Positions 1 through 64,000 of a stretch of 64,000 nt of DNA are shown piece by piece. How positions within the stretch are numbered: the first letter of the stretch is position 1; the number at the start of each line of letters is the position of its first letter. The translations under genes and the position numbers were made by a program. The DNA is from Pseudoalteromonas sp. (lineage in GTDB: Bacteria > Pseudomonadota > Gammaproteobacteria > Enterobacterales > Alteromonadaceae). The notes under the pieces are model-generated. The model saw only the letters and a list, made by a program, of their open reading frames with translations. It was not told the origin of the DNA and searched no databases. Where the stretch lies: positions 7,863 through 71,862 of the forward strand of contig NZ_JBFKMX010000001.1 in assembly GCF_041629635.1 (NCBI RefSeq), given 5' to 3'.

Positions 1-894
1 TTGCTATCGTTTAATTTTGGTATTTTCGGGGTGTTATTGAGTGGTTGCCTAGTTACCACTATGGTAACCATCAGTTTAGTTTTAGTTCATAGACGTTTAT
101 TGTTTTGTAAAGAGCCTTTTCTTTCACGTAAGCACTTTCGTTACGGTTCGCACATCGCCCTTTCTGCACTCTTTTTGTATGGGTTGGGCGGTGCTGAAAA
201 CTGGTTTATAGCAAGTGCATTAGGTCCTTCTCAACTGGCATTTTATTTTATTGCAACACAGTTCTCTTTAGCGTTATCTCTGGCATTTGAACCGTTTCGT
301 TTATGGTGGTTTCCAGTGCGTTTCAAACGCTTTGAAAGCAATCCGGAATTAGCGGCGAAAGGGGCTGTTATGGGATGTTTTATCATCACTTTGTTGGCAC
401 TTTTCATGATGATATTTGCTCCCTTTATGATGACTTGGCTACTGCCAAGTCATTACCATGGCAGTGCTGACTATATTGCAATACTATGCCTAATTTTAGT
501 GATTAAGACATATGCAGAACTGTTAAACCTTGGCTGTTATTTAGATAAATATACTGGTTATGTGCCACTTATCAACGGGGTATGTGCTGTTATCGCGCTT
601 GTCAGCATAGCAAGAACCACAACATTTTATGGAATTAATGGAGTGTTTTTTGGATTACTACTAGCACACACATTGCGGTTTTTAGCCTTTTATCTGATAA
701 GTCAACGCATTGCTCGATTAAGGTATCAATTCACCACGCTTGCTGTGGTTTTTAGTTTGCTTGTATTGCATTTAGTGCTTGCAGAATCGATTTGGCTAAA
801 TATTGGCTTGCTAACACTTTCAGTGCTTTTCGCAATTAAATTTCTACATACGCACTCGCTCGACAAAGTGAGAGATAGATATGAATACTCTTAA
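1..894 (+). CDS. Wzx-type polysaccharide flippase (SypK-like), 5' truncated by window edge
   Basis: Multi-TM hydrophobic ORF open from base 1; FYFIATQFSLALSLAFEPFRLWWFP segment typical of MOP/Wzx flippases; first gene of an EPS cluster. Confidence 0.8.
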   Translation: MLSFNFGIFGVLLSGCLVTTMVTISLVLVHRRLLFCKEPFLSRKHFRYGSHIALSALFLYGLGGAENWFIASALGPSQLAFYFIATQFSLALSLAFEPFRLWWFPVRFKRFESNPELAAKGAVMGCFIITLLALFMMIFAPFMMTWLLPSHYHGSADYIAILCLILVIKTYAELLNLGCYLDKYTGYVPLINGVCAVIALVSIARTTTFYGINGVFFGLLLAHTLRFLAFYLISQRIARLRYQFTTLAVVFSLLVLHLVLAESIWLNIGLLTLSVLFAIKFLHTHSLDKVRDRYEYS

Positions 895-2284
895 CTTAAG
901 TCATGCTGAATTGATGTCCCCGTACAAGCTCATAATTCTCGGTTTATTAGTGAGTTTTACTGTTATCGCACTTTATAAAATTGCTGGACCCGCAGCACCA
1001 TTTGCATTTTTGATGTTGCCGTTTGCGCTTTTTTTTACTGTGCGCTTTAGCGTAATTTTTGTCATTTTATTTATTCTTTTTAGTTATTTTCGTATTCACG
1101 AAGCTTTTCCGGTGCTAATGCCATTTAAAATACCCAAATTACTTGCGTTGGCATCCCTATTTGGCATTGTGTGGCATCTGATATTAAGCAAAAAACTGAC
1201 ACCTTTCTGGCATCCGGCTCATAGTGTATTTATGCTGTTTTTTATTTGGTTAACCCTATGCGTAATGATGGCAACAAATCGTGCAATGGCGATTGATTAT
1301 TGGATTTCAACCCTTAGCAAAGTAATGATAATGGTATTTGTGATTAGTTGGTGGGTGAATACGCCTCGTGCCTTTAGTATCGCCCGCATTGGGATTATGG
1401 CTAGCGGTTTACTAATCGCTTTTGTTGCTGTTTCAAACAAACTCAATGGTATTGGTTTAGTAGAAGGGACACGCGTCACCATCTCTCGGCATTTAAAATC
1501 TCAGATTGGTGATCCGAATGATCTTTCACTGGTATTGCTTTTTCCCGTTTCGTTTCTCTGCGCCGAACTATTTAATAACGAAGGTAAATTTTTGAACCGG
1601 CTTCTTGTATTTATGGTTCTCTGTTTAGTAGTGTACGGCATTATCGCGACACAGAGCAGAGGCGGATTGTTAGGTGTAATGGCGATTGTTGCTTATTTTC
1701 TTGGACGAACTCTTAAAAACCCAATTGCGTTGATTTCTGTGTTGCTTACAGGGTTTAGCATGTTATTAATCGCTGCGGGTATCAGTGATAGACAAAGTGG
1801 TGGCGCTGCTGAAAGCGGTATAGATGAATCTGCTATGGGGCGAATATATGCTTGGCAAGCGGCAATCAATATGGCGATCTCAAATCCACTAACTGGTGTT
1901 GGCGTTAATAACTTCTATGTAAATTATTTCTTTTATAGCCCGCATTGGGATGGCAAAAATCACGCAGTACACAGTACATGGTTTCAAGTGCTAGGTGAAA
2001 CAGGCTTTGTTGGTATTTTGCTTTTTGCAACGCTAATCGCGACGATTTATCGTAGCTTAAAACGCAGCGGCTCACTGGTGAAGTATTACTCAGAACCAAA
2101 TTTGTTGGTCAATGTGCAAGCTTTAAAAGGCGGATTAATAGGCTTTGTCGTATCGGGTACTTTTTTAACGCAAGCTTTTACATGGCCAATATACATTGTG
2201 TTATCACTTAGTATCGCGTTGGAACAGATGCTGCAAACATCTAGTAAATCGCACGCGGAGGTGAGCCATGATTGCAGACGTTAA
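881..2284 (+). CDS. O-antigen ligase/Wzy-like polysaccharide polymerase (SypL-like)
   Basis: Many TM helices; GDPNDL, TQSRGG, PLTGVG and AVHSTWFQVLGETG motifs of the Wzy_C family. Confidence 0.85.
   Translation: MNTLNLSHAELMSPYKLIILGLLVSFTVIALYKIAGPAAPFAFLMLPFALFFTVRFSVIFVILFILFSYFRIHEAFPVLMPFKIPKLLALASLFGIVWHLILSKKLTPFWHPAHSVFMLFFIWLTLCVMMATNRAMAIDYWISTLSKVMIMVFVISWWVNTPRAFSIARIGIMASGLLIAFVAVSNKLNGIGLVEGTRVTISRHLKSQIGDPNDLSLVLLFPVSFLCAELFNNEGKFLNRLLVFMVLCLVVYGIIATQSRGGLLGVMAIVAYFLGRTLKNPIALISVLLTGFSMLLIAAGISDRQSGGAAESGIDESAMGRIYAWQAAINMAISNPLTGVGVNNFYVNYFFYSPHWDGKNHAVHSTWFQVLGETGFVGILLFATLIATIYRSLKRSGSLVKYYSEPNLLVNVQALKGGLIGFVVSGTFLTQAFTWPIYIVLSLSIALEQMLQTSSKSHAEVSHDCRR
2018..2030. promoter_or_regulatory. 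Near-perfect LuxO-type enhancer box inside the polymerase gene
   Basis: TTGCT-TTT-TGCAA, 1 mismatch to TTGCA-W3-TGCAA, about 190 bp upstream of the sigma54-like element at 2220; lies in coding sequence so may be chance. Confidence 0.35.
2220..2235 (+). promoter_or_regulatory. Putative internal sigma54 promoter for the acetyltransferase-GT genes
   Basis: TGGAAC-AGATG-CTGCA, GG-N10-GC spacing (GG 2221-2222, GC 2233-2234), 33 bp before the ATG at 2268. Confidence 0.45.
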
Positions 2285-2969
2285 AAATTGGGTAAAAAGC
2301 AGTGATACAGGTTTGGGTAAATTTTGTCGTAGTAGTTTTTATGCGCTTAAACATATCGAAATGCCTGTGATCCCGTTGTTTTACAAAATACTTTTTTTAC
2401 TACATGGTTGTATGAAAACGATGTGGCACAAGACACTCCAGTTTTTTTACTATACGCCAATGTTTAAAAGCCAAGTGGGTGGTTCTAAAAAACGATTGAC
2501 TCTCCAGTGCGGTATACCTCAAGTAATTGGAACATTGGCAATACGCGTTGGTAATGATGTAAGAATGTCAGGTGTTACGACCTTTTGCGGGCGCTATAAT
2601 CAACATCATGTTGCACAATTGATTATCGGAAATAATGTTGATATTGGTTGGCAAAATGCGTTTTCAGTAGGATCGCGGATTGAATTACATGACGATGTTC
2701 GACTTGCAGGCAGAGTTTTTTTAGCAGGGTTTCCTGGTCATCCACTTAATAGTGCTGAGCGAGCAAAAGGCAAGCCTGACTTGCCGGAGCAAGTAGGCGA
2801 TATCATTATCAAACAAGGAGCATGGATAGGAACTGGTGCCACCGTTCTAGCAGGTGTTACGATTGGAAAAGGTGCTATTGTGGCTGCGAATGCAGTTGTG
2901 ACTAAAGATGTTCCTGACTTTACTCTCGTTGCAGGTAATCCTGCGAGAATAATTAAGCAAGTAAGTTAG
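2268..2969 (+). CDS. Left-handed beta-helix O-acetyltransferase (SypM-like)
   Basis: Hexapeptide repeats, AWIGTGATVLAGVTIGKGAIVAANAVVTKDVP and VAGNPARIIK; GGAGG RBS. Confidence 0.9.
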   Translation: MIADVKNWVKSSDTGLGKFCRSSFYALKHIEMPVIPLFYKILFLLHGCMKTMWHKTLQFFYYTPMFKSQVGGSKKRLTLQCGIPQVIGTLAIRVGNDVRMSGVTTFCGRYNQHHVAQLIIGNNVDIGWQNAFSVGSRIELHDDVRLAGRVFLAGFPGHPLNSAERAKGKPDLPEQVGDIIIKQGAWIGTGATVLAGVTIGKGAIVAANAVVTKDVPDFTLVAGNPARIIKQVS

Positions 2970-2978
2970 GGAGGCAAC

Positions 2979-4088
2979 ATGAAATTTGTTGTATTTGCAG
3001 AAGACTGGGGACGCCATCCTAGTAGCACCCAACACATATTTAAAGTGATTGCTGAACAATACCAAGTTACGTGGTTTAATTCTGTCGGTATGCGTAAACC
3101 TAAGCTGAATTTAACCGATTTAGGACGCGTATATAGCAAGCTCAAGCTGATGCTGTTGAATAAAAAACAATTATCAGCAGAAAAGTTACTTATTAATACA
3201 CGTAACCCATTGATTTTACCTTGGCATGATCGCAAATGGGTGGCTAGATTTAATAAGCGTCAAATTGCAAAACAGCTAGATTTATCTTCACAAGAACCGA
3301 TTATTTACTGGATTAGTGTGCCAACTGCTATCAATATGATTCAACTGCGCCCGCAAGATAGCCTGATTTACTACTGCGGGGATGATTTTTCAAACCTAGC
3401 AGGAGTTGATCCTCAGCTGATCCAGGAAAGTGAAGCCCGCTTAATACATCAAGCGCATAACATTTTTGTCGTCAGTAAAGTGCTGCTCGACAAAATGCCG
3501 AAGCACAAAACGCAATTGCTAGAACATGGTGTGGATTACACATTGTTTAGCCAAATGAAAAAAACCAATAGCCAACTGAATTCATTAAACAATATTATTG
3601 GATTTTATGGCTCGTTGTCAGAGTGGTTAGATCTTGAATTATTAATCAAATTAGCTAAGACACGCCCACAATATCACTTATTGTTAATAGGAAAAGCTGA
3701 TATTGATATCAGTGCGCTTGTGGCATTACCAAACGTAACTTATCTTGCGCAAGTTGCGCATCACCAACTTGCTAGTTTTTCTCAACATTGGCAAGTTTCA
3801 CTTTTACCGTTTATTGATAACGGCCAAATTAGGGCATGTAACCCTCTTAAATTGAAAGAATACTTGGCAGCTGGTAAGCCCATTGTATCGAGTTGTTTCC
3901 CTGCTGTTGAACGTTACAAAGATTCAGTACTTATTGCACGGGATCATATGGGATTTATTGCAAGGGTAGATTACGCTATGGAGATTTCTAAAAATTCTTC
4001 TCTAGACTGGCGAACATATTCGCAACAATTAGTCAAAAAGCACAGTTGGCAACAAAAGGCAGCTTTTGTCATAGAACAACTAGTTTAA
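2979..4088 (+). CDS. Glycosyltransferase, GT-B fold/TuaH-like (SypN-like)
   Basis: EDWGRHPSSTQH N-terminus, IGFYGSL and NPLKLKEYLAAGKPIV motifs; GGAGG RBS. Confidence 0.9.
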   Translation: MKFVVFAEDWGRHPSSTQHIFKVIAEQYQVTWFNSVGMRKPKLNLTDLGRVYSKLKLMLLNKKQLSAEKLLINTRNPLILPWHDRKWVARFNKRQIAKQLDLSSQEPIIYWISVPTAINMIQLRPQDSLIYYCGDDFSNLAGVDPQLIQESEARLIHQAHNIFVVSKVLLDKMPKHKTQLLEHGVDYTLFSQMKKTNSQLNSLNNIIGFYGSLSEWLDLELLIKLAKTRPQYHLLLIGKADIDISALVALPNVTYLAQVAHHQLASFSQHWQVSLLPFIDNGQIRACNPLKLKEYLAAGKPIVSSCFPAVERYKDSVLIARDHMGFIARVDYAMEISKNSSLDWRTYSQQLVKKHSWQQKAAFVIEQLV

Positions 4089-4107
4089 ACGCTCTTTTGA
4101 GCGTTTT
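4087..4107 (+). terminator. Intrinsic terminator after the first EPS operon
   Basis: AAACGCTC-TTTT-GAGCGTTT perfect hairpin followed by T-tract, directly at the stop codon. Confidence 0.75.
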
Positions 4108-4199
4108 ATTCGATTATCGAGTTTCATAAAGCTTTAAAACCTGCCTCTAATTTCTCACCCCGCGTCTACGAGAGAGATCTTTAATTATCGTTTGAGAAT

Positions 4200-4215
4200 T
4201 GGCGCTAATATTGCG
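4200..4215 (+). promoter_or_regulatory. sigma54 -24/-12 promoter
   Basis: TGGCGC-TAATA-TTGCG, exact GG-N10-GC spacing, intergenic. Confidence 0.65.
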
Positions 4216-4283
4216 ACATAACCTACAGAGTAGTGAAAAAATAGTGTTTTTCACATTTTGAAAACAAAATTCGTTAAATTGCG

Positions 4284-4296
4284 TTGCATTTTGCAA
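4284..4296. promoter_or_regulatory. LuxO-type enhancer box
   Basis: Perfect TTGCA-TTT-TGCAA palindrome, intergenic, just before the RBS of the gene at 4310. Confidence 0.7.
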
Positions 4297-4309
4297 AATA
4301 GGAAGGGTA

Positions 4310-5797
4310 ATGGTTTTTACGATAGCGCAAATTAAAAAGCTTATTTACCTCGCTTTGTATACTATTTACGAGCGCTGGCAGCTAATTATATTGCCAATTA
4401 TTATTGTGCCCATTGCTGTTATCGGGATTGCACTTAACAGTCCAAAGCAATTCACCAACCACGCGACCATTTTGATAGAAGAATCTGCTCTTCTGAACCC
4501 ATTTTTAGATGAATTAGAATTCTCCTTTGAGTTGTCTTCACGGATGGATGCATTACGTACCTTAGTACTGAGCCGAAAAAATTTAACAGGAGTTGTGAAA
4601 GAAGTTGGGCTGGTAAAAAACCTTGATAATCAGCTTGAAGTTGAAAAAATGCAAGAAAAACTGGCCAATGCAATCTCTATTTCTCTGGTGGGAGATGAGC
4701 TAGTGCGAATTCACTTCAAGTGGGAAAAACGTGAAGAAATGAAACCTGTGCTTGAAGCAATGGTAGAAAAGTTTATTGAACGTTTACTCGCACCAACAAA
4801 AACATCTCTCGATACCTCAGAAATCTTTTTGAAAAATCAGCTGGAAGAAATGCGCGTCCAGCTAGAGGTAGCCGAAGATAAGCTGGCAAAATTCAAACGC
4901 GATAATCGTGCTGCACTGCCCGAATTATTGAACATCAATCAAGACACTTTGGTTCGCTTAGAACAAAAAAAACAGCAAAAATTAGTGGATTTAAGTGGTG
5001 CAAAAGCACGATTAGCTACATTGAAAAAACAACTTGCCAAAGCGAATCCCGTAAAAGGCCGTTTAGTGGACAGTATCATGCGAATTGAAGCGGATATTGC
5101 GCTATTACTTACCCGATATACTGACCAACACAGTAAAGTCCAAGCAAAACTGCGTGAATTAGAAACTTTAAAAATACGCAAGCAAGAAATAGAAACCCAG
5201 TCGCAACCATTTGAAGAAGCGGACCTTGATTCATTGTGGCAAATTGCAAATAGTTTACCGTTGGGTGCCAACGCCAAAGACAGTGCGCTGTTAGTATCAC
5301 AACTTATTACTTTAGAAGAAGCTGAAAATCAAGTTGCACAACTGAAAGAAGAACTTGAGATGTTGTCTGAGCAGCTTTCTGAGATTTCCACTCATCTATC
5401 AAGTTCCAGTGAAATTGATAAAACATTGCGTCAATTACAACGAGATTATCAAGTAAAACAAACACTGTATTCCGAAATGCTCGAACGATATGAGATGTCG
5501 AAAGTAACGGGTCAATTGGTTCGGTACGAAGGGCCTGACAAAGTAAAAATAATTGAGCGCGCTTACAGCCCAACTACACCAATCAATCAGTCACTTGTTA
5601 TTAATATATTTTTGGGGGTAGTACTCGGGCTTTTTAGCGCTGCGGCACTGACATTTATCGCCATGATCACCGACTTTAGATTACGTGATAAAAGCATGAT
5701 TGAAGCAATATCAGGAAAACGCGTCTTAACAACATTACCTATTGTGAAAGATGTATCTCAGTACATCACATCGACTCATCGGAGGCACTATGAATAA
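4310..5797 (+). CDS. Polysaccharide chain-length determinant, GumC/Wzz-Wzc type (SypO-like)
   Basis: N- and C-terminal TM helices flanking a long periplasmic coiled coil; KIIERAYSPTTP before the last TM. Confidence 0.9.
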   Translation: MVFTIAQIKKLIYLALYTIYERWQLIILPIIIVPIAVIGIALNSPKQFTNHATILIEESALLNPFLDELEFSFELSSRMDALRTLVLSRKNLTGVVKEVGLVKNLDNQLEVEKMQEKLANAISISLVGDELVRIHFKWEKREEMKPVLEAMVEKFIERLLAPTKTSLDTSEIFLKNQLEEMRVQLEVAEDKLAKFKRDNRAALPELLNINQDTLVRLEQKKQQKLVDLSGAKARLATLKKQLAKANPVKGRLVDSIMRIEADIALLLTRYTDQHSKVQAKLRELETLKIRKQEIETQSQPFEEADLDSLWQIANSLPLGANAKDSALLVSQLITLEEAENQVAQLKEELEMLSEQLSEISTHLSSSSEIDKTLRQLQRDYQVKQTLYSEMLERYEMSKVTGQLVRYEGPDKVKIIERAYSPTTPINQSLVINIFLGVVLGLFSAAALTFIAMITDFRLRDKSMIEAISGKRVLTTLPIVKDVSQYITSTHRRHYE

Positions 5798-6866
5798 CAT
5801 CATTCAGTTGATACAACACCCGTACATTGGTGGACTTGAAAAAATGGCATTTGGCTTATGTTGCAGTGAATTAAAAGATTCAAATATGTTCTTAGTTGCC
5901 TTAGAAGGGACAAAAAAAGATGCCATCGCAGATTGGAACGAACTTGCACAGCTTGATAACTTTTACTGTTTGAATAAGGCGCAGGGGATGGACTGGCAAA
6001 CGGTTAAAAATCTAGTGGAGATGATTGATAATTATCGGATTAAAGTAATCCACAGTCATCATATAGGCCCGATGTTGTATGCAAGTCTTGTAAAAAGAAT
6101 GCGCCCTGAAGTACAGCATATCCATACCCTGCATGATGCTTGGTATTTGACTGATTTTAAATATCGTATGTTCACCAAACTGATCGATAAATTTTCACCG
6201 ATCACGATTGTGGCTGACGCCGAGGCAGTCGCTGATGTTGCGAAATCCAAAGCTAATGTGGTGTCTGATTATATTGTGCATAATGGTATTGATACAGATT
6301 ATTTCAAACCGTCATCACGTTATTCGGCGCGTTTAAAGCTAGGTTTACCAAGCGATAACATCATTATAGGTTGTGCTGCGCGCATTGAAAAAGGCAAAGG
6401 TCATAAAGCCATGCTGCGAGCTTTGAATGCTTTGCCTGCAACAGTCCATATGGCATTTGCTGGAGATGGCAGTCTGTTAGCAGATCTTAAAGAGTATGCT
6501 TTATACATTGGCGTTTCAGATAGGGTTCATTGGTTAGGGTGTGTTCATGATATGCCAATTTTTTATTCTGCAATTGATGTGTTTTGTTTGTATTCAGAGC
6601 GTGAGGGGTTGCCGTTATCTATTTTAGAGGCAATGGCATGTAATCGGCCAATTGTCGCCAGTGATGTTGGTGGTATTTCTGAGGTGGTAAACGACAAATT
6701 GGGTTTTGTGCTTCCAATAGAAAATGAGCATCTTTTAGCTCCAAGTTTATTAGCAGCACTAAAGTTGAACAATGGTATGGATATCCGCCAATATGCACTT
6801 GCACAAGCGACGTTGAAAGTAATGGCTCAGGATTACAACAAAATATACCAAACTATCTTAGTGTGA
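5790..6866 (+). CDS. GT4 glycosyltransferase (SypP-like)
   Basis: GGLEKM, HNGIDTDYF, ARIEKGKGH and EGLPLSILEAMAC motifs; start moved to ATG 5790 behind GGAGG at 5781. Confidence 0.9.
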   Translation: MNNIIQLIQHPYIGGLEKMAFGLCCSELKDSNMFLVALEGTKKDAIADWNELAQLDNFYCLNKAQGMDWQTVKNLVEMIDNYRIKVIHSHHIGPMLYASLVKRMRPEVQHIHTLHDAWYLTDFKYRMFTKLIDKFSPITIVADAEAVADVAKSKANVVSDYIVHNGIDTDYFKPSSRYSARLKLGLPSDNIIIGCAARIEKGKGHKAMLRALNALPATVHMAFAGDGSLLADLKEYALYIGVSDRVHWLGCVHDMPIFYSAIDVFCLYSEREGLPLSILEAMACNRPIVASDVGGISEVVNDKLGFVLPIENEHLLAPSLLAALKLNNGMDIRQYALAQATLKVMAQDYNKIYQTILV

Positions 6867-6876
6867 GGATGTGATT

Positions 6877-8670
6877 ATGCTTTGGTTTATTATTGCTGCT
6901 ATTGCCGTCATATTTATTTACCATCACATGGTATACCCATTATTACTGGCATATATTGCTGGTAAACAGCCTTCAACAGAGCGGGGCCTATACAAATTTG
7001 AGTCAAGTGAGATACCTTCAATTGGAATTTTTATCGCCGCTTACAATGAGGCTGATTTTATTGAAGAAAAGCTACATAATTTAGCGTCACAGTTGTATCC
7101 CAATGACAAGATAGGTATTCATATTTTTGGCGATGGTTGTACTGATAATACCGCTGAAATTGTAAAACGGGTGAGTAGACACTTGCACGCTAATTTTATT
7201 TATTGCACTTATGATGAAGTCCAAGTGAATGCGGGTAAAGTGAGTGCGCTTAACCACTTGATTTCGCACTATCGTAATGAATACGACATTATTGTTTTCA
7301 CCGATGTAAGTGCGTTAATGAGTGTAGATTGCTTGACACAAGTAGCACTATCAATGGAGAACAAACAGGTGATTGCAGTGTCGGGTAATTACTTACCCAA
7401 TTCGAGTGCACATCAAAGCTTAGATAAGTATTGGCATTATCAAAATGCTATCCGTAAGCTTGAGGGGAAACTTGGTGCTGTCAATGGATTTTCAGGTGCA
7501 ATGTTTGCGATCCGTGCCGAGGCAGTGACCCGACTTGCTGCAAAAACAATTAATGATGATTTTGTTCAAGTGGTGTCAGCCATCAGCAAATCTAACTGCG
7601 CATGTTTTAACGAAGCGATTTCAATAATTGAATGTGAGCCTGATAGTTCTCAGAAAGACTTTAAACGGCGCATCCGCATTGGTGCTGGAAACTGGCAGCA
7701 ACTCACTGCTATTTTTACTGCCGCAAAAGGATTTAGTAAAGCACAATGGTTTAGCTTTATTTCAAATAAAGTCTTGCGAGGTGTAATGCCAATACTTCTG
7801 CTTGTGGCTTTCAGCGCGCAATTATTTTTAGCTGTAACCGGTGATTTTATCGCGCAACTGGGGGTGTCGCTTGCGTTTATCATTCATTTTATCGGTGTTT
7901 TGAAGGCGCTCTTTAAATGGCGTATTCAGCTTGGGTTAATCGATTCTATAAATTACCTTGTTTCGAGCTACCTCGCTGCACTTATTGGTATTTTGACCTT
8001 GTCTCGCTATAACAAGCCATGGCGTCGAATTTCAGAATTAAAAGCACATAGAGCTTATATTACGATTTGTAAACGCGGTATCGACATTATTACTTCTGTG
8101 ATTGGTTTAGTATTATTTAGTCCAATTATGCTGCTTGCTGCGATTGCCATTAAATGTGACTCGAAAGGTGCAGTTATTTACAAGCAACTTCGTGTTGGCC
8201 AAATAAATGAAGATAGAACAGAGCTTATTTATGTTTATAAACTGCGTACCATGCGCATTGGTGCAGAAAAAGGGACAGGCGCTGTATGGGCAAAAGGGAA
8301 TGATCCGCGTGTTACACGTGTTGGACGTTTTTTAAGAAAAACCCGCATTGATGAATTGCCTCAATTTTGGAATGTACTCTCTGGTGATATGTCACTTATT
8401 GGGCCACGTCCAGAAAGGCCTAGCTTTTACAGTAAATTAGAGCGCGAAATTCCCTATTTTATCCAACGTACTTATGGAATAAAGCCTGGTATTTCAGGCC
8501 TTGCACAAGTTATGAATGGTTATGATGAAAGTGTTGAAGATGTAAGAAACAAAATTGCTTGGGATTATTCTTATGTACTTTCAATGACACGCTTTTCAAC
8601 CTGGCTTGTGATGGAGTTTGATATTGTGCTTAAGACGATTAAAGTCGTGGTGTTGGGCAAAGGGCAATAG
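6877..8670 (+). CDS. GT2 glycosyltransferase fused to a Bac_transf priming sugar transferase (SypQ+SypR-like)
   Basis: N-half AAYNEA, GKVSALN, FTDVSA, INDDF, RRIRIGAGNWQ; C-half KRGIDI, YKLRTM, DPRVTRVGRFLRKTRIDELPQFWNVLSGDMSLIGPRPERP. Confidence 0.9.
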   Translation: MLWFIIAAIAVIFIYHHMVYPLLLAYIAGKQPSTERGLYKFESSEIPSIGIFIAAYNEADFIEEKLHNLASQLYPNDKIGIHIFGDGCTDNTAEIVKRVSRHLHANFIYCTYDEVQVNAGKVSALNHLISHYRNEYDIIVFTDVSALMSVDCLTQVALSMENKQVIAVSGNYLPNSSAHQSLDKYWHYQNAIRKLEGKLGAVNGFSGAMFAIRAEAVTRLAAKTINDDFVQVVSAISKSNCACFNEAISIIECEPDSSQKDFKRRIRIGAGNWQQLTAIFTAAKGFSKAQWFSFISNKVLRGVMPILLLVAFSAQLFLAVTGDFIAQLGVSLAFIIHFIGVLKALFKWRIQLGLIDSINYLVSSYLAALIGILTLSRYNKPWRRISELKAHRAYITICKRGIDIITSVIGLVLFSPIMLLAAIAIKCDSKGAVIYKQLRVGQINEDRTELIYVYKLRTMRIGAEKGTGAVWAKGNDPRVTRVGRFLRKTRIDELPQFWNVLSGDMSLIGPRPERPSFYSKLEREIPYFIQRTYGIKPGISGLAQVMNGYDESVEDVRNKIAWDYSYVLSMTRFSTWLVMEFDIVLKTIKVVVLGKGQ

Positions 8671-8672
8671 CA

Positions 8673-8716
8673 TTGCAAAATGCAACAAGTAAATAAACTT
8701 CTGTTGCATTTTGCTA
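8673..8716. promoter_or_regulatory. Tandem LuxO-type enhancer boxes
   Basis: Perfect TTGCA-AAA-TGCAA (8673-8685) and TTGCA-TTT-TGCTA (8704-8716), centres 31 bp apart (about 3 helical turns). Confidence 0.75.
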
Positions 8717-8767
8717 TAATTCTTATCAGTTAACTTGTAACTAATTGAAATATTAATATATTAATTT

Positions 8768-8783
8768 TGGCATTGTATTTGGT
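8768..8783 (+). promoter_or_regulatory. Putative sigma54 promoter with variant -12
   Basis: TGGCAT-TGTAT-TTGGT: consensus -24, correct spacing, GG instead of GC at -12; downstream of the tandem boxes and 35 bp before ATG 8818. Confidence 0.55.
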
Positions 8784-8817
8784 TGTAATTAATCATAGTC
8801 ACAAAGAGGATTAGATT

Positions 8818-9144
8818 ATGAACAACCAACTACCAACAAAAGAACAAGACAACACACTAACAATTGAACTTCCTCACGATTTTTCAGGCTTGAATGTCGA
8901 CAAATATCGCGAACATTTTGAGTGTTTCGCGGCAACGCAACACGATGCTATTGTACTTGATTTTAGTAACACGGAGTTTATTGATTCATCGGGTATTGGC
9001 GCCATGGTTTTTTTGTTTAAACGAATTGAAAAGCGTGGCATCTCAATGATGGTAATGGACGTTACGGGTCAACCTGAAAAGTTAATGAAGCTGTTACGTG
9101 TCGACTCTACTATTCCATTTATTACTTCTGCTCCACTCATTTAA
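8818..9144 (+). CDS. STAS-domain anti-sigma-factor antagonist (SypA-like)
   Basis: IVLDFSNTEFIDSSGIGAMV with the phosphorylatable Ser; GAGGA RBS. Confidence 0.9.
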   Translation: MNNQLPTKEQDNTLTIELPHDFSGLNVDKYREHFECFAATQHDAIVLDFSNTEFIDSSGIGAMVFLFKRIEKRGISMMVMDVTGQPEKLMKLLRVDSTIPFITSAPLI

Positions 9145-9157
9145 TAGAGGCCGTACT

Positions 9158-10000
9158 ATGGATAAGTTCTTGTCTCTTGTTTGCGCAATTGGCCTTTGTT
9201 CTGGTTGCTCTTCTTGGCCTGAAGAAGGACGAGGGGGCTGGGCAGAGATTTACCATCCGGATGCGCCAATCAGCACAAATGGATTTGAAAATGCACTACC
9301 ATTTCAAGTAATGAATGAGTTTGAACATTTATCGTTGAAGCTCGAATGGTTGAAAAATCGTGGTATTAAGCATTGCATGCCTGGCCAAGTTTACCAAGCA
9401 GAATTAATGTTGACACGAATTAATCGCACGCTTTCGGCAGAAATGTATGCTGAGGCTCAACTTGATCTCCGTTCGTTTTATCACCAATTACATCAACTGG
9501 AAAATCATTTTGAACGGGTAATTAGTAATACCCATTGCGTGAGTGAAAACAAAACAGATGACACAAAATTGATTAAGAAACTCGAAGAATTATTGAACAG
9601 TGATAATCAATTTGCTTTTGATAGTTTTGAAGTCACCCCTAAGTATCGTATTCGGTTAGCGCAAAGTGCTGAATTACTCAAAATGTCACCCGAAACTCAA
9701 GTGTTATTAGTCGGTCATACGGACATTAAAGGTAGCAAAATCAGCAATTTTGAACTTGCTTACAAACGGGCTGAAAGCGTGAAAAGTTGGTTGACCTTGT
9801 ATGGCGTAAGGCCCGAGCTTGTGAGCACATTGGCACAAGGCGCGCTGCTTCCATTTACAGATGAGGAAGAGAGTGCGCAGAAACAGCATTCAGATCGCCG
9901 AGTCAGTGCTTATATTTTATCTACATCATCAAGAGCGGCAGAGCTAACTAAGGTAAAGCCGCTTAGTGAATGGACAAGTAAACTAGAACAGCAGGAGTAA
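9158..10000 (+). CDS. OmpA-family lipoprotein (SypB-like)
   Basis: Lipobox LCSG-C; C-terminal OmpA domain FAFDS...VGHTD...NFELAYKRAESV...DRRV; start moved to ATG 9158 behind GAGG. Confidence 0.85.
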   Translation: MDKFLSLVCAIGLCSGCSSWPEEGRGGWAEIYHPDAPISTNGFENALPFQVMNEFEHLSLKLEWLKNRGIKHCMPGQVYQAELMLTRINRTLSAEMYAEAQLDLRSFYHQLHQLENHFERVISNTHCVSENKTDDTKLIKKLEELLNSDNQFAFDSFEVTPKYRIRLAQSAELLKMSPETQVLLVGHTDIKGSKISNFELAYKRAESVKSWLTLYGVRPELVSTLAQGALLPFTDEEESAQKQHSDRRVSAYILSTSSRAAELTKVKPLSEWTSKLEQQE

Positions 10001-10005
10001 TGATT

Positions 10006-12093
10006 ATGAAATCACTTATCTACCTAATATTACTCTTTTTCATAGCGACTGGGCTTGCAGATGAAAGCAACGAAGAATCGGTAATTGAAGTCGGTAATAA
10101 AGTGTATTTCAATGTTCCAGGTGAAGCTGAGTTCGATAATCCATTTGAAGTAGATGACAAAGGTTTTGTTGATTTACCTGAAATAGGTAAAGTTAAATTA
10201 GCAGGAAAAACACCGAAGCGAGCTGAAGCTGAAGTTAAAATGAAACTGGCAGGTGTTTATAAAGCTTTGAGTAAATTTTACTTAGAGGTACGTGCACGTG
10301 ACTTGTTAGTGACCGTACTTGGCTATGTAAATAACCCGTCTCAAGTGAGTATTCCAACGAATGGCAATATTCAAATGGTTATTGCCAAAGCTGATGGAAT
10401 TAAGCCAGGTGCACAGTTAAACAAACTGCAAATCCACCGTGATGGCACAACCCTTACATTTGATTACAAAGCGTATCTTGATAGCGGCGATTTAGCCTTA
10501 CTACCTAAACTACGCTCAGGAGATACAGTGTTTGTTCCAGTGTCACCACTACTAGGTAATGTGCAAGTTGATTTTGATTCACAAACACTCTCAAGTGCAG
10601 GTGATGCTTATGGTCAAACTCAAGCTGTAACCTTGTTTGGTGAATTACATAGTCCTGGCAGTTTTTCATATAAACCTGATATGAATATTATTGATGCATT
10701 AATGCGTGCAGATGGCGTAACGCGCTATGCGGATGTCACTAAGATCCGCGTTATCCAAAATAATCAGCCAACTATTTTTGATTTAAAACATTACTTAGAT
10801 TCAGGAGATACCAGTTTATTACCAAAAATAGATGCGGGAACGACCATTTTTGTGCCAATTATGGTCGATGATGTAAATACTACTGCACGAACAGTTTATG
10901 TTATGGGTGAGGTACATAATCCGGGAGCATTCGAAATAAGTAGCGATATAGGTTTTCTTGATATTTTAGCGAATGCAGGCGGTCCAACACGCTTTGCAGA
11001 AACTCGTCAGATCAAAATACTCACATCTGCAGGCAAGAATGTTCTCTTTGATTTACAAGCTTACAGCGAAGGATATAGCTCCATGTCAATCCCAAATATA
11101 GCCCCTGGAGATGTCATTTTTGTACCTGAAAAAACGGATTTAAATGAGAAGAGCTGGCTTAAGGTGGCGCCTACTCGTGCAGTAAAAATTATGGGAGCAA
11201 TTCATCATCCTGGGCGTTATGAGTGGAGTAATGAAATGGACTTTACTGATTTATTTGCTCATGCAGGCGGTCCGACAAAAAGTGCCAATGTAAATGACAT
11301 TAAGATTATTCGCCAAGGTCAGTTGTTGCAACGTTTTAGCTTAGATGAATATGCAAATAGTGAAGACAATAACTACCCATTACCAAATATCATTGCTGGC
11401 GATACGATTATTGTTGAAGAATTACCACATGATCCGAAAGACAATAAATCTCAGTGGGTTCGCCAAGACGCAAAAAGCTCAATTTACATACTTGGTCAAG
11501 TGGGAGCTCCAGGTCGCTATGCTTTTGATAAATCTCTTCATTTTTTAGATATTATCTCAGCGGCCGATGGTCCAACAAATGATGCAGACTTACGAAATAT
11601 CCGGATCACTCATCGTAATGGCACGCAATCTCGCGTGAGTAAACTCAATTTAGCACTTTACTTTGAAACAGGGGACGAAACACTATTTCCGCGCGTATTA
11701 CCTGGTGACACCATTTTTGTGCCAGAAAAAAGCAAAGACTGGTTGCGCCAACCTAAAGATCAAGTGGTGCGTATCATGGGGGCAATTAAGCAACCGGGCC
11801 GTTATAGCTTTGACGATTCAATGACCCTGCTTGATATATTAGCAGAGGCGGGTGGACCAACATCTAATGCTCTAATAAGTAAAATCGTTGTAATTAATCA
11901 TGGCTGTTGTAAGGAACAATCTCGTCGCTTTGATTTAGAGAAATTTATCAAGCAGCCAAATTCAGCCAATGTACCATTACTGAGAGCTGGTGACACTGTG
12001 TACATTCCAGACCAAGGGCAAGACTTCGCACAACGTGCAAAAGATTCATTGGTCGATATATTAACGATAATTGCACTGGCGGTGAGCCTATGA
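10006..12093 (+). CDS. Polysaccharide export protein with multiple SLBB domains (SypC/Wza-like)
   Basis: Signal peptide, Poly_export domain, repeated V-x-G-x-V-x-x-PG...AGGPT...GDTIFVP SLBB units. Confidence 0.9.
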   Translation: MKSLIYLILLFFIATGLADESNEESVIEVGNKVYFNVPGEAEFDNPFEVDDKGFVDLPEIGKVKLAGKTPKRAEAEVKMKLAGVYKALSKFYLEVRARDLLVTVLGYVNNPSQVSIPTNGNIQMVIAKADGIKPGAQLNKLQIHRDGTTLTFDYKAYLDSGDLALLPKLRSGDTVFVPVSPLLGNVQVDFDSQTLSSAGDAYGQTQAVTLFGELHSPGSFSYKPDMNIIDALMRADGVTRYADVTKIRVIQNNQPTIFDLKHYLDSGDTSLLPKIDAGTTIFVPIMVDDVNTTARTVYVMGEVHNPGAFEISSDIGFLDILANAGGPTRFAETRQIKILTSAGKNVLFDLQAYSEGYSSMSIPNIAPGDVIFVPEKTDLNEKSWLKVAPTRAVKIMGAIHHPGRYEWSNEMDFTDLFAHAGGPTKSANVNDIKIIRQGQLLQRFSLDEYANSEDNNYPLPNIIAGDTIIVEELPHDPKDNKSQWVRQDAKSSIYILGQVGAPGRYAFDKSLHFLDIISAADGPTNDADLRNIRITHRNGTQSRVSKLNLALYFETGDETLFPRVLPGDTIFVPEKSKDWLRQPKDQVVRIMGAIKQPGRYSFDDSMTLLDILAEAGGPTSNALISKIVVINHGCCKEQSRRFDLEKFIKQPNSANVPLLRAGDTVYIPDQGQDFAQRAKDSLVDILTIIALAVSL

Positions 12094-12800
12094 AAATTAT
12101 TCCCAAACAGTATCAAGAGTTAGAAGTTATTTTTGATGCAATTAATCGAGAAAATGCACGCTGTATTGCGTTTGCTTCTCCATATGGACACGCTGGGGCT
12201 ACCTCTCTCGCTGTAAGTGTGGCAAGGCGCTTAAGTGGTCGTAATGAACGAGTGTTAGTAATCGATTTAAATACTTTCCATCCAATGTCTGACAAGGACT
12301 TGATAAGCATGCCAAACTCTTTGGCAAAATGGTCTTTTGTTGATATTAGTTGCCAATTGAATGCGCAAGTGATTGATAATTTTTACTTCTTAAGTATTAC
12401 TCAGCTACAAGATTTGACCTTAGTACGTGAAAAGGATGTATTCAACACAGCCATTTTGATGCTAAAACAAGAGTTTGATTATATTTTGTTTGATATGTCA
12501 CCGATTTGTAAAAAGCATCATGCGAATTTTCCTCTGCATTTAATAATTTCGGTTACAGATTTACTGTTATTAGATATTTCGCTTGGTAAAACGACACAAG
12601 ACACGTTAGATGCTGTAATTAATGAACTAGAGCAAGTAAATTGTAAACGTTATGAAATCGTAGTAAGTCAGATCTTTATGCCTCCCTTAGGTGATTGTTT
12701 AATTAAGAGTATCAATAGGCGATGTTATAAACTACCAAAACTGAGGCAATTTTTAACTAATTTAGTTAACAAACAGCATTGGTTATTCACTGGAGTATAA
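12090..12800 (+). CDS. BY-kinase/ParA-like P-loop protein (SypD-like), Walker A lacks Lys
   Basis: ASPYGHAGATSLA, VLVIDLN, FDYILFDMSP. Confidence 0.7.
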   Translation: MKIIPKQYQELEVIFDAINRENARCIAFASPYGHAGATSLAVSVARRLSGRNERVLVIDLNTFHPMSDKDLISMPNSLAKWSFVDISCQLNAQVIDNFYFLSITQLQDLTLVREKDVFNTAILMLKQEFDYILFDMSPICKKHHANFPLHLIISVTDLLLLDISLGKTTQDTLDAVINELEQVNCKRYEIVVSQIFMPPLGDCLIKSINRRCYKLPKLRQFLTNLVNKQHWLFTGV

Positions 12801-12802
12801 CT

Positions 12803-14272
12803 ATGAATGTATTGTTTTATCGTCGTTTCAGTTTAATCTGGTCAACTTTACATTCGGTGCGAGAAACGCTATTGACGCTGTTGGCTAAACTCGATGTTGA
12901 AAGTGAAGAGATTGATAACACAGGCTTAGTAGTGACGGAATATCTGACGAATTTAATACGTCATAGTGAAGGAGAAGATCAGGCTGTGACGTTAGTGATT
13001 GGTCGTACTTTAAATGCTATCAGGATTGAACTTGTTGACCCAACAGACTACTTTCATCCTACATTGTCTCGGTCGCATGCTACAGATATTGTTGATGGTG
13101 AGCTGCGTGAGGGAGGAATGGGACTTGCCTTGATAGCTCATTACTTTCCTGACTTTAATTATGTTTCTGAAGAAGGAAAAAATCATTTTAGTTTTGCGTT
13201 GTCACTTAAAAAAATTAAAAATCGAATTGTAATAATTGATGATGAAAATGCTAGTTTACAGCTGATCAAAGCGTTTTTAGAAAATGAATATGAATGTCAT
13301 GCATTCACAGATGAGCATGATGCTTATCAGTATTTAATGTCACACAATGTTGACCTTTTACTTATTGATATGAACTTAAATGCAATGTTAGCTGATGAAT
13401 TTATATCTAACATTAAACAATTAGAGCATCTAAATAATATAGGTATAGTCGTGATTTCGGGTGATAGCAGCCGAGAAACTATGCTCAAAGCACATTTATG
13501 CGGAGTAGATGATTATTTGATAAAACCTGTTAAAAAACAGCAACTTGAATTAGTGTGTGAACGGGTTAAAAGTCGCTGTGTTTCACGTTCGGTTAGTAAT
13601 GCTTGCACGGGTAATTCGGGTAAAAATACGGTGATAAATTGCGGCCAATTTAAAGTTATCCCGTATGGGAATGTGGTAATAGGGAGCGGTGGTGATGTGT
13701 TAATTCATCACACTACGGATAACAAGAACATTGTTTTCTTTGGTGATGTGATGGGACATGGAGCAACGGCAAATCGTGTTGCATTACAACTCAAGGGGTT
13801 TATAAAAGGGTTATTACAGTCCTCTTACCATTCGCTTGACGTATTTGTTAACTTTTTTGCGACGAGCATAGTTCAACAAGACTTTATGCAGCAAAGCCTC
13901 GTTACCTTTATTGCATTGGAAATATCGGGGGATCAGATCCGACTTGTTAATGCAGGACACCCCCTTCCGATCGTAATATCCAAAATACAAGGAGTGCGAA
14001 GTGTGTGCACATCCCAGCCTTTAGTAGGGCTTGTTTCAAACTATGTATATCAAAGTGAATTGATCCCCTTCTTGACAGGAGAATCATTGCTCTTAGCGAC
14101 AGATGGTTTCTTTGAAAACCATGAAAATTATGATGAACTAACACAATTAGTGAATGCGGTATACAGTACTTCAAGTCTTGAAAACTTATCTGACACAAAT
14201 GACTTTTGGTACAAAAGTTTACCTAGATTATCAAAAGAAATTGACGATTCGTCTCTCCTGGTACTTAATTAG
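12803..14272 (+). CDS. RsbW-like Ser kinase / receiver / PP2C phosphatase protein (SypE-like)
   Basis: TEYLTNLIRH and EGGMGL (HATPase); IIDD..LLLID..IKP (REC); GGD, GDVMGHG, TDG, DD (PP2C); start at ATG 12803 behind GGAG. Confidence 0.85.
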   Translation: MNVLFYRRFSLIWSTLHSVRETLLTLLAKLDVESEEIDNTGLVVTEYLTNLIRHSEGEDQAVTLVIGRTLNAIRIELVDPTDYFHPTLSRSHATDIVDGELREGGMGLALIAHYFPDFNYVSEEGKNHFSFALSLKKIKNRIVIIDDENASLQLIKAFLENEYECHAFTDEHDAYQYLMSHNVDLLLIDMNLNAMLADEFISNIKQLEHLNNIGIVVISGDSSRETMLKAHLCGVDDYLIKPVKKQQLELVCERVKSRCVSRSVSNACTGNSGKNTVINCGQFKVIPYGNVVIGSGGDVLIHHTTDNKNIVFFGDVMGHGATANRVALQLKGFIKGLLQSSYHSLDVFVNFFATSIVQQDFMQQSLVTFIALEISGDQIRLVNAGHPLPIVISKIQGVRSVCTSQPLVGLVSNYVYQSELIPFLTGESLLLATDGFFENHENYDELTQLVNAVYSTSSLENLSDTNDFWYKSLPRLSKEIDDSSLLVLN

Positions 14273-14307
14273 AAAGGGATTTGTTAAATGTGATCAGGAG
14301 GTTGCCT

Positions 14308-15729
14308 ATGCCAAATAAGATTTTAATTGTTGAAGATACAGAATCACTTGCGCTTTTGTACCAGTCTTACCTGATCCCAACAGGCATGCACTCGGATATT
14401 GCGTTTACAGGGCAAGAAGCGCTTAATTATTTGGAAAAGAATAAACCCGATTTGATCATGCTGGATGTGATGCTACCGGACATGAGTGGCATGGATATTC
14501 TAGCACAGCTTTCCGTTAATGACCGTCCCAAAGTGGTGGTATTAACAGCTCATGCTAGTAAAGAAATGGCTGTTGATGCGATTCATTATGGTGCCGCAGA
14601 CTTTATTGAAAAACCCGTTGATGCAGAGCGCTTTCGTATTACTGTTAACAATGCTTTGAAACTCAATTCACTAAGTAAAACGGTAGAAAAATATCAATCT
14701 CGTTATGAAAATGGTCGCTTTTGTGAACTAATTGGCACTTCGGCACCGATGCAAACGGTATATCAAATCATTAGCAATTCAGCAAAAAGTAAAGCCACTG
14801 TGTTTATTACTGGTGAAAGTGGAACAGGTAAAGAGCTTTGTGCACGCGCAATTCACCAATGTAGTGACCGCAGTAAACACCCCTTTATAGCGATTAATTG
14901 TGCTGCAATCCCAAAAGATCTGATTGAAAGTGAAATATTTGGTCATGTAAAAGGCGCATTTACAGGAGCGACTAACAACCGTGAAGGTGCGGCAGGGATG
15001 GCTGATGGTGGTACGCTATTTCTTGATGAACTGTGTGAAATGGATTTAAACCTACAAAGTAAACTATTGCGCTTTATACAAACGGGTTGTTTCCAAAAAG
15101 TAGGTAGCGAACAACTGCAACAAGTGAATGTACGTTTTGTATGTGCGACTAACCGCGATCCATGGCAGGAGGTACAAGCTGGGCGCTTTAGAGAAGATTT
15201 ATATTATCGCTTATATGTTATACCTGTGCAGTTGCCTCCGTTGCGCCAACGGGGTCGGGATGTCATTCAAATTGCAGAAGCGTTATTTGCACGTATTGCA
15301 AAAGAAGAAGGGCAAGCGTTTGATGGATTAAGTGATGATGCAAAACAACACCTAATGTCTTATAGTTGGCCTGGAAATGTGCGTCAACTGGAAAATATGA
15401 TTCGTAATACGGTGGTGTTGAATAATACCGCATGGATAGAAAAACAGATGTTTCCCCCTTTTCCACAAAGTCACGTGTCGCAAGAACCCTTTATGGATGA
15501 GAGCATGAGTGTGTCTGAGCAACTATCTACGCCTAGTTTTGAAACCAATAATTTACTTAGAAGCTCAGATATAGAGCCTTTATGGCTAGTTGAAAAACGC
15601 TACATTGAAAAGGCAATAGCAGCGTGTAACGACAATGTACCAAAAGCAGCAGCATTATTAGATATCAGTCCATCTACAATCTACCGCAAAATGAAAACAT
15701 GGGAGCAAATGTCTGCACAGCTCTATTAG
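14308..15729 (+). CDS. luxO: sigma54-dependent response regulator, LuxO-like
   Basis: REC, GESGTGKE, GAFTGA, HTH; NCAAIPKDLIESE, DELCEMDLNLQSKLLRFIQTG, ATNRDPWQEVQAGRFREDLYYRLYVIP and ISPSTIYRK closely follow Vibrio LuxO as recalled; AGGAGG RBS. Confidence 0.8.
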   Translation: MPNKILIVEDTESLALLYQSYLIPTGMHSDIAFTGQEALNYLEKNKPDLIMLDVMLPDMSGMDILAQLSVNDRPKVVVLTAHASKEMAVDAIHYGAADFIEKPVDAERFRITVNNALKLNSLSKTVEKYQSRYENGRFCELIGTSAPMQTVYQIISNSAKSKATVFITGESGTGKELCARAIHQCSDRSKHPFIAINCAAIPKDLIESEIFGHVKGAFTGATNNREGAAGMADGGTLFLDELCEMDLNLQSKLLRFIQTGCFQKVGSEQLQQVNVRFVCATNRDPWQEVQAGRFREDLYYRLYVIPVQLPPLRQRGRDVIQIAEALFARIAKEEGQAFDGLSDDAKQHLMSYSWPGNVRQLENMIRNTVVLNNTAWIEKQMFPPFPQSHVSQEPFMDESMSVSEQLSTPSFETNNLLRSSDIEPLWLVEKRYIEKAIAACNDNVPKAAALLDISPSTIYRKMKTWEQMSAQLY

Positions 15730-16730
15730 TTTAAATAAAGTTTAATTAACTGAATATATTGTGATTTTCCTGCATAGAATTGATGAAGTTGGCTGGTTGC
15801 ATTTTTGACCAGATAATTACGCTCTTGCTGGCTCATTAAAAGCGCCTCTCTTAATTTACTCACCAATGCTTGGTGCGATTGGTCGTCCGTTAATAGTCCA
15901 GTGTGGTTGTTTATGATAACAGAATCGATAGCACCTACTGCATTTGCGATACATAACACTTTATTGTCAATAGCTTCAAGCAAGACCATAGGTAACCCTT
16001 CCTCTCTAGAACAAATTACTAATATATCAACGTGCTGCCATAATTTTTGAGTCGATTTATGACCATGAAAAAGCGTATTGTTCGAAGCTTTTTTTTGTAA
16101 CTCAGCGATCATAGGTCCATCGCCATAAAGGTGAAATTTAATGTTCTCTTGATGTTGAAAATGAGTGGCCAATTTAATAAAACGTTCGGGTGCTTTTTCA
16201 TATGCTAAACGTCCAACAAAAGCGATATTCAGTTGTTTTTCGGGCTCTTTTGGATGTGGGTTTTTAGGCAAGATAAAATTAGCAATAAACTGGCCATTTT
16301 TAACCTTACTTTTGAGTTGATTTGCCACGACTAAGTTTTTTGAAAAGCCGCTGGTTATTTGGTCGAGCCAATTATAGAGCCTTATTCTGCCCGAACCTTT
16401 TTCGCCAGCATGATAGGTGGAAATACAAGTGTGACCAGTTATTTTACATGTAAGTCTACCAATAATACCTGCTTTGTAACCATGGGTATGTAATACATAG
16501 TTGTCACTATGTTTGAGGAAATGAAAAAGATCTAATGCACTACCGCCTAAACATTGATAAGGGCAGTTAAGCTCTGTCAATAAATCATAGAGCTGATGAT
16601 TGAGATGATCTTGATAAAAAAGAACACTTGTAGGCACATGTTTCGATTGCATCAATTTAACTAATTCAATAATGTGCGATTCAATGCCGCCAAATAGGCT
16701 AGAATCTAGAAAGAGTACAAGATTTCGCAT
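15726..16730 (-). CDS. GT4 glycosyltransferase (SypH-like)
   Basis: FGGIESH, HTHGYKAG, FVGRLAYEKAP, SREEGLPMVLLEA; start moved to ATG 16730 behind AGGAG. Confidence 0.9.
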   Translation of the reverse strand: MRNLVLFLDSSLFGGIESHIIELVKLMQSKHVPTSVLFYQDHLNHQLYDLLTELNCPYQCLGGSALDLFHFLKHSDNYVLHTHGYKAGIIGRLTCKITGHTCISTYHAGEKGSGRIRLYNWLDQITSGFSKNLVVANQLKSKVKNGQFIANFILPKNPHPKEPEKQLNIAFVGRLAYEKAPERFIKLATHFQHQENIKFHLYGDGPMIAELQKKASNNTLFHGHKSTQKLWQHVDILVICSREEGLPMVLLEAIDNKVLCIANAVGAIDSVIINNHTGLLTDDQSHQALVSKLREALLMSQQERNYLVKNATSQLHQFYAGKSQYIQLIKLYLN

Positions 16731-16755
16731 ATTTATCTCCTCTAAAAGGAACCCT

Positions 16756-17073
16756 ATGTTTAACCAAACAACCATAAAACAACTGGAAGCCGATGTTGGC
16801 CAAGAAGTACTGATCAAACTTTTTGCCGTTTTTGCTCAAGAAGCGACAAAACTAACCGAGCAACTTATGGCTTGCACATCTCTTGATGAAGAATGTGTAC
16901 GTTTAAGCCATAGCCTTAAAAGCTGCGCTCGTTCCTATGGTGCGGATCAGCTAAGTGCTCTTGCTGAAACCCTTGAAAATCTTGCAAAAAATAACGATGC
17001 AAGCTTCTTTAATGAACGTGCGCTTTTAGGTGGCATACTGGATGCGACCATGTCTGCAATGCCAATGCTTTAA
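16756..17073 (+). CDS. luxU: Stand-alone Hpt phosphotransfer protein, LuxU-like
   Basis: SHSLKSCARSYGADQL Hpt motif; N-terminus FNQTTIKQLEADVG resembles Vibrio LuxU; AAGGA RBS before ATG 16756. Confidence 0.75.
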   Translation: MFNQTTIKQLEADVGQEVLIKLFAVFAQEATKLTEQLMACTSLDEECVRLSHSLKSCARSYGADQLSALAETLENLAKNNDASFFNERALLGGILDATMSAMPML

Positions 17074-17960
17074 TGCACTTTTGCATTTAGGCTTAAAGAG
17101 TGCTCATTAGTGTTGGGTAACCACTGTTCAATAATATGTTTAAGCTGAGATTTATTATGCTTTCCGATTGATTGTTCTTTTTCTATGGCGCGTAAATCCA
17201 TGGCCTCAAATGCATCTGGAGTGAGACATACATCAAAAAACTTGTAGCCTAAGATATGCATAGCCTGGTCAAGTTGCTCTGTGGCAGCAAGTTGGTCAAC
17301 AGGGCTATGTTCAGGCGTTAAGTTTTCAATAAAGATGCGACAACCAGTGGTATTACATAATGCTTTTTGAATATCCCATAACATTAAGGGCGGCATTACA
17401 CTGGTTAATAAACTACCAGGACCTAATAAGATTAAATCAGCACAGTTTATTGCCTCAATGGCTTGCTGGTTAGCACTGACCTGTTTGGATAAACGCATGT
17501 TATTAGGAAAATGACTAAGTGTGTCAATATTGCATTCACCAAAAACCTCCTCTCCTGTAGAGGTTGTAGCAACTAAATCAACAGGCGTATTTGTCATTGG
17601 CAAAATAGTATGTTCAACCCCTAACATGCTAGAGAAAATTTTAACTGCATCGTTTGCGTTGTGTGTAATTTGGCACAGTGCGCACAGTAGAATATTGCCA
17701 AAACTGTGACCCTTCAAATCATTGTCTAATTCAAAGCGTTGTTCGGACAAGATTGATAACATCTGGTCTTGGCAGGCTAACGCACTAACGCAACGGCGAA
17801 TATCACCTAAAGCAATTTGACTTGGGTCTTGACGCAAACGTCCGGTGCTGCCGCCGTTGTCAGTTGTAGTTACGATTGCTGTCAGTGCACAAGGTATGTT
17901 TTTTAAAGCGCTTAACACTTGCGATAGACCATGTCCCCCGCCAATACACACAATATTCAT
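17070..17960 (-). CDS. yvcK: YvcK/GlmR (CofD-like) UDP-binding protein
   Basis: IGGGHGL, TTTDNGGSTGRLR, GDIRRC, GHSFGNI, LGPGSLLTS; start moved to ATG 17960. Confidence 0.9.
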   Translation of the reverse strand: MNIVCIGGGHGLSQVLSALKNIPCALTAIVTTTDNGGSTGRLRQDPSQIALGDIRRCVSALACQDQMLSILSEQRFELDNDLKGHSFGNILLCALCQITHNANDAVKIFSSMLGVEHTILPMTNTPVDLVATTSTGEEVFGECNIDTLSHFPNNMRLSKQVSANQQAIEAINCADLILLGPGSLLTSVMPPLMLWDIQKALCNTTGCRIFIENLTPEHSPVDQLAATEQLDQAMHILGYKFFDVCLTPDAFEAMDLRAIEKEQSIGKHNKSQLKHIIEQWLPNTNEHSLSLNAKVH

Positions 17961-17994
17961 ATTTCGCCCCCCCATCGGTGTGTATTGAAAAGGA

Positions 17995-18010
17995 TTCAAA
18001 TTGTGTACCA
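17995..18010 (-). promoter_or_regulatory. Putative sigma54 promoter of yvcK with variant -12
   Basis: Minus strand TGGTAC-ACAAT-TTGAA, GG-N10-GA. Confidence 0.5.
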
Positions 18011-18051
18011 AGATATAAAACGCGAAAACTAGGGAAAACATTAATTTTTAT

Positions 18052-18064
18052 TTGCATTTTGCAA
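18052..18064. promoter_or_regulatory. LuxO-type enhancer box between yvcK and the hybrid kinase
   Basis: Perfect TTGCA-TTT-TGCAA; reverse complement shares the 16-mer GCATTGCAAAATGCAA with 8670-8685. Confidence 0.75.
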
Positions 18065-18130
18065 TGCAGCTTGCGGGGTCATTCGCTAAACTTAATTTTA
18101 ACCTTCGACCAAAACTCACAAAGAGGTGTC

Positions 18131-20140
18131 ATGGGAAAACTTAGTGCCAATGCTACATTGCAATTACTAGAAGATCTTATTAGCAGTAAAAATGCATTTG
18201 AATTACTGATTAAATTGCAAATAGGCCTTCAGCCTATTGTCAGATTTTCAGAGATCTTGATTTTGACCCAAGATCATTCGCAACTGTGTGCTGTGGCAAG
18301 CACTTACGAACCCTTATCGGGGGCGTGTTTATTTAATAAAGAAGAGCTTTTTGAAAGCGGTTTTGAAGAACAGATATTAGTGGTCAATAACACTGAGTTA
18401 CCAGCAGATTGGCAATTACCAAACACAGGTAATAAAGCGGCTTTAATTCCCATTAATTTTGCTGGGCGGAAAGGTATATATATATTATTTTTGACGGAAG
18501 AGATGGTTGATGATTCACAGGTAAAAAGTAATCTAATGGCTAGTCTTATCGTTTTTCGTCTAGCTTTTTATCAATTAGATCAACAACATCAAACTTCCCA
18601 AATGCTACTCGACCGAACTTTTGCGCTAACGCAGAGCCAGCAACGGTTTCAAGCTTATGCCGAACTTGCTTCTGATTGGTTTTGGGAAACGGATGAAAGC
18701 ATGTGCTTTACCTATCTTTCTTTTACTGAACAAAGTAAACCCAGTAACTTTGAGAACTTTTTATACAAAAGTCCGTTAAATATTCGCAGTGACAGCGAAA
18801 GTACTCAATGTAAAAAGTGGGAACACTTTTTACATCTTGTGCGTAAACATTTAGACATTATTGATTTTGAGTTTGAGGCAATAAACAACCAAGGTCACAC
18901 GGTTTGGATATCAATCAGTGGTAAAGCAAAATTCAATGTGGACAATAGCTTTGCGGGGTATTTGGGCATCGCTAAAGACATCAGTTTCTCTAAGCAGCGT
19001 GAATCAGATTTAAAAATGGCTAAAGAGAAAGCTGAAAGTGCTAACGCTGCAAAATCACATTTTCTTGCTGTTATGTCTCATGAAATTCGTACGCCGATGA
19101 ATGCAATTCTGGGTATATTAGAGTTACTTGAAGACACAGACCCGAATGATAAACAACGCGAGTTAATTGAATTTATGCGTGGCAGTGCCCAGTTGTTGCA
19201 GGGGGTTATCAGTGATACATTGGACTTTGCAAAAATTGAATCAGGCACCCTTGCATTAGAAAGTAGTAATATTAATTTTCATAAGCTAATCAAGAATTTA
19301 GTTCAGCAATTCGAAACCCAAGCGATAAAAAAAGGCATCCATTTTAATGCTATTGTGGGTAATGGTGTACCCGAGCAGATTAATACCGATGGTGTTCGTT
19401 TGTCTCAGGTCTTACTTAATTTGTTGGGAAATGCATTCAAATTTACCTTAACGGGAGAGGTTTGCCTTGCGGTTAATCGCAGTGATACCGAATTGTTGAT
19501 ATCGGTAAAGGACAGCGGCATAGGTATCGAGCAAAGCCAAGTAGATAGTTTGTTTGAACCGTTTTCACAGTTGCATGATAAACAAATTGGTCGACAGCAA
19601 GGAGTTGGTCTTGGTTTAAGTATCACTAAACGCTTGCTTGAATTGATGAATGGGAAAATAGAATGCCACAGTGAAATTGGTGTGGGCACTGAATTTTCTG
19701 TTGCTATTCCATTGCAGTTGGAAGTAACCGATGAAAACCCAGAAGGGTTGGAATCTAAAAATATCAGTACACCGAGTTATCATATTTTGGTCGCTGAAGA
19801 TAACCCAGCAAACCAATTTATCATTAAAGCTATTTTGGAAAAACGCAACCATACAGTGTCACTTGCGGATAATGGTGAGCAAGCTGTTGCCGCAGTTAAA
19901 AAATCGCAATTTGATTTGGTGCTAATGGATATGGTGATGCCTGTAATGGATGGTGTAGTAGCGGCACGCACGATAAGAACAGAACTTGGCAGAATGGCAC
20001 CGCCTATCATCGCGTTGACTGCAAATGCTGGGTTAGCTGACAAAACCAAATGTTTAAATGCGGGCATGTTGGATGTACTGACAAAACCATTAAACAGCGC
20101 TTTGTTAGACGAAAAAATAAGGACCCTTGTCGGGACGTAG
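18131..20140 (+). CDS. Soluble hybrid sensor histidine kinase (GAF-like, PAS, HisKA, HATPase, REC)
   Basis: ELASDWFWETD PAS, MSHEIRTPMN H-box, N/G boxes, AEDNPANQ..LMDMVMP receiver; no TM helix and no Hpt; start moved to ATG 18131 behind GAGG. Confidence 0.9.
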   Translation: MGKLSANATLQLLEDLISSKNAFELLIKLQIGLQPIVRFSEILILTQDHSQLCAVASTYEPLSGACLFNKEELFESGFEEQILVVNNTELPADWQLPNTGNKAALIPINFAGRKGIYILFLTEEMVDDSQVKSNLMASLIVFRLAFYQLDQQHQTSQMLLDRTFALTQSQQRFQAYAELASDWFWETDESMCFTYLSFTEQSKPSNFENFLYKSPLNIRSDSESTQCKKWEHFLHLVRKHLDIIDFEFEAINNQGHTVWISISGKAKFNVDNSFAGYLGIAKDISFSKQRESDLKMAKEKAESANAAKSHFLAVMSHEIRTPMNAILGILELLEDTDPNDKQRELIEFMRGSAQLLQGVISDTLDFAKIESGTLALESSNINFHKLIKNLVQQFETQAIKKGIHFNAIVGNGVPEQINTDGVRLSQVLLNLLGNAFKFTLTGEVCLAVNRSDTELLISVKDSGIGIEQSQVDSLFEPFSQLHDKQIGRQQGVGLGLSITKRLLELMNGKIECHSEIGVGTEFSVAIPLQLEVTDENPEGLESKNISTPSYHILVAEDNPANQFIIKAILEKRNHTVSLADNGEQAVAAVKKSQFDLVLMDMVMPVMDGVVAARTIRTELGRMAPPIIALTANAGLADKTKCLNAGMLDVLTKPLNSALLDEKIRTLVGT

Positions 20141-20238
20141 CATGCACATTAATTAGCTCTGTTAGTGATTGCGTTTAACCTAGCAGAGTAGATCTAAAGC
20201 AAAATCATTTGAACACCCATACCTTAATTTTCATCTAG

Positions 20239-20412
20239 TTATGGTTCAGCATATTCTTCCTTAAGTTGTTGTAAAATGCGTTCTTGCTGTTTAAAGCTAA
20301 AGATCACTTTACGGCGGTAATCGATAGAACGATAGAACAGTTCTAAATCTATAAAGGGTCTCATAGCTTTTAATTTCTGGTCGATTGAAAACTGCTGTTG
20401 AGCGTTACGCAT
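20239..20412 (-). CDS. Unannotated 57-aa protein MRNAQQQFSIDQKLKAMRPFIDLELFYRSIDYRRKVIFSFKQQERILQQLKEEYAEP
   Basis: Translated by hand; ATG 20412, GGAG RBS 7 nt upstream, sigma54 promoter and enhancer boxes upstream; below the 60-aa ORF-track cutoff. Confidence 0.7.
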   Translation of the reverse strand: MRNAQQQFSIDQKLKAMRPFIDLELFYRSIDYRRKVIFSFKQQERILQQLKEEYAEP

Positions 20413-20446
20413 ATCATATCTCCAAATTTGCTCTTCAATTCTCTAA

Positions 20447-20462
20447 AGCAAAATATGACCCA
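20447..20462 (-). promoter_or_regulatory. sigma54 -24/-12 promoter of the 57-aa ORF
   Basis: Minus strand TGGGTC-ATATT-TTGCT, GG-N10-GC. Confidence 0.65.
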
Positions 20463-20512
20463 AATTTAACCTGTTGAATTTCTTTTACTAATATTTTCGT
20501 GAAGGGCTGTAA

Positions 20513-20537
20513 ATTGATTTTGCAATGCAAAATGCAA
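20513..20537. promoter_or_regulatory. Abutting pair of LuxO-type boxes
   Basis: ATTGA-TTT-TGCAA overlapping ATGCA-AAA-TGCAA by 1 nt; centre of the better box about 70 bp upstream of the -24 element. Confidence 0.65.
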
Positions 20538-20863
20538 AAAATTTAAGAGGACATACTAAAAATAAGATAAGTTGATATGCAATTAAAACGTCTAAGTTAA
20601 GCTTGTATTTATATCTATAATAACGATAAAAAGGAATTTATATGCACCATGTGATACAAGTAAAAAGCTTTAACACGCAGAGGTGCTCATTGCGTGACGG
20701 GATGTGTTCAGGGAATAACTGATAGATATAATTTAAGGAATGTTCTTTTTGAGTTTTACTAAGCGAGTTTACATCTTACTGGGGATGAATCTATCTAAAT
20801 ATCTTTCAATAAAAACACTCTAAAGAAGAGGGTACGTTGCACTAGCAAAATCATGATTATAAT

Positions 20864-22070
20864 TGTACTAGCTCAGACTTGATCTGACAGTTACCCGTTT
20901 TTCAATCGGTGACTGTCAGTTTAGATTTGAGCTAAATTCTTTTCTGCCCAAATGCGTTTTCCATCTTCTAATGTTGCCAATGGCGTTCTGCCACAGCACA
21001 TTTTTCCTTGATGAGTTCGGTCATTATTGTAATAAACCATCCATTCGTCCAGATCCTTTTGTAATTCTTCTAACGAGCTATACAGCTTTTTACGGAACGT
21101 TACCTGATAAAACTCATTCAATATCGTCTTATGGAATCGCTCACAGATACCGTTTGTCTGCGGTGACATGGCTTTTGTTTTTGTGTGATCGATATCATTA
21201 ATCGCCAGATATAACTGGTAATCGTGATGCTCGACTTTACCGCAATACTCTGTACCTCTGTCTGTGAGTATTCGCAGCATTGGCAGCTCATGCTGCTCGA
21301 AGTAAGGTAGAGCTCTATCGTTCAGTATGTCCGCTGCTGTAATTGGCTTTTGGTGGTGTAGAGCTTCGCGAATGCTACTTTGCTGTACGTATCAACGAAC
21401 GTTTGCTGGTAGATACGTCCAACACCTTTGAGATTACCCACGTAAAATGTATCTTGTGAGCCAAGGTATCCAGGGTGAGCTGTTTCGATTTCTCCGCAAG
21501 CTTCATCATCGTTTTTCTTTTTCTCAAGCGCTGCGATTTGGCTGTCAGTTAAGATAATGCCTTCGTTAGCTACTTTGTCTTCTAAGGCTTTCAGCCGTTT
21601 CTTTAAGTTCTCTAAGTCATGGCGTAACCATATTGAACGAACACCACTGCCAGATACGAACACACCTTGCTTCCTAAGCTCGTTACTGGTTCTGTGTTGG
21701 CCGTGGGCTGGATAATCCACTGCATACTTGATTACGGCTTGTTCTGTTACTTCATCAACTCTGTTTTTGATGTTTGGCGACCTACGACTTTTATCAATTA
21801 ACGCATCAAGTCCACCATCTTCTACTAGCTCTTGATATCGATAAAATGTGTCTCGTGAAACGCCCATGACTTTACAGGCTTTAGAAACTTTACCTAATTC
21901 TTCAGCAAGATTAAGTAAACCAGTTTTGTGTTTTATAATTGGGTTGTTAGTATGCAACATGAGAGTTACCACCTTTTTGGTTGTTTTGATTTAAGATTCA
22001 GCACCTTTATCAAAACGGGTAACTCTCAATTTTTCAAATCGAAATGTCAGATCAAGTCGAGACTAATTCA
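20864..22070 (-). mobile_element. IS481-family insertion sequence (ISSod13-like), 1207 bp
   Basis: Terminal IRs TGTACTAGCTCAGACTTGATCTGACA (20864-20889) and the reverse complement of 22045-22070 (TGAATTAGTCTCGACTTGATCTGACA); 7-bp direct repeat TTATAAT at 20857-20863 and 22071-22077. Confidence 0.9.
20921..21960 (-). pseudogene. IS481-family transposase with a 1-nt deletion
   Basis: MLHTNNPIIKHKTGLLNLAEELG..., GSQDTFYVG, LTDRGTEYCG, QTNGICERFHKT; frame breaks near 21347 where the expected ACCAAAACGCCA (TKTP) reads ACCAAAAGCCA. Confidence 0.85.
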
Positions 22071-23579
22071 TTATAATGATTCAAAAAACGCGATTTCAAA
22101 CTCTGTGCCTTTGCCTAACTCGCTATTTACAGTCACCTTTGCATTATGCTGTTGTAGAATACTATAAGAAATAGCCAAACCCAGTCCGGTGCCTTCACCT
22201 GGTGCTTTGGTTGTAAAAAATGGGGTGAAAATATCCGCCAAATGCGAAGGGTCAATACCTTCTCCTTGATCTTTTACCGTTACAATTATCTTATTTCGAT
22301 CTTTTTTACTGCTTATTGTAAGTGTACCGCCCTCTGGCATTGCGTGCTTGGCATTTACAAACAGGTTTATAAATACTTGCTGTAATTTCCCTGCGTTGCC
22401 AAGAATACTTGCTTCGGATAGTAGATCTTTAACTACCTGATGTTGATATTTGAATTCGTTACTCACCACATTCAGTGACTTTTCAATCACCAAGTTTAAA
22501 TCAATGCTGTCGAGTTCATCATTGTCCATGCGTGAAAAAGTACTTAAATCAGACACTATGTCTCTTACCCTGATAAGCCCTTGCACGGATGCAGCAAGAA
22601 TATCTTCACTATCTGTTAGTAAAAAATCACCGTCTAGAGTCTGCCAATGGCCCAGCATTTGCTTAACTTTGCTTTGATTGTCTAGGTTGGTATTTGTTAG
22701 TGGTGAAACAATTTCTGAAAAATCATTAAAATAATCTCGCATGGTATCAAGGTTACTTAGGACGAATCCAATGGGGTTATTAATTTCATGTGCTACTCCG
22801 GCAGCTAATTGCCCGAGCGATGCCAACTTTTCTTGTTGCAGTAATTGTTGCTGTGTTTGTTCTAACATTTTATTACTGGTTTCAAGCTCGATTAAGCGCT
22901 CTTGCAGCGTTTCTTCAGCTCGTTTACGTTCAAATGCCACTGCTAACATACTGCGAGAAGATTCCAACGTTTGTAGCTTTACAATATTGATATCTTCTTG
23001 CGATTCGTAAAGTAATATGACAAGGCCAACCGCTTTACCTGACGGTAAATCAAGGGTATAAACAGGAACAATTACGCTATAGACAAAGTGTGCGTTTGCA
23101 TCTTTAGAAATTTCGCTATGCTCAAATATTTGTGATTCGTTTTCATTCAAAACGTGATGATAGAGTTTGTTGTGATTAAGCTGACTCAGTACCTCTTTAA
23201 GGTGCTTTGCTAAAATCTTAGATTCTCGTTCGGACGCTTGGCAATAAGATTGAAATTGATGCAACGAAAGATCCCCATGAATTTCCACAAAAAAATTGTG
23301 TGCAACACTTATAAAATTGTTTGTACGCTCTAGGTAATTTGAAATAATTTTGTGTAAATTGGGTTGTCGCCATGTTTCAGCTAGTAAACCAGTTAAAAAT
23401 TCAAGCTGTTCCTGCTGAGAAGCGATTTCTTGCTTTGTAAGGTTAACCGCTTCTTCTTTCTGGTAGAGCTCTCGAGAAGAGTCTTCAAGTTGCTTTTCGG
23501 CCTCTTTGCGCGCCAAGCGTTCGCGCATTAAAATACGCTCTAGTGCGTCGATTTTGCCCTGGGCGTTAAAATTATTCAT
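22071..23579 (-). CDS. H-NOX-associated sensor histidine kinase
   Basis: N-terminal coiled coil [30 protein letters not shown]-box, [25 protein letters not shown]; overlaps the H-NOX stop codon. Confidence 0.9.
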
Positions 23580-24117
23580 TAAATGTTATTTCAATTTCAC
23601 AACAATCAGCACCTTGGTGCATACAGCTATTCTGCGAGACAGAGACTGATTCTTTAAAGTGTTTTGCGGCACCAAGGATTAGACCCTCAGACAAAAAACA
23701 AAGCTTACGAGGTGAACGGTAAAGCATGGTTAAGTTATCACCAGAATCTCCTCCGTAGCTAAATTCAGGTAATTGCGCTTCTTTATCAAGCTTTTTAACT
23801 TCAACGTGAATCAGCTCATCTACCATCATTAAAAATGTGCGAAGAGAAGGTGCATTTTGAGCTTCATCAGGTGCCAGAGACATCAATAGTGGGAATAAGT
23901 ACTCACCAAAAGTCCTAACTAGGTCGGGAATGGGAACTTCAAGTTGTTCTGATAAGTAACCGATAATGGCGAAAAGTTCAACGTCTTGGTACTGCTTGGT
24001 TGAGGTATAGATCCCATGCGACTCAAGTGTATTGTTGGTCAGCGCTTCATCCCATAATTGATAACCATGGTTTTCTTCTACAAATTCCTGTAGTGCATTA
24101 AAAATTGCTCCCTTCAT
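23572..24117 (-). CDS. Heme NO/O2-binding (H-NOX/HNOB) protein
   Basis: MKGAIF start, FGEYLF, proximal His in IHVEV, conserved Pro, YRSPR (YxSxR) motif, C-terminal CMHQGADCC. Confidence 0.9.
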   Translation of the reverse strand: MKGAIFNALQEFVEENHGYQLWDEALTNNTLESHGIYTSTKQYQDVELFAIIGYLSEQLEVPIPDLVRTFGEYLFPLLMSLAPDEAQNAPSLRTFLMMVDELIHVEVKKLDKEAQLPEFSYGGDSGDNLTMLYRSPRKLCFLSEGLILGAAKHFKESVSVSQNSCMHQGADCCEIEITFNE

Positions 24118-24224
24118 TTTGTCCTCTTTTTAAGCATAATCAGGTTGATCAATTTAAAAAATAGTGTCACTTTTTAGTTAAGGCAATGTTTTTATAATAA
24201 ATAGCGAAATCGCACAGCTCGGGC

Positions 24225-25517
24225 ATGGTGATGACAGACAAGTTAAAATTAATGATTGTTGATGACGAAGTAGAAGTGCTGAATGCTTTGAAAAGGCTGT
24301 TCAGAAAAGACTATGACGTTGACATTTTTAGTGATCCCGAGCTTGCGGTGAAACAGCTGGTTGATACCACTTACGCGGTAATTGTCTCAGATATGAAAAT
24401 GCCAAAAATGTCGGGCGCACAGCTATTGTCAAAAGCATTTGAAATTTGTCCTGATACTGCGCGCATTTTATTGACGGGCTATTCTGATATTGATTCCACC
24501 GCAATGGCGATAAACCAAGGTAAGATTAACAATTATGTCAGTAAGCCTTGGAGTAACGATGAGCTTAGGAATGTGGTGTTGCAAGCCGCCGAACAGTTTC
24601 AACTAAAGCAATCGGTACAACGGTTAGAAGTTGAATTAAAACTGAAAAACGATTTGTTAAAACAGCAAAATTTAGAACTAGAAAGCAAGGTGGAAGAACG
24701 TACGTTATCGCTTTCTATCCTTAATGAGAAATTGAAATCAGCCAATAACCGTCAACGTAGTTTATTTTATGATGTCATTGAGATGATTAATTTGATCATA
24801 GAAGATACCACTGGTGGCGGAGAAGGGCATGTTAAGCGAGTTGCCAGTCACTGTCGTATGCTTGCAATAGCGATGGGGCTTGAAAAAAACCAAGTAACGC
24901 AAGTGTATTTAGCGGGATTAATGCATGAAATTGGCAAAGTATCACTGACCGATAATTTAGCAAAAAGCATTGAAAATGAGCTTTCTCGAGCCGAGCTAAC
25001 TGAAAAACAAAACCATGCAGTTAAAGGCGCTGAAATATTACAAACAGTACCGCACTTAAAAATGATTGGTACAGCTGTAAAACATCAATATGAACGCTTT
25101 GATGGCAGTGGTGTACCAGACCATCTAATAGGTTCTAATATACCATTAGCTTCTAGGATTTTAACTGTAGTAAACGAATTCGACAAATTGGTACTTGGCC
25201 GTATCAGTACACAAAAACTGTCGCAACCACAAGCCATAGATTTTTTAAAGAAAGAGAGTAAGACCTTTTTTGATCCGGAAATTGTCGACGTATACATCAA
25301 GCTACTTAATAGTGAAATTTCGCTTGAGCATCATAATATAGATTTATGTGTCGGAGTGGAGATGCTAGAACCAGGTATGCACTTAAGCCAAGACCTACTT
25401 AACAAACAAGGTGCAGTGGTACTGACGCAAGGTACTGAGATTACTCCCACAGTGATAGCTAAACTAAAAGCCTATGAAAAAGAATGGCGTTACATTTTTA
25501 ATATCTTCGTGCACTAA
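24225..25517 (+). CDS. Response regulator with degenerate HD-GYP domain
   Basis: REC IVDD..IVSDMKMP..SKPW; output has HEIGK, HQYERFDGSGVP and NEFD instead of HDIGK, HHERxDGxGYP and DxFD. Confidence 0.85.
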   Translation: MVMTDKLKLMIVDDEVEVLNALKRLFRKDYDVDIFSDPELAVKQLVDTTYAVIVSDMKMPKMSGAQLLSKAFEICPDTARILLTGYSDIDSTAMAINQGKINNYVSKPWSNDELRNVVLQAAEQFQLKQSVQRLEVELKLKNDLLKQQNLELESKVEERTLSLSILNEKLKSANNRQRSLFYDVIEMINLIIEDTTGGGEGHVKRVASHCRMLAIAMGLEKNQVTQVYLAGLMHEIGKVSLTDNLAKSIENELSRAELTEKQNHAVKGAEILQTVPHLKMIGTAVKHQYERFDGSGVPDHLIGSNIPLASRILTVVNEFDKLVLGRISTQKLSQPQAIDFLKKESKTFFDPEIVDVYIKLLNSEISLEHHNIDLCVGVEMLEPGMHLSQDLLNKQGAVVLTQGTEITPTVIAKLKAYEKEWRYIFNIFVH

Positions 25518-25550
25518 TGTCTTCTACCACACAATCCTGTTTCGAAATAT

Positions 25551-25584
25551 GTTTAAGTGCCAGTGTAAATATTGGCACTTAAAC
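25551..25584. repeat. Perfect 12-bp inverted repeat, possible terminator
   Basis: GTTTAAGTGCCA-10 nt-TGGCACTTAAAC, 33 bp after the HD-GYP stop; no clear U-tract. Confidence 0.6.
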
Positions 25585-25660
25585 GTGCCTATTTGTTGAA
25601 CTATCGCGTTAGATACATTTTAATTTCTTGTGGTTAACATTTAAATAACCTGGTGTGTCA

Positions 25661-25682
25661 AAATGTGACCAAAAACACACTT
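25661..25682. promoter_or_regulatory. CRP-like binding site upstream of the RND operon
   Basis: AAATGTGA-CCAAAA-ACACA, 1 mismatch to TGTGA-N6-TCACA. Confidence 0.55.
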
Positions 25683-25812
25683 TCTTACCGAAAACAGGCG
25701 ATTTGCAGCCCATCCTATTTCTTTGAGCGTTAAACTATTTCTCACTTTCTTGCGACTAATTTCTAACTATAGTCAAGCACGTTGTTTGCGAAAAAATAAA
25801 ATAGGGAACGCA

Positions 25813-28800
25813 ATGAACATTACAATTCGGGCTTTAAAAAATCCGGCGGGGGTAGCGATATTTGTCACCTTGTGCTTGGTATTAGGAATAGTTAGTTTTA
25901 CAAAACTACCTATTCAACTATTTCCAGATATTGAACGACCTCAAATTACCATTTTTACCAGTTGGCGACAGGCGTCACCTGCGGAAATGGAATCTGAAAT
26001 TCTTGAGCCACAAGAAGATGTATTGCAAGGCTTACCTGGGCTTACCAGTTTAAGAACGTTTGCCAACTCAGGGTCGTCGTTCGTTAACTTAACTTTCACT
26101 CTCGATACCGATATGGATAAAACCTTGATCGAGGTGATTAGTCGCATGAACCGTGTGCCACCGCTGCCACGCGATGTAAATCCGCCGGTGATTAGCTTGG
26201 GCGGCTTTAATGGCGGTGCACCAGCACTTACTTATTTCTTCTTACAAGCATTACCGGGCAATGATAAGCCGATTGGTGAATATGCTACGTTTTTTGATGA
26301 CACCATTCGCCCACGCTTAGAAAGCATTCCGGGTGTAGCACGTGTGCAATTACAAACAGGTAACTCAAGTGAGCAATTACAAATCGAATTTGATGCATAT
26401 CGCGCTGCGGAGCTTGGCATCAATTTAACTCGCGTAAGCAATTTAATTGGTTCGGCTAATGATGCGTCGGGTGGGTATGCGGATATTGGCCGGCGCCGTT
26501 ATACGCTGCGTTTTGCAGGTCGCTTTGATCCAACACAGTTAGGTAACTTAGTGCTTGAATGGCGCGATGGTAAGCCAATTAAACTAAGTGATATTGCAGA
26601 AATTAAAGTGACGCGAGACCAAGATAATGGCAGCGCGGTACAAAATGGTAACCCTGCGATGTCAGTGCGTATTGACCGTGAAAGTGGCGCAAATGTACTA
26701 GCCACCCTTGAACGAGTTAAAGCGGAAGTTGATAAAATTCGCAGCCAAGTACTTGAGCCGCAACAACTTACAATGCATCAGTCGTTTGATGCCTCAGTCT
26801 TTATCTACCGTGCGATTAATCTTGTATCAAGTAATTTAGTGCTTGGTATTTTACTCGCAGTGGGCGTTTTATGGTGGTTCCTACGTCAGCGCAGAGCCAC
26901 TTTGATTGTGGCAATGGCTATTCCAATTTCAATTATGACGACCTTTATTGTGCTTAACATTACAGGGCGTTCGCTTAATGTGATATCACTGGCGGGTTTA
27001 GCTTTTGCAACGGGTATGGTACTGGATGCTGCAATTGTGGTGCTTGAAAACATTGTTAGGCTTAAAACCCAAGGTTTGCGTGCTGATAAAGCCGCAGCGA
27101 AAGGCACTCAGTTGGTCTCAGGTGCCTTGATGGCCTCAACGGCAACTACCATAGCGATTTTTATTCCGGTTATTTTTTTACGCGATGTGGCTGGACAGTT
27201 CTTTGCGGATTTAGCGCTCACCATTGCGATTGCCGTATTTATTTCGTTATTGGTGGCACTTACGATTTTACCTGTGGCTGCGAAAATGTGGCTCACTCAG
27301 GCAGTGGAAGAAGATAGGCTTGATGGTCTTTGGCAAAATATCACTTCTAAAATTATGCAATTGACAAATTCCAGTAAAAAACGTGTAGCGGTGATTGTTA
27401 CTCTGATGGCTGCGCCCGTGGCGTTAACTGTATTGTTATTGCCTCCACTTGATTATTTACCCCCGGTAAAACGTGATGCAGTAGATGCTTTTGTTAGATT
27501 ACCAACTGGTTCAAACCAAGAGTTTGTTGAGCGTGAATACATTAAACCGTTAGTTGAGCGCTTGCAGCCTTATATGGATGGCACTAAGCAACCAGCACTG
27601 AAAAACTACTATATTTTGTCGTTCCCAGGCAACGCAAACTTAGGCGTACGTGCAAAGGATCAATCACAAGTGAAAGAGCTTGAACGTGTAATGCGTGAAG
27701 AAATCTTGGTTGATTTACCAGATACCCGTGTTTTTTCTCAGCAGGGAAATCTCTTTGGTGGTTTAGGCTCAGGGCGCAGTATTCAAATTCATTTACAAAG
27801 CCGCGACACGCGCGCCATGGCAGATGTGGCTGATAAAGCGCGCGACATTTTGCAAGCACGCTTTGAAGGCAGCAATATTAACATCAACCCAGGTACGCAA
27901 GATGCTGAGCCGGAGTTACGTCTATTGCCAAATGACCGTCGCATGATGGAAGTGGGTTTTAACCGTCGCGATTTAGCGCAAATTACACGAGCAATGGGCA
28001 CAGGCCTTTATGTGGGTGAATACTTTGATGGCAATAAACGCCTCGATATGATTTTCAAAGCCGAGGGCTGGCAAAATCCTGAAGAGCTTTCAGCAATGCC
28101 AATCACTACACCGAGTGGCACCGTTGTGCAATTGGGCGAGCTAGTGGATGTAACGCGCACAGTTGGCCCATCACGTATTCAACGCATTGACCGTCGCCGC
28201 ACCATTACAGTGAATGTTAATCCGCCAGAAGGCATGTCGCTGCAACAGGCAATGACGATTATTGAAACGAAAATTGAGCCGCAAATTAAAGCATTGATGC
28301 CTGCGGATGGATCAATTAACTACGGAGGCAGTGCTGATAGTTTAAAACAGTCTATTCAAACCATGGGGCAAAACTTTATTTTGGCACTTGGATTACTATT
28401 TATTCTGATGGCCGGTCTCTTTAAATCGTTAAAAGATAGTCTCATGGTAACTTTATCGATTCCACTTGCAACGGTCGGTGGTGTACTGGCATTACAATTG
28501 ATGAACTTAATTCAGTTCCAACCGCTCGATTTGTTAACCATGATAGGTTTTATCATATTGCTTGGCTTGGTGGTTAACAACGCAATCTTACTTGTGGATC
28601 AAACTCGTCAAGGTGAACGTGAAGGCCTAAGCCGTGAGATGGCAGTAGAACAAGCGCTGAAGCTACGTTTACGACCAATCTTTATGAGTACGTTAACCAG
28701 TATTTTCGGCATGTTACCATTGCTTATTATGCCGGGTGAGGGCAGTGTTATCTACCGCGGCCTTGCTGCTGTGATTGTGGGAGGCATGCTGTTCTCGACG

Positions 28801-28908
28801 TTATTCACCTTAGTACTGCTACCAGCGCTACTGAAACAATTTTCAACCCGAACAAGTGTTCAACCAACTCCTGTTACTTCAACTCAAACACAACTGAAAG
28901 GGAATTAG
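25813..28908 (+). CDS. RND efflux permease (AcrB/AcrD/AcrF family)
   Basis: LPIQLFPDIERP, SLNVISLAGLAFATGMVLDAAIVVLEN, RLRPIFMSTLTSIFGMLPL; start moved to ATG 25813 behind AGGGA. Confidence 0.92.
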   Translation: MNITIRALKNPAGVAIFVTLCLVLGIVSFTKLPIQLFPDIERPQITIFTSWRQASPAEMESEILEPQEDVLQGLPGLTSLRTFANSGSSFVNLTFTLDTDMDKTLIEVISRMNRVPPLPRDVNPPVISLGGFNGGAPALTYFFLQALPGNDKPIGEYATFFDDTIRPRLESIPGVARVQLQTGNSSEQLQIEFDAYRAAELGINLTRVSNLIGSANDASGGYADIGRRRYTLRFAGRFDPTQLGNLVLEWRDGKPIKLSDIAEIKVTRDQDNGSAVQNGNPAMSVRIDRESGANVLATLERVKAEVDKIRSQVLEPQQLTMHQSFDASVFIYRAINLVSSNLVLGILLAVGVLWWFLRQRRATLIVAMAIPISIMTTFIVLNITGRSLNVISLAGLAFATGMVLDAAIVVLENIVRLKTQGLRADKAAAKGTQLVSGALMASTATTIAIFIPVIFLRDVAGQFFADLALTIAIAVFISLLVALTILPVAAKMWLTQAVEEDRLDGLWQNITSKIMQLTNSSKKRVAVIVTLMAAPVALTVLLLPPLDYLPPVKRDAVDAFVRLPTGSNQEFVEREYIKPLVERLQPYMDGTKQPALKNYYILSFPGNANLGVRAKDQSQVKELERVMREEILVDLPDTRVFSQQGNLFGGLGSGRSIQIHLQSRDTRAMADVADKARDILQARFEGSNININPGTQDAEPELRLLPNDRRMMEVGFNRRDLAQITRAMGTGLYVGEYFDGNKRLDMIFKAEGWQNPEELSAMPITTPSGTVVQLGELVDVTRTVGPSRIQRIDRRRTITVNVNPPEGMSLQQAMTIIETKIEPQIKALMPADGSINYGGSADSLKQSIQTMGQNFILALGLLFILMAGLFKSLKDSLMVTLSIPLATVGGVLALQLMNLIQFQPLDLLTMIGFIILLGLVVNNAILLVDQTRQGEREGLSREMAVEQALKLRLRPIFMSTLTSIFGMLPLLIMPGEGSVIYRGLAAVIVGGMLFSTLFTLVLLPALLKQFSTRTSVQPTPVTSTQTQLKGN

Positions 28909-28910
28909 TT

Positions 28911-29969
28911 ATGAGATACGTTATTTCAACCATTTTATGTACCTTACTGGCATTAATCAGCTGTTTTGCCAGTGCCAATGAACGTCCCGATCCGTTAGTT
29001 GCATTAGGAGAAGTTGAACAAGCCGAAATCGCTGAACAAATGTGGGTACCAGGCACTGTGGTTAGTCGTTTTGACTCGCGCCTGACCACTGAGGTTTCTG
29101 GTGTAGTAAAACGCATTGCTGAAGTAGGTGAGCGCTTTAAAAAAGGCGATACTATTCTGCTTTTGGATGATGCATTTTTACAACTTGAAAAGCAGCAAGC
29201 AAGTGCCAGTATTAAAAGCTTTGATACGCGTGTTACTTTGCTTGAGCGCCAGTTAATACGTTTAGAAAAGCTTGGCAAAAACGCCTCTCTTGATGCCTTA
29301 GAGGCTAAAGAGGCTGAATTGATGATGGCAAAGCAAGAGCTTGAACAGGCGAAAATCACCTTTCAACGTATTGCCCTGCAATTAGAGAAAACACAGCTGG
29401 TAGCACCATTTGATGGCACAATTGTTGAGCGTTATAAACAAGTTGGCGAATTTAGCCAAACCAATGCACCCGCGGTGCGTTTAGTCAGTCTTGATGATTT
29501 AGAGGTTCGCGCTAATGCGCCACTCTCTCATACTCAATTTAACCAAGTCGGTGATGATGTATTTATTGCTAACAAAGAAGGTCGTTTTAGCTCAAAAGTA
29601 CGCGCTCTTGTTCCAGTAGGCGATGAATTAAGTCGTACCATGGAAGTACGTGTGTCATTAAGCGATCGCTCGTTACCTATTGGTACTGCGGTGCGGGTTA
29701 GCCTTGCCAGTAGTGCAAAACATAATGCGCTTACAGTTCATCGCGATGCGCTTATTTTGCGCCAAGACAAAGTATATGTGAATGTAGTGCAGGACGATTT
29801 AACTGTTAAACAAGTCACTGTGACACCTGGTAGTGGTTTTAATGAACTTATCGAAGTGAAAGGTGAATTAACATTAGGTGCAAAAGTGGCAATCCGTGGT
29901 AGTGAGATGCTGCGCGATGGTGCAAAAGTGCGTGTTAAATCAACGGACAATTTAGTTGCCCTGCGTTAA
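28911..29969 (+). CDS. RND periplasmic adaptor (MFP/HlyD family)
   Basis: Signal peptide, EVSGVV..VGERFKKGD lipoyl half, APFDGTIV, alpha-hairpin. Confidence 0.9.
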   Translation: MRYVISTILCTLLALISCFASANERPDPLVALGEVEQAEIAEQMWVPGTVVSRFDSRLTTEVSGVVKRIAEVGERFKKGDTILLLDDAFLQLEKQQASASIKSFDTRVTLLERQLIRLEKLGKNASLDALEAKEAELMMAKQELEQAKITFQRIALQLEKTQLVAPFDGTIVERYKQVGEFSQTNAPAVRLVSLDDLEVRANAPLSHTQFNQVGDDVFIANKEGRFSSKVRALVPVGDELSRTMEVRVSLSDRSLPIGTAVRVSLASSAKHNALTVHRDALILRQDKVYVNVVQDDLTVKQVTVTPGSGFNELIEVKGELTLGAKVAIRGSEMLRDGAKVRVKSTDNLVALR

Positions 29970-29974
29970 ACAAA

Positions 29975-30001
29975 AAAAGCGAGCCTAAGTGGCTCGCTTT
30001 T
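29975..30001. terminator. Bidirectional intrinsic terminator
   Basis: AAAAGCGAGCC-TAAGT-GGCTCGCTTTT with A-run before and T-run after, between convergent genes. Confidence 0.85.
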
Positions 30002-30007
30002 AAAGTA

Positions 30008-30232
30008 TTACCTAAGAGCAATATTTGGATTTACGTTTACTTCACCAAAATGATCTATTGTGGCAACTGAGTCTCCCTGTCTCAGCACAGCAATCTTAAG
30101 ATGACCAGTAGTACGCACAAACGCAAGATCGTATCCGTAATTACTTAAATCATACATTGCTATGCGTTGCTCGTCGCTTAATAAGTCAATATGCTCATTA
30201 AAGCCCGGAGAATGATGTCTACGTTCTAACAT
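30008..30232 (-). CDS. Small hypothetical protein
   Basis: Own strand and shared terminator; LSDEQRIAMYDLSNYGYDLAFVR..HFGEVNVNPNIALR reads like a small Alteromonadales protein family as recalled. Confidence 0.75.
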   Translation of the reverse strand: MLERRHHSPGFNEHIDLLSDEQRIAMYDLSNYGYDLAFVRTTGHLKIAVLRQGDSVATIDHFGEVNVNPNIALR

Positions 30233-30371
30233 GTTTACAGCCTAACTAACCCCCATATCACTTTAACTATAGTAGTTAATAAGTGTTGTGCAAAATTTAA
30301 TCAGTGTGAGTTGTTGCTGTTTTTGACAAATTTGATTAGAGTGCCGAAATACATTTTCAGCAATATATTTC

Positions 30372-31295
30372 ATGTTTTCGTCTCTTTTTCCTTTAGTAGT
30401 CTTGGTTGTGCTTGGCTACCTCACTATGCGTAAGGGCCGTGTGAATCAAGGTACTATTTCAGATCTAAGTAACATCACCTTTAGTTGTTTGTTTCCACTC
30501 TTTTTATTTATCAATATTGCAGAGGCTAAGTTATCGGGTGCGCTGTCATATACTGTGTTCTTAACCTTTTACGGTGCGGTTATTATCACTTTTTTTATAA
30601 CTTATTTTGTTTCACCACGAGTGTTTAAAAAGGAAAATGAAGCGAGCGCAGTACATGCTCTTGGCAGCACTTATTCCAATACCGTGATTGTGGGTTTACC
30701 AATTTTGATTAGTTTAATATCGCCAAATGTCACAGCGCTGGTATTCTTGATCATTAGTTTTCATAGTGCGATGTTATTTGCTGCAGCAAGCTTTTTAACA
30801 AGTATTACTACCAATAAAGCGTTTGAGGTTAAATTATTTTTTATTGAACTCTGTAAAAACCCTTTATTAGTTGGTATTTACACTGGTTTGTTAGTAAATC
30901 TAACGGGTGTGGAGTTGCCAGAATTCATCAGTAAAACGCTTCATCTAATGACCACCCCTGCATTGACGCTTGCTTTGTTTATACTCGGAGCTAATTTATA
31001 TCAATACCGTATAGTGGGCAGTGTTGGTCAAATTGTTTTTGCTAGTTGTGTTAAGCTTCTATTACTGCCGTTATCGACCTTGCTTATTGCAGATGGCGTG
31101 TTTCAGCTTAGCAGTGATATTATATTGATATTGGTTGTGTTAACAGCGTGTCCGACCGGAGTTAATGCCTATATTGTGGCATGTCAGCAAAACCAAGGTC
31201 AAAGTGTAGTAGCCGGTACCGTTGTGATGAGTACATTGCTTAGTGTTATTACCATTCCTGCATGGCTTTTGATATTGGAGTATGGCGTATTTTAA
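30372..31295 (+). CDS. AEC (auxin efflux carrier) family transporter
   Basis: About 10 TM; SNTVIVGLP, KNPLLV, KLLLLP, ACPTGVNAY. Confidence 0.9.
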   Translation: MFSSLFPLVVLVVLGYLTMRKGRVNQGTISDLSNITFSCLFPLFLFINIAEAKLSGALSYTVFLTFYGAVIITFFITYFVSPRVFKKENEASAVHALGSTYSNTVIVGLPILISLISPNVTALVFLIISFHSAMLFAAASFLTSITTNKAFEVKLFFIELCKNPLLVGIYTGLLVNLTGVELPEFISKTLHLMTTPALTLALFILGANLYQYRIVGSVGQIVFASCVKLLLLPLSTLLIADGVFQLSSDIILILVVLTACPTGVNAYIVACQQNQGQSVVAGTVVMSTLLSVITIPAWLLILEYGVF

Positions 31296-31468
31296 TAGTA
31301 CATATTACTTGAAGCCCCCCTTTGCTATGACCTCAATTAGTAAACAAATTTAGTATAAAAGGCCTGAAAGTAACTTTTCAATCCATTCGAAATACGCTTT
31401 TTCGGTATCAAGTACCTCAGTCAAAAGCACAGCCAAATAGGAAGTTAGGTTATTTTGTAATCGACAAA

Positions 31469-31517
31469 ATTGATCAGTGTTCTAACTAATGTTATATTGA
31501 TTAGTGTTCTAATTAAT
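31469..31517. repeat. Two 22-bp palindromic direct repeats, candidate MarR/CosR operators
   Basis: ATTGATCAGTGTTCTAACTAAT (31469-31490) and ATTGATTAGTGTTCTAATTAAT (31496-31517), 20/22 identical; the second is a near-perfect palindrome. Confidence 0.7.
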
Positions 31518-31703
31518 TTTAAAGAGATTTACACCTGCTAGAGTTATTAAACACTCTAACATTAAATAATTATGCATTATTCCCACCGATGTTCAATTAA
31601 GCATATTGCTATCAATTCTAAAGATGTTTTGTGTGTTAGGCATTGACTTGTTTTAACACTATACAAATTCCCTTTTTATACAAATTAACTGCAAGGATAC
31701 TAG

Positions 31704-32546
31704 ATGATGACAGCGACACAATTTGATAGTGAAATGACACTCACAGGAAATAAAATTCGATTTGGCAAACTAAATGACCGCGTCTATATAACGGATGCAA
31801 CAATTGAATTACCCAATACTTTTCACAAAGAGGTCGAAGATTTTGCTAAGCAAGGTGGATACAGCAAAATAATCGCGAAAGTAAAAGATGCCCAAGTATT
31901 ACCTTTTCTAAAAAGGGGATACCAAATAGAAGCTACCGTTCCAGGTTATTTTGGTCTACAAGATGCTATTTTTATTTCACGCTTTTTTGATGAAGAACGT
32001 GCATCATGTGAGCATATGGATCTTAGCGACGGTATTATTAATGAAGTACAAAATGTTGACACGTGGGATCCATCATCCTTTTCGCAGCCAGTGCTTTTCC
32101 GTAAGTGTAACCAGGTTGATGTGCGTGCACTTTCTAAGTTATACCAACTTGCCTTTTCCAGCTATGGATCACCGATAGGTGATGAACATTATATTTCACA
32201 GAGCATTGAAAATGGCGTGGACTATTTTTGTGTTGAGTATATGGATGCAATTGTTGCATGTGTGCGTATTGAATATGAAAAAGATGCACCTAATGCACGT
32301 CTTTACGATACGGTGGTATTACGTCAATTTCGTAATGAAGGAATTGCATCTGCTTTAATCTTTGAAGCCAGAAGATACCTAAAAAATAACGGTGTAGAAT
32401 TTATTTATTCGATTTGCAGGGCTTCATCGTTCGCCATCAATAAAGTGTTTGCAAGACTTGCTTTTGAATACGGGGGGCGGCTTATAAACAATAATTTAGT
32501 TAATAACAAACTTGTATCAATGAATGTATGGTCACAGAAACTCTGA
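31704..32546 (+). CDS. ablB: Putative beta-lysine N-acetyltransferase (AblB/YodP-like GNAT)
   Basis: SKIIAKV, GYQIEATVPGYF, RASSFAINKVF, YGGRLINN, MNVW follow B. subtilis YodP as recalled. Confidence 0.75.
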   Translation: MMTATQFDSEMTLTGNKIRFGKLNDRVYITDATIELPNTFHKEVEDFAKQGGYSKIIAKVKDAQVLPFLKRGYQIEATVPGYFGLQDAIFISRFFDEERASCEHMDLSDGIINEVQNVDTWDPSSFSQPVLFRKCNQVDVRALSKLYQLAFSSYGSPIGDEHYISQSIENGVDYFCVEYMDAIVACVRIEYEKDAPNARLYDTVVLRQFRNEGIASALIFEARRYLKNNGVEFIYSICRASSFAINKVFARLAFEYGGRLINNNLVNNKLVSMNVWSQKL

Positions 32547-32588
32547 CTTTGATTAATTAACATCAATTAATCTTACGGAGACTGAGCA

Positions 32589-35135
32589 ATGACGAGTACA
32601 TTAAAACAACAATTAGATCGATTTACTGCAGAGCAAAATACCCGATTTTTCTCTAGCCCTATCGCTGTGTTACTAGAAGAACGTGCAAATAAATTAGATG
32701 AGATCTTGATTGTAATGTGGCAAGAATGTGGTCTTGCGGATTCTTGCTGTTCACTCAATGCGGTCGGTGGTTATGGACGCACATCACTTCATCCTTATTC
32801 TGACATTGATATTGCTATTATTGCTCCTGATGATGGCTCTGTTTTTCCTGAGCGTGAAATCAGTGATTTTATTATGGGCTTATGGGACCTTGGACTTGAT
32901 ATTGGTCATTCAGTGCGAACAGAATCACAAGCAAAAAAATATGCAACTGAAGATATAACTATCGCAACTAACTTACTGGATATTAGGTGTTTATATGGAA
33001 ATAAACAGCATTCAAAAAGGGTGCGAAACTTTTTGTATGATGAGCAAGGTTGGGCAGATCAGGCTTTTTTGCAAGCTAAGTTAAAAGAGCAAAATGAAAG
33101 GCACAAAAAAGCACTTAATACAGCACTTTATTTAGAGCCAAATATTAAGGCAAATCCTGGTGGTTTAAGGGACTTTCAAACTATTTTATGGGTTGCACGC
33201 AAACATTTAAAAATATCACATACTGAGTTACTTGCGCAGGGAGATCTGTTGCAAGAGGATGAACATTTTGAACTTATTGAAGCGTATGATTTCATTTGTC
33301 GTATTCGCTGGGCACTTCATTGTGTAGCAAAAAAACCACAAGAAACACTGTTGTTCGAGTATCAAGCTGAAGTTGCTGAATTCTTGAAATTTGGTCGCGG
33401 CGATAGCGCACAACAGGCAATTGAGCGTATGATGCGTCAATTGTTTCGTGCAATGACCCGTTTACAAGAGCTTAATCAAATCTTATGTGGAAATGTACGA
33501 AGCAGCATTATGCGCGATCAGCAAAAGCAGATTATTAAACTAAACCAACAGTTCTCATTAGTTGATGGTCTGTTAAATGCAAACACTGCAAGTGTATTTA
33601 TTGATAAAGCGCAGGTGATAAATTTATTTGTGTTGCTAGCGCACCATACTCAAGCTAAAGGCATTTCTTCTCATACTTTACAGTTATTGAGAAAAGTAAA
33701 ACACCGCCTTCTTGGAGAACTCCAAGACTACCAAAGTTGTCGGGAAGCATTTATTCGCTTATTTGAACATCCAAAAACATTAAAAAAAGTGTTAGGTCTA
33801 ATGCATCGCTACGGAGTGCTCGAAATGTATTCAACACAATGGGCACAAAGCGAAGGTAGGATGCAATTTGATATTCACAATGCCTATACGGTAGATGAGC
33901 ATGTTTATAAAACTGTGTCATACATTTCAGATTTCGCATTCAGTAATGATAATCAAGAGAGTTACCACGTTGCTTATGGGCGTGTGCAAAATAAATTAGC
34001 GTTACTGTTAGCGGCTTTTTGTCATCATTTAGCAGGGTCACAAGAAAGCGATAGTCATAGCACGAGTGCTATATTAGCTAGGGAGTTTGCACGTTTTCAC
34101 AACTTAAAAAATGCATCTGTTGAACTGATAGAGTGGCTTATTGAAAATCAAGAATTGTTAATCACAACCAGTCGTACATTAGATATTTACGATCCGAGAA
34201 CGATTAAGGCACTCAATAAAAAGATTAAGTCGCTAGAACGCTTAAATGCTCTCTATACTTTAACGGTTGCAGATATAATGGCAACCAATGAAGATGCGTG
34301 GAATGATTGGCAAGCCGCAATTTTAGAGCAACTTTATTTAGCATCACGTGAAGCATTGAAAACCGATGGAAAAAGTATTTTTGAACAGCGTACTGTTATT
34401 CGAGAAAATAAAGCACAAGCACAAACCATTTTATCAAACAGTGATATAGCATTAGATAATGTGACGGCTTTTTGGTCGACACTCCCGAACAGTTTTTTTA
34501 CTTTCACTAGTGCAAAAGAATTGTCAGAAATTACCGCCAAAGTTGTATCAACTCAGCAGTTTCCGTTGGTTTTTATAACGCAAAGCGAACAGCAAGGCTG
34601 CTCTACTTTAGTTGTGTATACCCCTAATAGGCAAAAACTATTTGTCGACATTTTTAATACATTGACTCGTGCAAAGGTGAATGTAAAAGATGCTGAGCTG
34701 TTAGAAACCAAAGATGGTAACGTATTGGAAGTGTTTCGCGTACTTGACTTCAATGATGAACAGTTAAGCGAGAGTTATCGTATAAAACGTGTTATTAGTC
34801 AAATAGAGCAAGTCATTACGTCAGGACATAAAGACTGCAAGTTACCTGTTGCAAAGAAGATTAAAAACTTTGACTCTGAACCCATGGTGGAATTTATACC
34901 TACGCCCAAGCGCGATCGCACGCTGCTCAAAGTGACAACATTGAACAACCCAAGCTATGTCGATAAAATTTGTTCTGTCTTTCGAACTCACACATTGTCT
35001 ATTCATTCAGCTAAAGTGACAACACTGGGAGAAAGTTTGGAAAGTGTGTTTTTACTTTCAGACATTCACAACCAGTGTTTAAAAGAAGACTTACGTAATC
35101 AAGTCATTGATGCGTTCAGTTATAATTTACATTAA
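32589..35135 (+). CDS. glnD: [Protein-PII] uridylyltransferase-like protein, divergent GlnD paralogue
   Basis: AVGGYGR, HPYSDIDI, LEPNIKANPGGLRD, YTVDEH, two ACT domains; HD motif reads CHHLAG; not in the usual map-glnD-dapD context. Confidence 0.85.
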   Translation: MTSTLKQQLDRFTAEQNTRFFSSPIAVLLEERANKLDEILIVMWQECGLADSCCSLNAVGGYGRTSLHPYSDIDIAIIAPDDGSVFPEREISDFIMGLWDLGLDIGHSVRTESQAKKYATEDITIATNLLDIRCLYGNKQHSKRVRNFLYDEQGWADQAFLQAKLKEQNERHKKALNTALYLEPNIKANPGGLRDFQTILWVARKHLKISHTELLAQGDLLQEDEHFELIEAYDFICRIRWALHCVAKKPQETLLFEYQAEVAEFLKFGRGDSAQQAIERMMRQLFRAMTRLQELNQILCGNVRSSIMRDQQKQIIKLNQQFSLVDGLLNANTASVFIDKAQVINLFVLLAHHTQAKGISSHTLQLLRKVKHRLLGELQDYQSCREAFIRLFEHPKTLKKVLGLMHRYGVLEMYSTQWAQSEGRMQFDIHNAYTVDEHVYKTVSYISDFAFSNDNQESYHVAYGRVQNKLALLLAAFCHHLAGSQESDSHSTSAILAREFARFHNLKNASVELIEWLIENQELLITTSRTLDIYDPRTIKALNKKIKSLERLNALYTLTVADIMATNEDAWNDWQAAILEQLYLASREALKTDGKSIFEQRTVIRENKAQAQTILSNSDIALDNVTAFWSTLPNSFFTFTSAKELSEITAKVVSTQQFPLVFITQSEQQGCSTLVVYTPNRQKLFVDIFNTLTRAKVNVKDAELLETKDGNVLEVFRVLDFNDEQLSESYRIKRVISQIEQVITSGHKDCKLPVAKKIKNFDSEPMVEFIPTPKRDRTLLKVTTLNNPSYVDKICSVFRTHTLSIHSAKVTTLGESLESVFLLSDIHNQCLKEDLRNQVIDAFSYNLH

Positions 35136-35626
35136 TTTTTACTTTCACCATCAGTACTCATACCGATAGGAGCAATTTCTAACATAGGGGCTGCGTCAAG
35201 ATCACTTGCATCCATCATAGTTGCAATTCGCTGCATTGATGAGAGCAATAGACTTTGTTCCCATTGTTCAAGGGCGCAAAAATTCTGAATAAAGTGTTCT
35301 TGCAAGGGTTGGGGTGCATCGATAAGAGAGGTTCTTCCTATATCCGTTAGAAATAAACTAACACGGCGTTTATCTTCTTTGCTGCGTACACGCTCGATTA
35401 GGCCGCGAGACTCTAGTCTATCCAGAATGTTTGTTACAGTTGCCGCGCTTAAATTAATTTCTTTCGCAACAGCACCTGCTGTAACGCCCTTAATACGAGC
35501 GATTTCTTGCATTATCAACAGCTGTGGGCCAGTTAGACCTGAAGATTTATTAAGTTGTTTTGAATGCAAATCGATGGCTCTAATAACTTTACGGATGGAG
35601 ACAAGCAGTTCTTCGTATTTTTCCAT
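35132..35626 (-). CDS. cosR: MarR-family regulator, CosR/EctR-like
   Basis: IRAIDLHSKQL, GLTGPQL, ILDRLE, DKRRV, APQPLQEHF, LEQWEQSLLLSSMQRIA match the CosR/EctR subfamily as recalled. Confidence 0.75.
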   Translation of the reverse strand: MEKYEELLVSIRKVIRAIDLHSKQLNKSSGLTGPQLLIMQEIARIKGVTAGAVAKEINLSAATVTNILDRLESRGLIERVRSKEDKRRVSLFLTDIGRTSLIDAPQPLQEHFIQNFCALEQWEQSLLLSSMQRIATMMDASDLDAAPMLEIAPIGMSTDGESKN

Positions 35627-35830
35627 TTTGAAGTCTTAATATCTGAAATCGTAGTAAATTAATAATTTGAGCTAATAGTACCAAAATGTCTATCGCAAAA
35701 CATTTTTTTGTCTGTCATAACAGGATTTAGTGTCTAAAATTGATTGAAAGTGATTAATTTACAATAACTTTATTTGGTTTTTAAGCTCAAATGATGTCAT
35801 TTTTAAAGGCTATTAATAGGTCATGAAAGA

Positions 35831-45779: not shown

Positions 45780-46685
45780 TTAACCTTGACCTTTAGTTTT
45801 AGTTGAACCTGATTTTGCAGTTTTTTCTATAAACTCAACAAGTTTACCTGCCACATCTAAACCTGTAGCAGTTTCAATACCTTCAAGGCCTGGAGAAGAG
45901 TTTACTTCCATTACCATCGGGCCATTGTGTGAGCGAAGTAAGTCTACACCGCAGAAATTAAGACCCATTACTTTTGCCGCATTTACCGCAGTAGCACGTT
46001 CTTCTTTGGTTAGTTTTACAATTTCAGCGCTGCCACCACGGTGTAAGTTTGAGCGGAATTCGCCTTCTGCGCCTTGACGCTTCATAGCTGCAACTACCTT
46101 ACCACCAACAACTAGACAGCGAATATCTGCGCCGCCAGCTTCTTTAATGTATTCTTGTACTAAAATGTTTGCTTTTAGGCCCATGAAAGCTTCGATAATG
46201 CTCTCCGCGGCTTTAGCAGTATCAGCAAGTACTACACCAATACCTTGAGTACCTTCTAAAAGCTTGATTACTAAAGGTGCACCCCCCACGTTTTTAATTA
46301 AGTCTTTAATATTATCTGGTTTGCGTGCAAAACCTGTACGCGGCAGGCCAATGCCTTTACGAGATAAAAGCTGAAGCGAGCGAAGTTTGTCGCGCGAACG
46401 GCTGATAGCAACAGACTCATTTACATTGAATGTGCCCATCATTTCAAACTGTCTAGCTACAGCAGTTCCGTAAAAAGTTACTGATGCACCAATACGCGGA
46501 ATAATTGCATCATATTTTGGTAATTCTTTACCATGGTAACGAACCGCAGGACGGCTACTAGTAATGTCCATATAGCAGTGAAGTGTATCGATAATATCTG
46601 CTTCATGACCACGTGCAATACATGCCTCTTGAAGGCGACGAGTTGAATATAAGTTTTCGTTTCTAGATAAAATAGCAATTTTCAA
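45780..46685 (-). CDS. rimK: Alpha-L-glutamate ligase RimK
   Basis: [69 protein letters not shown]. Confidence 0.95.
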
Positions 46686-46782
46686 AATTTGGCTCCCTTA
46701 ATCGTTTTTAGTCCGATAATTTATATTTGGAAAGGTAGTTGATAATTAATAGAAATAGAAACAAAATAAAAATAGTTATTTA

Positions 46783-46797
46783 ATAAAAAAAATTTAT
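46783..46797. promoter_or_regulatory. LysR-type recognition site
   Basis: ATAA-AAAAAAT-TTAT (T-N11-A dyad) in the divergent rimK/LysR intergenic region. Confidence 0.45.
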
Positions 46798-46814
46798 CAA
46801 ACGGGTGGTTTTGC

Positions 46815-47657
46815 GTGAAAATTGAGCTTTTAACTACTTTTTTAGAAGTGAGTCAAACATTACATGTACGTATTGCTTCTGAAAATCTATATCTTACGCA
46901 AGCGGCAGTGAGCAGTCGCATTAAACAATTAGAAGAAGAGCTCGGTGTGCAGTTATTTGACCGTACGCAAAAGCGTTTGAAGCTTACCGCAGAAGGTCAT
47001 CGCCTTGTTAAGTATGCTAATGAAATGCTGATCATGTGGCAAAAACTAAAACAAGATGTGGGTGTTGCTCAGCCTAACTCCTACCAGCTGTTTGTAGGTT
47101 CAATGATGTCTATTTGGGATATTGTATTGCAAGATTGGCTGCAAAAGATTCATCGCAATCTCGATGATGTTCACTTGTTTACACATACATACTCACCACT
47201 GGAGCTCAGAAAACAAGTAATTAGTAGATTGGTGGATATTGCCTTTTTGTTTGAGCCCCCGTTTGTTGAAGACATTGTCACTGAAAAGGTGGCCACGGTG
47301 CCACTGCAGTTAGTTTCTACCGAAAGAGATATAAAGGTAAGTAATATTGAAAATATGGTGATGGTGGAATATGGTGAATCGGTTAATAGCCAAATTTTAC
47401 GTGATTATAGTGACTCTAATGCTATCCGGCATCATATGAGTCAACCAAGAATCGCACTCAATTTTATTTTAGAAGCATCAGGCAGCGCTTATTTACCAAA
47501 ACAAATGTGCTTTGAACATATTCGTAAAGGAAAATTGCATCGCGTGGAAGATGCACCTGAATACAGTCGTGATATCTACGCAATTTACCTTGATAAAAGT
47601 CAAAAAAAGCAATTAATTGAAGAAGCTCTAATGCTTTTTCCGTATGTCCGAAGTTAG
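46815..47657 (+). CDS. LysR-family regulator, second HdfR-like paralogue
   Basis: ELLTTFLEVSQTLH..LYLTQAAVSSRIKQLE; divergent from rimK. Confidence 0.88.
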   Translation: MKIELLTTFLEVSQTLHVRIASENLYLTQAAVSSRIKQLEEELGVQLFDRTQKRLKLTAEGHRLVKYANEMLIMWQKLKQDVGVAQPNSYQLFVGSMMSIWDIVLQDWLQKIHRNLDDVHLFTHTYSPLELRKQVISRLVDIAFLFEPPFVEDIVTEKVATVPLQLVSTERDIKVSNIENMVMVEYGESVNSQILRDYSDSNAIRHHMSQPRIALNFILEASGSAYLPKQMCFEHIRKGKLHRVEDAPEYSRDIYAIYLDKSQKKQLIEEALMLFPYVRS

Positions 47658-47828
47658 TTTGTGATAAGAATAATTTTTCAATTTTGTGTTTTTAATAAAT
47701 ATATTTTATTTTTTTAAAAAATTAACTTGTTACAACGGATTTCATTTGTATAAAGAGAGGTAATTTTGAAAAATATCGCATGCTAAATTTAACAAACTAA
47801 TCAATAATGACGAAAACAACGTGATACT

Positions 47829-48719
47829 TTGAGTATTATGAATATACAAAAAATTCGTCAAATAGGCATATTTACTGAGTCAGAGAACATTACTGCATGG
47901 TTAGAGTGCACCTTAAAACTGACGTCTCTCTCAATTGAGGGTACTTGTGTTATAACAAAAACTAGTCAAATCGATAAGCTTTCTCCTTCTTTGTTAATCG
48001 TATCTGAAAGTAAGTTTCGTATAACTTATAACTACTTAAGAAAATTAAATAAACTCTTACCTGTCTTAGTCTTAACCAAAGACTTTAATGGCTTTTCGGT
48101 TCCGAACTCGTGTAAATTGACGATTGATATTTTGCCGCTCCATGCTGCTACTATTGGCTTAGTTGAGCACAGCATTAAAGCTGTATTTCAAGATTTCAAA
48201 CTAAACCAAGAGTTGACCAAGTTGGCCCATTATGATGCATTAACAGGAGCAGCAAACCGATTGTTATTTCAGGACCGATGTAAGCAAGTGTTGAAAATGG
48301 CAAAGCGAAATAAACGTCCTGTCAGCCTGCTTTATTTCGATTTAGATGATTTTAAACCTATAAACGACACTTATGGACACGATATTGGCGATGAATTATT
48401 AAAACGTTTTGTAAAAATGGTCTTATCAGTTTGTCGAGAAACAGACACCTTAGCACGTTTAGGCGGTGATGAATTTGCGTTGTTACTACCTGACACAGCA
48501 GAGTCAGAATTAACACTTTTTTGCAAAAAATTGGTACGTTGTCTTGCTGAAAAGCAGCAATTTAATGATCAACAAATTGAAATTAAATGTTCTATTGGTG
48601 CGGTCTCTACTTCGAGAGAAGAACATATTACTTTAATACCGCAAAAACTTATCAAAAAAGCTGACCAAGCAGTTTATCGTGCTAAGGATGTTGACGGTAC
48701 CAGTTTTGTTATCATTTAA
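47829..48719 (+). CDS. GGDEF diguanylate cyclase with degenerate receiver-like N-terminus
   Basis: AHYDALTG, DLDDFKPINDTYGH, RETD I-site, RLGGDEF; start codon uncertain. Confidence 0.85.
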   Translation: MSIMNIQKIRQIGIFTESENITAWLECTLKLTSLSIEGTCVITKTSQIDKLSPSLLIVSESKFRITYNYLRKLNKLLPVLVLTKDFNGFSVPNSCKLTIDILPLHAATIGLVEHSIKAVFQDFKLNQELTKLAHYDALTGAANRLLFQDRCKQVLKMAKRNKRPVSLLYFDLDDFKPINDTYGHDIGDELLKRFVKMVLSVCRETDTLARLGGDEFALLLPDTAESELTLFCKKLVRCLAEKQQFNDQQIEIKCSIGAVSTSREEHITLIPQKLIKKADQAVYRAKDVDGTSFVII

Positions 48720-49044
48720 ATCAAGGGCATCTGTCAGGCTGTGATGTTGCTGTTTTTCAATTTTGAAGTGTTTAGGTGATACTCGGTGGACAAAGATGGC
48801 GACACCACATACTTTATCGAAATAACAGAGACTATGGTTAACTTGCAACCGCACATCCTTTACGCAGGTGTAATGTTACGCAGTTTTTTCGCTTATAGCA
48901 TATCTCAAGTTTAAAAATGATTCCTGATCTTGTTAAGTGGAACACTAATATGAGGCGTAATACAGTTTTCTTCTCTATGAAATTAATTCACATTCGTATT
49001 AGATTTATTTGCTTGTGCCTTTATTAATAACTTCTATACTCAAT

Positions 49045-49060
49045 TGGCTTATATTTTGCG
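49045..49060 (+). promoter_or_regulatory. Possible sigma54 promoter upstream of the glycogen operon
   Basis: TGGCTT-ATATT-TTGCG, GG-N10-GC, intergenic. Confidence 0.4.
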
Positions 49061-49115
49061 TTAAAAGGATATAGAGCGAATATTTAGTGTTAATTTGCAT
49101 GATTTGCATCAAATT

Positions 49116-49141
49116 AGTGCATAAAAACTTTTTTATGCACT
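49116..49141. repeat. 26-bp near-perfect palindrome
   Basis: AGTGCATAAAAA-CT-TTTTTATGCACT. Confidence 0.75.
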
Positions 49142-49164
49142 GTCATGAAGCGTAAATATTCCTA

Positions 49165-49180
49165 TGTTTAGATAATCACA
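49165..49180. promoter_or_regulatory. CRP-like site
   Basis: TGTTT-AGATAA-TCACA, one perfect half-site. Confidence 0.4.
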
Positions 49181-49233
49181 GTTATGCGCTAGGCAGTTTG
49201 AAGCGTGTTAGTTAAATGGAAAGGAAAAGCACA

Positions 49234-49533
49234 ATGTTAACTAAACGATTTTTTAAGACCAAGCAAGAAGCAGAAGTAACGTTCGAGTTTGCAGCAGAGG
49301 CTGACACAAAAGTGTCGTTGGCAGGTGAATTTAATGACTGGCAGCCAGTGACTATGAAGTACGTTAAAAAGGACAACGTTTTTCGCACCAAACTTCGCTT
49401 ACCAATTGAGCAAAATTTCCAGTTTAAATACCTAGTTAACGAGCAAGAATGGCAAAACGACCAAGCTGCGGATCACTACTTACTAAACGCGTTTGGCACT
49501 GATAATTCAGTTGTTTCTACTGTGCGAGCTTAA
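49234..49533 (+). CDS. CBM48 / isoamylase early-set domain protein
   Basis: VSLAGEFNDW, FQFKYLVNEQEWQND..AD; start moved to ATG 49234 behind AAGGA. Confidence 0.88.
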   Translation: MLTKRFFKTKQEAEVTFEFAAEADTKVSLAGEFNDWQPVTMKYVKKDNVFRTKLRLPIEQNFQFKYLVNEQEWQNDQAADHYLLNAFGTDNSVVSTVRA

Positions 49534-49538
49534 ATTGA

Positions 49539-51545
49539 GTGAATGCAGTAGAACAATTGTGTTACCTGCAAGGGGTAGCACTCGATTATATTGATTATTA
49601 TGGTCAGCAAACTCGCATACTAGATGATGTAAGACGGCAAATTCTTAAAGCCTGTGGCCATGATGTTACCAACCAAGACTACATTTGCGACACTAACTTT
49701 CGCTTAGATGCGTTGCCTTGGCAAACGGTGCTTAATGCTTTTCAAGTGACATCGAGTGAACACGCTGTTTTAAAAGTACGTGCGCAAAGCTGTGAGCCAG
49801 GAAAACATCTTAAAATTGTTATTTCAGAGGGTGCAACTGAGTTTTGCAGATTACACGTTGCGCTGACAAACAGCCTCGAAATTGGTGACTACGTTATCGA
49901 TGGTGTGCGTTATTGTGAATATCAAATTGAGCTACCATCACTTGTTGCAAACTACTACCAAGTTGATGTTGTTTTCTCGTCTCAAATTACAAAAGCACAG
50001 TCATTTCGTGCGACTTTGGCTGTGGCACCGCCAAGTTGTTTTGCGTTAGATGAAAACCAAAGGTCGTGGGGCATTTCTTGTCAGTTATATACTCTGCGCG
50101 ATAAACGTGAAAGTGGTTTTGGAGATTTTTCATCGCTTAAAGAGCTTATTCAGCGTAGTTCTGAAAAAGGTGCGGATTATATTCTGTTAAACCCTTTGCA
50201 TAAGTTGTTTGCAAAAGAACCTGAACGCGCAAGCCCTTATAGCCCAAATGATCGCAATCAAATAAACCCGCTCTACATTAGTCCGCGTTTATGTATTGAT
50301 TACACTTTATCTAATGGTGAATATCGCTCTGATAATCAATTTATTGATTATAGCCAAGCAACACAGCATAAATATCAATGTTTTAAGGTAATGTATCTTA
50401 ATTTTTGCGAATTAGAGCTGGCAAAAAATACTGAACGCGCAGACGATTTTAATGCCTTCGTGGTTGTTCATGCTGACTGGCATTTATCGCAGTTTGATTA
50501 TTACTTGCAGTGGATCGCTAAAGAGCAGCTTGACTATTGCCAGCGTTATGCCAAAACCAAAGGTATGGCAATCGGGCTTATTTTAGATTTAGCGGTTGGT
50601 TGCACCCGTGATGGCGAAGAGTATCAGCGCAATAAATCACTGTTTGTTAAACATGCCAATATCGGTGCGCCTCCTGATCCTTGGGCTCGAGATGGGCAAG
50701 ATTGGGGCTTGGCAGTACAAGATCCGGTTAAGTTAAAGGCATCTCATTTCTCACATTTTATTGCATTAATTCGTGCCAATATGATTGCCGGTGGCCTGCG
50801 CATTGATCATGTTATGGGATTACTGCGTTTATGGTGGTGTGTTAGCGTTAATAACCAGCCAGCAGGCTGTTATGTCTATTACCCGTTTAAAGAATTATTA
50901 GCGCTCTTATGCTTAGAAAGTCACTTAAATCAATGCATTGTAATTGGTGAAGATTTAGGTGTGGTACCAGAAGCAATTAAACACGATTTAGATAATGCTC
51001 ATGTTTACGGCAATGATATTTTCTATTTCGAAAAAGATGCAGCTGGTCAATTTTTATTGCCAAACGATCATCGTAAACATGCGCTGGTGATGATTGCCAA
51101 CCATGATGTTGCCCCGTTTTTTGCGTGGTGGCAAAGCATCGATATCCACACTCGTGATAAATACCAACTTTATTCAAATAATGAGCAATATGGTTTTGAT
51201 TTAACGCAACGTGAACACGACAAACGCGCATTGATTCATTGGTTGAAAACCGCAAATGAGTTACCAGAAAATGATGATGCAAAAAGTATTTATCGTGCAA
51301 TGGTACTCAACCTTGCAACAAGCAATTCGCAATTTTTATGTTTACAACTTGATGATTTAAGTGGTGAAACACTTGCGGTAAACATCCCTGGAACCGATCA
51401 AGAATACCCCAACTGGCGACGCCGTCTTTCGTGCTCTTTAGCCACCATTTTTGGCCCCTTAAGCAATGAAGAGCAAGACAACAATAATGAAGAACACGGT
51501 TTTTGGCAGTTATTAAATGCTAGGAGAGATCATGTCAGTAGCTAA
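49539..51545 (+). CDS. malQ: 4-alpha-glucanotransferase (GH77)
   Basis: SPYSP, DLAVG, GAPPD..GQDWG, RIDHVMG, IGEDLG, NIPGTDQEYPNWRRRL. Confidence 0.93.
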   Translation: MNAVEQLCYLQGVALDYIDYYGQQTRILDDVRRQILKACGHDVTNQDYICDTNFRLDALPWQTVLNAFQVTSSEHAVLKVRAQSCEPGKHLKIVISEGATEFCRLHVALTNSLEIGDYVIDGVRYCEYQIELPSLVANYYQVDVVFSSQITKAQSFRATLAVAPPSCFALDENQRSWGISCQLYTLRDKRESGFGDFSSLKELIQRSSEKGADYILLNPLHKLFAKEPERASPYSPNDRNQINPLYISPRLCIDYTLSNGEYRSDNQFIDYSQATQHKYQCFKVMYLNFCELELAKNTERADDFNAFVVVHADWHLSQFDYYLQWIAKEQLDYCQRYAKTKGMAIGLILDLAVGCTRDGEEYQRNKSLFVKHANIGAPPDPWARDGQDWGLAVQDPVKLKASHFSHFIALIRANMIAGGLRIDHVMGLLRLWWCVSVNNQPAGCYVYYPFKELLALLCLESHLNQCIVIGEDLGVVPEAIKHDLDNAHVYGNDIFYFEKDAAGQFLLPNDHRKHALVMIANHDVAPFFAWWQSIDIHTRDKYQLYSNNEQYGFDLTQREHDKRALIHWLKTANELPENDDAKSIYRAMVLNLATSNSQFLCLQLDDLSGETLAVNIPGTDQEYPNWRRRLSCSLATIFGPLSNEEQDNNNEEHGFWQLLNARRDHVSS

Positions 51546-53730
51546 TTTTGTTTCACTTAGCCAACTAAATGAAGAACAACACACGTTAGAAAAAGCTTAT
51601 TCATTACAACGTGCTGATTTTATTAATGCGTTCAGCTTTTTAGGTAAACACACTATTAACAGTGAACTTGCGATTATTCGCTGCTTTGTTCCTGGAGCAC
51701 AAAAAGTGGCAGTGCGCGCAAATAAACAAAATCTCGCGATGGAACAGTTGCAAGACACCGCGTTATTTCAGCTTGTGGTGAGTAACAGTAAAGTTGCAGA
51801 GCCCATCGAGCTGAATATTGATTATGGTAATTGCCAAGTACAAGGTTATTTACCTTATAGCTTTTCATCAAGCTTAGACGTTGATGCAATGTACTTATTT
51901 AATCAAGGCACTTTGGCACATGCATATCGTCATTTCGGTGCGCATGTAATAACGCATCAAGGGGTTAAAGGCACGCGTTTTACCGTGTGGGCACCTAATG
52001 CTAAAGCGGTGTCAGTAATTGGTGATTTTAATCATTGGGATGCCAGTTGCTACCCCATGCGCTTTCACCCAGCCTCTGGGGTGTGGGAAATTTTTATCGG
52101 GGAAGATTTAAGCGATAAAAATTACAAATACAGCTTGTTAACCGAGCACGACCAACGCATAGAAAAAGCCGACCCATTTGCACTGCAAATGCAGTTACCG
52201 CCCCATACGGCCTCGCGGGTAGCTAGATTACCAACAAACCCAGCGTCAATTTCGCCTATTAATAAATTCAATCAAGCTATCAGCATTTATGAAGTGCACT
52301 TAGGTTCGTGGCGTCGCAATGTTGAAGAAGGTAATGGTTATTTAACTTACCAGCAACTTGCCGAACAATTGATCCCCTATGTATTAGATCTTGGTTTTAC
52401 CCATATTCAATTAATGCCAATCAGTGAATTTCCATTTGATGGTTCGTGGGGCTATCAACCCGTTGGCCTTTATGCGCCAACCAGTCGTTTTGGCGATATT
52501 AATCAATTTGCAGAGTTTATTCGTCAAATAAAAGCCGCGGGACTAGGCGTACTGATTGATTGGGTGCCGGGGCATTTTCCAAATGACCCTCATGGCTTAG
52601 CAATGTTTGATGGCACTCATTTATACGAACATGCGGATAAACGTCAAGGCTATCATCCAGATTGGAATACCCATATTTATAATTACGATCGTGCTGAAGT
52701 TCGCAGCTTTTTGATGTCAAACGCCACATATTGGCTAACAGAATTTGGTATTGATGGTTTACGTGTCGATGCGGTGGCATCGATGCTTTACCTAGATTAC
52801 AGCCGCGAAGAAGGGCAATGGGTACCCAATTGTTATGGTGGCCGTGAAAACCTCGGGGCAATAAGCTTATTGCAGCACATTAATGCCAAAGTTTACGGTG
52901 AAAACCCCAATATTGTCACCATTGCAGAAGAATCCACAGCGTGGCCGGGGGTGACCAAGCCAAGCGACCAATCAGGTTTAGGCTTTGGCTTTAAATGGAA
53001 TATGGGCTGGATGAATGACAGCCTAGAGTATATGAAAAAAGATCCCATTTATCGCCGTCATCACCATAACGAGATGACTTTTTCGTTAGTATACGCGTTT
53101 AGTGAAAATTACATTCTGCCGCTATCGCACGATGAAGTAGTGCACGGTAAAGGCTCACTTATTAACAAAATGCCGGGAGATGACTGGCAAAAGTTTGCAA
53201 ACTTACGTGCATTTTATGGCTTTATGTGGGCACATCCCGGTAAAAAACTACTGTTTATGGGCGGCGAATTTGCTCAATATGATGAATGGGATCATGACAT
53301 TAGTTTGGATTGGCACTTACTTAATGAGGCGAAACATCAGGGTGTTTCTAACCTAATAAAAGCACTCAACACGCTGTATAAAACGCATCCGTCACTGTAT
53401 CAACTGGATAATAGCGGTGAGGGCTTTGACTGGATTGATGGTGGTAATGCGGAGCAAAGTGTCTTCAGTTTTATTCGTAAAAGTAGCGACCAACCAAACG
53501 TGATTGTGATTTGTAATTTTACCCCAACGGTTTGTGAAAACTTTAAATTAGGCGTTCCCAAAGCGAAAGGTTACCAGTTGGAGTTAAACACGGATGACAT
53601 TCAATTTGGTGGAAGTGGTGTTTTGGTTGAAAGCGATGTCACTGTGTTAAATGAAGAAAATCATGGCTTTGATCACAGTATTTCATTAACGCTTGCACCG
53701 CTTGCAACCTATTACCTTGTGGAGAAATAA
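51532..53730 (+). CDS. glgB: 1,4-alpha-glucan branching enzyme
   Basis: IYEVHLGSW, GSWGYQP, DWVPGHFP, RVDAVASMLY, AEESTAWP, LPLSHDEVVHGK; start at ATG 51532 behind AGGAG. Confidence 0.96.
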   Translation: MSVANFVSLSQLNEEQHTLEKAYSLQRADFINAFSFLGKHTINSELAIIRCFVPGAQKVAVRANKQNLAMEQLQDTALFQLVVSNSKVAEPIELNIDYGNCQVQGYLPYSFSSSLDVDAMYLFNQGTLAHAYRHFGAHVITHQGVKGTRFTVWAPNAKAVSVIGDFNHWDASCYPMRFHPASGVWEIFIGEDLSDKNYKYSLLTEHDQRIEKADPFALQMQLPPHTASRVARLPTNPASISPINKFNQAISIYEVHLGSWRRNVEEGNGYLTYQQLAEQLIPYVLDLGFTHIQLMPISEFPFDGSWGYQPVGLYAPTSRFGDINQFAEFIRQIKAAGLGVLIDWVPGHFPNDPHGLAMFDGTHLYEHADKRQGYHPDWNTHIYNYDRAEVRSFLMSNATYWLTEFGIDGLRVDAVASMLYLDYSREEGQWVPNCYGGRENLGAISLLQHINAKVYGENPNIVTIAEESTAWPGVTKPSDQSGLGFGFKWNMGWMNDSLEYMKKDPIYRRHHHNEMTFSLVYAFSENYILPLSHDEVVHGKGSLINKMPGDDWQKFANLRAFYGFMWAHPGKKLLFMGGEFAQYDEWDHDISLDWHLLNEAKHQGVSNLIKALNTLYKTHPSLYQLDNSGEGFDWIDGGNAEQSVFSFIRKSSDQPNVIVICNFTPTVCENFKLGVPKAKGYQLELNTDDIQFGGSGVLVESDVTVLNEENHGFDHSISLTLAPLATYYLVEK

Positions 53731-53732
53731 CA

Positions 53733-55856
53733 GTGTCTGCGCGCTTTGCAATACGACCCGGAAACACTTCACCACTCGGCGCAACGCCGAGTGACAATGG
53801 TACAAATTTCGCGCTTTTTTCAGAAAGGGCAAGTAAGGTTGAGATTTGCTTGTTTGATCAAAGTGGTCACAGCGAAATTGCACGTATTCCGCTTTATCGT
53901 GACGAGCAAGGCATTTGGCATATATTTATTCGCGGCGTTGGCCAAGGTCAACTGTATGGTTATCGGGTTTATGGTGACTATAACCCGAAAAAAGGTCATT
54001 ATTTCAATGCAAATAAGCTTTTATTAGACCCGTATGCTAAATCCTTATTTGGTGAATTTAATTGGGGTAATGCGCACAAAGCTGATGAAGCGTATCGGCA
54101 CTTAGATTCGGCAACAGACATGCCAAAATGCAAAGTGTCAGTATTGCCTCATTATCAAGGCACAAGACCAAATATCCCATGGCATAAAACGGTCATTTAT
54201 GAATGCCATGTCAAAGGTGCCACCAAGTTATATCCGTCAATCCCAGAAGAACTTCGTGGTACTTACTTAGGTTTGGCTCATCCAAATTTTATTTGGCATT
54301 TAAAAAGCTTAGGTGTTACAGCCATTGAATTATTGCCGGTGCATAGTTTTATTAGTGAAGCGTTTTTACCAGAGCGCGGTCTTAGCAATTATTGGGGTTA
54401 CAACACACTTAACTTTTTCACGCCCCATTTAGCCTATGCACACACCAATCAGGAACAAGAATTTCAGCAGATGGTGTCGGTATTACACGAAGCGGGTATT
54501 GAAGTAATCGTTGATGTGGTATTTAACCATACTGCTGAAGGTAATGAACAGGGACCCATTTTGTCCCTTCGGGGTATTGATAACCAAGCCTATTATCGCT
54601 TGCAGCAAGATAATTTTGCTTTCTACGTCAATGATACGGGCTGTGGTAACACCCTTAATATTTCACACCCTAAAAGTTTACAGCTGGTCATGGATAGCCT
54701 GCGCTACTGGGTGCAAGTGTATGGGGTGGATGGTTTCCGTTTTGATTTAGCAAGCATTTTAGGCCGTGATCAAGACGGCTTTAAAAAGCATCACACCTTT
54801 TTTCAAACCTTAGCACAAGACCCGATATTAAAGGGCATTAAGTTAATTGCGGAGCCGTGGGATCTGGCGATTGATGGCTACCAACTTGGAAATTATGTAG
54901 CACCATGGCGCGAATGGAACGACCAATATCGCGATACAGTGCGCAGTTTCTGGCGCGGTGATTCGAGCATATTGCCAGACTTTGCCCGCTTCTTTCATGG
55001 TTCAAGCCACTTGTTTGAGAAAAAAGGGCGTTCGGTTACGTCCAGTATCAACTTTATCACCGCTCATGACGGTTTCACCTTGGCTGATTTAGTGAGTTAT
55101 AACAACAAACATAATCTTGCCAACCAAGAAGAAAATCGCGACGGGCACGACCATAATCTATCTCATAACTGGGGCTTTGAAGGTGCCACAGACTATACAG
55201 ATATCAATGCATTACGTTTACGCGCACAAAAGAACTTTTTACTGACACTGTGTTTATCAAATGGTGTTCCCATGCTATGCGCTGGCAGCGAAGTTGCACA
55301 CTCGCAAAGCGGCAACAACAATGCTTATTGCCAAGATAATGAAATTAGTTGGATCGATTGGCAAAGTGATGTTCTTGATGATACACAGCAGCACCCGCTT
55401 TACCAATTTATTAGTCGCGCATTAAAACTGCGCAGTGAGTTTTCTTTATACCGCCAAAGTCAGTTTATTCACGATGATGATCCGCGCTTTAGCGTTTCTT
55501 GGCTGAATGAACACGGTGCCTTAATGCAAGGTACTGACTGGCATAACCCAAATGGCCATTGTCTTGGCTATTTAATGGAAGATATTCAAGACGATAAAGC
55601 GCTGTTACTGCTGTTTAATGCCTCGAGCAAAAATGTGATGTTTAAATTACCTGAACAAGAAGCGCATCACTGTTGGCGCATCCGCCTTTATTCCTATTGT
55701 GACGAGCGCGATGAAGAATGCTTAGCACCTGGCCAAACGTTGTTACTTAATAGCTACAGTGCATGGGTGCTTTCCAGCCATATCAAAATGCCTGCCAATC
55801 AGCAGGAAAAGAATGATACGTCTCACACGTTCAATTTAACTAAGCAAGGAGTTTAG
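53733..55856 (+). CDS. glgX: Glycogen debranching enzyme
   Basis: NYWGYN, DVVFNHTAEG, DGFRFDLAS, IAEPWD, NFITAHDGFTLADLVSY, NNNAYCQDNE. Confidence 0.95.
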   Translation: MSARFAIRPGNTSPLGATPSDNGTNFALFSERASKVEICLFDQSGHSEIARIPLYRDEQGIWHIFIRGVGQGQLYGYRVYGDYNPKKGHYFNANKLLLDPYAKSLFGEFNWGNAHKADEAYRHLDSATDMPKCKVSVLPHYQGTRPNIPWHKTVIYECHVKGATKLYPSIPEELRGTYLGLAHPNFIWHLKSLGVTAIELLPVHSFISEAFLPERGLSNYWGYNTLNFFTPHLAYAHTNQEQEFQQMVSVLHEAGIEVIVDVVFNHTAEGNEQGPILSLRGIDNQAYYRLQQDNFAFYVNDTGCGNTLNISHPKSLQLVMDSLRYWVQVYGVDGFRFDLASILGRDQDGFKKHHTFFQTLAQDPILKGIKLIAEPWDLAIDGYQLGNYVAPWREWNDQYRDTVRSFWRGDSSILPDFARFFHGSSHLFEKKGRSVTSSINFITAHDGFTLADLVSYNNKHNLANQEENRDGHDHNLSHNWGFEGATDYTDINALRLRAQKNFLLTLCLSNGVPMLCAGSEVAHSQSGNNNAYCQDNEISWIDWQSDVLDDTQQHPLYQFISRALKLRSEFSLYRQSQFIHDDDPRFSVSWLNEHGALMQGTDWHNPNGHCLGYLMEDIQDDKALLLLFNASSKNVMFKLPEQEAHHCWRIRLYSYCDERDEECLAPGQTLLLNSYSAWVLSSHIKMPANQQEKNDTSHTFNLTKQGV

Positions 55857-55857
55857 T

Positions 55858-58368
55858 GTGAATAAACAATCAAACCTAGCGAAAAAGAAAACGGCCTTGT
55901 CACCTAGCATGATTGAAAAATCCGATTTAAGTGAAGATTTATATCGCCATTTTTATTACACCTTAGGACGCGATCAGGTTAATAAGTCGCAGCGTTACTT
56001 GTATCAGGCGCTGGCGCTAACCATTCGAGACAGATTGGTGGCAAAATGTCGTCACACAAATCAACAGCGCGACAGCGCACCACACAAACAAGTTGCTTAT
56101 TTATCGCTAGAGTTTTTAATGGGGCGTGCACTTAACAATGCCATTTTAAATTTAGATTTAGCACCTGAAGTAACCGAAGCGCTTACCCAATATGGCAGTG
56201 AACTTGAGCAAGTTGCAGCGGCAGAGCATGATGCAGGCCTTGGTAACGGTGGTTTAGGGCGATTAGCAGCGTGTTTTTTAGATAGCTGTGCCACGTTAAA
56301 ACTGCCTGTGGTTGGCTACGGCTTACGTTATGAATATGGCATGTTTAATCAATCGCTTGAGCAAGGACGTCAAATTGAACAGCCAGATCACTGGTTACAT
56401 GAAGGCCACCCGTGGGAGATTGCAGCACCAGAGCAAAGCCAGCGAGTAAAATTTTTTGGTCATGTGGAAGTCTATAAAGACAAATATGGCCGTGAGCATC
56501 GCCACTGGGTGAATACCCAAGATGTATTAGCTGTGCCATTTGATGTGCCTATTCCGGGATACCGCAATGACGTGGTTAATCGTCTACGCCTTTGGAAAAG
56601 TGAAGCAACAGAAGAGTTTGACTTAAGAGAGTTTAATGCGGGTAGTTACCCAGAAGCGGTAGCCAAAAAAAACCAAGCTGAACAAATCACCATGGTGCTT
56701 TACCCGAACGATGCTAGCGAAAACGGTAAAGAATTGCGTTTACGTCAGCAATACTTTTTATCAAGCGCAACACTGCAAGACATTATTGCAAAATGGGTTA
56801 AACAATACGGTGAAGATTTTCATAACTTCCCAAAATACCATGTTTTCCAATTAAACGATACTCACCCAAGCATTGCAGTGGCAGAGCTGATGCGTATTTT
56901 ACTTGATGATCATCAGCTTGATTGGGATAAAGCATGGCAAATTACGTCAAGTACCATGGCATACACCAATCACACCTTGTTGCCGGAAGCATTAGAAAAA
57001 TGGCCTGTTAGGCTATTTGAGCGTCTACTGCCGCGTTTACTTGAAATTATTTACGAAATTAATGCGCGTTTTTTACAGCAAGTAGCCACATGCTGGCCGG
57101 GGGATGCGCAAAAGCAGCGCGATATGTCGCTAATTGAAGAAGGACCAGAGCCCAAAGTACGTATGGCATATTTAGCCATTGTTGGTTCGTTTTCGGTAAA
57201 TGGTGTGGCTGCGCTTCATACCGAGCTACTCACTAGCGGCTTATTTAGCGATTTTTATGCGCTGTGGCCAGAACGCTTTAATAACAAAACTAATGGCGTA
57301 ACACCACGACGTTGGCTGTCGCATTGTAACCCTAAATTAGCGCATCTAATTAACCAACAAATTGGCGACGAATGGGTCAGCGATTTTTGTAAAATTAATG
57401 CGTTACGTGCGAAATTTGATAACAAAGCGCTGCATAAAAAATGGCAACAAGTAAAGTTTGAAAACAAGCAAGCGCTGGTGGATTTAGTAAAACGTGAAAC
57501 TGGCGTCGAGTTTGATGCCAATATGCTATTTGATGTGCAAGTAAAGCGTATTCATGAATACAAGCGCCAGTTACTCAATATTTTGCATGTTATTCACCTT
57601 TATGAACGTATTCGCGAAGGGGAACTTGAAGGGTTTACACCTCGCTGCGTGTTGTTTGGTGGTAAAGCTGCGCCCGGTTATTTTATGGCGAAACTGATTA
57701 TTCGTTTAATTAATCATGTGGCGGATGCCATTAACAATGACCCGGCTGCTAAGCCTTATTTGCGCGTCGCATTCTTACCTAATTATAACGTTACGGCAAT
57801 GGAAACCATCTGCCCAGCAACTGACCTCTCAGAGCAAATCTCGACGACAGGCAAAGAAGCGTCTGGCACTGGGAATATGAAGTTTATGATGAATGGGGCA
57901 CTGACCATTGGCACATTAGATGGCGCAAACATTGAGATTTCAGAGGCTGTGGGCCTTGATAATTTCTTCTTATTTGGTGCCCAAGCTGAGCAATTAGCGA
58001 AAATTCGAGAACACTATAACCCCAACGAACTTATTGCAAATTCGCCTAATTTATCCCGCGTAATGACGCTATTGGAAAGTGGTCATTTTAATTTATTTGA
58101 CCCAGACTTATTCCAGCCTTTAATTAATTCAATTCGTGATAACCATGACCAATGGCTAACAGCTTACGATTTTGATAGTTACGTGAAAGCACAAGAGGCA
58201 GCAGCTGCGCTTTACCAAGAGCAAAGTGCTTGGACCCAGAAGAGTATTTTAAATACGGCCGCATCAGCTATGTTTTCGAGCGACCGCACAATTAGCCAAT
58301 ACAACAGTGATATTTGGCAAGCAAAGGTAATCGAATTCAACAAGGCACAAGGAGACCGCAATGCCTAA
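55858..58368 (+). CDS. glgP: Glycogen/maltodextrin phosphorylase
   Basis: [53 protein letters not shown]. Confidence 0.96.
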
Positions 58369-59680
58369 TTCTGCAAATCGTTATATTAGTAACCTTACCC
58401 GTGATACGTATGCACTTATTTTGGCAGGTGGCCGAGGCTCACGCCTCAAAGAATTAACTGATTGGCGTGCTAAACCCGCAGTGTATTTTGGTGGTAAGTT
58501 TCGCATTATTGATTTTCCGCTATCAAACTGCATTAATTCAGGCGTGCGCAAAGTAGGCATAGCAACGCAGTATAAATCGCACAGTTTAATTCGCCATGTT
58601 AATCGCGCGTGGGGTCATTTTAAAAAGGAATTAGGTGATTCAGTTGAAATTTTACCAGCGTCACAACGTTACAGTGATGACTGGTACTGTGGCACTGCTG
58701 ATGCAGTGTATCAAAATATGGATATTATTCGTCACGATTTACCAAAATACGTAATGATCTTATCGGGCGACCATGTTTACCGTATGGACTATGGTGAGTT
58801 GATTGCAAAGCACGTAGAAACGGGCGCGGACATGACAGTTTGTTGTTTGGAAGTGCCAGTGGAAGAAGCCGCGGGTGCTTTTGGTGTGATGGCGGTTAAT
58901 AACGAAAAACGCGTACAGCGCTTTGAAGAAAAACCAGCGAATCCTGCGCCATTACCGAACGACCCAACTAAGTGTTTAGCATCCATGGGTAACTATGTGT
59001 TTAATACTGAATTTTTGTTTGAGCAATTGAAAAAAGACGCACAAAATAGCTGCTCTGACCGCGATTTTGGCCACGATATAATTCCATCAATAATTGAAGA
59101 GCATAATGTGTACGCGTATCCATTTAGAGATGCACGCCAAGGGGGCACCCCTTATTGGCGCGATGTAGGTACGCTAGATTCGTTCTGGGAAGCGAATATG
59201 GAATTAGTATCGCCAACGCCATCACTTGATTTATATGATAGAAATTGGCCAATTTGGACTTATCAAGAGCAACTACCACCGGCAAAATTTATTTTTGATG
59301 ATGAAACTCGCCGTGGCATGGCGGTGGATTCAACAGTTTCGGGTGGTTGTATTATTTCTGGCTCAACCATTCGCAAGTCACTGCTCTTCTCAAACGTGCA
59401 TGTCCATTCATATTGCACTGTGGAAGAAGCGGTTATTTTGCCGGGTGTAGTGATTAACCGTAATTGTGTAATCAAAAAAGCGATAATTGATCGAAGCTGT
59501 GTGATCCCTGAAGGCTTAAGCATAGGTGTCGATCATAAACAAGATGAAGCCAATGGCTTTAGAATTTCAAGTGGTGGTGTGGTGCTTGTTACACGTGACA
59601 TGATAGCAGCTCTTATAAAAAAGGAACAAGATGTCGCTAAAATAAACACCAAACCTTTAAGCCAAGCGGCGATGGTATAA
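58361..59680 (+). CDS. glgC: Glucose-1-phosphate adenylyltransferase
   Basis: [48 protein letters not shown]. Confidence 0.97.
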
Positions 59681-59689
59681 GAGGATACT

Positions 59690-61240
59690 ATGCGAGTTTT
59701 GATGTTAGCGGCTGAAAATGATTGTATTTTGGGCGCGAAAGTGGGCGGTGTTGCAGATGTAATTCGTGATGTTCCAAAAGCGCTTGCTGAGCATGATGTG
59801 GATGTTGATGTAGTGATCCCGGATTATGGTTATTATCACAGCCACTATCATGGTGAGTGTGTCGCAGAAGTGAGCTTTTCATTCGCTCACCAACAGCAAA
59901 CTGCTTACCTTTATAAACTGCACGCAATTTCAAGCGACAAAGTGACGCAGTATGTGGTGGTACATCCATTATTTCAACAAGCTGGGGAAAGCCGGGTTTA
60001 TTGTCATGATGAAGATAATCGCCCATTTGCCAAAGATGCCACTAAGTTTGCGCTTTTTTGTAATGTTATTGCCGAGTGTATTTTGCAAGGACATTTATCG
60101 GCAGATATATATCATTTGCATGATTGGCATGCGGCAACCTTTGCTGTGCTACTGAAGTTTGATGCACGTTATCGCGATTTTGCCAACACTAAGCTGGTTT
60201 ACACAGTTCATAACCTGGCGCTACAAGGTACGCGACCATTTAACGGCGATGATTCGAGCTTAGAGGCGTGGTTTCCAAGTTTAAGCTACGATGGACAACA
60301 ATTATGCGACCCGCGTTACCCGTTTTGTTATAACCCGATGCGCGCAGCAATCAGTTTGGTTGATAAAGTACATTTTGTATCAGACAGTTATGCTGAAGAG
60401 GTGCTCTGTGCCAGCGACCATCAAAATGGTATATACGGCGGTGAAGGACTGGAGCATATTCTTGCTGACAATAGTAACAAACTCGTTGGCATTTTAAACG
60501 GGTGTGAATACAGCAATGAACCAGAACCTAAAGTCACATTAGATTGCTTTCTGCGCAGCAGTAAATCTTGTCTTCGAAACTGGATGAGTCGCTTTGAGCA
60601 ACTAAAAACCGTGCATTATCTTGCCAATGAGCAAATATCGCTTTGGCAAGATAGTCCTCAGTTTAAAGGCCCCGTTGTGTCGAGCATTGGTAGGTTAACC
60701 GAACAAAAAGTGCGTTTGTTAGTTGAACGCATTGATGGCGAATTAGTGCTAAGTAAGTTGCTGTTCGATTTAGAACAAAAAAGCGGGCGTTTTATTATGC
60801 TTGGTAGTGGTGATAGCCACTATGAATTTATATTAATGCAGTTGATGGCAAAGCACAGTAACTTTTTGTTTTTAAATGGCTATGGGCAAAGCTTATCGGA
60901 TGATTTATATGTGCTTGGTGATATTTTTTTAATGCCAAGTTCGTTTGAACCATGTGGCATCAGCCAGATGCTTGCGTTAAAAGCAGGGCAACCTTGCATT
61001 GTGCATGGGGTAGGTGGTTTAAAAGACACAATCAAACACCACGAAAACGGCTTTGTATTTGAAGGAAATACCATTAGTGAGCAAGTAACCTCATTGCAAA
61101 ATGTGTTTAATGATGCGCTTAATCGTTATATGAACGACGGTACGCATTGGCAAACTATGGTGCAAACTGCCAAATCTAGCCGCTTTAGTTGGCAAAGCAG
61201 TATTGAACAGTATTTAACAAAACTATATAAAAACGAATAG
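59690..61240 (+). CDS. glgA: Glycogen synthase (GT5)
   Basis: KVGGVADV (KxGG), HLHDWH, TVHNLALQG, MPSSFEPCGISQM. Confidence 0.92.
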   Translation: MRVLMLAAENDCILGAKVGGVADVIRDVPKALAEHDVDVDVVIPDYGYYHSHYHGECVAEVSFSFAHQQQTAYLYKLHAISSDKVTQYVVVHPLFQQAGESRVYCHDEDNRPFAKDATKFALFCNVIAECILQGHLSADIYHLHDWHAATFAVLLKFDARYRDFANTKLVYTVHNLALQGTRPFNGDDSSLEAWFPSLSYDGQQLCDPRYPFCYNPMRAAISLVDKVHFVSDSYAEEVLCASDHQNGIYGGEGLEHILADNSNKLVGILNGCEYSNEPEPKVTLDCFLRSSKSCLRNWMSRFEQLKTVHYLANEQISLWQDSPQFKGPVVSSIGRLTEQKVRLLVERIDGELVLSKLLFDLEQKSGRFIMLGSGDSHYEFILMQLMAKHSNFLFLNGYGQSLSDDLYVLGDIFLMPSSFEPCGISQMLALKAGQPCIVHGVGGLKDTIKHHENGFVFEGNTISEQVTSLQNVFNDALNRYMNDGTHWQTMVQTAKSSRFSWQSSIEQYLTKLYKNE

Positions 61241-61570
61241 TCAAATGTGGGCTTTCAGCTTTTAATTTAATGCGGATGGCTTGTAGTAATAGGTCATCCA
61301 TCGACCTGAATTTTATATGCTTAGGATGAATGACATATTACTAAGTAACAATCTTAACCTACGTCGAAATAGCTAATCAAAATACACTAGGTATTAAAAG
61401 TGTATACCTAGGTAATTTTGAAAATGATAAAGGGGAGTAGTTAAAACAATCTAAAACCTAGTTTGGCAAATTGTTGCTTTTCGCTGGGAGCTTATTTGTA
61501 AAGAAAAATTATTATTTCACTCAGATAAGATCTTTTTGCTATACCTTAATGATAGAGTATTGAATGATGG

Positions 61571-62404
61571 ATGGTGTTTATGTCAATTTCACTAACTACA
61601 GATGAGAAAGCTATTTTAAGCTCGGTTTCTATTCCTCCCCGACCCGAAGTGCTTCTTAAATTTTCAGAAGAAGCCAAAAAAGCTGAACCCAATATTTCTG
61701 TCATTTCAAACATATTACAGTCTGATGTTGCAATATCGGCGGCTATCTTACAAGTCGTGAATTCTGCTGCGTTCAGAAGATGTAAAGAAATTGAATCAAT
61801 TGACCAAGCGATTATGACGCTTGGTTTAAAAAGACTGGTACCGCTTGTTCGTGCAGTCGCATTACAATCGACCATTGGTGATGATCCTAAGTTATCAAAT
61901 TTCTGGGATAGCCAAACTGAGATAGCTCAATTTTCAGCAAGTATCGCATCTAAACTAAACAAGACAACCTTATCAAATCATGCATACATGCTAGGTTTGT
62001 TTCATTTTGTTGGTGTTCCTATTCTGAATCAACACTTTGCAGAATACTCGTCTATTATTGAGCTGGCGAATCAAGCTGGTTGGGACCATGCTGCTGATGA
62101 AGAAGTTGCACTTTTTAAAACGTCGCATACAACAATAGGTGCATTGTTAGCTCAACAATGGGGATTACCTAAGGCCATGATCTATGTTATTTACTATTTG
62201 CATGATACAGAAGGAATTTTCACATCAGGAGAACTTGACCAAAGCGGATTAGATTTAATGTCTATCCTTAAACTAGCAAGACATCTTCAGTTTATTAAAT
62301 CGAACCCTGAAAATACTGATAACGAGTGGGCAAATATTGTGGATGATGTGGTAGATCATTTAGGCTGTGATGAGGAGGAGTTAACAGAGTTAATTGCTGA
62401 ATGA
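61571..62404 (+). CDS. HDOD-domain protein
   Basis: PPRPEVL, QSDVAISAAILQVVNS, SIDQAIMTLG, YMLGLFHFVG. Confidence 0.88.
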   Translation: MVFMSISLTTDEKAILSSVSIPPRPEVLLKFSEEAKKAEPNISVISNILQSDVAISAAILQVVNSAAFRRCKEIESIDQAIMTLGLKRLVPLVRAVALQSTIGDDPKLSNFWDSQTEIAQFSASIASKLNKTTLSNHAYMLGLFHFVGVPILNQHFAEYSSIIELANQAGWDHAADEEVALFKTSHTTIGALLAQQWGLPKAMIYVIYYLHDTEGIFTSGELDQSGLDLMSILKLARHLQFIKSNPENTDNEWANIVDDVVDHLGCDEEELTELIAE

Positions 62405-62916
62405 TTGGGGGTTAGATGTCAGGCGTCAAATCCATTAAAAAGTCACACCATTGTGCTATGTTCAGTTAGGATCTGGCGCTTAGATCATTTAAATGTTACA
62501 AATTTAAAGAGACACGGATAATTTAACTAGCATCGAAAAGCACATTAAAAAGACAATATAACGCAACTAGTCCATAGAAGTTTTATATAGGCAATGAGAG
62601 CCCAAGCAGGCTTCTTTCAGCCCCCTTAAAACATGCATATTCCTATTAAGCAAATATTTTCCCTAAAAATAATACGATGAAAGAAGCGCAGTTGGTTTTA
62701 AAACTAGGTGTTTTAGCTGATGAAGCAGCCTCGAGACAGATTTGTGCACGTACCGCTGCTTTTTATCGTTACTAAAGTGAACATTTAAAAGCGCCGATGG
62801 TTTAACGCGTCGAATATGTGATAAGTCCTAGGTATATTGTTATGTTTGATAAGCGAAAATTGTAAGTTACCATCGATTGGCGCATAAAACATATCCAGTT
62901 TGTTGCCACTTGTGGC

Positions 62917-64000
62917 TTATTCCAGATTATCGGGGGGATTACACGTAAGTGTAAATTTACTTCCCATACCTGCTTTACTTGTTAACGATATTTCGCCATT
63001 TAATTTTTCTTCAACTAATTTCTTGACAATATATAATCCCAAACCACTACCACCTTCACCTAATCGTGTGGTGTAGTATTTATCGAAGATATGCTCAGCA
63101 ATTTCCGACGATATTCCTTTACCGTTATCAATAATATTAATAATGAGGCGCTTATTATCTAATCTAACATCTATTACAATTTCACCATTTTGCTCCTTAT
63201 CGAAAGCGTGGATTAAGGCGTTATTGATTAAATTTAGTAATACCTGTGACAATGCGCCGATCTGTCCACGGAAGAGGATTGTATTTTCACATTCTACGAT
63301 GAGTTTATGAGGTGAGTTTTTCAGTCTTGGGCTTAAGAGAGTGTTTATTTCTGCCAGATATTGGCTCATATTCACTTCTGTAAGTGCATCGTTAAATTCT
63401 CCAATAACAATGCTTTTAAAGCTCTGGACTAACAGGTTAGCATGCTGAATATTAGCATCCATGATAGTAAGCGCTTCCTTACTGTAATCCATGCACGCCA
63501 GAAGGTCTGGCTTAGAAAGAGATTGATCGTGTAATTTAGTTTCGGTAATCTGAAACTTCTCCTGAATGCCACTTAAAGCTGTCCGAGTAACCCCAAGCGG
63601 TGTAGCTAATTCGTGTCCTAATTCTCCGACTAACTCTCCTAAGTGATTGAGTTTCTCGGACTCAGCTAATTGTTCTTCTTTTTCTTTAGCATACGCTTCT
63701 AATGTTATATTTTGTTCTCTTAGTTGCACGATAAGTTGATCGCGAAGTAACAGTAGCTTTCGCAGTTTTAAATGTGTTTCGACACGAGCGAGTAATTCGG
63801 CTTCACGGATAGGTTTTGTGACATAATCAAGTGCCCCACAAGAAAATGCTTTTACGAGTTCATTAACATGTGTGCAGGCCGTCACAAAAATAACGGGAAT
63901 ATCTTTTAGCTCAGTCAACGACTTGAGTCTTCGACATGTTTCAAAGCCATCAATACCTGGCATCATAACATCTAACAAGATTAATTCGGGTAAAAAGAGC
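62917..64000 (-). CDS. Receiver-histidine kinase hybrid, 5' truncated by window edge
   Basis: Frame open past 64000 (PELILLDVMMPGIDGF receiver); GHELATP H-box, NALIH, YYTTRLGEGGSGLGL. Confidence 0.9.
   Translation of the reverse strand, partial: LFLPELILLDVMMPGIDGFETCRRLKSLTELKDIPVIFVTACTHVNELVKAFSCGALDYVTKPIREAELLARVETHLKLRKLLLLRDQLIVQLREQNITLEAYAKEKEEQLAESEKLNHLGELVGELGHELATPLGVTRTALSGIQEKFQITETKLHDQSLSKPDLLACMDYSKEALTIMDANIQHANLLVQSFKSIVIGEFNDALTEVNMSQYLAEINTLLSPRLKNSPHKLIVECENTILFRGQIGALSQVLLNLINNALIHAFDKEQNGEIVIDVRLDNKRLIINIIDNGKGISSEIAEHIFDKYYTTRLGEGGSGLGLYIVKKLVEEKLNGEISLTSKAGMGSKFTLTCNPPDNLE

Follow-up and report, generated by a model that had tools for sequence, protein, structure and literature searches.

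Osmoprotection needs higher glutamate and glutamine pools, and high glutamine normally signals nitrogen sufficiency and turns assimilation off. How a bacterium under salt stress resolves this conflict is a long-standing question. We met it in a 64,000-nt stretch of Pseudoalteromonas sp. DNA (the window), in which a gene for a CosR-type MarR repressor adjoins a two-gene operon. The operon starts with a gene for an AblB-like GNAT acetyltransferase, followed by one for a paralogue of the PII uridylyltransferase GlnD, called GlnD2 here. Does the osmotic repressor control the nitrogen-signalling enzyme, and what would this enzyme do under salt stress?

Operators in front of the GNAT-GlnD2 operon

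Two 27-nt tandem direct repeats with 85% identity (31469-31495 and 31496-31522, together 31469..31522) carry one TTAG-N4-CTAA palindrome each. Operator O1, TTGATCAGTGTTCTAACTAA (31470..31489), is an imperfect palindrome of this type, and operator O2, TTGATTAGTGTTCTAATTAA, occupies positions 31497..31516. We scored both with a weight matrix whose training sites came from other genera only (consensus ATAGTTAGAGCTCTAACTAT). Among 4.02 million genome positions, O2 (score 18.8) has rank 2, with 2 positions scoring at least 18, and O1 (14.7) is within the top 14, with 14 positions scoring at least 14. Both sites are kept in two sister strains, G001 and G018. Thus, the palindromic repeats that a preliminary description of this DNA had placed 5' of the ablB-like and glnD-like genes do exist, and their ranks and their retention in the sisters support the view that they are real, conserved operators. 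Downstream of the repeats, the GNAT and GlnD2 genes follow in this order on the + strand. GlnD2 is convergent with the MarR gene, and the stop codons of the two overlap (35132-35135). The ablB-like, glnD-like and convergent MarR genes of the preliminary description were confirmed by matches to TIGR03827, TIGR01693 and PF01047/PF12802, respectively.

A candidate sigma-70 promoter (31470..31498, + strand) consists of TTGATC, a 17-nt spacer and a TG-extended TATATT, with 9/12 matches. Its hexamers are unchanged in G001 and G018. Promoter-like sites are no more frequent in the region than chance predicts, and this weak match to the consensus is treated as a candidate only. The candidate -35 hexamer is overlapped by O1, and O2 starts where the candidate -10 hexamer ends and would span the transcription start. 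The operators lie about 190–230 nt 5' of the GNAT ATG, a distance that we counted against the explanation preferred below.

Two further sites lie near the start of cosR. The first, ATAATTTGAGCTAATAGTAC (35662..35681), is 36 nt 5' of the ATG and scores 11.2, when 82 genome positions score at least 11. SSM20 and G4 have a site at the conserved position (-56, score 12.7). It may be taken as a weak candidate for an autoregulatory site. The second, TTTAGTGTCTAAA (35726..35738), had been described earlier as a related site 5' of cosR; on the + strand, a -10-like TAAAAT that faces the DUF2391 gene overlaps with it. This sequence is present, but its half-sites are spaced by N3 and not N4, its core TTAGTGTCTAA occurs 8 times in the genome, and the close relatives SSM20, G4 and G001 do not share it. 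On these grounds we rejected it as an operator; it is probably a chance match.

The CosR-type repressor and its predicted regulon

The cosR gene (35132..35626, - strand) encodes a protein of 164 aa with the MarR winged-helix domain (PF01047, 2.9e-15, and PF12802), in line with the length of about 160 aa of the CosR/EctR type. It is the sole copy in the genome, and the protein is 76–90% identical across genera. CosR and EctR are repressors of compatible-solute genes at low salt (10.1101/845297; PMC5924519). Orthologues with at least 60% identity adjoin BCCT, GNAT together with betIBA, or putP in Thalassotalea, P. luteoviolacea, P. phenolica, Shewanella and Moritella, which is the neighbourhood of compatible-solute transport and synthesis genes expected of a CosR or EctR. 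The identity to homologues of a two-replicon family is 52–58%. These homologues are divergent from BCCT or lie 3' of bet genes, as published for Vibrio CosR (10.1101/845297), and this shared context suggests orthology to the experimentally studied Vibrio protein. Gene context thus supports the assignment of this MarR protein as a CosR-type osmoregulator, and the earlier CosR/EctR-like label holds.

In the same genome, the further top intergenic sites comprise two in tandem in front of a putP-type Na+/proline symporter gene and one in front of betI-betB. At the only BCCT gene of the genome the best score is 7.5, which is no strong box and counts against the preferred explanation. In 80 named MarR-centred loci, sites scoring at least 12.5, a threshold at which about 0.1 site is expected per 10 kb, were found in promoters of BCCT, GNAT-BCCT, GNAT/betIBA, putP and GNAT-GlnD2. 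Strong sites also lie just 5' of independent GlnD2 loci outside the training set (L047, L048, L052, L053, L136, L137 and L139), and in relatives the motif also stands before GlnD2 alone. No strong boxes were found at the loci of T. piscium and T. profundi, another point against that explanation. A CosR orthologue is present in 23/23 GlnD2 genomes examined in the family and in 6/6 of two other families, as compared to 117 of 251 genomes in an order-wide sample. From comparative genomics, the best reading is that GNAT-GlnD2 belongs to the CosR regulon. The operator consensus is usable for regulon prediction in Pseudoalteromonas, Thalassotalea, Colwellia and Shewanella.

Could some other regulator occupy the motif in place of this MarR, or could the locus be unresponsive to salt, with cosR nearby by coincidence? 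The binding of MarR to the motif is so far predicted, and no CosR consensus has been published for V. parahaemolyticus (10.1101/845297). The MarR loci of Idiomarina and Moritella have no boxes within 5 kb, and the GlnD2 genes of families f2 and f19 have boxes with no MarR nearby. However, the boxes follow MarR-adjacent promoters over BCCT, putP, bet and GlnD2 contexts in many genera, and a MarR orthologue occurs somewhere in all GlnD2 genomes examined. In addition, betI has its own, separate BetI-like box (TTGAACAGTCAAT), and MarR dimers would fit the length of the palindrome and the tandem arrangement. This alternative is very unlikely.

The preliminary description had treated the GNAT, GlnD2 and MarR genes as a triad, and this stood in part. 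The linkage is conserved, as GNAT lies directly 5' of GlnD2 in 15/23 GlnD2 genomes and MarR adjoins in about 15/23. The triad as a fixed unit did not stand, as GlnD2 and GNAT each occur without the other. GlnD2 with the same operators and with no GNAT or MarR nearby is found in several genera and in two other families. The conserved core of the module, as judged from these genomes, is GlnD2. Its gene is often monocistronic and its neighbours vary, as would be expected if the target were a housekeeping protein such as PII.

The AblB-like acetyltransferase and GlnD2

The GNAT gene (31704..32546, + strand) encodes 280 aa. The protein matches TIGR03827 (GNAT_ablB) marginally, with 215.7 bits against a cut-off of 205.1, and PF00583 covers residues 145–254. 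In the AlphaFold model (pLDDT 84), the C-terminal domain matches amino-acid N-acetyltransferases, the N-terminal domain is a second GNAT-like fold and not PII-like, and the full length aligns with the tandem-GNAT protein VipF. The acetyl-CoA motif Q/R-x-x-G-x-G/A is present as RNEGIA. In the GlnD2-coupled GNATs of Thalassotalea and Colwellia this motif is missing, with the reading frame intact (about 270 aa). The loss hints at a non-catalytic partner role, which our preferred explanation leaves unaccounted for.

Could this GNAT be a true AblB, which converts beta-lysine to N-epsilon-acetyl-beta-lysine? Its TIGR03827 score is just over the cut-off, and the genome has an EpmB-like lysine 2,3-aminomutase homologue. 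However, this homologue, on another contig (C27), is the sole KamA-family match (212 bits, cut-off 525), and an ablA partner was not found in the genome, the assembly being 90.5% complete. Homologues of the GNAT travel with BCCT or betIBA and not with an aminomutase, and the GNAT is also found with CosR in the absence of GlnD2. It is hard to credit a true AblB on this evidence. Most likely, the predicted enzyme would N-acetylate an amino acid or diamino acid to give a neutral solute.

In the textbook view, GlnD is a single-copy glutamine sensor; it modifies PII (GlnB/GlnK) at Tyr51 in a glutamine-dependent way. Here GlnD2 (32589..35135, + strand; 848 aa) is 34% identical to the genome's canonical GlnD, whose gene has map and dapD on its two sides on contig C103. 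Two PII genes are present in this genome. A canonical glnD is always retained in genomes with GlnD2. The GlnD2 gene begins 42 nt past GNAT, with GGAG 8 nt before its ATG. The protein gives a full-length match to TIGR01693 (606.3 bits, curated cut-off 519.4) together with PF08335 and ACT hits, and has the NT, HD and two ACT domains. With its counterparts in at least three families, GlnD2 forms a monophyletic clade.

The two catalytic sites of GlnD2 have had different fates. The transferase motif GGYGR...DIDI is intact (VGGYGRTSLHPYSDIDIAII); D-x-D is kept in every GlnD2 member, and in two members Q replaces the R of GGxGR. The uridylyl-removing HD motif reads CHHLAGSQESDSH in GlnD2 and FHDIAKGRGGDH in canonical GlnD. 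GlnD2 departs from the HD signature H...HD(IAKGRGGDH)...D and has no Pfam HD match, and the HD site is altered in all of the at least 25 members examined. Nevertheless, GlnD2 could be a fully bifunctional, salt-adapted GlnD isozyme, which would take care of normal glutamine sensing while the housekeeping enzyme is impaired by high K+-glutamate. Its four domains are all conserved and under constraint, no member has changed the first His (DEH) or the last Asp (AD..ATN) of the HD signature, and one sub-clade retains HD followed by a nearby Lys (HDLSGKQ). Yet a monophyletic sub-clade that includes the window's protein has HH instead, with no Lys in this genus (CHHLAGSQ), and GGDH is gone from every GlnD2, though it is unchanged in canonical GlnD here and in the f6 type. 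Full bifunctionality is thus distinctly unlikely. As to the sub-clade that keeps HD, the loss of uridylyl-removing activity may not hold clade-wide, and metal binding could still be possible with His instead of Asp.

Another reading is that GlnD2 nucleotidylylates a target other than PII, either the AblB-like protein or another osmoadaptation protein. GlnD2 would then carry out a new protein nucleotidylylation in response to osmotic stress, with the AblB-like and often catalytically dead GNAT as partner, adaptor or substrate, and GlnD-type signalling would reach past PII for the first time. The frequent adjacency of the pair, the low identity of GlnD2 to canonical GlnD and the pseudoenzyme-like GNATs 5' of GlnD2 in Thalassotalea and Colwellia speak for it. 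On the other side, GlnD2 alone with the same operators in places and GNAT without GlnD2 elsewhere mean that each protein can do without the other; the GNAT's N-terminal domain is GNAT-like and not PII-like; and PII is the only known GlnD substrate (PMC4285133). We consider this reading rather unlikely.

A proposed mechanism and its relation to known systems

The whole explanation that we prefer is a CosR-repressed GNAT-GlnD2 operon whose GlnD2 biases PII to the uridylylated state under salt; we regard its chances of being right and wrong as evenly balanced. Comparative genomics provides the gene identities, the operator conservation, the regulon composition, and the GlnD2 clade with its motif changes. 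From these we infer CosR binding, the salt response of GNAT-GlnD2, PII (GlnB/GlnK) as the target and the one-way activity of GlnD2. The locus would be one arm of a CosR-type osmotic-stress regulon. At low salinity, MarR dimers on both TTAG-N4-CTAA operators would lie over the -35 box and the start region of the operon promoter and keep GNAT-GlnD2 repressed. When cytoplasmic ionic strength rises, CosR would leave the DNA, and GNAT and GlnD2 would be expressed together with betIBA and the putP-type transporter, which have the same boxes. GlnD2 keeps the nucleotidyltransferase site and both ACT domains with a degraded uridylyl-removing HD site, and therefore it would add UMP to GlnB/GlnK and remove it poorly. 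PII would be held in the 'nitrogen-limited' state despite high glutamine. The outcome would be active glutamine synthetase and NtrBC output, feeding a glutamate/glutamine pool for osmoadaptation in a cell with no ectoine pathway.

A salt-induced one-way uridylyltransferase would resolve the conflict between osmoprotection and the glutamine signal by a testable mechanism. In the literature searched, we found no prior description of a CosR-controlled GNAT-GlnD2 arrangement. The arrangement is repeated in numerous related bacteria of the sea and suggests a connection, not described so far, of salt stress with nitrogen signalling. What is new is a conserved clade of GlnD paralogues in which the 'writer' site is intact and the 'eraser' site degraded; the clade stands behind CosR-type operators in at least three families of marine gammaproteobacteria.

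The nearest known regulators are CosR of V. cholerae (VC1278) and V. parahaemolyticus (VP1906). They share with the window's protein the MarR family, the length of about 160 aa and very high sequence conservation, as well as the linkage to BCCT and betIBA, and Vibrio CosR represses compatible-solute genes (10.1101/845297). In contrast, the predicted neighbouring target here is the GNAT-GlnD2 operon, not reported in any CosR regulon. The gene is convergent with its neighbour, with overlapping stops, whereas in Vibrio it is divergent, and a TTAG-N4-CTAA operator can be derived here, whereas none has been published for Vibrio. EctR1 of Methylomicrobium alcaliphilum 20Z is also a MarR repressor, but it controls ectABC-ask, and no ectoine synthase above the cut-off was found in the window's genome. 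The EctR1 site, TATTTAGT-GT-ACTATATA, resembles TTAGTGTTCTAA. At an osmoregulated promoter, an EctR1 dimer sits on the -10 box (PMC5924519).

AblB of methanogens, the beta-lysine N-acetyltransferase, and B. subtilis YodP resemble the GNAT in the family HMM match and in length (about 270–280 aa). The window's GNAT differs from them in having no ablA partner in its genome, and its clade in the genomic partners (CosR, BCCT, betIBA or GlnD2) and in the loss of the acetyl-CoA motif in some members. The bifunctional UTase/UR GlnD of E. coli and R. rubrum has the same four-domain order, the TIGR01693 match above cut-off and the intact GGxGR...DxD. GlnD2, unlike it, is a second copy beside the map-glnD-dapD gene, has an altered HD site (HH, no GGDH) and stands behind CosR-type operators. 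Finally, PMC5924519 cites (as its reference 219) the control of ectABCD by GlnR in Streptomyces, an earlier case of cross-talk in which nitrogen regulation is tied to the synthesis of osmolytes. The components differ and the direction is reversed: there a nitrogen regulator acts on osmolyte genes, whereas here an osmotic repressor is proposed to act on a nitrogen-signal enzyme.

Gene order and putative operators of the GNAT-GlnD2 locus

In this draft genome (4.03 Mb, 39% G+C, 90.5% complete), an intergenic region of 408 nt follows an auxin-efflux-carrier-type transporter gene, whose end is at 31295. Next come the gene of a 280-aa acetyltransferase (GNAT, 31704-32546; TIGR03827 GNAT_ablB, 215.7 bits, cut-off 205.1) and, after a gap of 42 nt, the gene of an 848-aa GlnD-type protein (GlnD2, 32589-35135; TIGR01693, 606 bits, cut-off 519), which has GGAG 8 nt before its ATG. 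The cosR gene (35132-35626), on the opposite strand, encodes a 164-aa MarR protein with matches to PF01047 and PF12802. These matches bear out the preliminary description, in which the three genes were called ablB-like, glnD-like and MarR. At 35132-35135, GlnD2 (+) and cosR (-) end in overlapping stop codons, and no terminator-like hairpin was found between the two genes. A tail-to-tail overlap of the two transcripts is therefore unavoidable. This suggests that the two genes may interfere with each other by antisense transcription, with induced transcription of the operon possibly running antisense into cosR. A BCCT gene lies similarly close against cosR in P. luteoviolacea, where the gap is 12 nt. 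Divergent from cosR, a DUF2391-type gene (35831-36226) encodes a 131-aa membrane protein whose match to DUF2391/TIGR02587 is limited to the C-terminal half of the family, and the gene keeps this position in the close strains SSM20 and G4.

The 408-nt intergenic region contains tandem 27-bp repeats (31469-31495 and 31496-31522, 85% identical), each with a palindrome of the form TTRATYAG-TGTT-CTAAYTAA. An alignment of the regions upstream of GNAT homologues in 18 further genomes showed that, in other genera, the homologue is closely preceded by a conserved box (for example, ATAGTTAGAGCTCTAATTAA), and a second box is usually found further upstream. From the sites outside the genus only, we built a symmetrised weight matrix (consensus ATAGTTAGAGCTCTAACTAT) and scanned the 4.02 million positions of the window's own genome. 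The operator O2 (31497-31516) scored 18.8, which is the second best value in the genome. The operator O1 (31470-31489) scored 14.7, and just 14 genome positions reach 14. That two top-14 sites should lie 27 bp from each other by chance is extremely unlikely. Both operators are retained in the sister strains G001 and G018, with differences confined to the central 4 nt. Thus, the palindromic repeats noted previously upstream of the ablB-like and glnD-like genes are real, as their matrix rank and conservation indicate. The operators coincide with a sigma-70-like promoter candidate, recognised by consensus match only (31470-31498; TTGATC, 17 nt, TG-TATATT): O1 covers the -35 box, and O2 starts at the -10 box.

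A third site, at 35726-35738 upstream of cosR, had been described as related to these repeats. We do not retain it as an operator, because its spacing is N3, its core occurs at eight places in the genome, and the site is conserved in none of the strains SSM20, G4 and G001. This site overlaps a -10-like TAAAAT facing the DUF2391-type gene. A weak site (35662-35681, score 11.2) is present 36 nt upstream of cosR, and its position is kept only in close relatives. CosR autoregulation is absent in V. parahaemolyticus (10.1101/845297). An RNA element in the GNAT leader was also considered and rejected, since no Rfam family matched within 31200-35900 at E up to 1, and the leader of about 200 nt folds no better than shuffled sequences (z = 0.44).

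The MarR protein and its predicted regulon

CosR and EctR repress compatible-solute genes at low salinity, with ionic strength as the presumed cue (10.1101/845297; PMC5924519). Scanning public genomes with the MarR protein gave 80 named loci, among which the orthologues are 60-91% identical to it. The neighbour of the cosR orthologue is a convergent BCCT transporter gene in Thalassotalea marina, Thalassomonas and P. luteoviolacea, GNAT with betIBA in the P. phenolica group, bet genes in Moritella and Shewanella, and a putP gene in Shewanella and Neptunicella; GNAT-GlnD2 is a further context. The putP and cosR orthologues of Shewanella and Neptunicella are divergent, and the box between them scores 22-23. 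Across the MarR-centred loci, matrix sites scoring at least 12.5, expected about 0.1 times per 10 kb, are almost confined to the promoters of BCCT, GNAT, bet, putP and GlnD2 neighbours. In a two-replicon family of the same order, the genes of MarR homologues (52-58% identical) either diverge from a BCCT gene or follow betB at a distance of a few kb. They share these contexts with Vibrio CosR, a protein of 158 aa whose gene is divergent from bcct3 or downstream of betIBAproXWV (10.1101/845297). Given the box distribution and the neighbour contexts matching Vibrio CosR, the MarR protein is regarded as a CosR orthologue that has these boxes for operators, and we infer that it binds them. This agrees with the earlier assignment of the gene as CosR/EctR-like. 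In P. luteoviolacea HI1, a 282-aa ORF without a Pfam match (L018 7067-7915) lies just upstream of a CosR-boxed GNAT-BCCT operon.

The other top-scoring intergenic matches in the window's own genome include CosR-type boxes at further osmolyte genes. A putP-type Na+/proline symporter gene (TIGR02121, 628 bits) is preceded, at about 215 nt, by two adjacent boxes that lie 15 bp from each other (C176:1-234; scores 15.2 and 15.6). Another one (C57:12203-12222, score 14.3) is about 200 nt upstream of betI-betB and is distinct from the BetI-like TTGAACAGTCAAT box, which is nearer betI. No strong box was found at the promoter of the genome's BCCT gene, where the best score was 7.5 and only CACTCTAAAA half-site-like repeats were seen. 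Two further intergenic matches were recorded, one (C44:11700, score 15.4) 143 nt upstream of a SpoT/RelA-type gene of 701 aa and the other (C246:1612, score 15.9) 5 nt upstream of a 302-aa zinc-carboxypeptidase / N-acetylornithine-deacetylase-like gene.

Distribution of GlnD2 and its companions

The canonical glnD of the genome (897 bits) is flanked by map and dapD and is located on a different contig; thus, the window gene is a second copy, and the two proteins are 34% identical. Of the 151 genomes sampled in the family, 21 besides the window's own have GlnD2-type genes (12 genera, counting the window's own), and such genes were also found in two further families. They are 44-50% identical to the window's GlnD2, and canonical GlnD proteins are 33-36% identical to it. 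A canonical copy is always present as well in the GlnD2-bearing genomes of the family. Matches from family f6 (41-43% identity) were rejected as GlnD2, because they keep HDLAKGRGGDH and are of the canonical type.

The proposal that the three genes form a conserved triad stood in part. Of 23 genomes, 15 have a GNAT homologue as the gene immediately before GlnD2, and about 15 have the MarR gene next to GlnD2, the two being convergent, divergent or co-directional. On the other side, GlnD2 occurs without GNAT in T. castellviae and Colwellia sp. and entirely alone in some genomes, and GNAT accompanies CosR in the absence of GlnD2 in the GNAT-BCCT arrangement of P. luteoviolacea and the GNAT/betIBA arrangement of P. 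phenolica. In the Thalassotalea piscium group (L095 8099-8545, L049 4690-5064), a truncated, N-terminal-like GNAT remnant of 124-148 aa lies upstream of GlnD2, and no strong CosR boxes were found at these two loci. Also where GlnD2 has no full GNAT beside it or stands alone, strong boxes precede it closely, as seen at L047, L048, L052, L053, L136, L137 and L139, none of which served for training the matrix. The CosR orthologue is present in 23/23 GlnD2 genomes of the family and in 6/6 of the other families (117/251 in the order-wide sample). From these layouts and the co-occurrence of GlnD2 with boxes and CosR, the conserved unit is judged to be "CosR box + GlnD2", with GNAT a frequent but dispensable companion.

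GlnD2 and GNAT proteins and the proposed mechanism

Canonical GlnD has uridylyltransferase activity in its N-terminal domain and uridylyl-removing activity in its HD domain, and PII is its only known substrate (PMC4285133). The nucleotidyltransferase signature is retained in GlnD2 (VGGYGRTSLHPYSDIDIAII). Of the HD signature, the first His and the last Asp persist, but the canonical FHDIAKGRGGDH is changed to CHHLAGSQESDSH. The GGDH element is gone from every GlnD2; HD[IL]AKGRGGDH is kept by canonical GlnD here and by the f6 type. In a tree rooted on canonical GlnD, GlnD2 is monophyletic with two sub-clades. One reads C-H-D-L-S-G-K-Q. The other reads C-H-H-[LI]-[SA]-G and holds both the window's GlnD2 and members of a second family, which means that the change from HD to HH arose once. 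All four domains are conserved within the clade (37-61% identity by domain), and this conservation argues that GlnD2 is functional and not decaying. An orthologue in family f2 (G037:C1:3133118-3135640) is interrupted by two in-frame TAA codons and probably represents a pseudogene. No solved structure matching GlnD2 or GNAT by sequence was found.

The window's GNAT keeps the acetyl-CoA motif RNEGIA. Its AlphaFold model (pLDDT 84) has two GNAT-like halves and aligns over its full length to the tandem-GNAT VipF; the C-terminal half matches amino-acid N-acetyltransferases such as phosphinothricin acetyltransferase, RimI and SpeG. On these grounds, the idea that the N-terminal domain is a PII- or ACT-like target domain was rejected. 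A true AblA/AblB pathway was likewise rejected, because AblA was not found in the 90.5% complete genome; the sole KamA-family match is EpmB-like (212 bits versus a cut-off of 525). The GlnD2-coupled GNAT homologues L058, L085, L086 and L087 of Thalassotalea/Colwellia have intact ORFs and lack the acetyl-CoA motif (for example, VNVEYEPNILISCLL for VLRQFRNEGIASALI). A simple "osmolyte synthase" reading does not explain this loss, and these AblB-like proteins are possibly pseudoenzymes that work in partnership with GlnD2.

In the most probable scheme, the promoter would be blocked at low salt by CosR dimers bound to O1 and O2. Upon a salt upshift the dimers would release it, so that GNAT and GlnD2 would be produced along with betIBA and the putP-type transporter. 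The ectoine pathway was rejected as a CosR target in this genome, since no ectoine synthase EctC scored above the cut-off. With one BCCT gene, two PII genes and no ectoine synthase above the cut-off, de novo osmoadaptation must lean largely on glutamate-family solutes. If GlnD2 adds UMP but removes it poorly, GlnB/GlnK would stay uridylylated despite high glutamine, and in consequence glutamine synthetase would remain active and NtrBC output would continue. A universal target such as PII fits the monocistronic, neighbour-independent occurrence of GlnD2.

The observation is real, and comparative genomics gives its regulatory reading good support. The literature searched contained no paper on a link between GlnD or uridylyltransferase and CosR, AblB or osmotic control. 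The CosR regulon and GlnD are the known parts of this system, and the new element is a CosR-linked clade of GlnD paralogues with a degraded uridylyl-removing site.

What the first reader, a model, noticed from the sequence alone, without database searches (positions are those of the whole stretch)
32589..35135. GlnD paralogue with intact transferase site but broken uridylyl-removing HD motif
Seen: GGYGR and SDID retained, but HDIAKGRGGDHS is replaced by HHLAGSQESDSHS (HH at 34023-34028). The second ACT domain has NNPSYV where DxPGLL is usual, and the gene is outside the map-dapD context. Known: the HD pair is needed for UR activity and ACT domains sense glutamine. Inference: a one-way, possibly glutamine-blind uridylyltransferase that would force a nitrogen-limitation signal, or one that modifies a non-PII target.
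Basis: partly seen in the sequence, partly recalled or inferred. Interest (0 to 1): 0.68.

Follow-up and report, generated by a model that had tools for sequence, protein, structure and literature searches.

The report
Second GlnD with dead uridylyl-removing site
This marine bacterium has, besides its normal nitrogen-sensor enzyme GlnD, a conserved second copy whose "eraser" site is dismantled but whose "writer" site is intact, encoded beside salt-stress genes, so it probably adds the PII signal mark without removing it.

Summary
ORF 32589-35135 (+, 848 aa) is a full-length GlnD homologue. GGYGR and SDIDI are intact, HH replaces HD at 34023-34028, and NNPSYV sits in ACT2. A canonical glnD in map-glnD-dapD context lies on another contig.

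The gene is not a decaying copy. It belongs to an old monophyletic paralogue clade ("GlnD2") in marine Gammaproteobacteria, and every GlnD2 genome in the 401-genome order survey also holds a canonical GlnD. In the HD-degenerate subclade, 27 of 28 canonical-invariant NT columns survive but only 23 of 58 HD columns. The losses go beyond HD->HH. K498->G, the GRGGDHS loop and H536->Q are fixed across that subclade. dN/dS is about 0.1 or lower, and the predicted fold is intact.

Several lineages share a cassette of a CosR-like MarR, an AblB-derived GNAT and GlnD2. In P. phenolica the GNAT-MarR pair flanks betIBA-BCCT.

My best reading is a transferase-only PII uridylyltransferase, expressed with osmotic-stress genes, that relies on canonical GlnD for removal. 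This parallels RelA/SpoT. Activity, target and glutamine response are untested. I found no prior description. It is a new variant of a known kind.

The parts
31473..31517 (+). Tandem 18-bp operator-like repeat (ATCAGTGTTCTAACTAAT at 31473-31490; ATTAGTGTTCTAATTAAT at 31500-31517; 27-bp period), about 190-230 bp upstream of the GNAT start and overlapping a sigma70-like match
   Evidence: conserved in the two sister genomes, and the only 0-1-mismatch occurrences in the 4.03-Mb genome. A promoter-like site at 31470-31498 overlaps it. Related RGTTCTAA half-sites lie upstream of the cassette in other lineages.
31704..32546 (+). AblB-family two-domain GNAT (280 aa) that keeps the RxxGxA acetyl-CoA motif; first gene of the apparent two-gene operon
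   Evidence: TIGR03827 215.7 bits against a cut-off of 205.1, and Pfam Acetyltransf_1. No ablA in the genome. Orthologues lie directly upstream of GlnD2 in G001, G018, G182, G253 and G264.
32589..35135 (+). GlnD2: GlnD paralogue, 848 aa, starting 42 nt after the GNAT stop with a GGAG 10 nt upstream of the ATG
32736..33068 (+). Nucleotidyltransferase (UTase) domain with GGYGR (32766-32780), SDIDI (32799-32813) and LWDLGLDIGHSVRT (32880-32921); catalytic signature intact
   Evidence: 27 of 28 columns invariant in HD-intact GlnDs are kept in the HD-degenerate subclade. The fold matches GlnE and DrrA nucleotidyltransferases.
33861..34388 (+). Degenerate HD domain. First His (TVDEH, 33888-33902) and last Asp (TVADIMATN, 34263-34289) are kept. 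HD->HH (34023-34028). AKGRGGDHS->AGSQESDSH (34029-34061, Lys->Gly at 34035-34037). His536->Gln (34149-34151)
   Evidence: No PF01966 hit. Only 23 of 58 canonical-invariant columns are kept. The domain is still predicted to fold, with loop 481-490 at pLDDT 68, and has a low dN of 0.09.
34566..34823 (+). ACT domain 1
   Evidence: Pfam ACT 4.7e-05 over aa 673-727; beta-alpha-beta-beta-alpha-beta topology in the model; tandem-ACT structural matches
34884..35129 (+). ACT domain 2, with NNPSYV (34944-34961) in the beta1-alpha1 loop where canonical GlnD has D-x-P-G-L-L
   Evidence: The loss of the loop Gly is shared by the whole GlnD2 clade, including HD-intact members.
35132..35626 (-). MarR-family regulator (164 aa), convergent with GlnD2 and overlapping its stop by 4 nt; inferred CosR orthologue
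   Evidence: Pfam MarR. It is 84-90% identical to MarR genes adjacent to GlnD2 or the GNAT in G001, G018, Colwellia, G182 and P. phenolica. The single best homologues in seven Vibrio-like genomes (52-59% id) lie next to BCCT, OpuAC or an ABC-ATPase gene in the five loci checked, which is the context published for CosR.

Best explanation
The gene encodes a conserved, functional paralogue of the PII uridylyltransferase/uridylyl-removing enzyme GlnD. It has been subfunctionalised into a transferase-only enzyme. Shown here: it coexists with a canonical glnD. It belongs to an old monophyletic paralogue clade. Its nucleotidyltransferase signature is fully retained. The metal and phosphate ligands of the HD (uridylyl-removing) site are replaced by other conserved residues. 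It evolves under purifying selection. In several lineages it is linked to a CosR-like MarR and an AblB-derived GNAT. Inferred: it uridylylates GlnB and GlnK on Tyr51 but cannot remove UMP, so removal depends on canonical GlnD. Because its ACT2 ligand loop differs, its response to glutamine is probably altered. When expressed with the GNAT, probably on relief of repression by the adjacent MarR during osmotic stress, it would shift the PII-UMP/PII steady state upwards at a given glutamine level. That would keep glutamine synthetase, NtrBC and AmtB active while glutamate, glutamine and nitrogen-rich osmolyte pools are high.
For: A canonical glnD exists elsewhere in the genome. The paralogue clade is monophyletic (SH-aLRT 100), and the HD-degenerate subclade is monophyletic (100). 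In the 401-genome order survey, every genome with GlnD2 also has a canonical copy. The degenerate subclade keeps 27/28 NT and 31/36 PF08335 canonical invariants but only 23/58 in HD. K498->G, R500->Q, H504, G508->S and H536->Q are lost in 100% of it, mostly replaced by other conserved residues. None of the 56 degenerate-clade clusters has a PF01966 hit, while all but one HD-intact cluster do. dN is 0.13 with saturated dS, and the HD and ACT regions are the most conserved parts. The AlphaFold model is confident, with pLDDT 85.8 and all four domain types folded. The nearest solved folds are the Tyr-nucleotidylating enzymes GlnE and DrrA. Both PII proteins keep the Tyr51 T-loop. The MarR-GNAT-GlnD2 cassette recurs in several lineages. 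The MarR is CosR-like by context. The GNAT-MarR pair lies next to betIBA-BCCT in P. phenolica. A genome-unique tandem operator-like repeat lies upstream. The HD domain is assigned the UR role and the NT domain the UTase role in Merrick 2015 (PMC4285133). The RelA/SpoT precedent is described in PMC6606846.
Against: No enzymatic, expression or genetic data exist for any member. Three of the four classical HD ligands remain (His434, His479, Asp562), and a His replaces the fourth, so a metal site with some altered hydrolytic activity cannot be excluded. The target is assumed to be PII only from conservation of the N-terminal half. The GNAT and MarR links are absent in Moritella, Shewanella halifaxensis and G154, so the osmotic context is not universal. 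The operator motif was not found at Vibrio cosR loci. The residues by which ACT domains sense glutamine in GlnD are unknown, so glutamine blindness is speculation.
Confidence: 0.5

Rival explanations
1. GlnD2 is a nucleotidyltransferase that has been retargeted to a non-PII substrate, for example the co-encoded AblB-like GNAT or another osmotic-stress protein. The HD domain is kept only as a scaffold.
For: The GNAT gene directly abuts or overlaps GlnD2 in Colwelliaceae and Thalassotalea. In those lineages the GNAT has lost its acetyl-CoA motif, as if it were a partner or substrate and not an enzyme. No extra PII accompanies GlnD2. The GlnE/DrrA-type fold modifies diverse Tyr targets.
Against: The N-terminal half keeps 58 of 64 canonical-invariant columns, which would be unexpected after a change of protein substrate. 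The GNAT is absent from many GlnD2 genomes. PII is the only known GlnD substrate (PMC4285133).
Confidence: 0.17
2. GlnD2 is still bifunctional. The remodelled site (His, His-His or His-Asp, and Asp) still binds metal and removes UMP, perhaps with a different metal or different regulation.
For: His434, His479 and Asp562 are invariant. 38% of the degenerate subclade keeps HD. The HD region is among the most conserved parts of the protein (dN 0.09).
Against: Lys498, the GRGGDHS loop, His504 and His536 are lost in 100% of the subclade. The Pfam HD model fails in all 56 clusters. Per Merrick 2015, the HD domain encodes the UR activity.
Confidence: 0.12
3. GlnD2 is a non-catalytic sensor or scaffold (a pseudoenzyme) that binds PII or small molecules through its ACT and HD domains without transferring nucleotides.
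For: One catalytic domain is already dead. The ACT and HD regions are the most conserved parts among close orthologues, and the first 160 residues are the least conserved.
Against: All nucleotidyltransferase catalytic motifs (GGYGR, SDID, DIGHSVR) are invariant across the clade.
Confidence: 0.07
4. It is a decaying redundant duplicate with no function.
For: One Moritella-type genome (G025) carries the gene with two in-frame TAA stops. The gene is patchy within the genus, present in 3 of 25 genomes.
Against: The frame is intact in about 55 protein clusters spanning at least six genera. dN/dS is about 0.1 or lower. The substitutions are conserved-but-different. The predicted fold is confident.
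Confidence: 0.02

Closest known systems
Canonical GlnD (bifunctional [protein-PII] uridylyltransferase/uridylyl-removing enzyme, TIGR01693; E. coli and R. rubrum type)
   Same: Same four-part architecture (NT, helical GlnD_UR_UTase region, HD-fold domain, two ACT domains). Full-length collinear alignment at 34% identity to the genome's own GlnD. Intact NT catalytic motifs.
   Different: It is a second copy outside map-glnD-dapD. The HD signature HD-x-x-K-G-R-G-G-D-H-S and the downstream His are replaced. The ACT2 D-x-P-G-L-L loop is replaced. It is about 23 aa shorter at the N-terminus. It is linked to a GNAT and a MarR.
RelA versus SpoT (long RelA/SpoT-homologue enzymes of beta- and gammaproteobacteria)
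   Same: An ancestral bifunctional enzyme with an HD hydrolase domain, a nucleotidyl/pyrophosphoryl-transferase domain and C-terminal regulatory domains (including ACT) was duplicated. One paralogue retains a folded but catalytically degenerate HD domain and acts as a dedicated writer, while the other stays bifunctional (PMC6606846).
   Different: A different superfamily member and a different reaction (protein uridylylation, not (p)ppGpp synthesis). The analogy is functional, not one of membership. GlnD2 retains three of the four classical HD ligands.
HD-intact GlnD2 members (Shewanella 868-937 aa, Aliikangiella, unnamed metagenomic lineages)
   Same: They belong to the same monophyletic paralogue clade, are also second copies or lie outside map-dapD, and share the altered ACT2 loop.
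   Different: They keep FHD[IL]AKGRGGDHS and a Pfam HD hit, so they are presumably still bifunctional. They have different conserved neighbours (an RsuA-like gene and an STM3941-like gene).
CosR/EctR1-type MarR regulators with compatible-solute genes (Vibrio)
   Same: The adjacent MarR's best Vibrio-like homologues lie next to BCCT, OpuAC or ProV-type genes, as published for cosR. In P. phenolica the orthologue lies by betIBA-BCCT.
   Different: Here the regulated genes would be a GNAT and a nitrogen-signalling enzyme, not a solute pathway or transporter. Binding has not been shown, and the operator motif was not found at Vibrio cosR loci.
AblB (N-epsilon-acetyl-beta-lysine synthase GNAT, TIGR03827), paired with AblA
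   Same: The same two-domain GNAT family. True ablA-like/ablB pairs exist in the same order.
   Different: There is no ablA partner. The score is barely above the cut-off (215.7 against 205.1) or well below it in the Colwelliaceae partners (100-126 bits), which also lack the acetyl-CoA motif.

Membership tests
GlnD, [protein-PII] uridylyltransferase/uridylyl-removing enzyme (TIGR01693) | Full-length match to the family model above its curated cut-off | tested here: met
   606.3 bits against a cut-off of 519.4, covering aa 19-838. It falls below the cut-offs of all the finer PRK equivalog models.
GlnD, [protein-PII] uridylyltransferase/uridylyl-removing enzyme (TIGR01693) | N-terminal nucleotidyltransferase domain with the G-G-x-G-R ... 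D-x-D catalytic signature (UTase) | tested here: met
   GGYGR aa 60-64 and SDIDI aa 71-75; invariant across 63 aligned sequences; 27/28 canonical invariants kept.
GlnD, [protein-PII] uridylyltransferase/uridylyl-removing enzyme (TIGR01693) | HD domain with the H...HD(xxK)...H...D signature that carries the uridylyl-removing activity | tested here: not met
   No PF01966 hit. HD->HH, K498->G, H504 lost and H536->Q; only 23/58 canonical invariants kept.
GlnD, [protein-PII] uridylyltransferase/uridylyl-removing enzyme (TIGR01693) | Two C-terminal ACT domains | tested here: met
   Pfam ACT hit, weak and below the gathering score. Two beta-alpha-beta-beta-alpha-beta units in the model. Structural matches to tandem-ACT proteins. 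The ACT2 ligand loop is altered.
GlnD, [protein-PII] uridylyltransferase/uridylyl-removing enzyme (TIGR01693) | map-glnD-dapD gene context typical of gammaproteobacteria | tested here: not met
   The neighbours are a GNAT and a MarR. The canonical copy on C103 has the map/dapD context.
GlnD, [protein-PII] uridylyltransferase/uridylyl-removing enzyme (TIGR01693) | Uridylylation of PII Tyr51 and glutamine-stimulated deuridylylation | not testable with these tools
   Requires enzyme assays. Both PII proteins of the genome keep Tyr51.
CosR-type MarR osmoregulator (for the neighbour 35132-35626) | MarR winged-helix protein of about 160 aa whose Vibrio orthologue lies next to bcct or bet-proXWV genes | tested here: met
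   Pfam MarR. There is a single best homologue in each of 7 Vibrio-like genomes (52-59% id). In the five loci checked it lies next to BCCT, OpuAC or an ABC-ATPase gene.
CosR-type MarR osmoregulator (for the neighbour 35132-35626) | Salinity-dependent repression of compatible-solute genes by direct binding | not testable with these tools
   Only an operator-like tandem repeat was found. No match at Vibrio cosR loci.
AblB beta-lysine N-acetyltransferase (TIGR03827) (for the neighbour 31704-32546) | Match above the curated cut-off | tested here: met
   215.7 bits against 205.1, a marginal pass. True AblBs in the same order score 290-341 bits.
AblB beta-lysine N-acetyltransferase (TIGR03827) (for the neighbour 31704-32546) | Paired with a lysine-2,3-aminomutase gene (ablA) | tested here: not met
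   None in the window. The only genomic hit is EpmB-like at 212.5 bits against a cut-off of 525.4.

The most novel reading that the evidence does not exclude
GlnD2 is a natural one-way "writer" that decouples PII uridylylation from the glutamine signal. Together with a CosR-type regulator and an AblB-derived GNAT or pseudo-GNAT, it would form a previously unrecognised osmotic-to-nitrogen signalling module. Alternatively, it nucleotidylates a new, non-PII target such as its GNAT-like partner, which would be the first second substrate for the GlnD family.
Probability: 0.2. Interest if true: 0.8.

Novelty: new variant of a known kind. Interest (0 to 1): 0.62.

Why it matters
GlnD is described in reviews as a single bifunctional enzyme whose only known substrate is PII and whose two activities are balanced by glutamine (PMC4285133). 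A conserved natural paralogue with the removal site dismantled would add a second, separately regulated input into PII modification. This would be analogous to the RelA/SpoT split in the stringent response. Its recurrent linkage to a CosR-like regulator, an AblB-derived GNAT and, in a relative, the betaine operon gives a testable hypothesis. The hypothesis addresses how marine bacteria keep nitrogen assimilation switched on when osmotic stress inflates glutamate and glutamine pools. Public databases currently name these proteins the same as canonical GlnD, so the paralogy is invisible in annotations. Transferase-only PII modifiers are also of practical interest for engineering nitrogen regulation (PMC6490700).

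Tried and rejected
1. Decaying pseudogene. Rejected on dN/dS, clade-wide open frames and conserved replacement residues. Only G025 has stops.

2. A dedicated extra PII partner. Rejected: all 25 same-genus genomes have two PII genes (one has a third fragment below the family cut-off), whether or not they carry GlnD2.

3. The GNAT as a true AblB making acetyl-beta-lysine. There is no ablA in the genome, and true ablA-like/ablB pairs in the order score much higher.

4. The GNAT as an obligate partner. Rejected: it is absent from Moritella, G213 and G154, and no GNAT remnants are seen in the Colwellia MarR-GlnD2 spacer.

5. Operator motif at Vibrio cosR loci. Not found, so the MarR-operator link remains an inference.

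6. Sequence search of the PDB for GlnD2 and the GNAT. No hits. The fold search found only GlnE, CCA-enzyme, DrrA and ACT proteins, and no solved GlnD.

7. Literature searches for GlnD paralogues, glnD2 or a second glnD. Nothing relevant. Zhang et al. 2010 (PMC2876476) and Gregory et al. 2020 (PMC7205483) are not held.

9. Synonymous divergence is saturated for GlnD2, so only an upper bound on dN/dS could be given.
Full report
**Observation**

ORF 32589..35135 (+) encodes 848 aa. It matches the GlnD equivalog TIGR01693 over almost its whole length at 606.3 bits (cut-off 519.4). It also matches Pfam GlnD_UR_UTase at 8.8e-38. It has no Pfam HD (PF01966) hit even at E<=0.01, and only weak ACT hits.

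- GGYGR at nt 32766-32780.
- SDIDI at 32799-32813.
- HH at 34023-34028 (CATCAT).
- LAGSQESDSHS at 34029-34061.
- NNPSYV at 34944-34961.

The flanking genes are a GNAT (31704..32546, +) and a convergent MarR (35132..35626, -), not map and dapD.

**A canonical copy exists**

The assembly (4.03 Mb, 278 contigs) holds a second GlnD on contig C103. That copy scores 896.8 bits, is 871 aa long, and has FHDIAKGRGGDHS and VDIPGLL. Methionine aminopeptidase lies immediately upstream and dapD immediately downstream. The two proteins are 34% identical and collinear.

**It belongs to an old paralogue clade**

A search of 5.8 billion proteins returned three groups.
- Group A is 56 clusters, 40-82% identical to the window protein. 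They come from Pseudoalteromonas, Colwelliaceae, Thalassotalea, Thalassomonas, Shewanella, Moritella and Paraferrimonas. None has a precomputed HD hit. All have [CF]H[HD]L[SA]G.Q in place of FHD[IL]AKGRGGDHS.
- Group B is 38-42% identical (mainly Shewanella, plus Aliikangiella). It has an intact HD signature but a GlnD2-like ACT2 loop.
- Group C is ordinary GlnDs.

A maximum-likelihood tree of 73 sequences included the canonical copies from the same genomes. It places A+B as one clade (SH-aLRT 100, stem 0.83), nested among canonical GlnDs of related families. Within that clade, group A is monophyletic (100, stem 0.59). Group A splits into a CHD subclade (Colwellia and relatives) and a CHH subclade (99) that contains the window gene.

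In 401 genomes of the order, every genome with a GlnD2 also has a canonical copy at 33-36% identity. Within the window's genus, 3 of 25 genomes carry GlnD2, and in one of them it lies on the 1.6-Mb second replicon. Basal HD-intact members also lie outside map-dapD.

**What is kept and what is lost**

I took the 170 alignment columns that are at least 97% invariant in the 65 HD-intact GlnDs and counted how many group A keeps in at least 90% of sequences.

| Region | Canonical-invariant columns | Kept in group A |
|---|---|---|
| NT domain | 28 | 27 |
| PF08335 region | 36 | 31 |
| Middle region | 28 | 19 |
| HD domain | 58 | 23 |
| ACT1 | 9 | 5 |
| ACT2 | 8 | 4 |

Within HD, the Asp of the HD pair survives in 38% of group A and is His in 61%. 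The following are lost in 100% of group A: Lys498 (now Gly), Gly499, Arg500 (Gln in 96%), Gly501, His504, Gly508 (Ser in 96%), Asp511 and His536 (now Gln). The first His (TVDEH) and the last Asp (T[VI]AD..ATN) remain invariant.

The conserved feature is therefore not HH as such. It is the replacement of the whole HDxxKGRGGDHS...H signature by a different conserved sequence. This is the pattern of a changed constraint, not of decay.

The ACT2 beta1-alpha1 loop (canonical D-x-P-G-L-L) lacks its Gly throughout A and B. That change therefore predates the HD loss.

**Selection and fold**

Among the three Pseudoalteromonas orthologues, dN is 0.13 and dS is saturated. Where dS could be computed it was 1.3-2.5, which gives dN/dS of about 0.1 or lower. 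The HD region (dN 0.09) and the ACT domains (0.06-0.12) are the most conserved parts, and the first 160 residues are the least (0.25). The canonical glnD of the same genomes has dN/dS of 0.02-0.03.

AlphaFold2 with a 63-sequence alignment gives mean pLDDT 85.8 and pTM 0.71, with all domains folded. Only the replaced loop 481-490 dips, to 68. Foldseek finds GlnE, a CCA-type enzyme and DrrA for the N-terminal half, and tandem-ACT proteins for the C-terminus. No GlnD structure is solved.

One Moritella-type genome (G025) has the gene broken by two TAA codons, so occasional loss does occur.

**Gene context**

In the three Pseudoalteromonas genomes the order is RND pump, HlyD, AEC transporter, GNAT, GlnD2, MarR (convergent), DUF2391, ETR1_N/PAS kinase, RR, RR-GGDEF.

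Across genera three arrangements recur:
- MarR-GNAT-GlnD2 on one strand: G182 (with GNAT and GlnD2 overlapping) and G264.
- GNAT-GlnD2: G253.
- MarR-GlnD2: G213 and Colwellia sp. 1_MG-2023.

The MarR is 85% identical between the window and Colwellia, although GlnD2 is only 47-48% identical. This MarR family is widespread at 66-90% identity in marine gammaproteobacteria, including species without GlnD2.

Its single best homologue in each of seven Vibrio-like genomes is 52-59% identical. In the five loci checked, that homologue lies next to BCCT, OpuAC or an ABC-ATPase (ProV-like) gene. This is the context published for the osmotic repressor CosR (bioRxiv 10.1101/845297; PMC7876524).

In P. phenolica and in a metagenomic contig the arrangement is betI-betB-betA-BCCT, divergent from GNAT, followed by the convergent MarR (84% identical). 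This is the window's layout minus GlnD2.

The GNAT belongs to the AblB family, but only marginally (215.7 bits against a cut-off of 205.1). There is no ablA in the genome. True ablA-like/ablB pairs elsewhere in the order score 290-341 bits. The Colwelliaceae and Thalassotalea partners score only 100-126 bits and have lost the R/QxxGxG/A acetyl-CoA motif that the window GNAT retains.

The GNAT is missing from Moritella, G213 and G154, and no GNAT gene was seen in the S. halifaxensis GlnD2 locus. It is therefore an accessory partner, not an obligate one.

A tandem 18-bp repeat (31473-31490 and 31500-31517) lies upstream of the GNAT and overlaps a promoter-like match. It is conserved in the sister genomes. 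At 0-1 mismatch it occurs nowhere else in the genome. Related RGTTCTAA half-sites occur upstream of the cassette in G264, G213, Moritella and P. phenolica, but not at Vibrio cosR loci.

**Targets**

The genome has two PII genes, a glnB-like gene and glnK-amtB, and both keep the Tyr51 T-loop. All 25 same-genus genomes have two PII genes (one has a third fragment below the family cut-off), with or without GlnD2. No dedicated extra PII accompanies the paralogue.

**Interpretation**

According to the review literature, the N-terminal domain of GlnD carries the UTase activity and the HD domain the UR activity. [quoted passage not shown]

Given an intact NT signature and a dismantled HD signature under purifying selection, the most economical reading is a transferase-only paralogue. 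Its product, PII-UMP, would be erased by the canonical GlnD.

The closest precedent in logic is RelA/SpoT. There, duplication of a bifunctional enzyme left one paralogue with a degenerate, inactive HD domain (PMC6606846).

Expression from a GNAT-glnD2 operon beside a CosR-like repressor suggests the following. The enzyme may raise the PII-UMP steady state during osmotic stress, when glutamate and glutamine pools are high and would otherwise signal nitrogen excess. Every step beyond the sequence facts is inference: activity, target, ligand, regulation and physiology.

The rivals are a retargeted transferase (0.17), a still-bifunctional enzyme with a remodelled metal site (0.12), a pseudoenzyme (0.07) and decay (0.02).

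**Novelty**

Six full-text searches found no description of a GlnD paralogue with a degenerate HD domain and nothing linking GlnD to CosR or AblB-like GNATs. Public sources name these proteins simply "[protein-PII] uridylyltransferase" or "bifunctional ... GlnD". I classify it as a new variant of a known kind.

My checks agree with the anatomy. They add orthology by context, but the binding itself remains untested.

**Limits**

Two key papers are not in the held library.

Noticed in passing
window 22071-25517: An H-NOX (haem-NO-binding) gene (23572-24117, -) is followed by a histidine kinase (22071-23579, -). Divergent from them lies a response regulator with an HD-GYP-type HD_5 domain (24225-25517, +). 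This looks like an NO-sensing, c-di-GMP-linked module.
   Followed up: no
window 36360-40314: A histidine kinase has an N-terminal ETR1_N (ethylene-receptor-like, 2.1e-37) membrane domain plus several PAS domains. It is followed by a stand-alone receiver and a receiver-GGDEF protein. The arrangement is conserved next to the GlnD2 cassette in all three Pseudoalteromonas genomes.
   Followed up: no
window 25723-29969: The RND pump/HlyD region has a GC content of 0.44-0.45, against 0.36-0.40 around it. Identity to the sister genomes is uneven: the RND protein is 97% identical to G001's and the HlyD protein 99% to G018's, but the HlyD is only 87% identical to G001's (neighbouring genes 65-95%). 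This may reflect recent exchange or strong constraint.
   Followed up: no
L019 8556-11174 (G025, Moritella-type genome): The GlnD2 orthologue is split by two in-frame TAA codons into 711-aa and 144-aa ORFs, while four sister genomes keep it intact. This is a lineage-specific loss.
   Followed up: partly
L071 10113-10934, L075 7109-7924, L066 11013-11831: The GNAT partners of GlnD2 in Colwelliaceae and Thalassotalea align collinearly with the window GNAT. They have lost the R/QxxGxG/A acetyl-CoA-binding motif and may be pseudo-GNATs.
   Followed up: partly
L092 1352-8388 (Pseudoalteromonas phenolica), L093: betI-betB-betA-BCCT is divergent from an AblB-like GNAT, followed by a convergent CosR-like MarR. 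No GlnD2 lies between them. It is the same layout as the window minus the GlnD paralogue.
   Followed up: partly
G000 C1 versus C103; G001, G018: Synonymous divergence of GlnD2 between the three Pseudoalteromonas genomes is saturated, while canonical glnD of the same genome pairs has dS of 0.9-1.6. Either the paralogue has much weaker codon constraint, or its history differs from that of the core genome.
   Followed up: no
G019:C1:1579285-1583307, G006:C1:98160-101923, G013:C6, G002:C454: In several same-genus genomes a PII gene lies about 1.2 kb from the canonical glnD. In the window's genome the two PII genes and the canonical glnD are on different contigs.
   Followed up: no
Shewanella loci L020, L076-L083: HD-intact GlnD2 genes of Shewanella have their own conserved neighbourhood. 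An RsuA-like pseudouridine synthase lies divergent upstream, and an STM3941-family membrane protein and a small secreted-looking protein lie downstream.
   Followed up: partly
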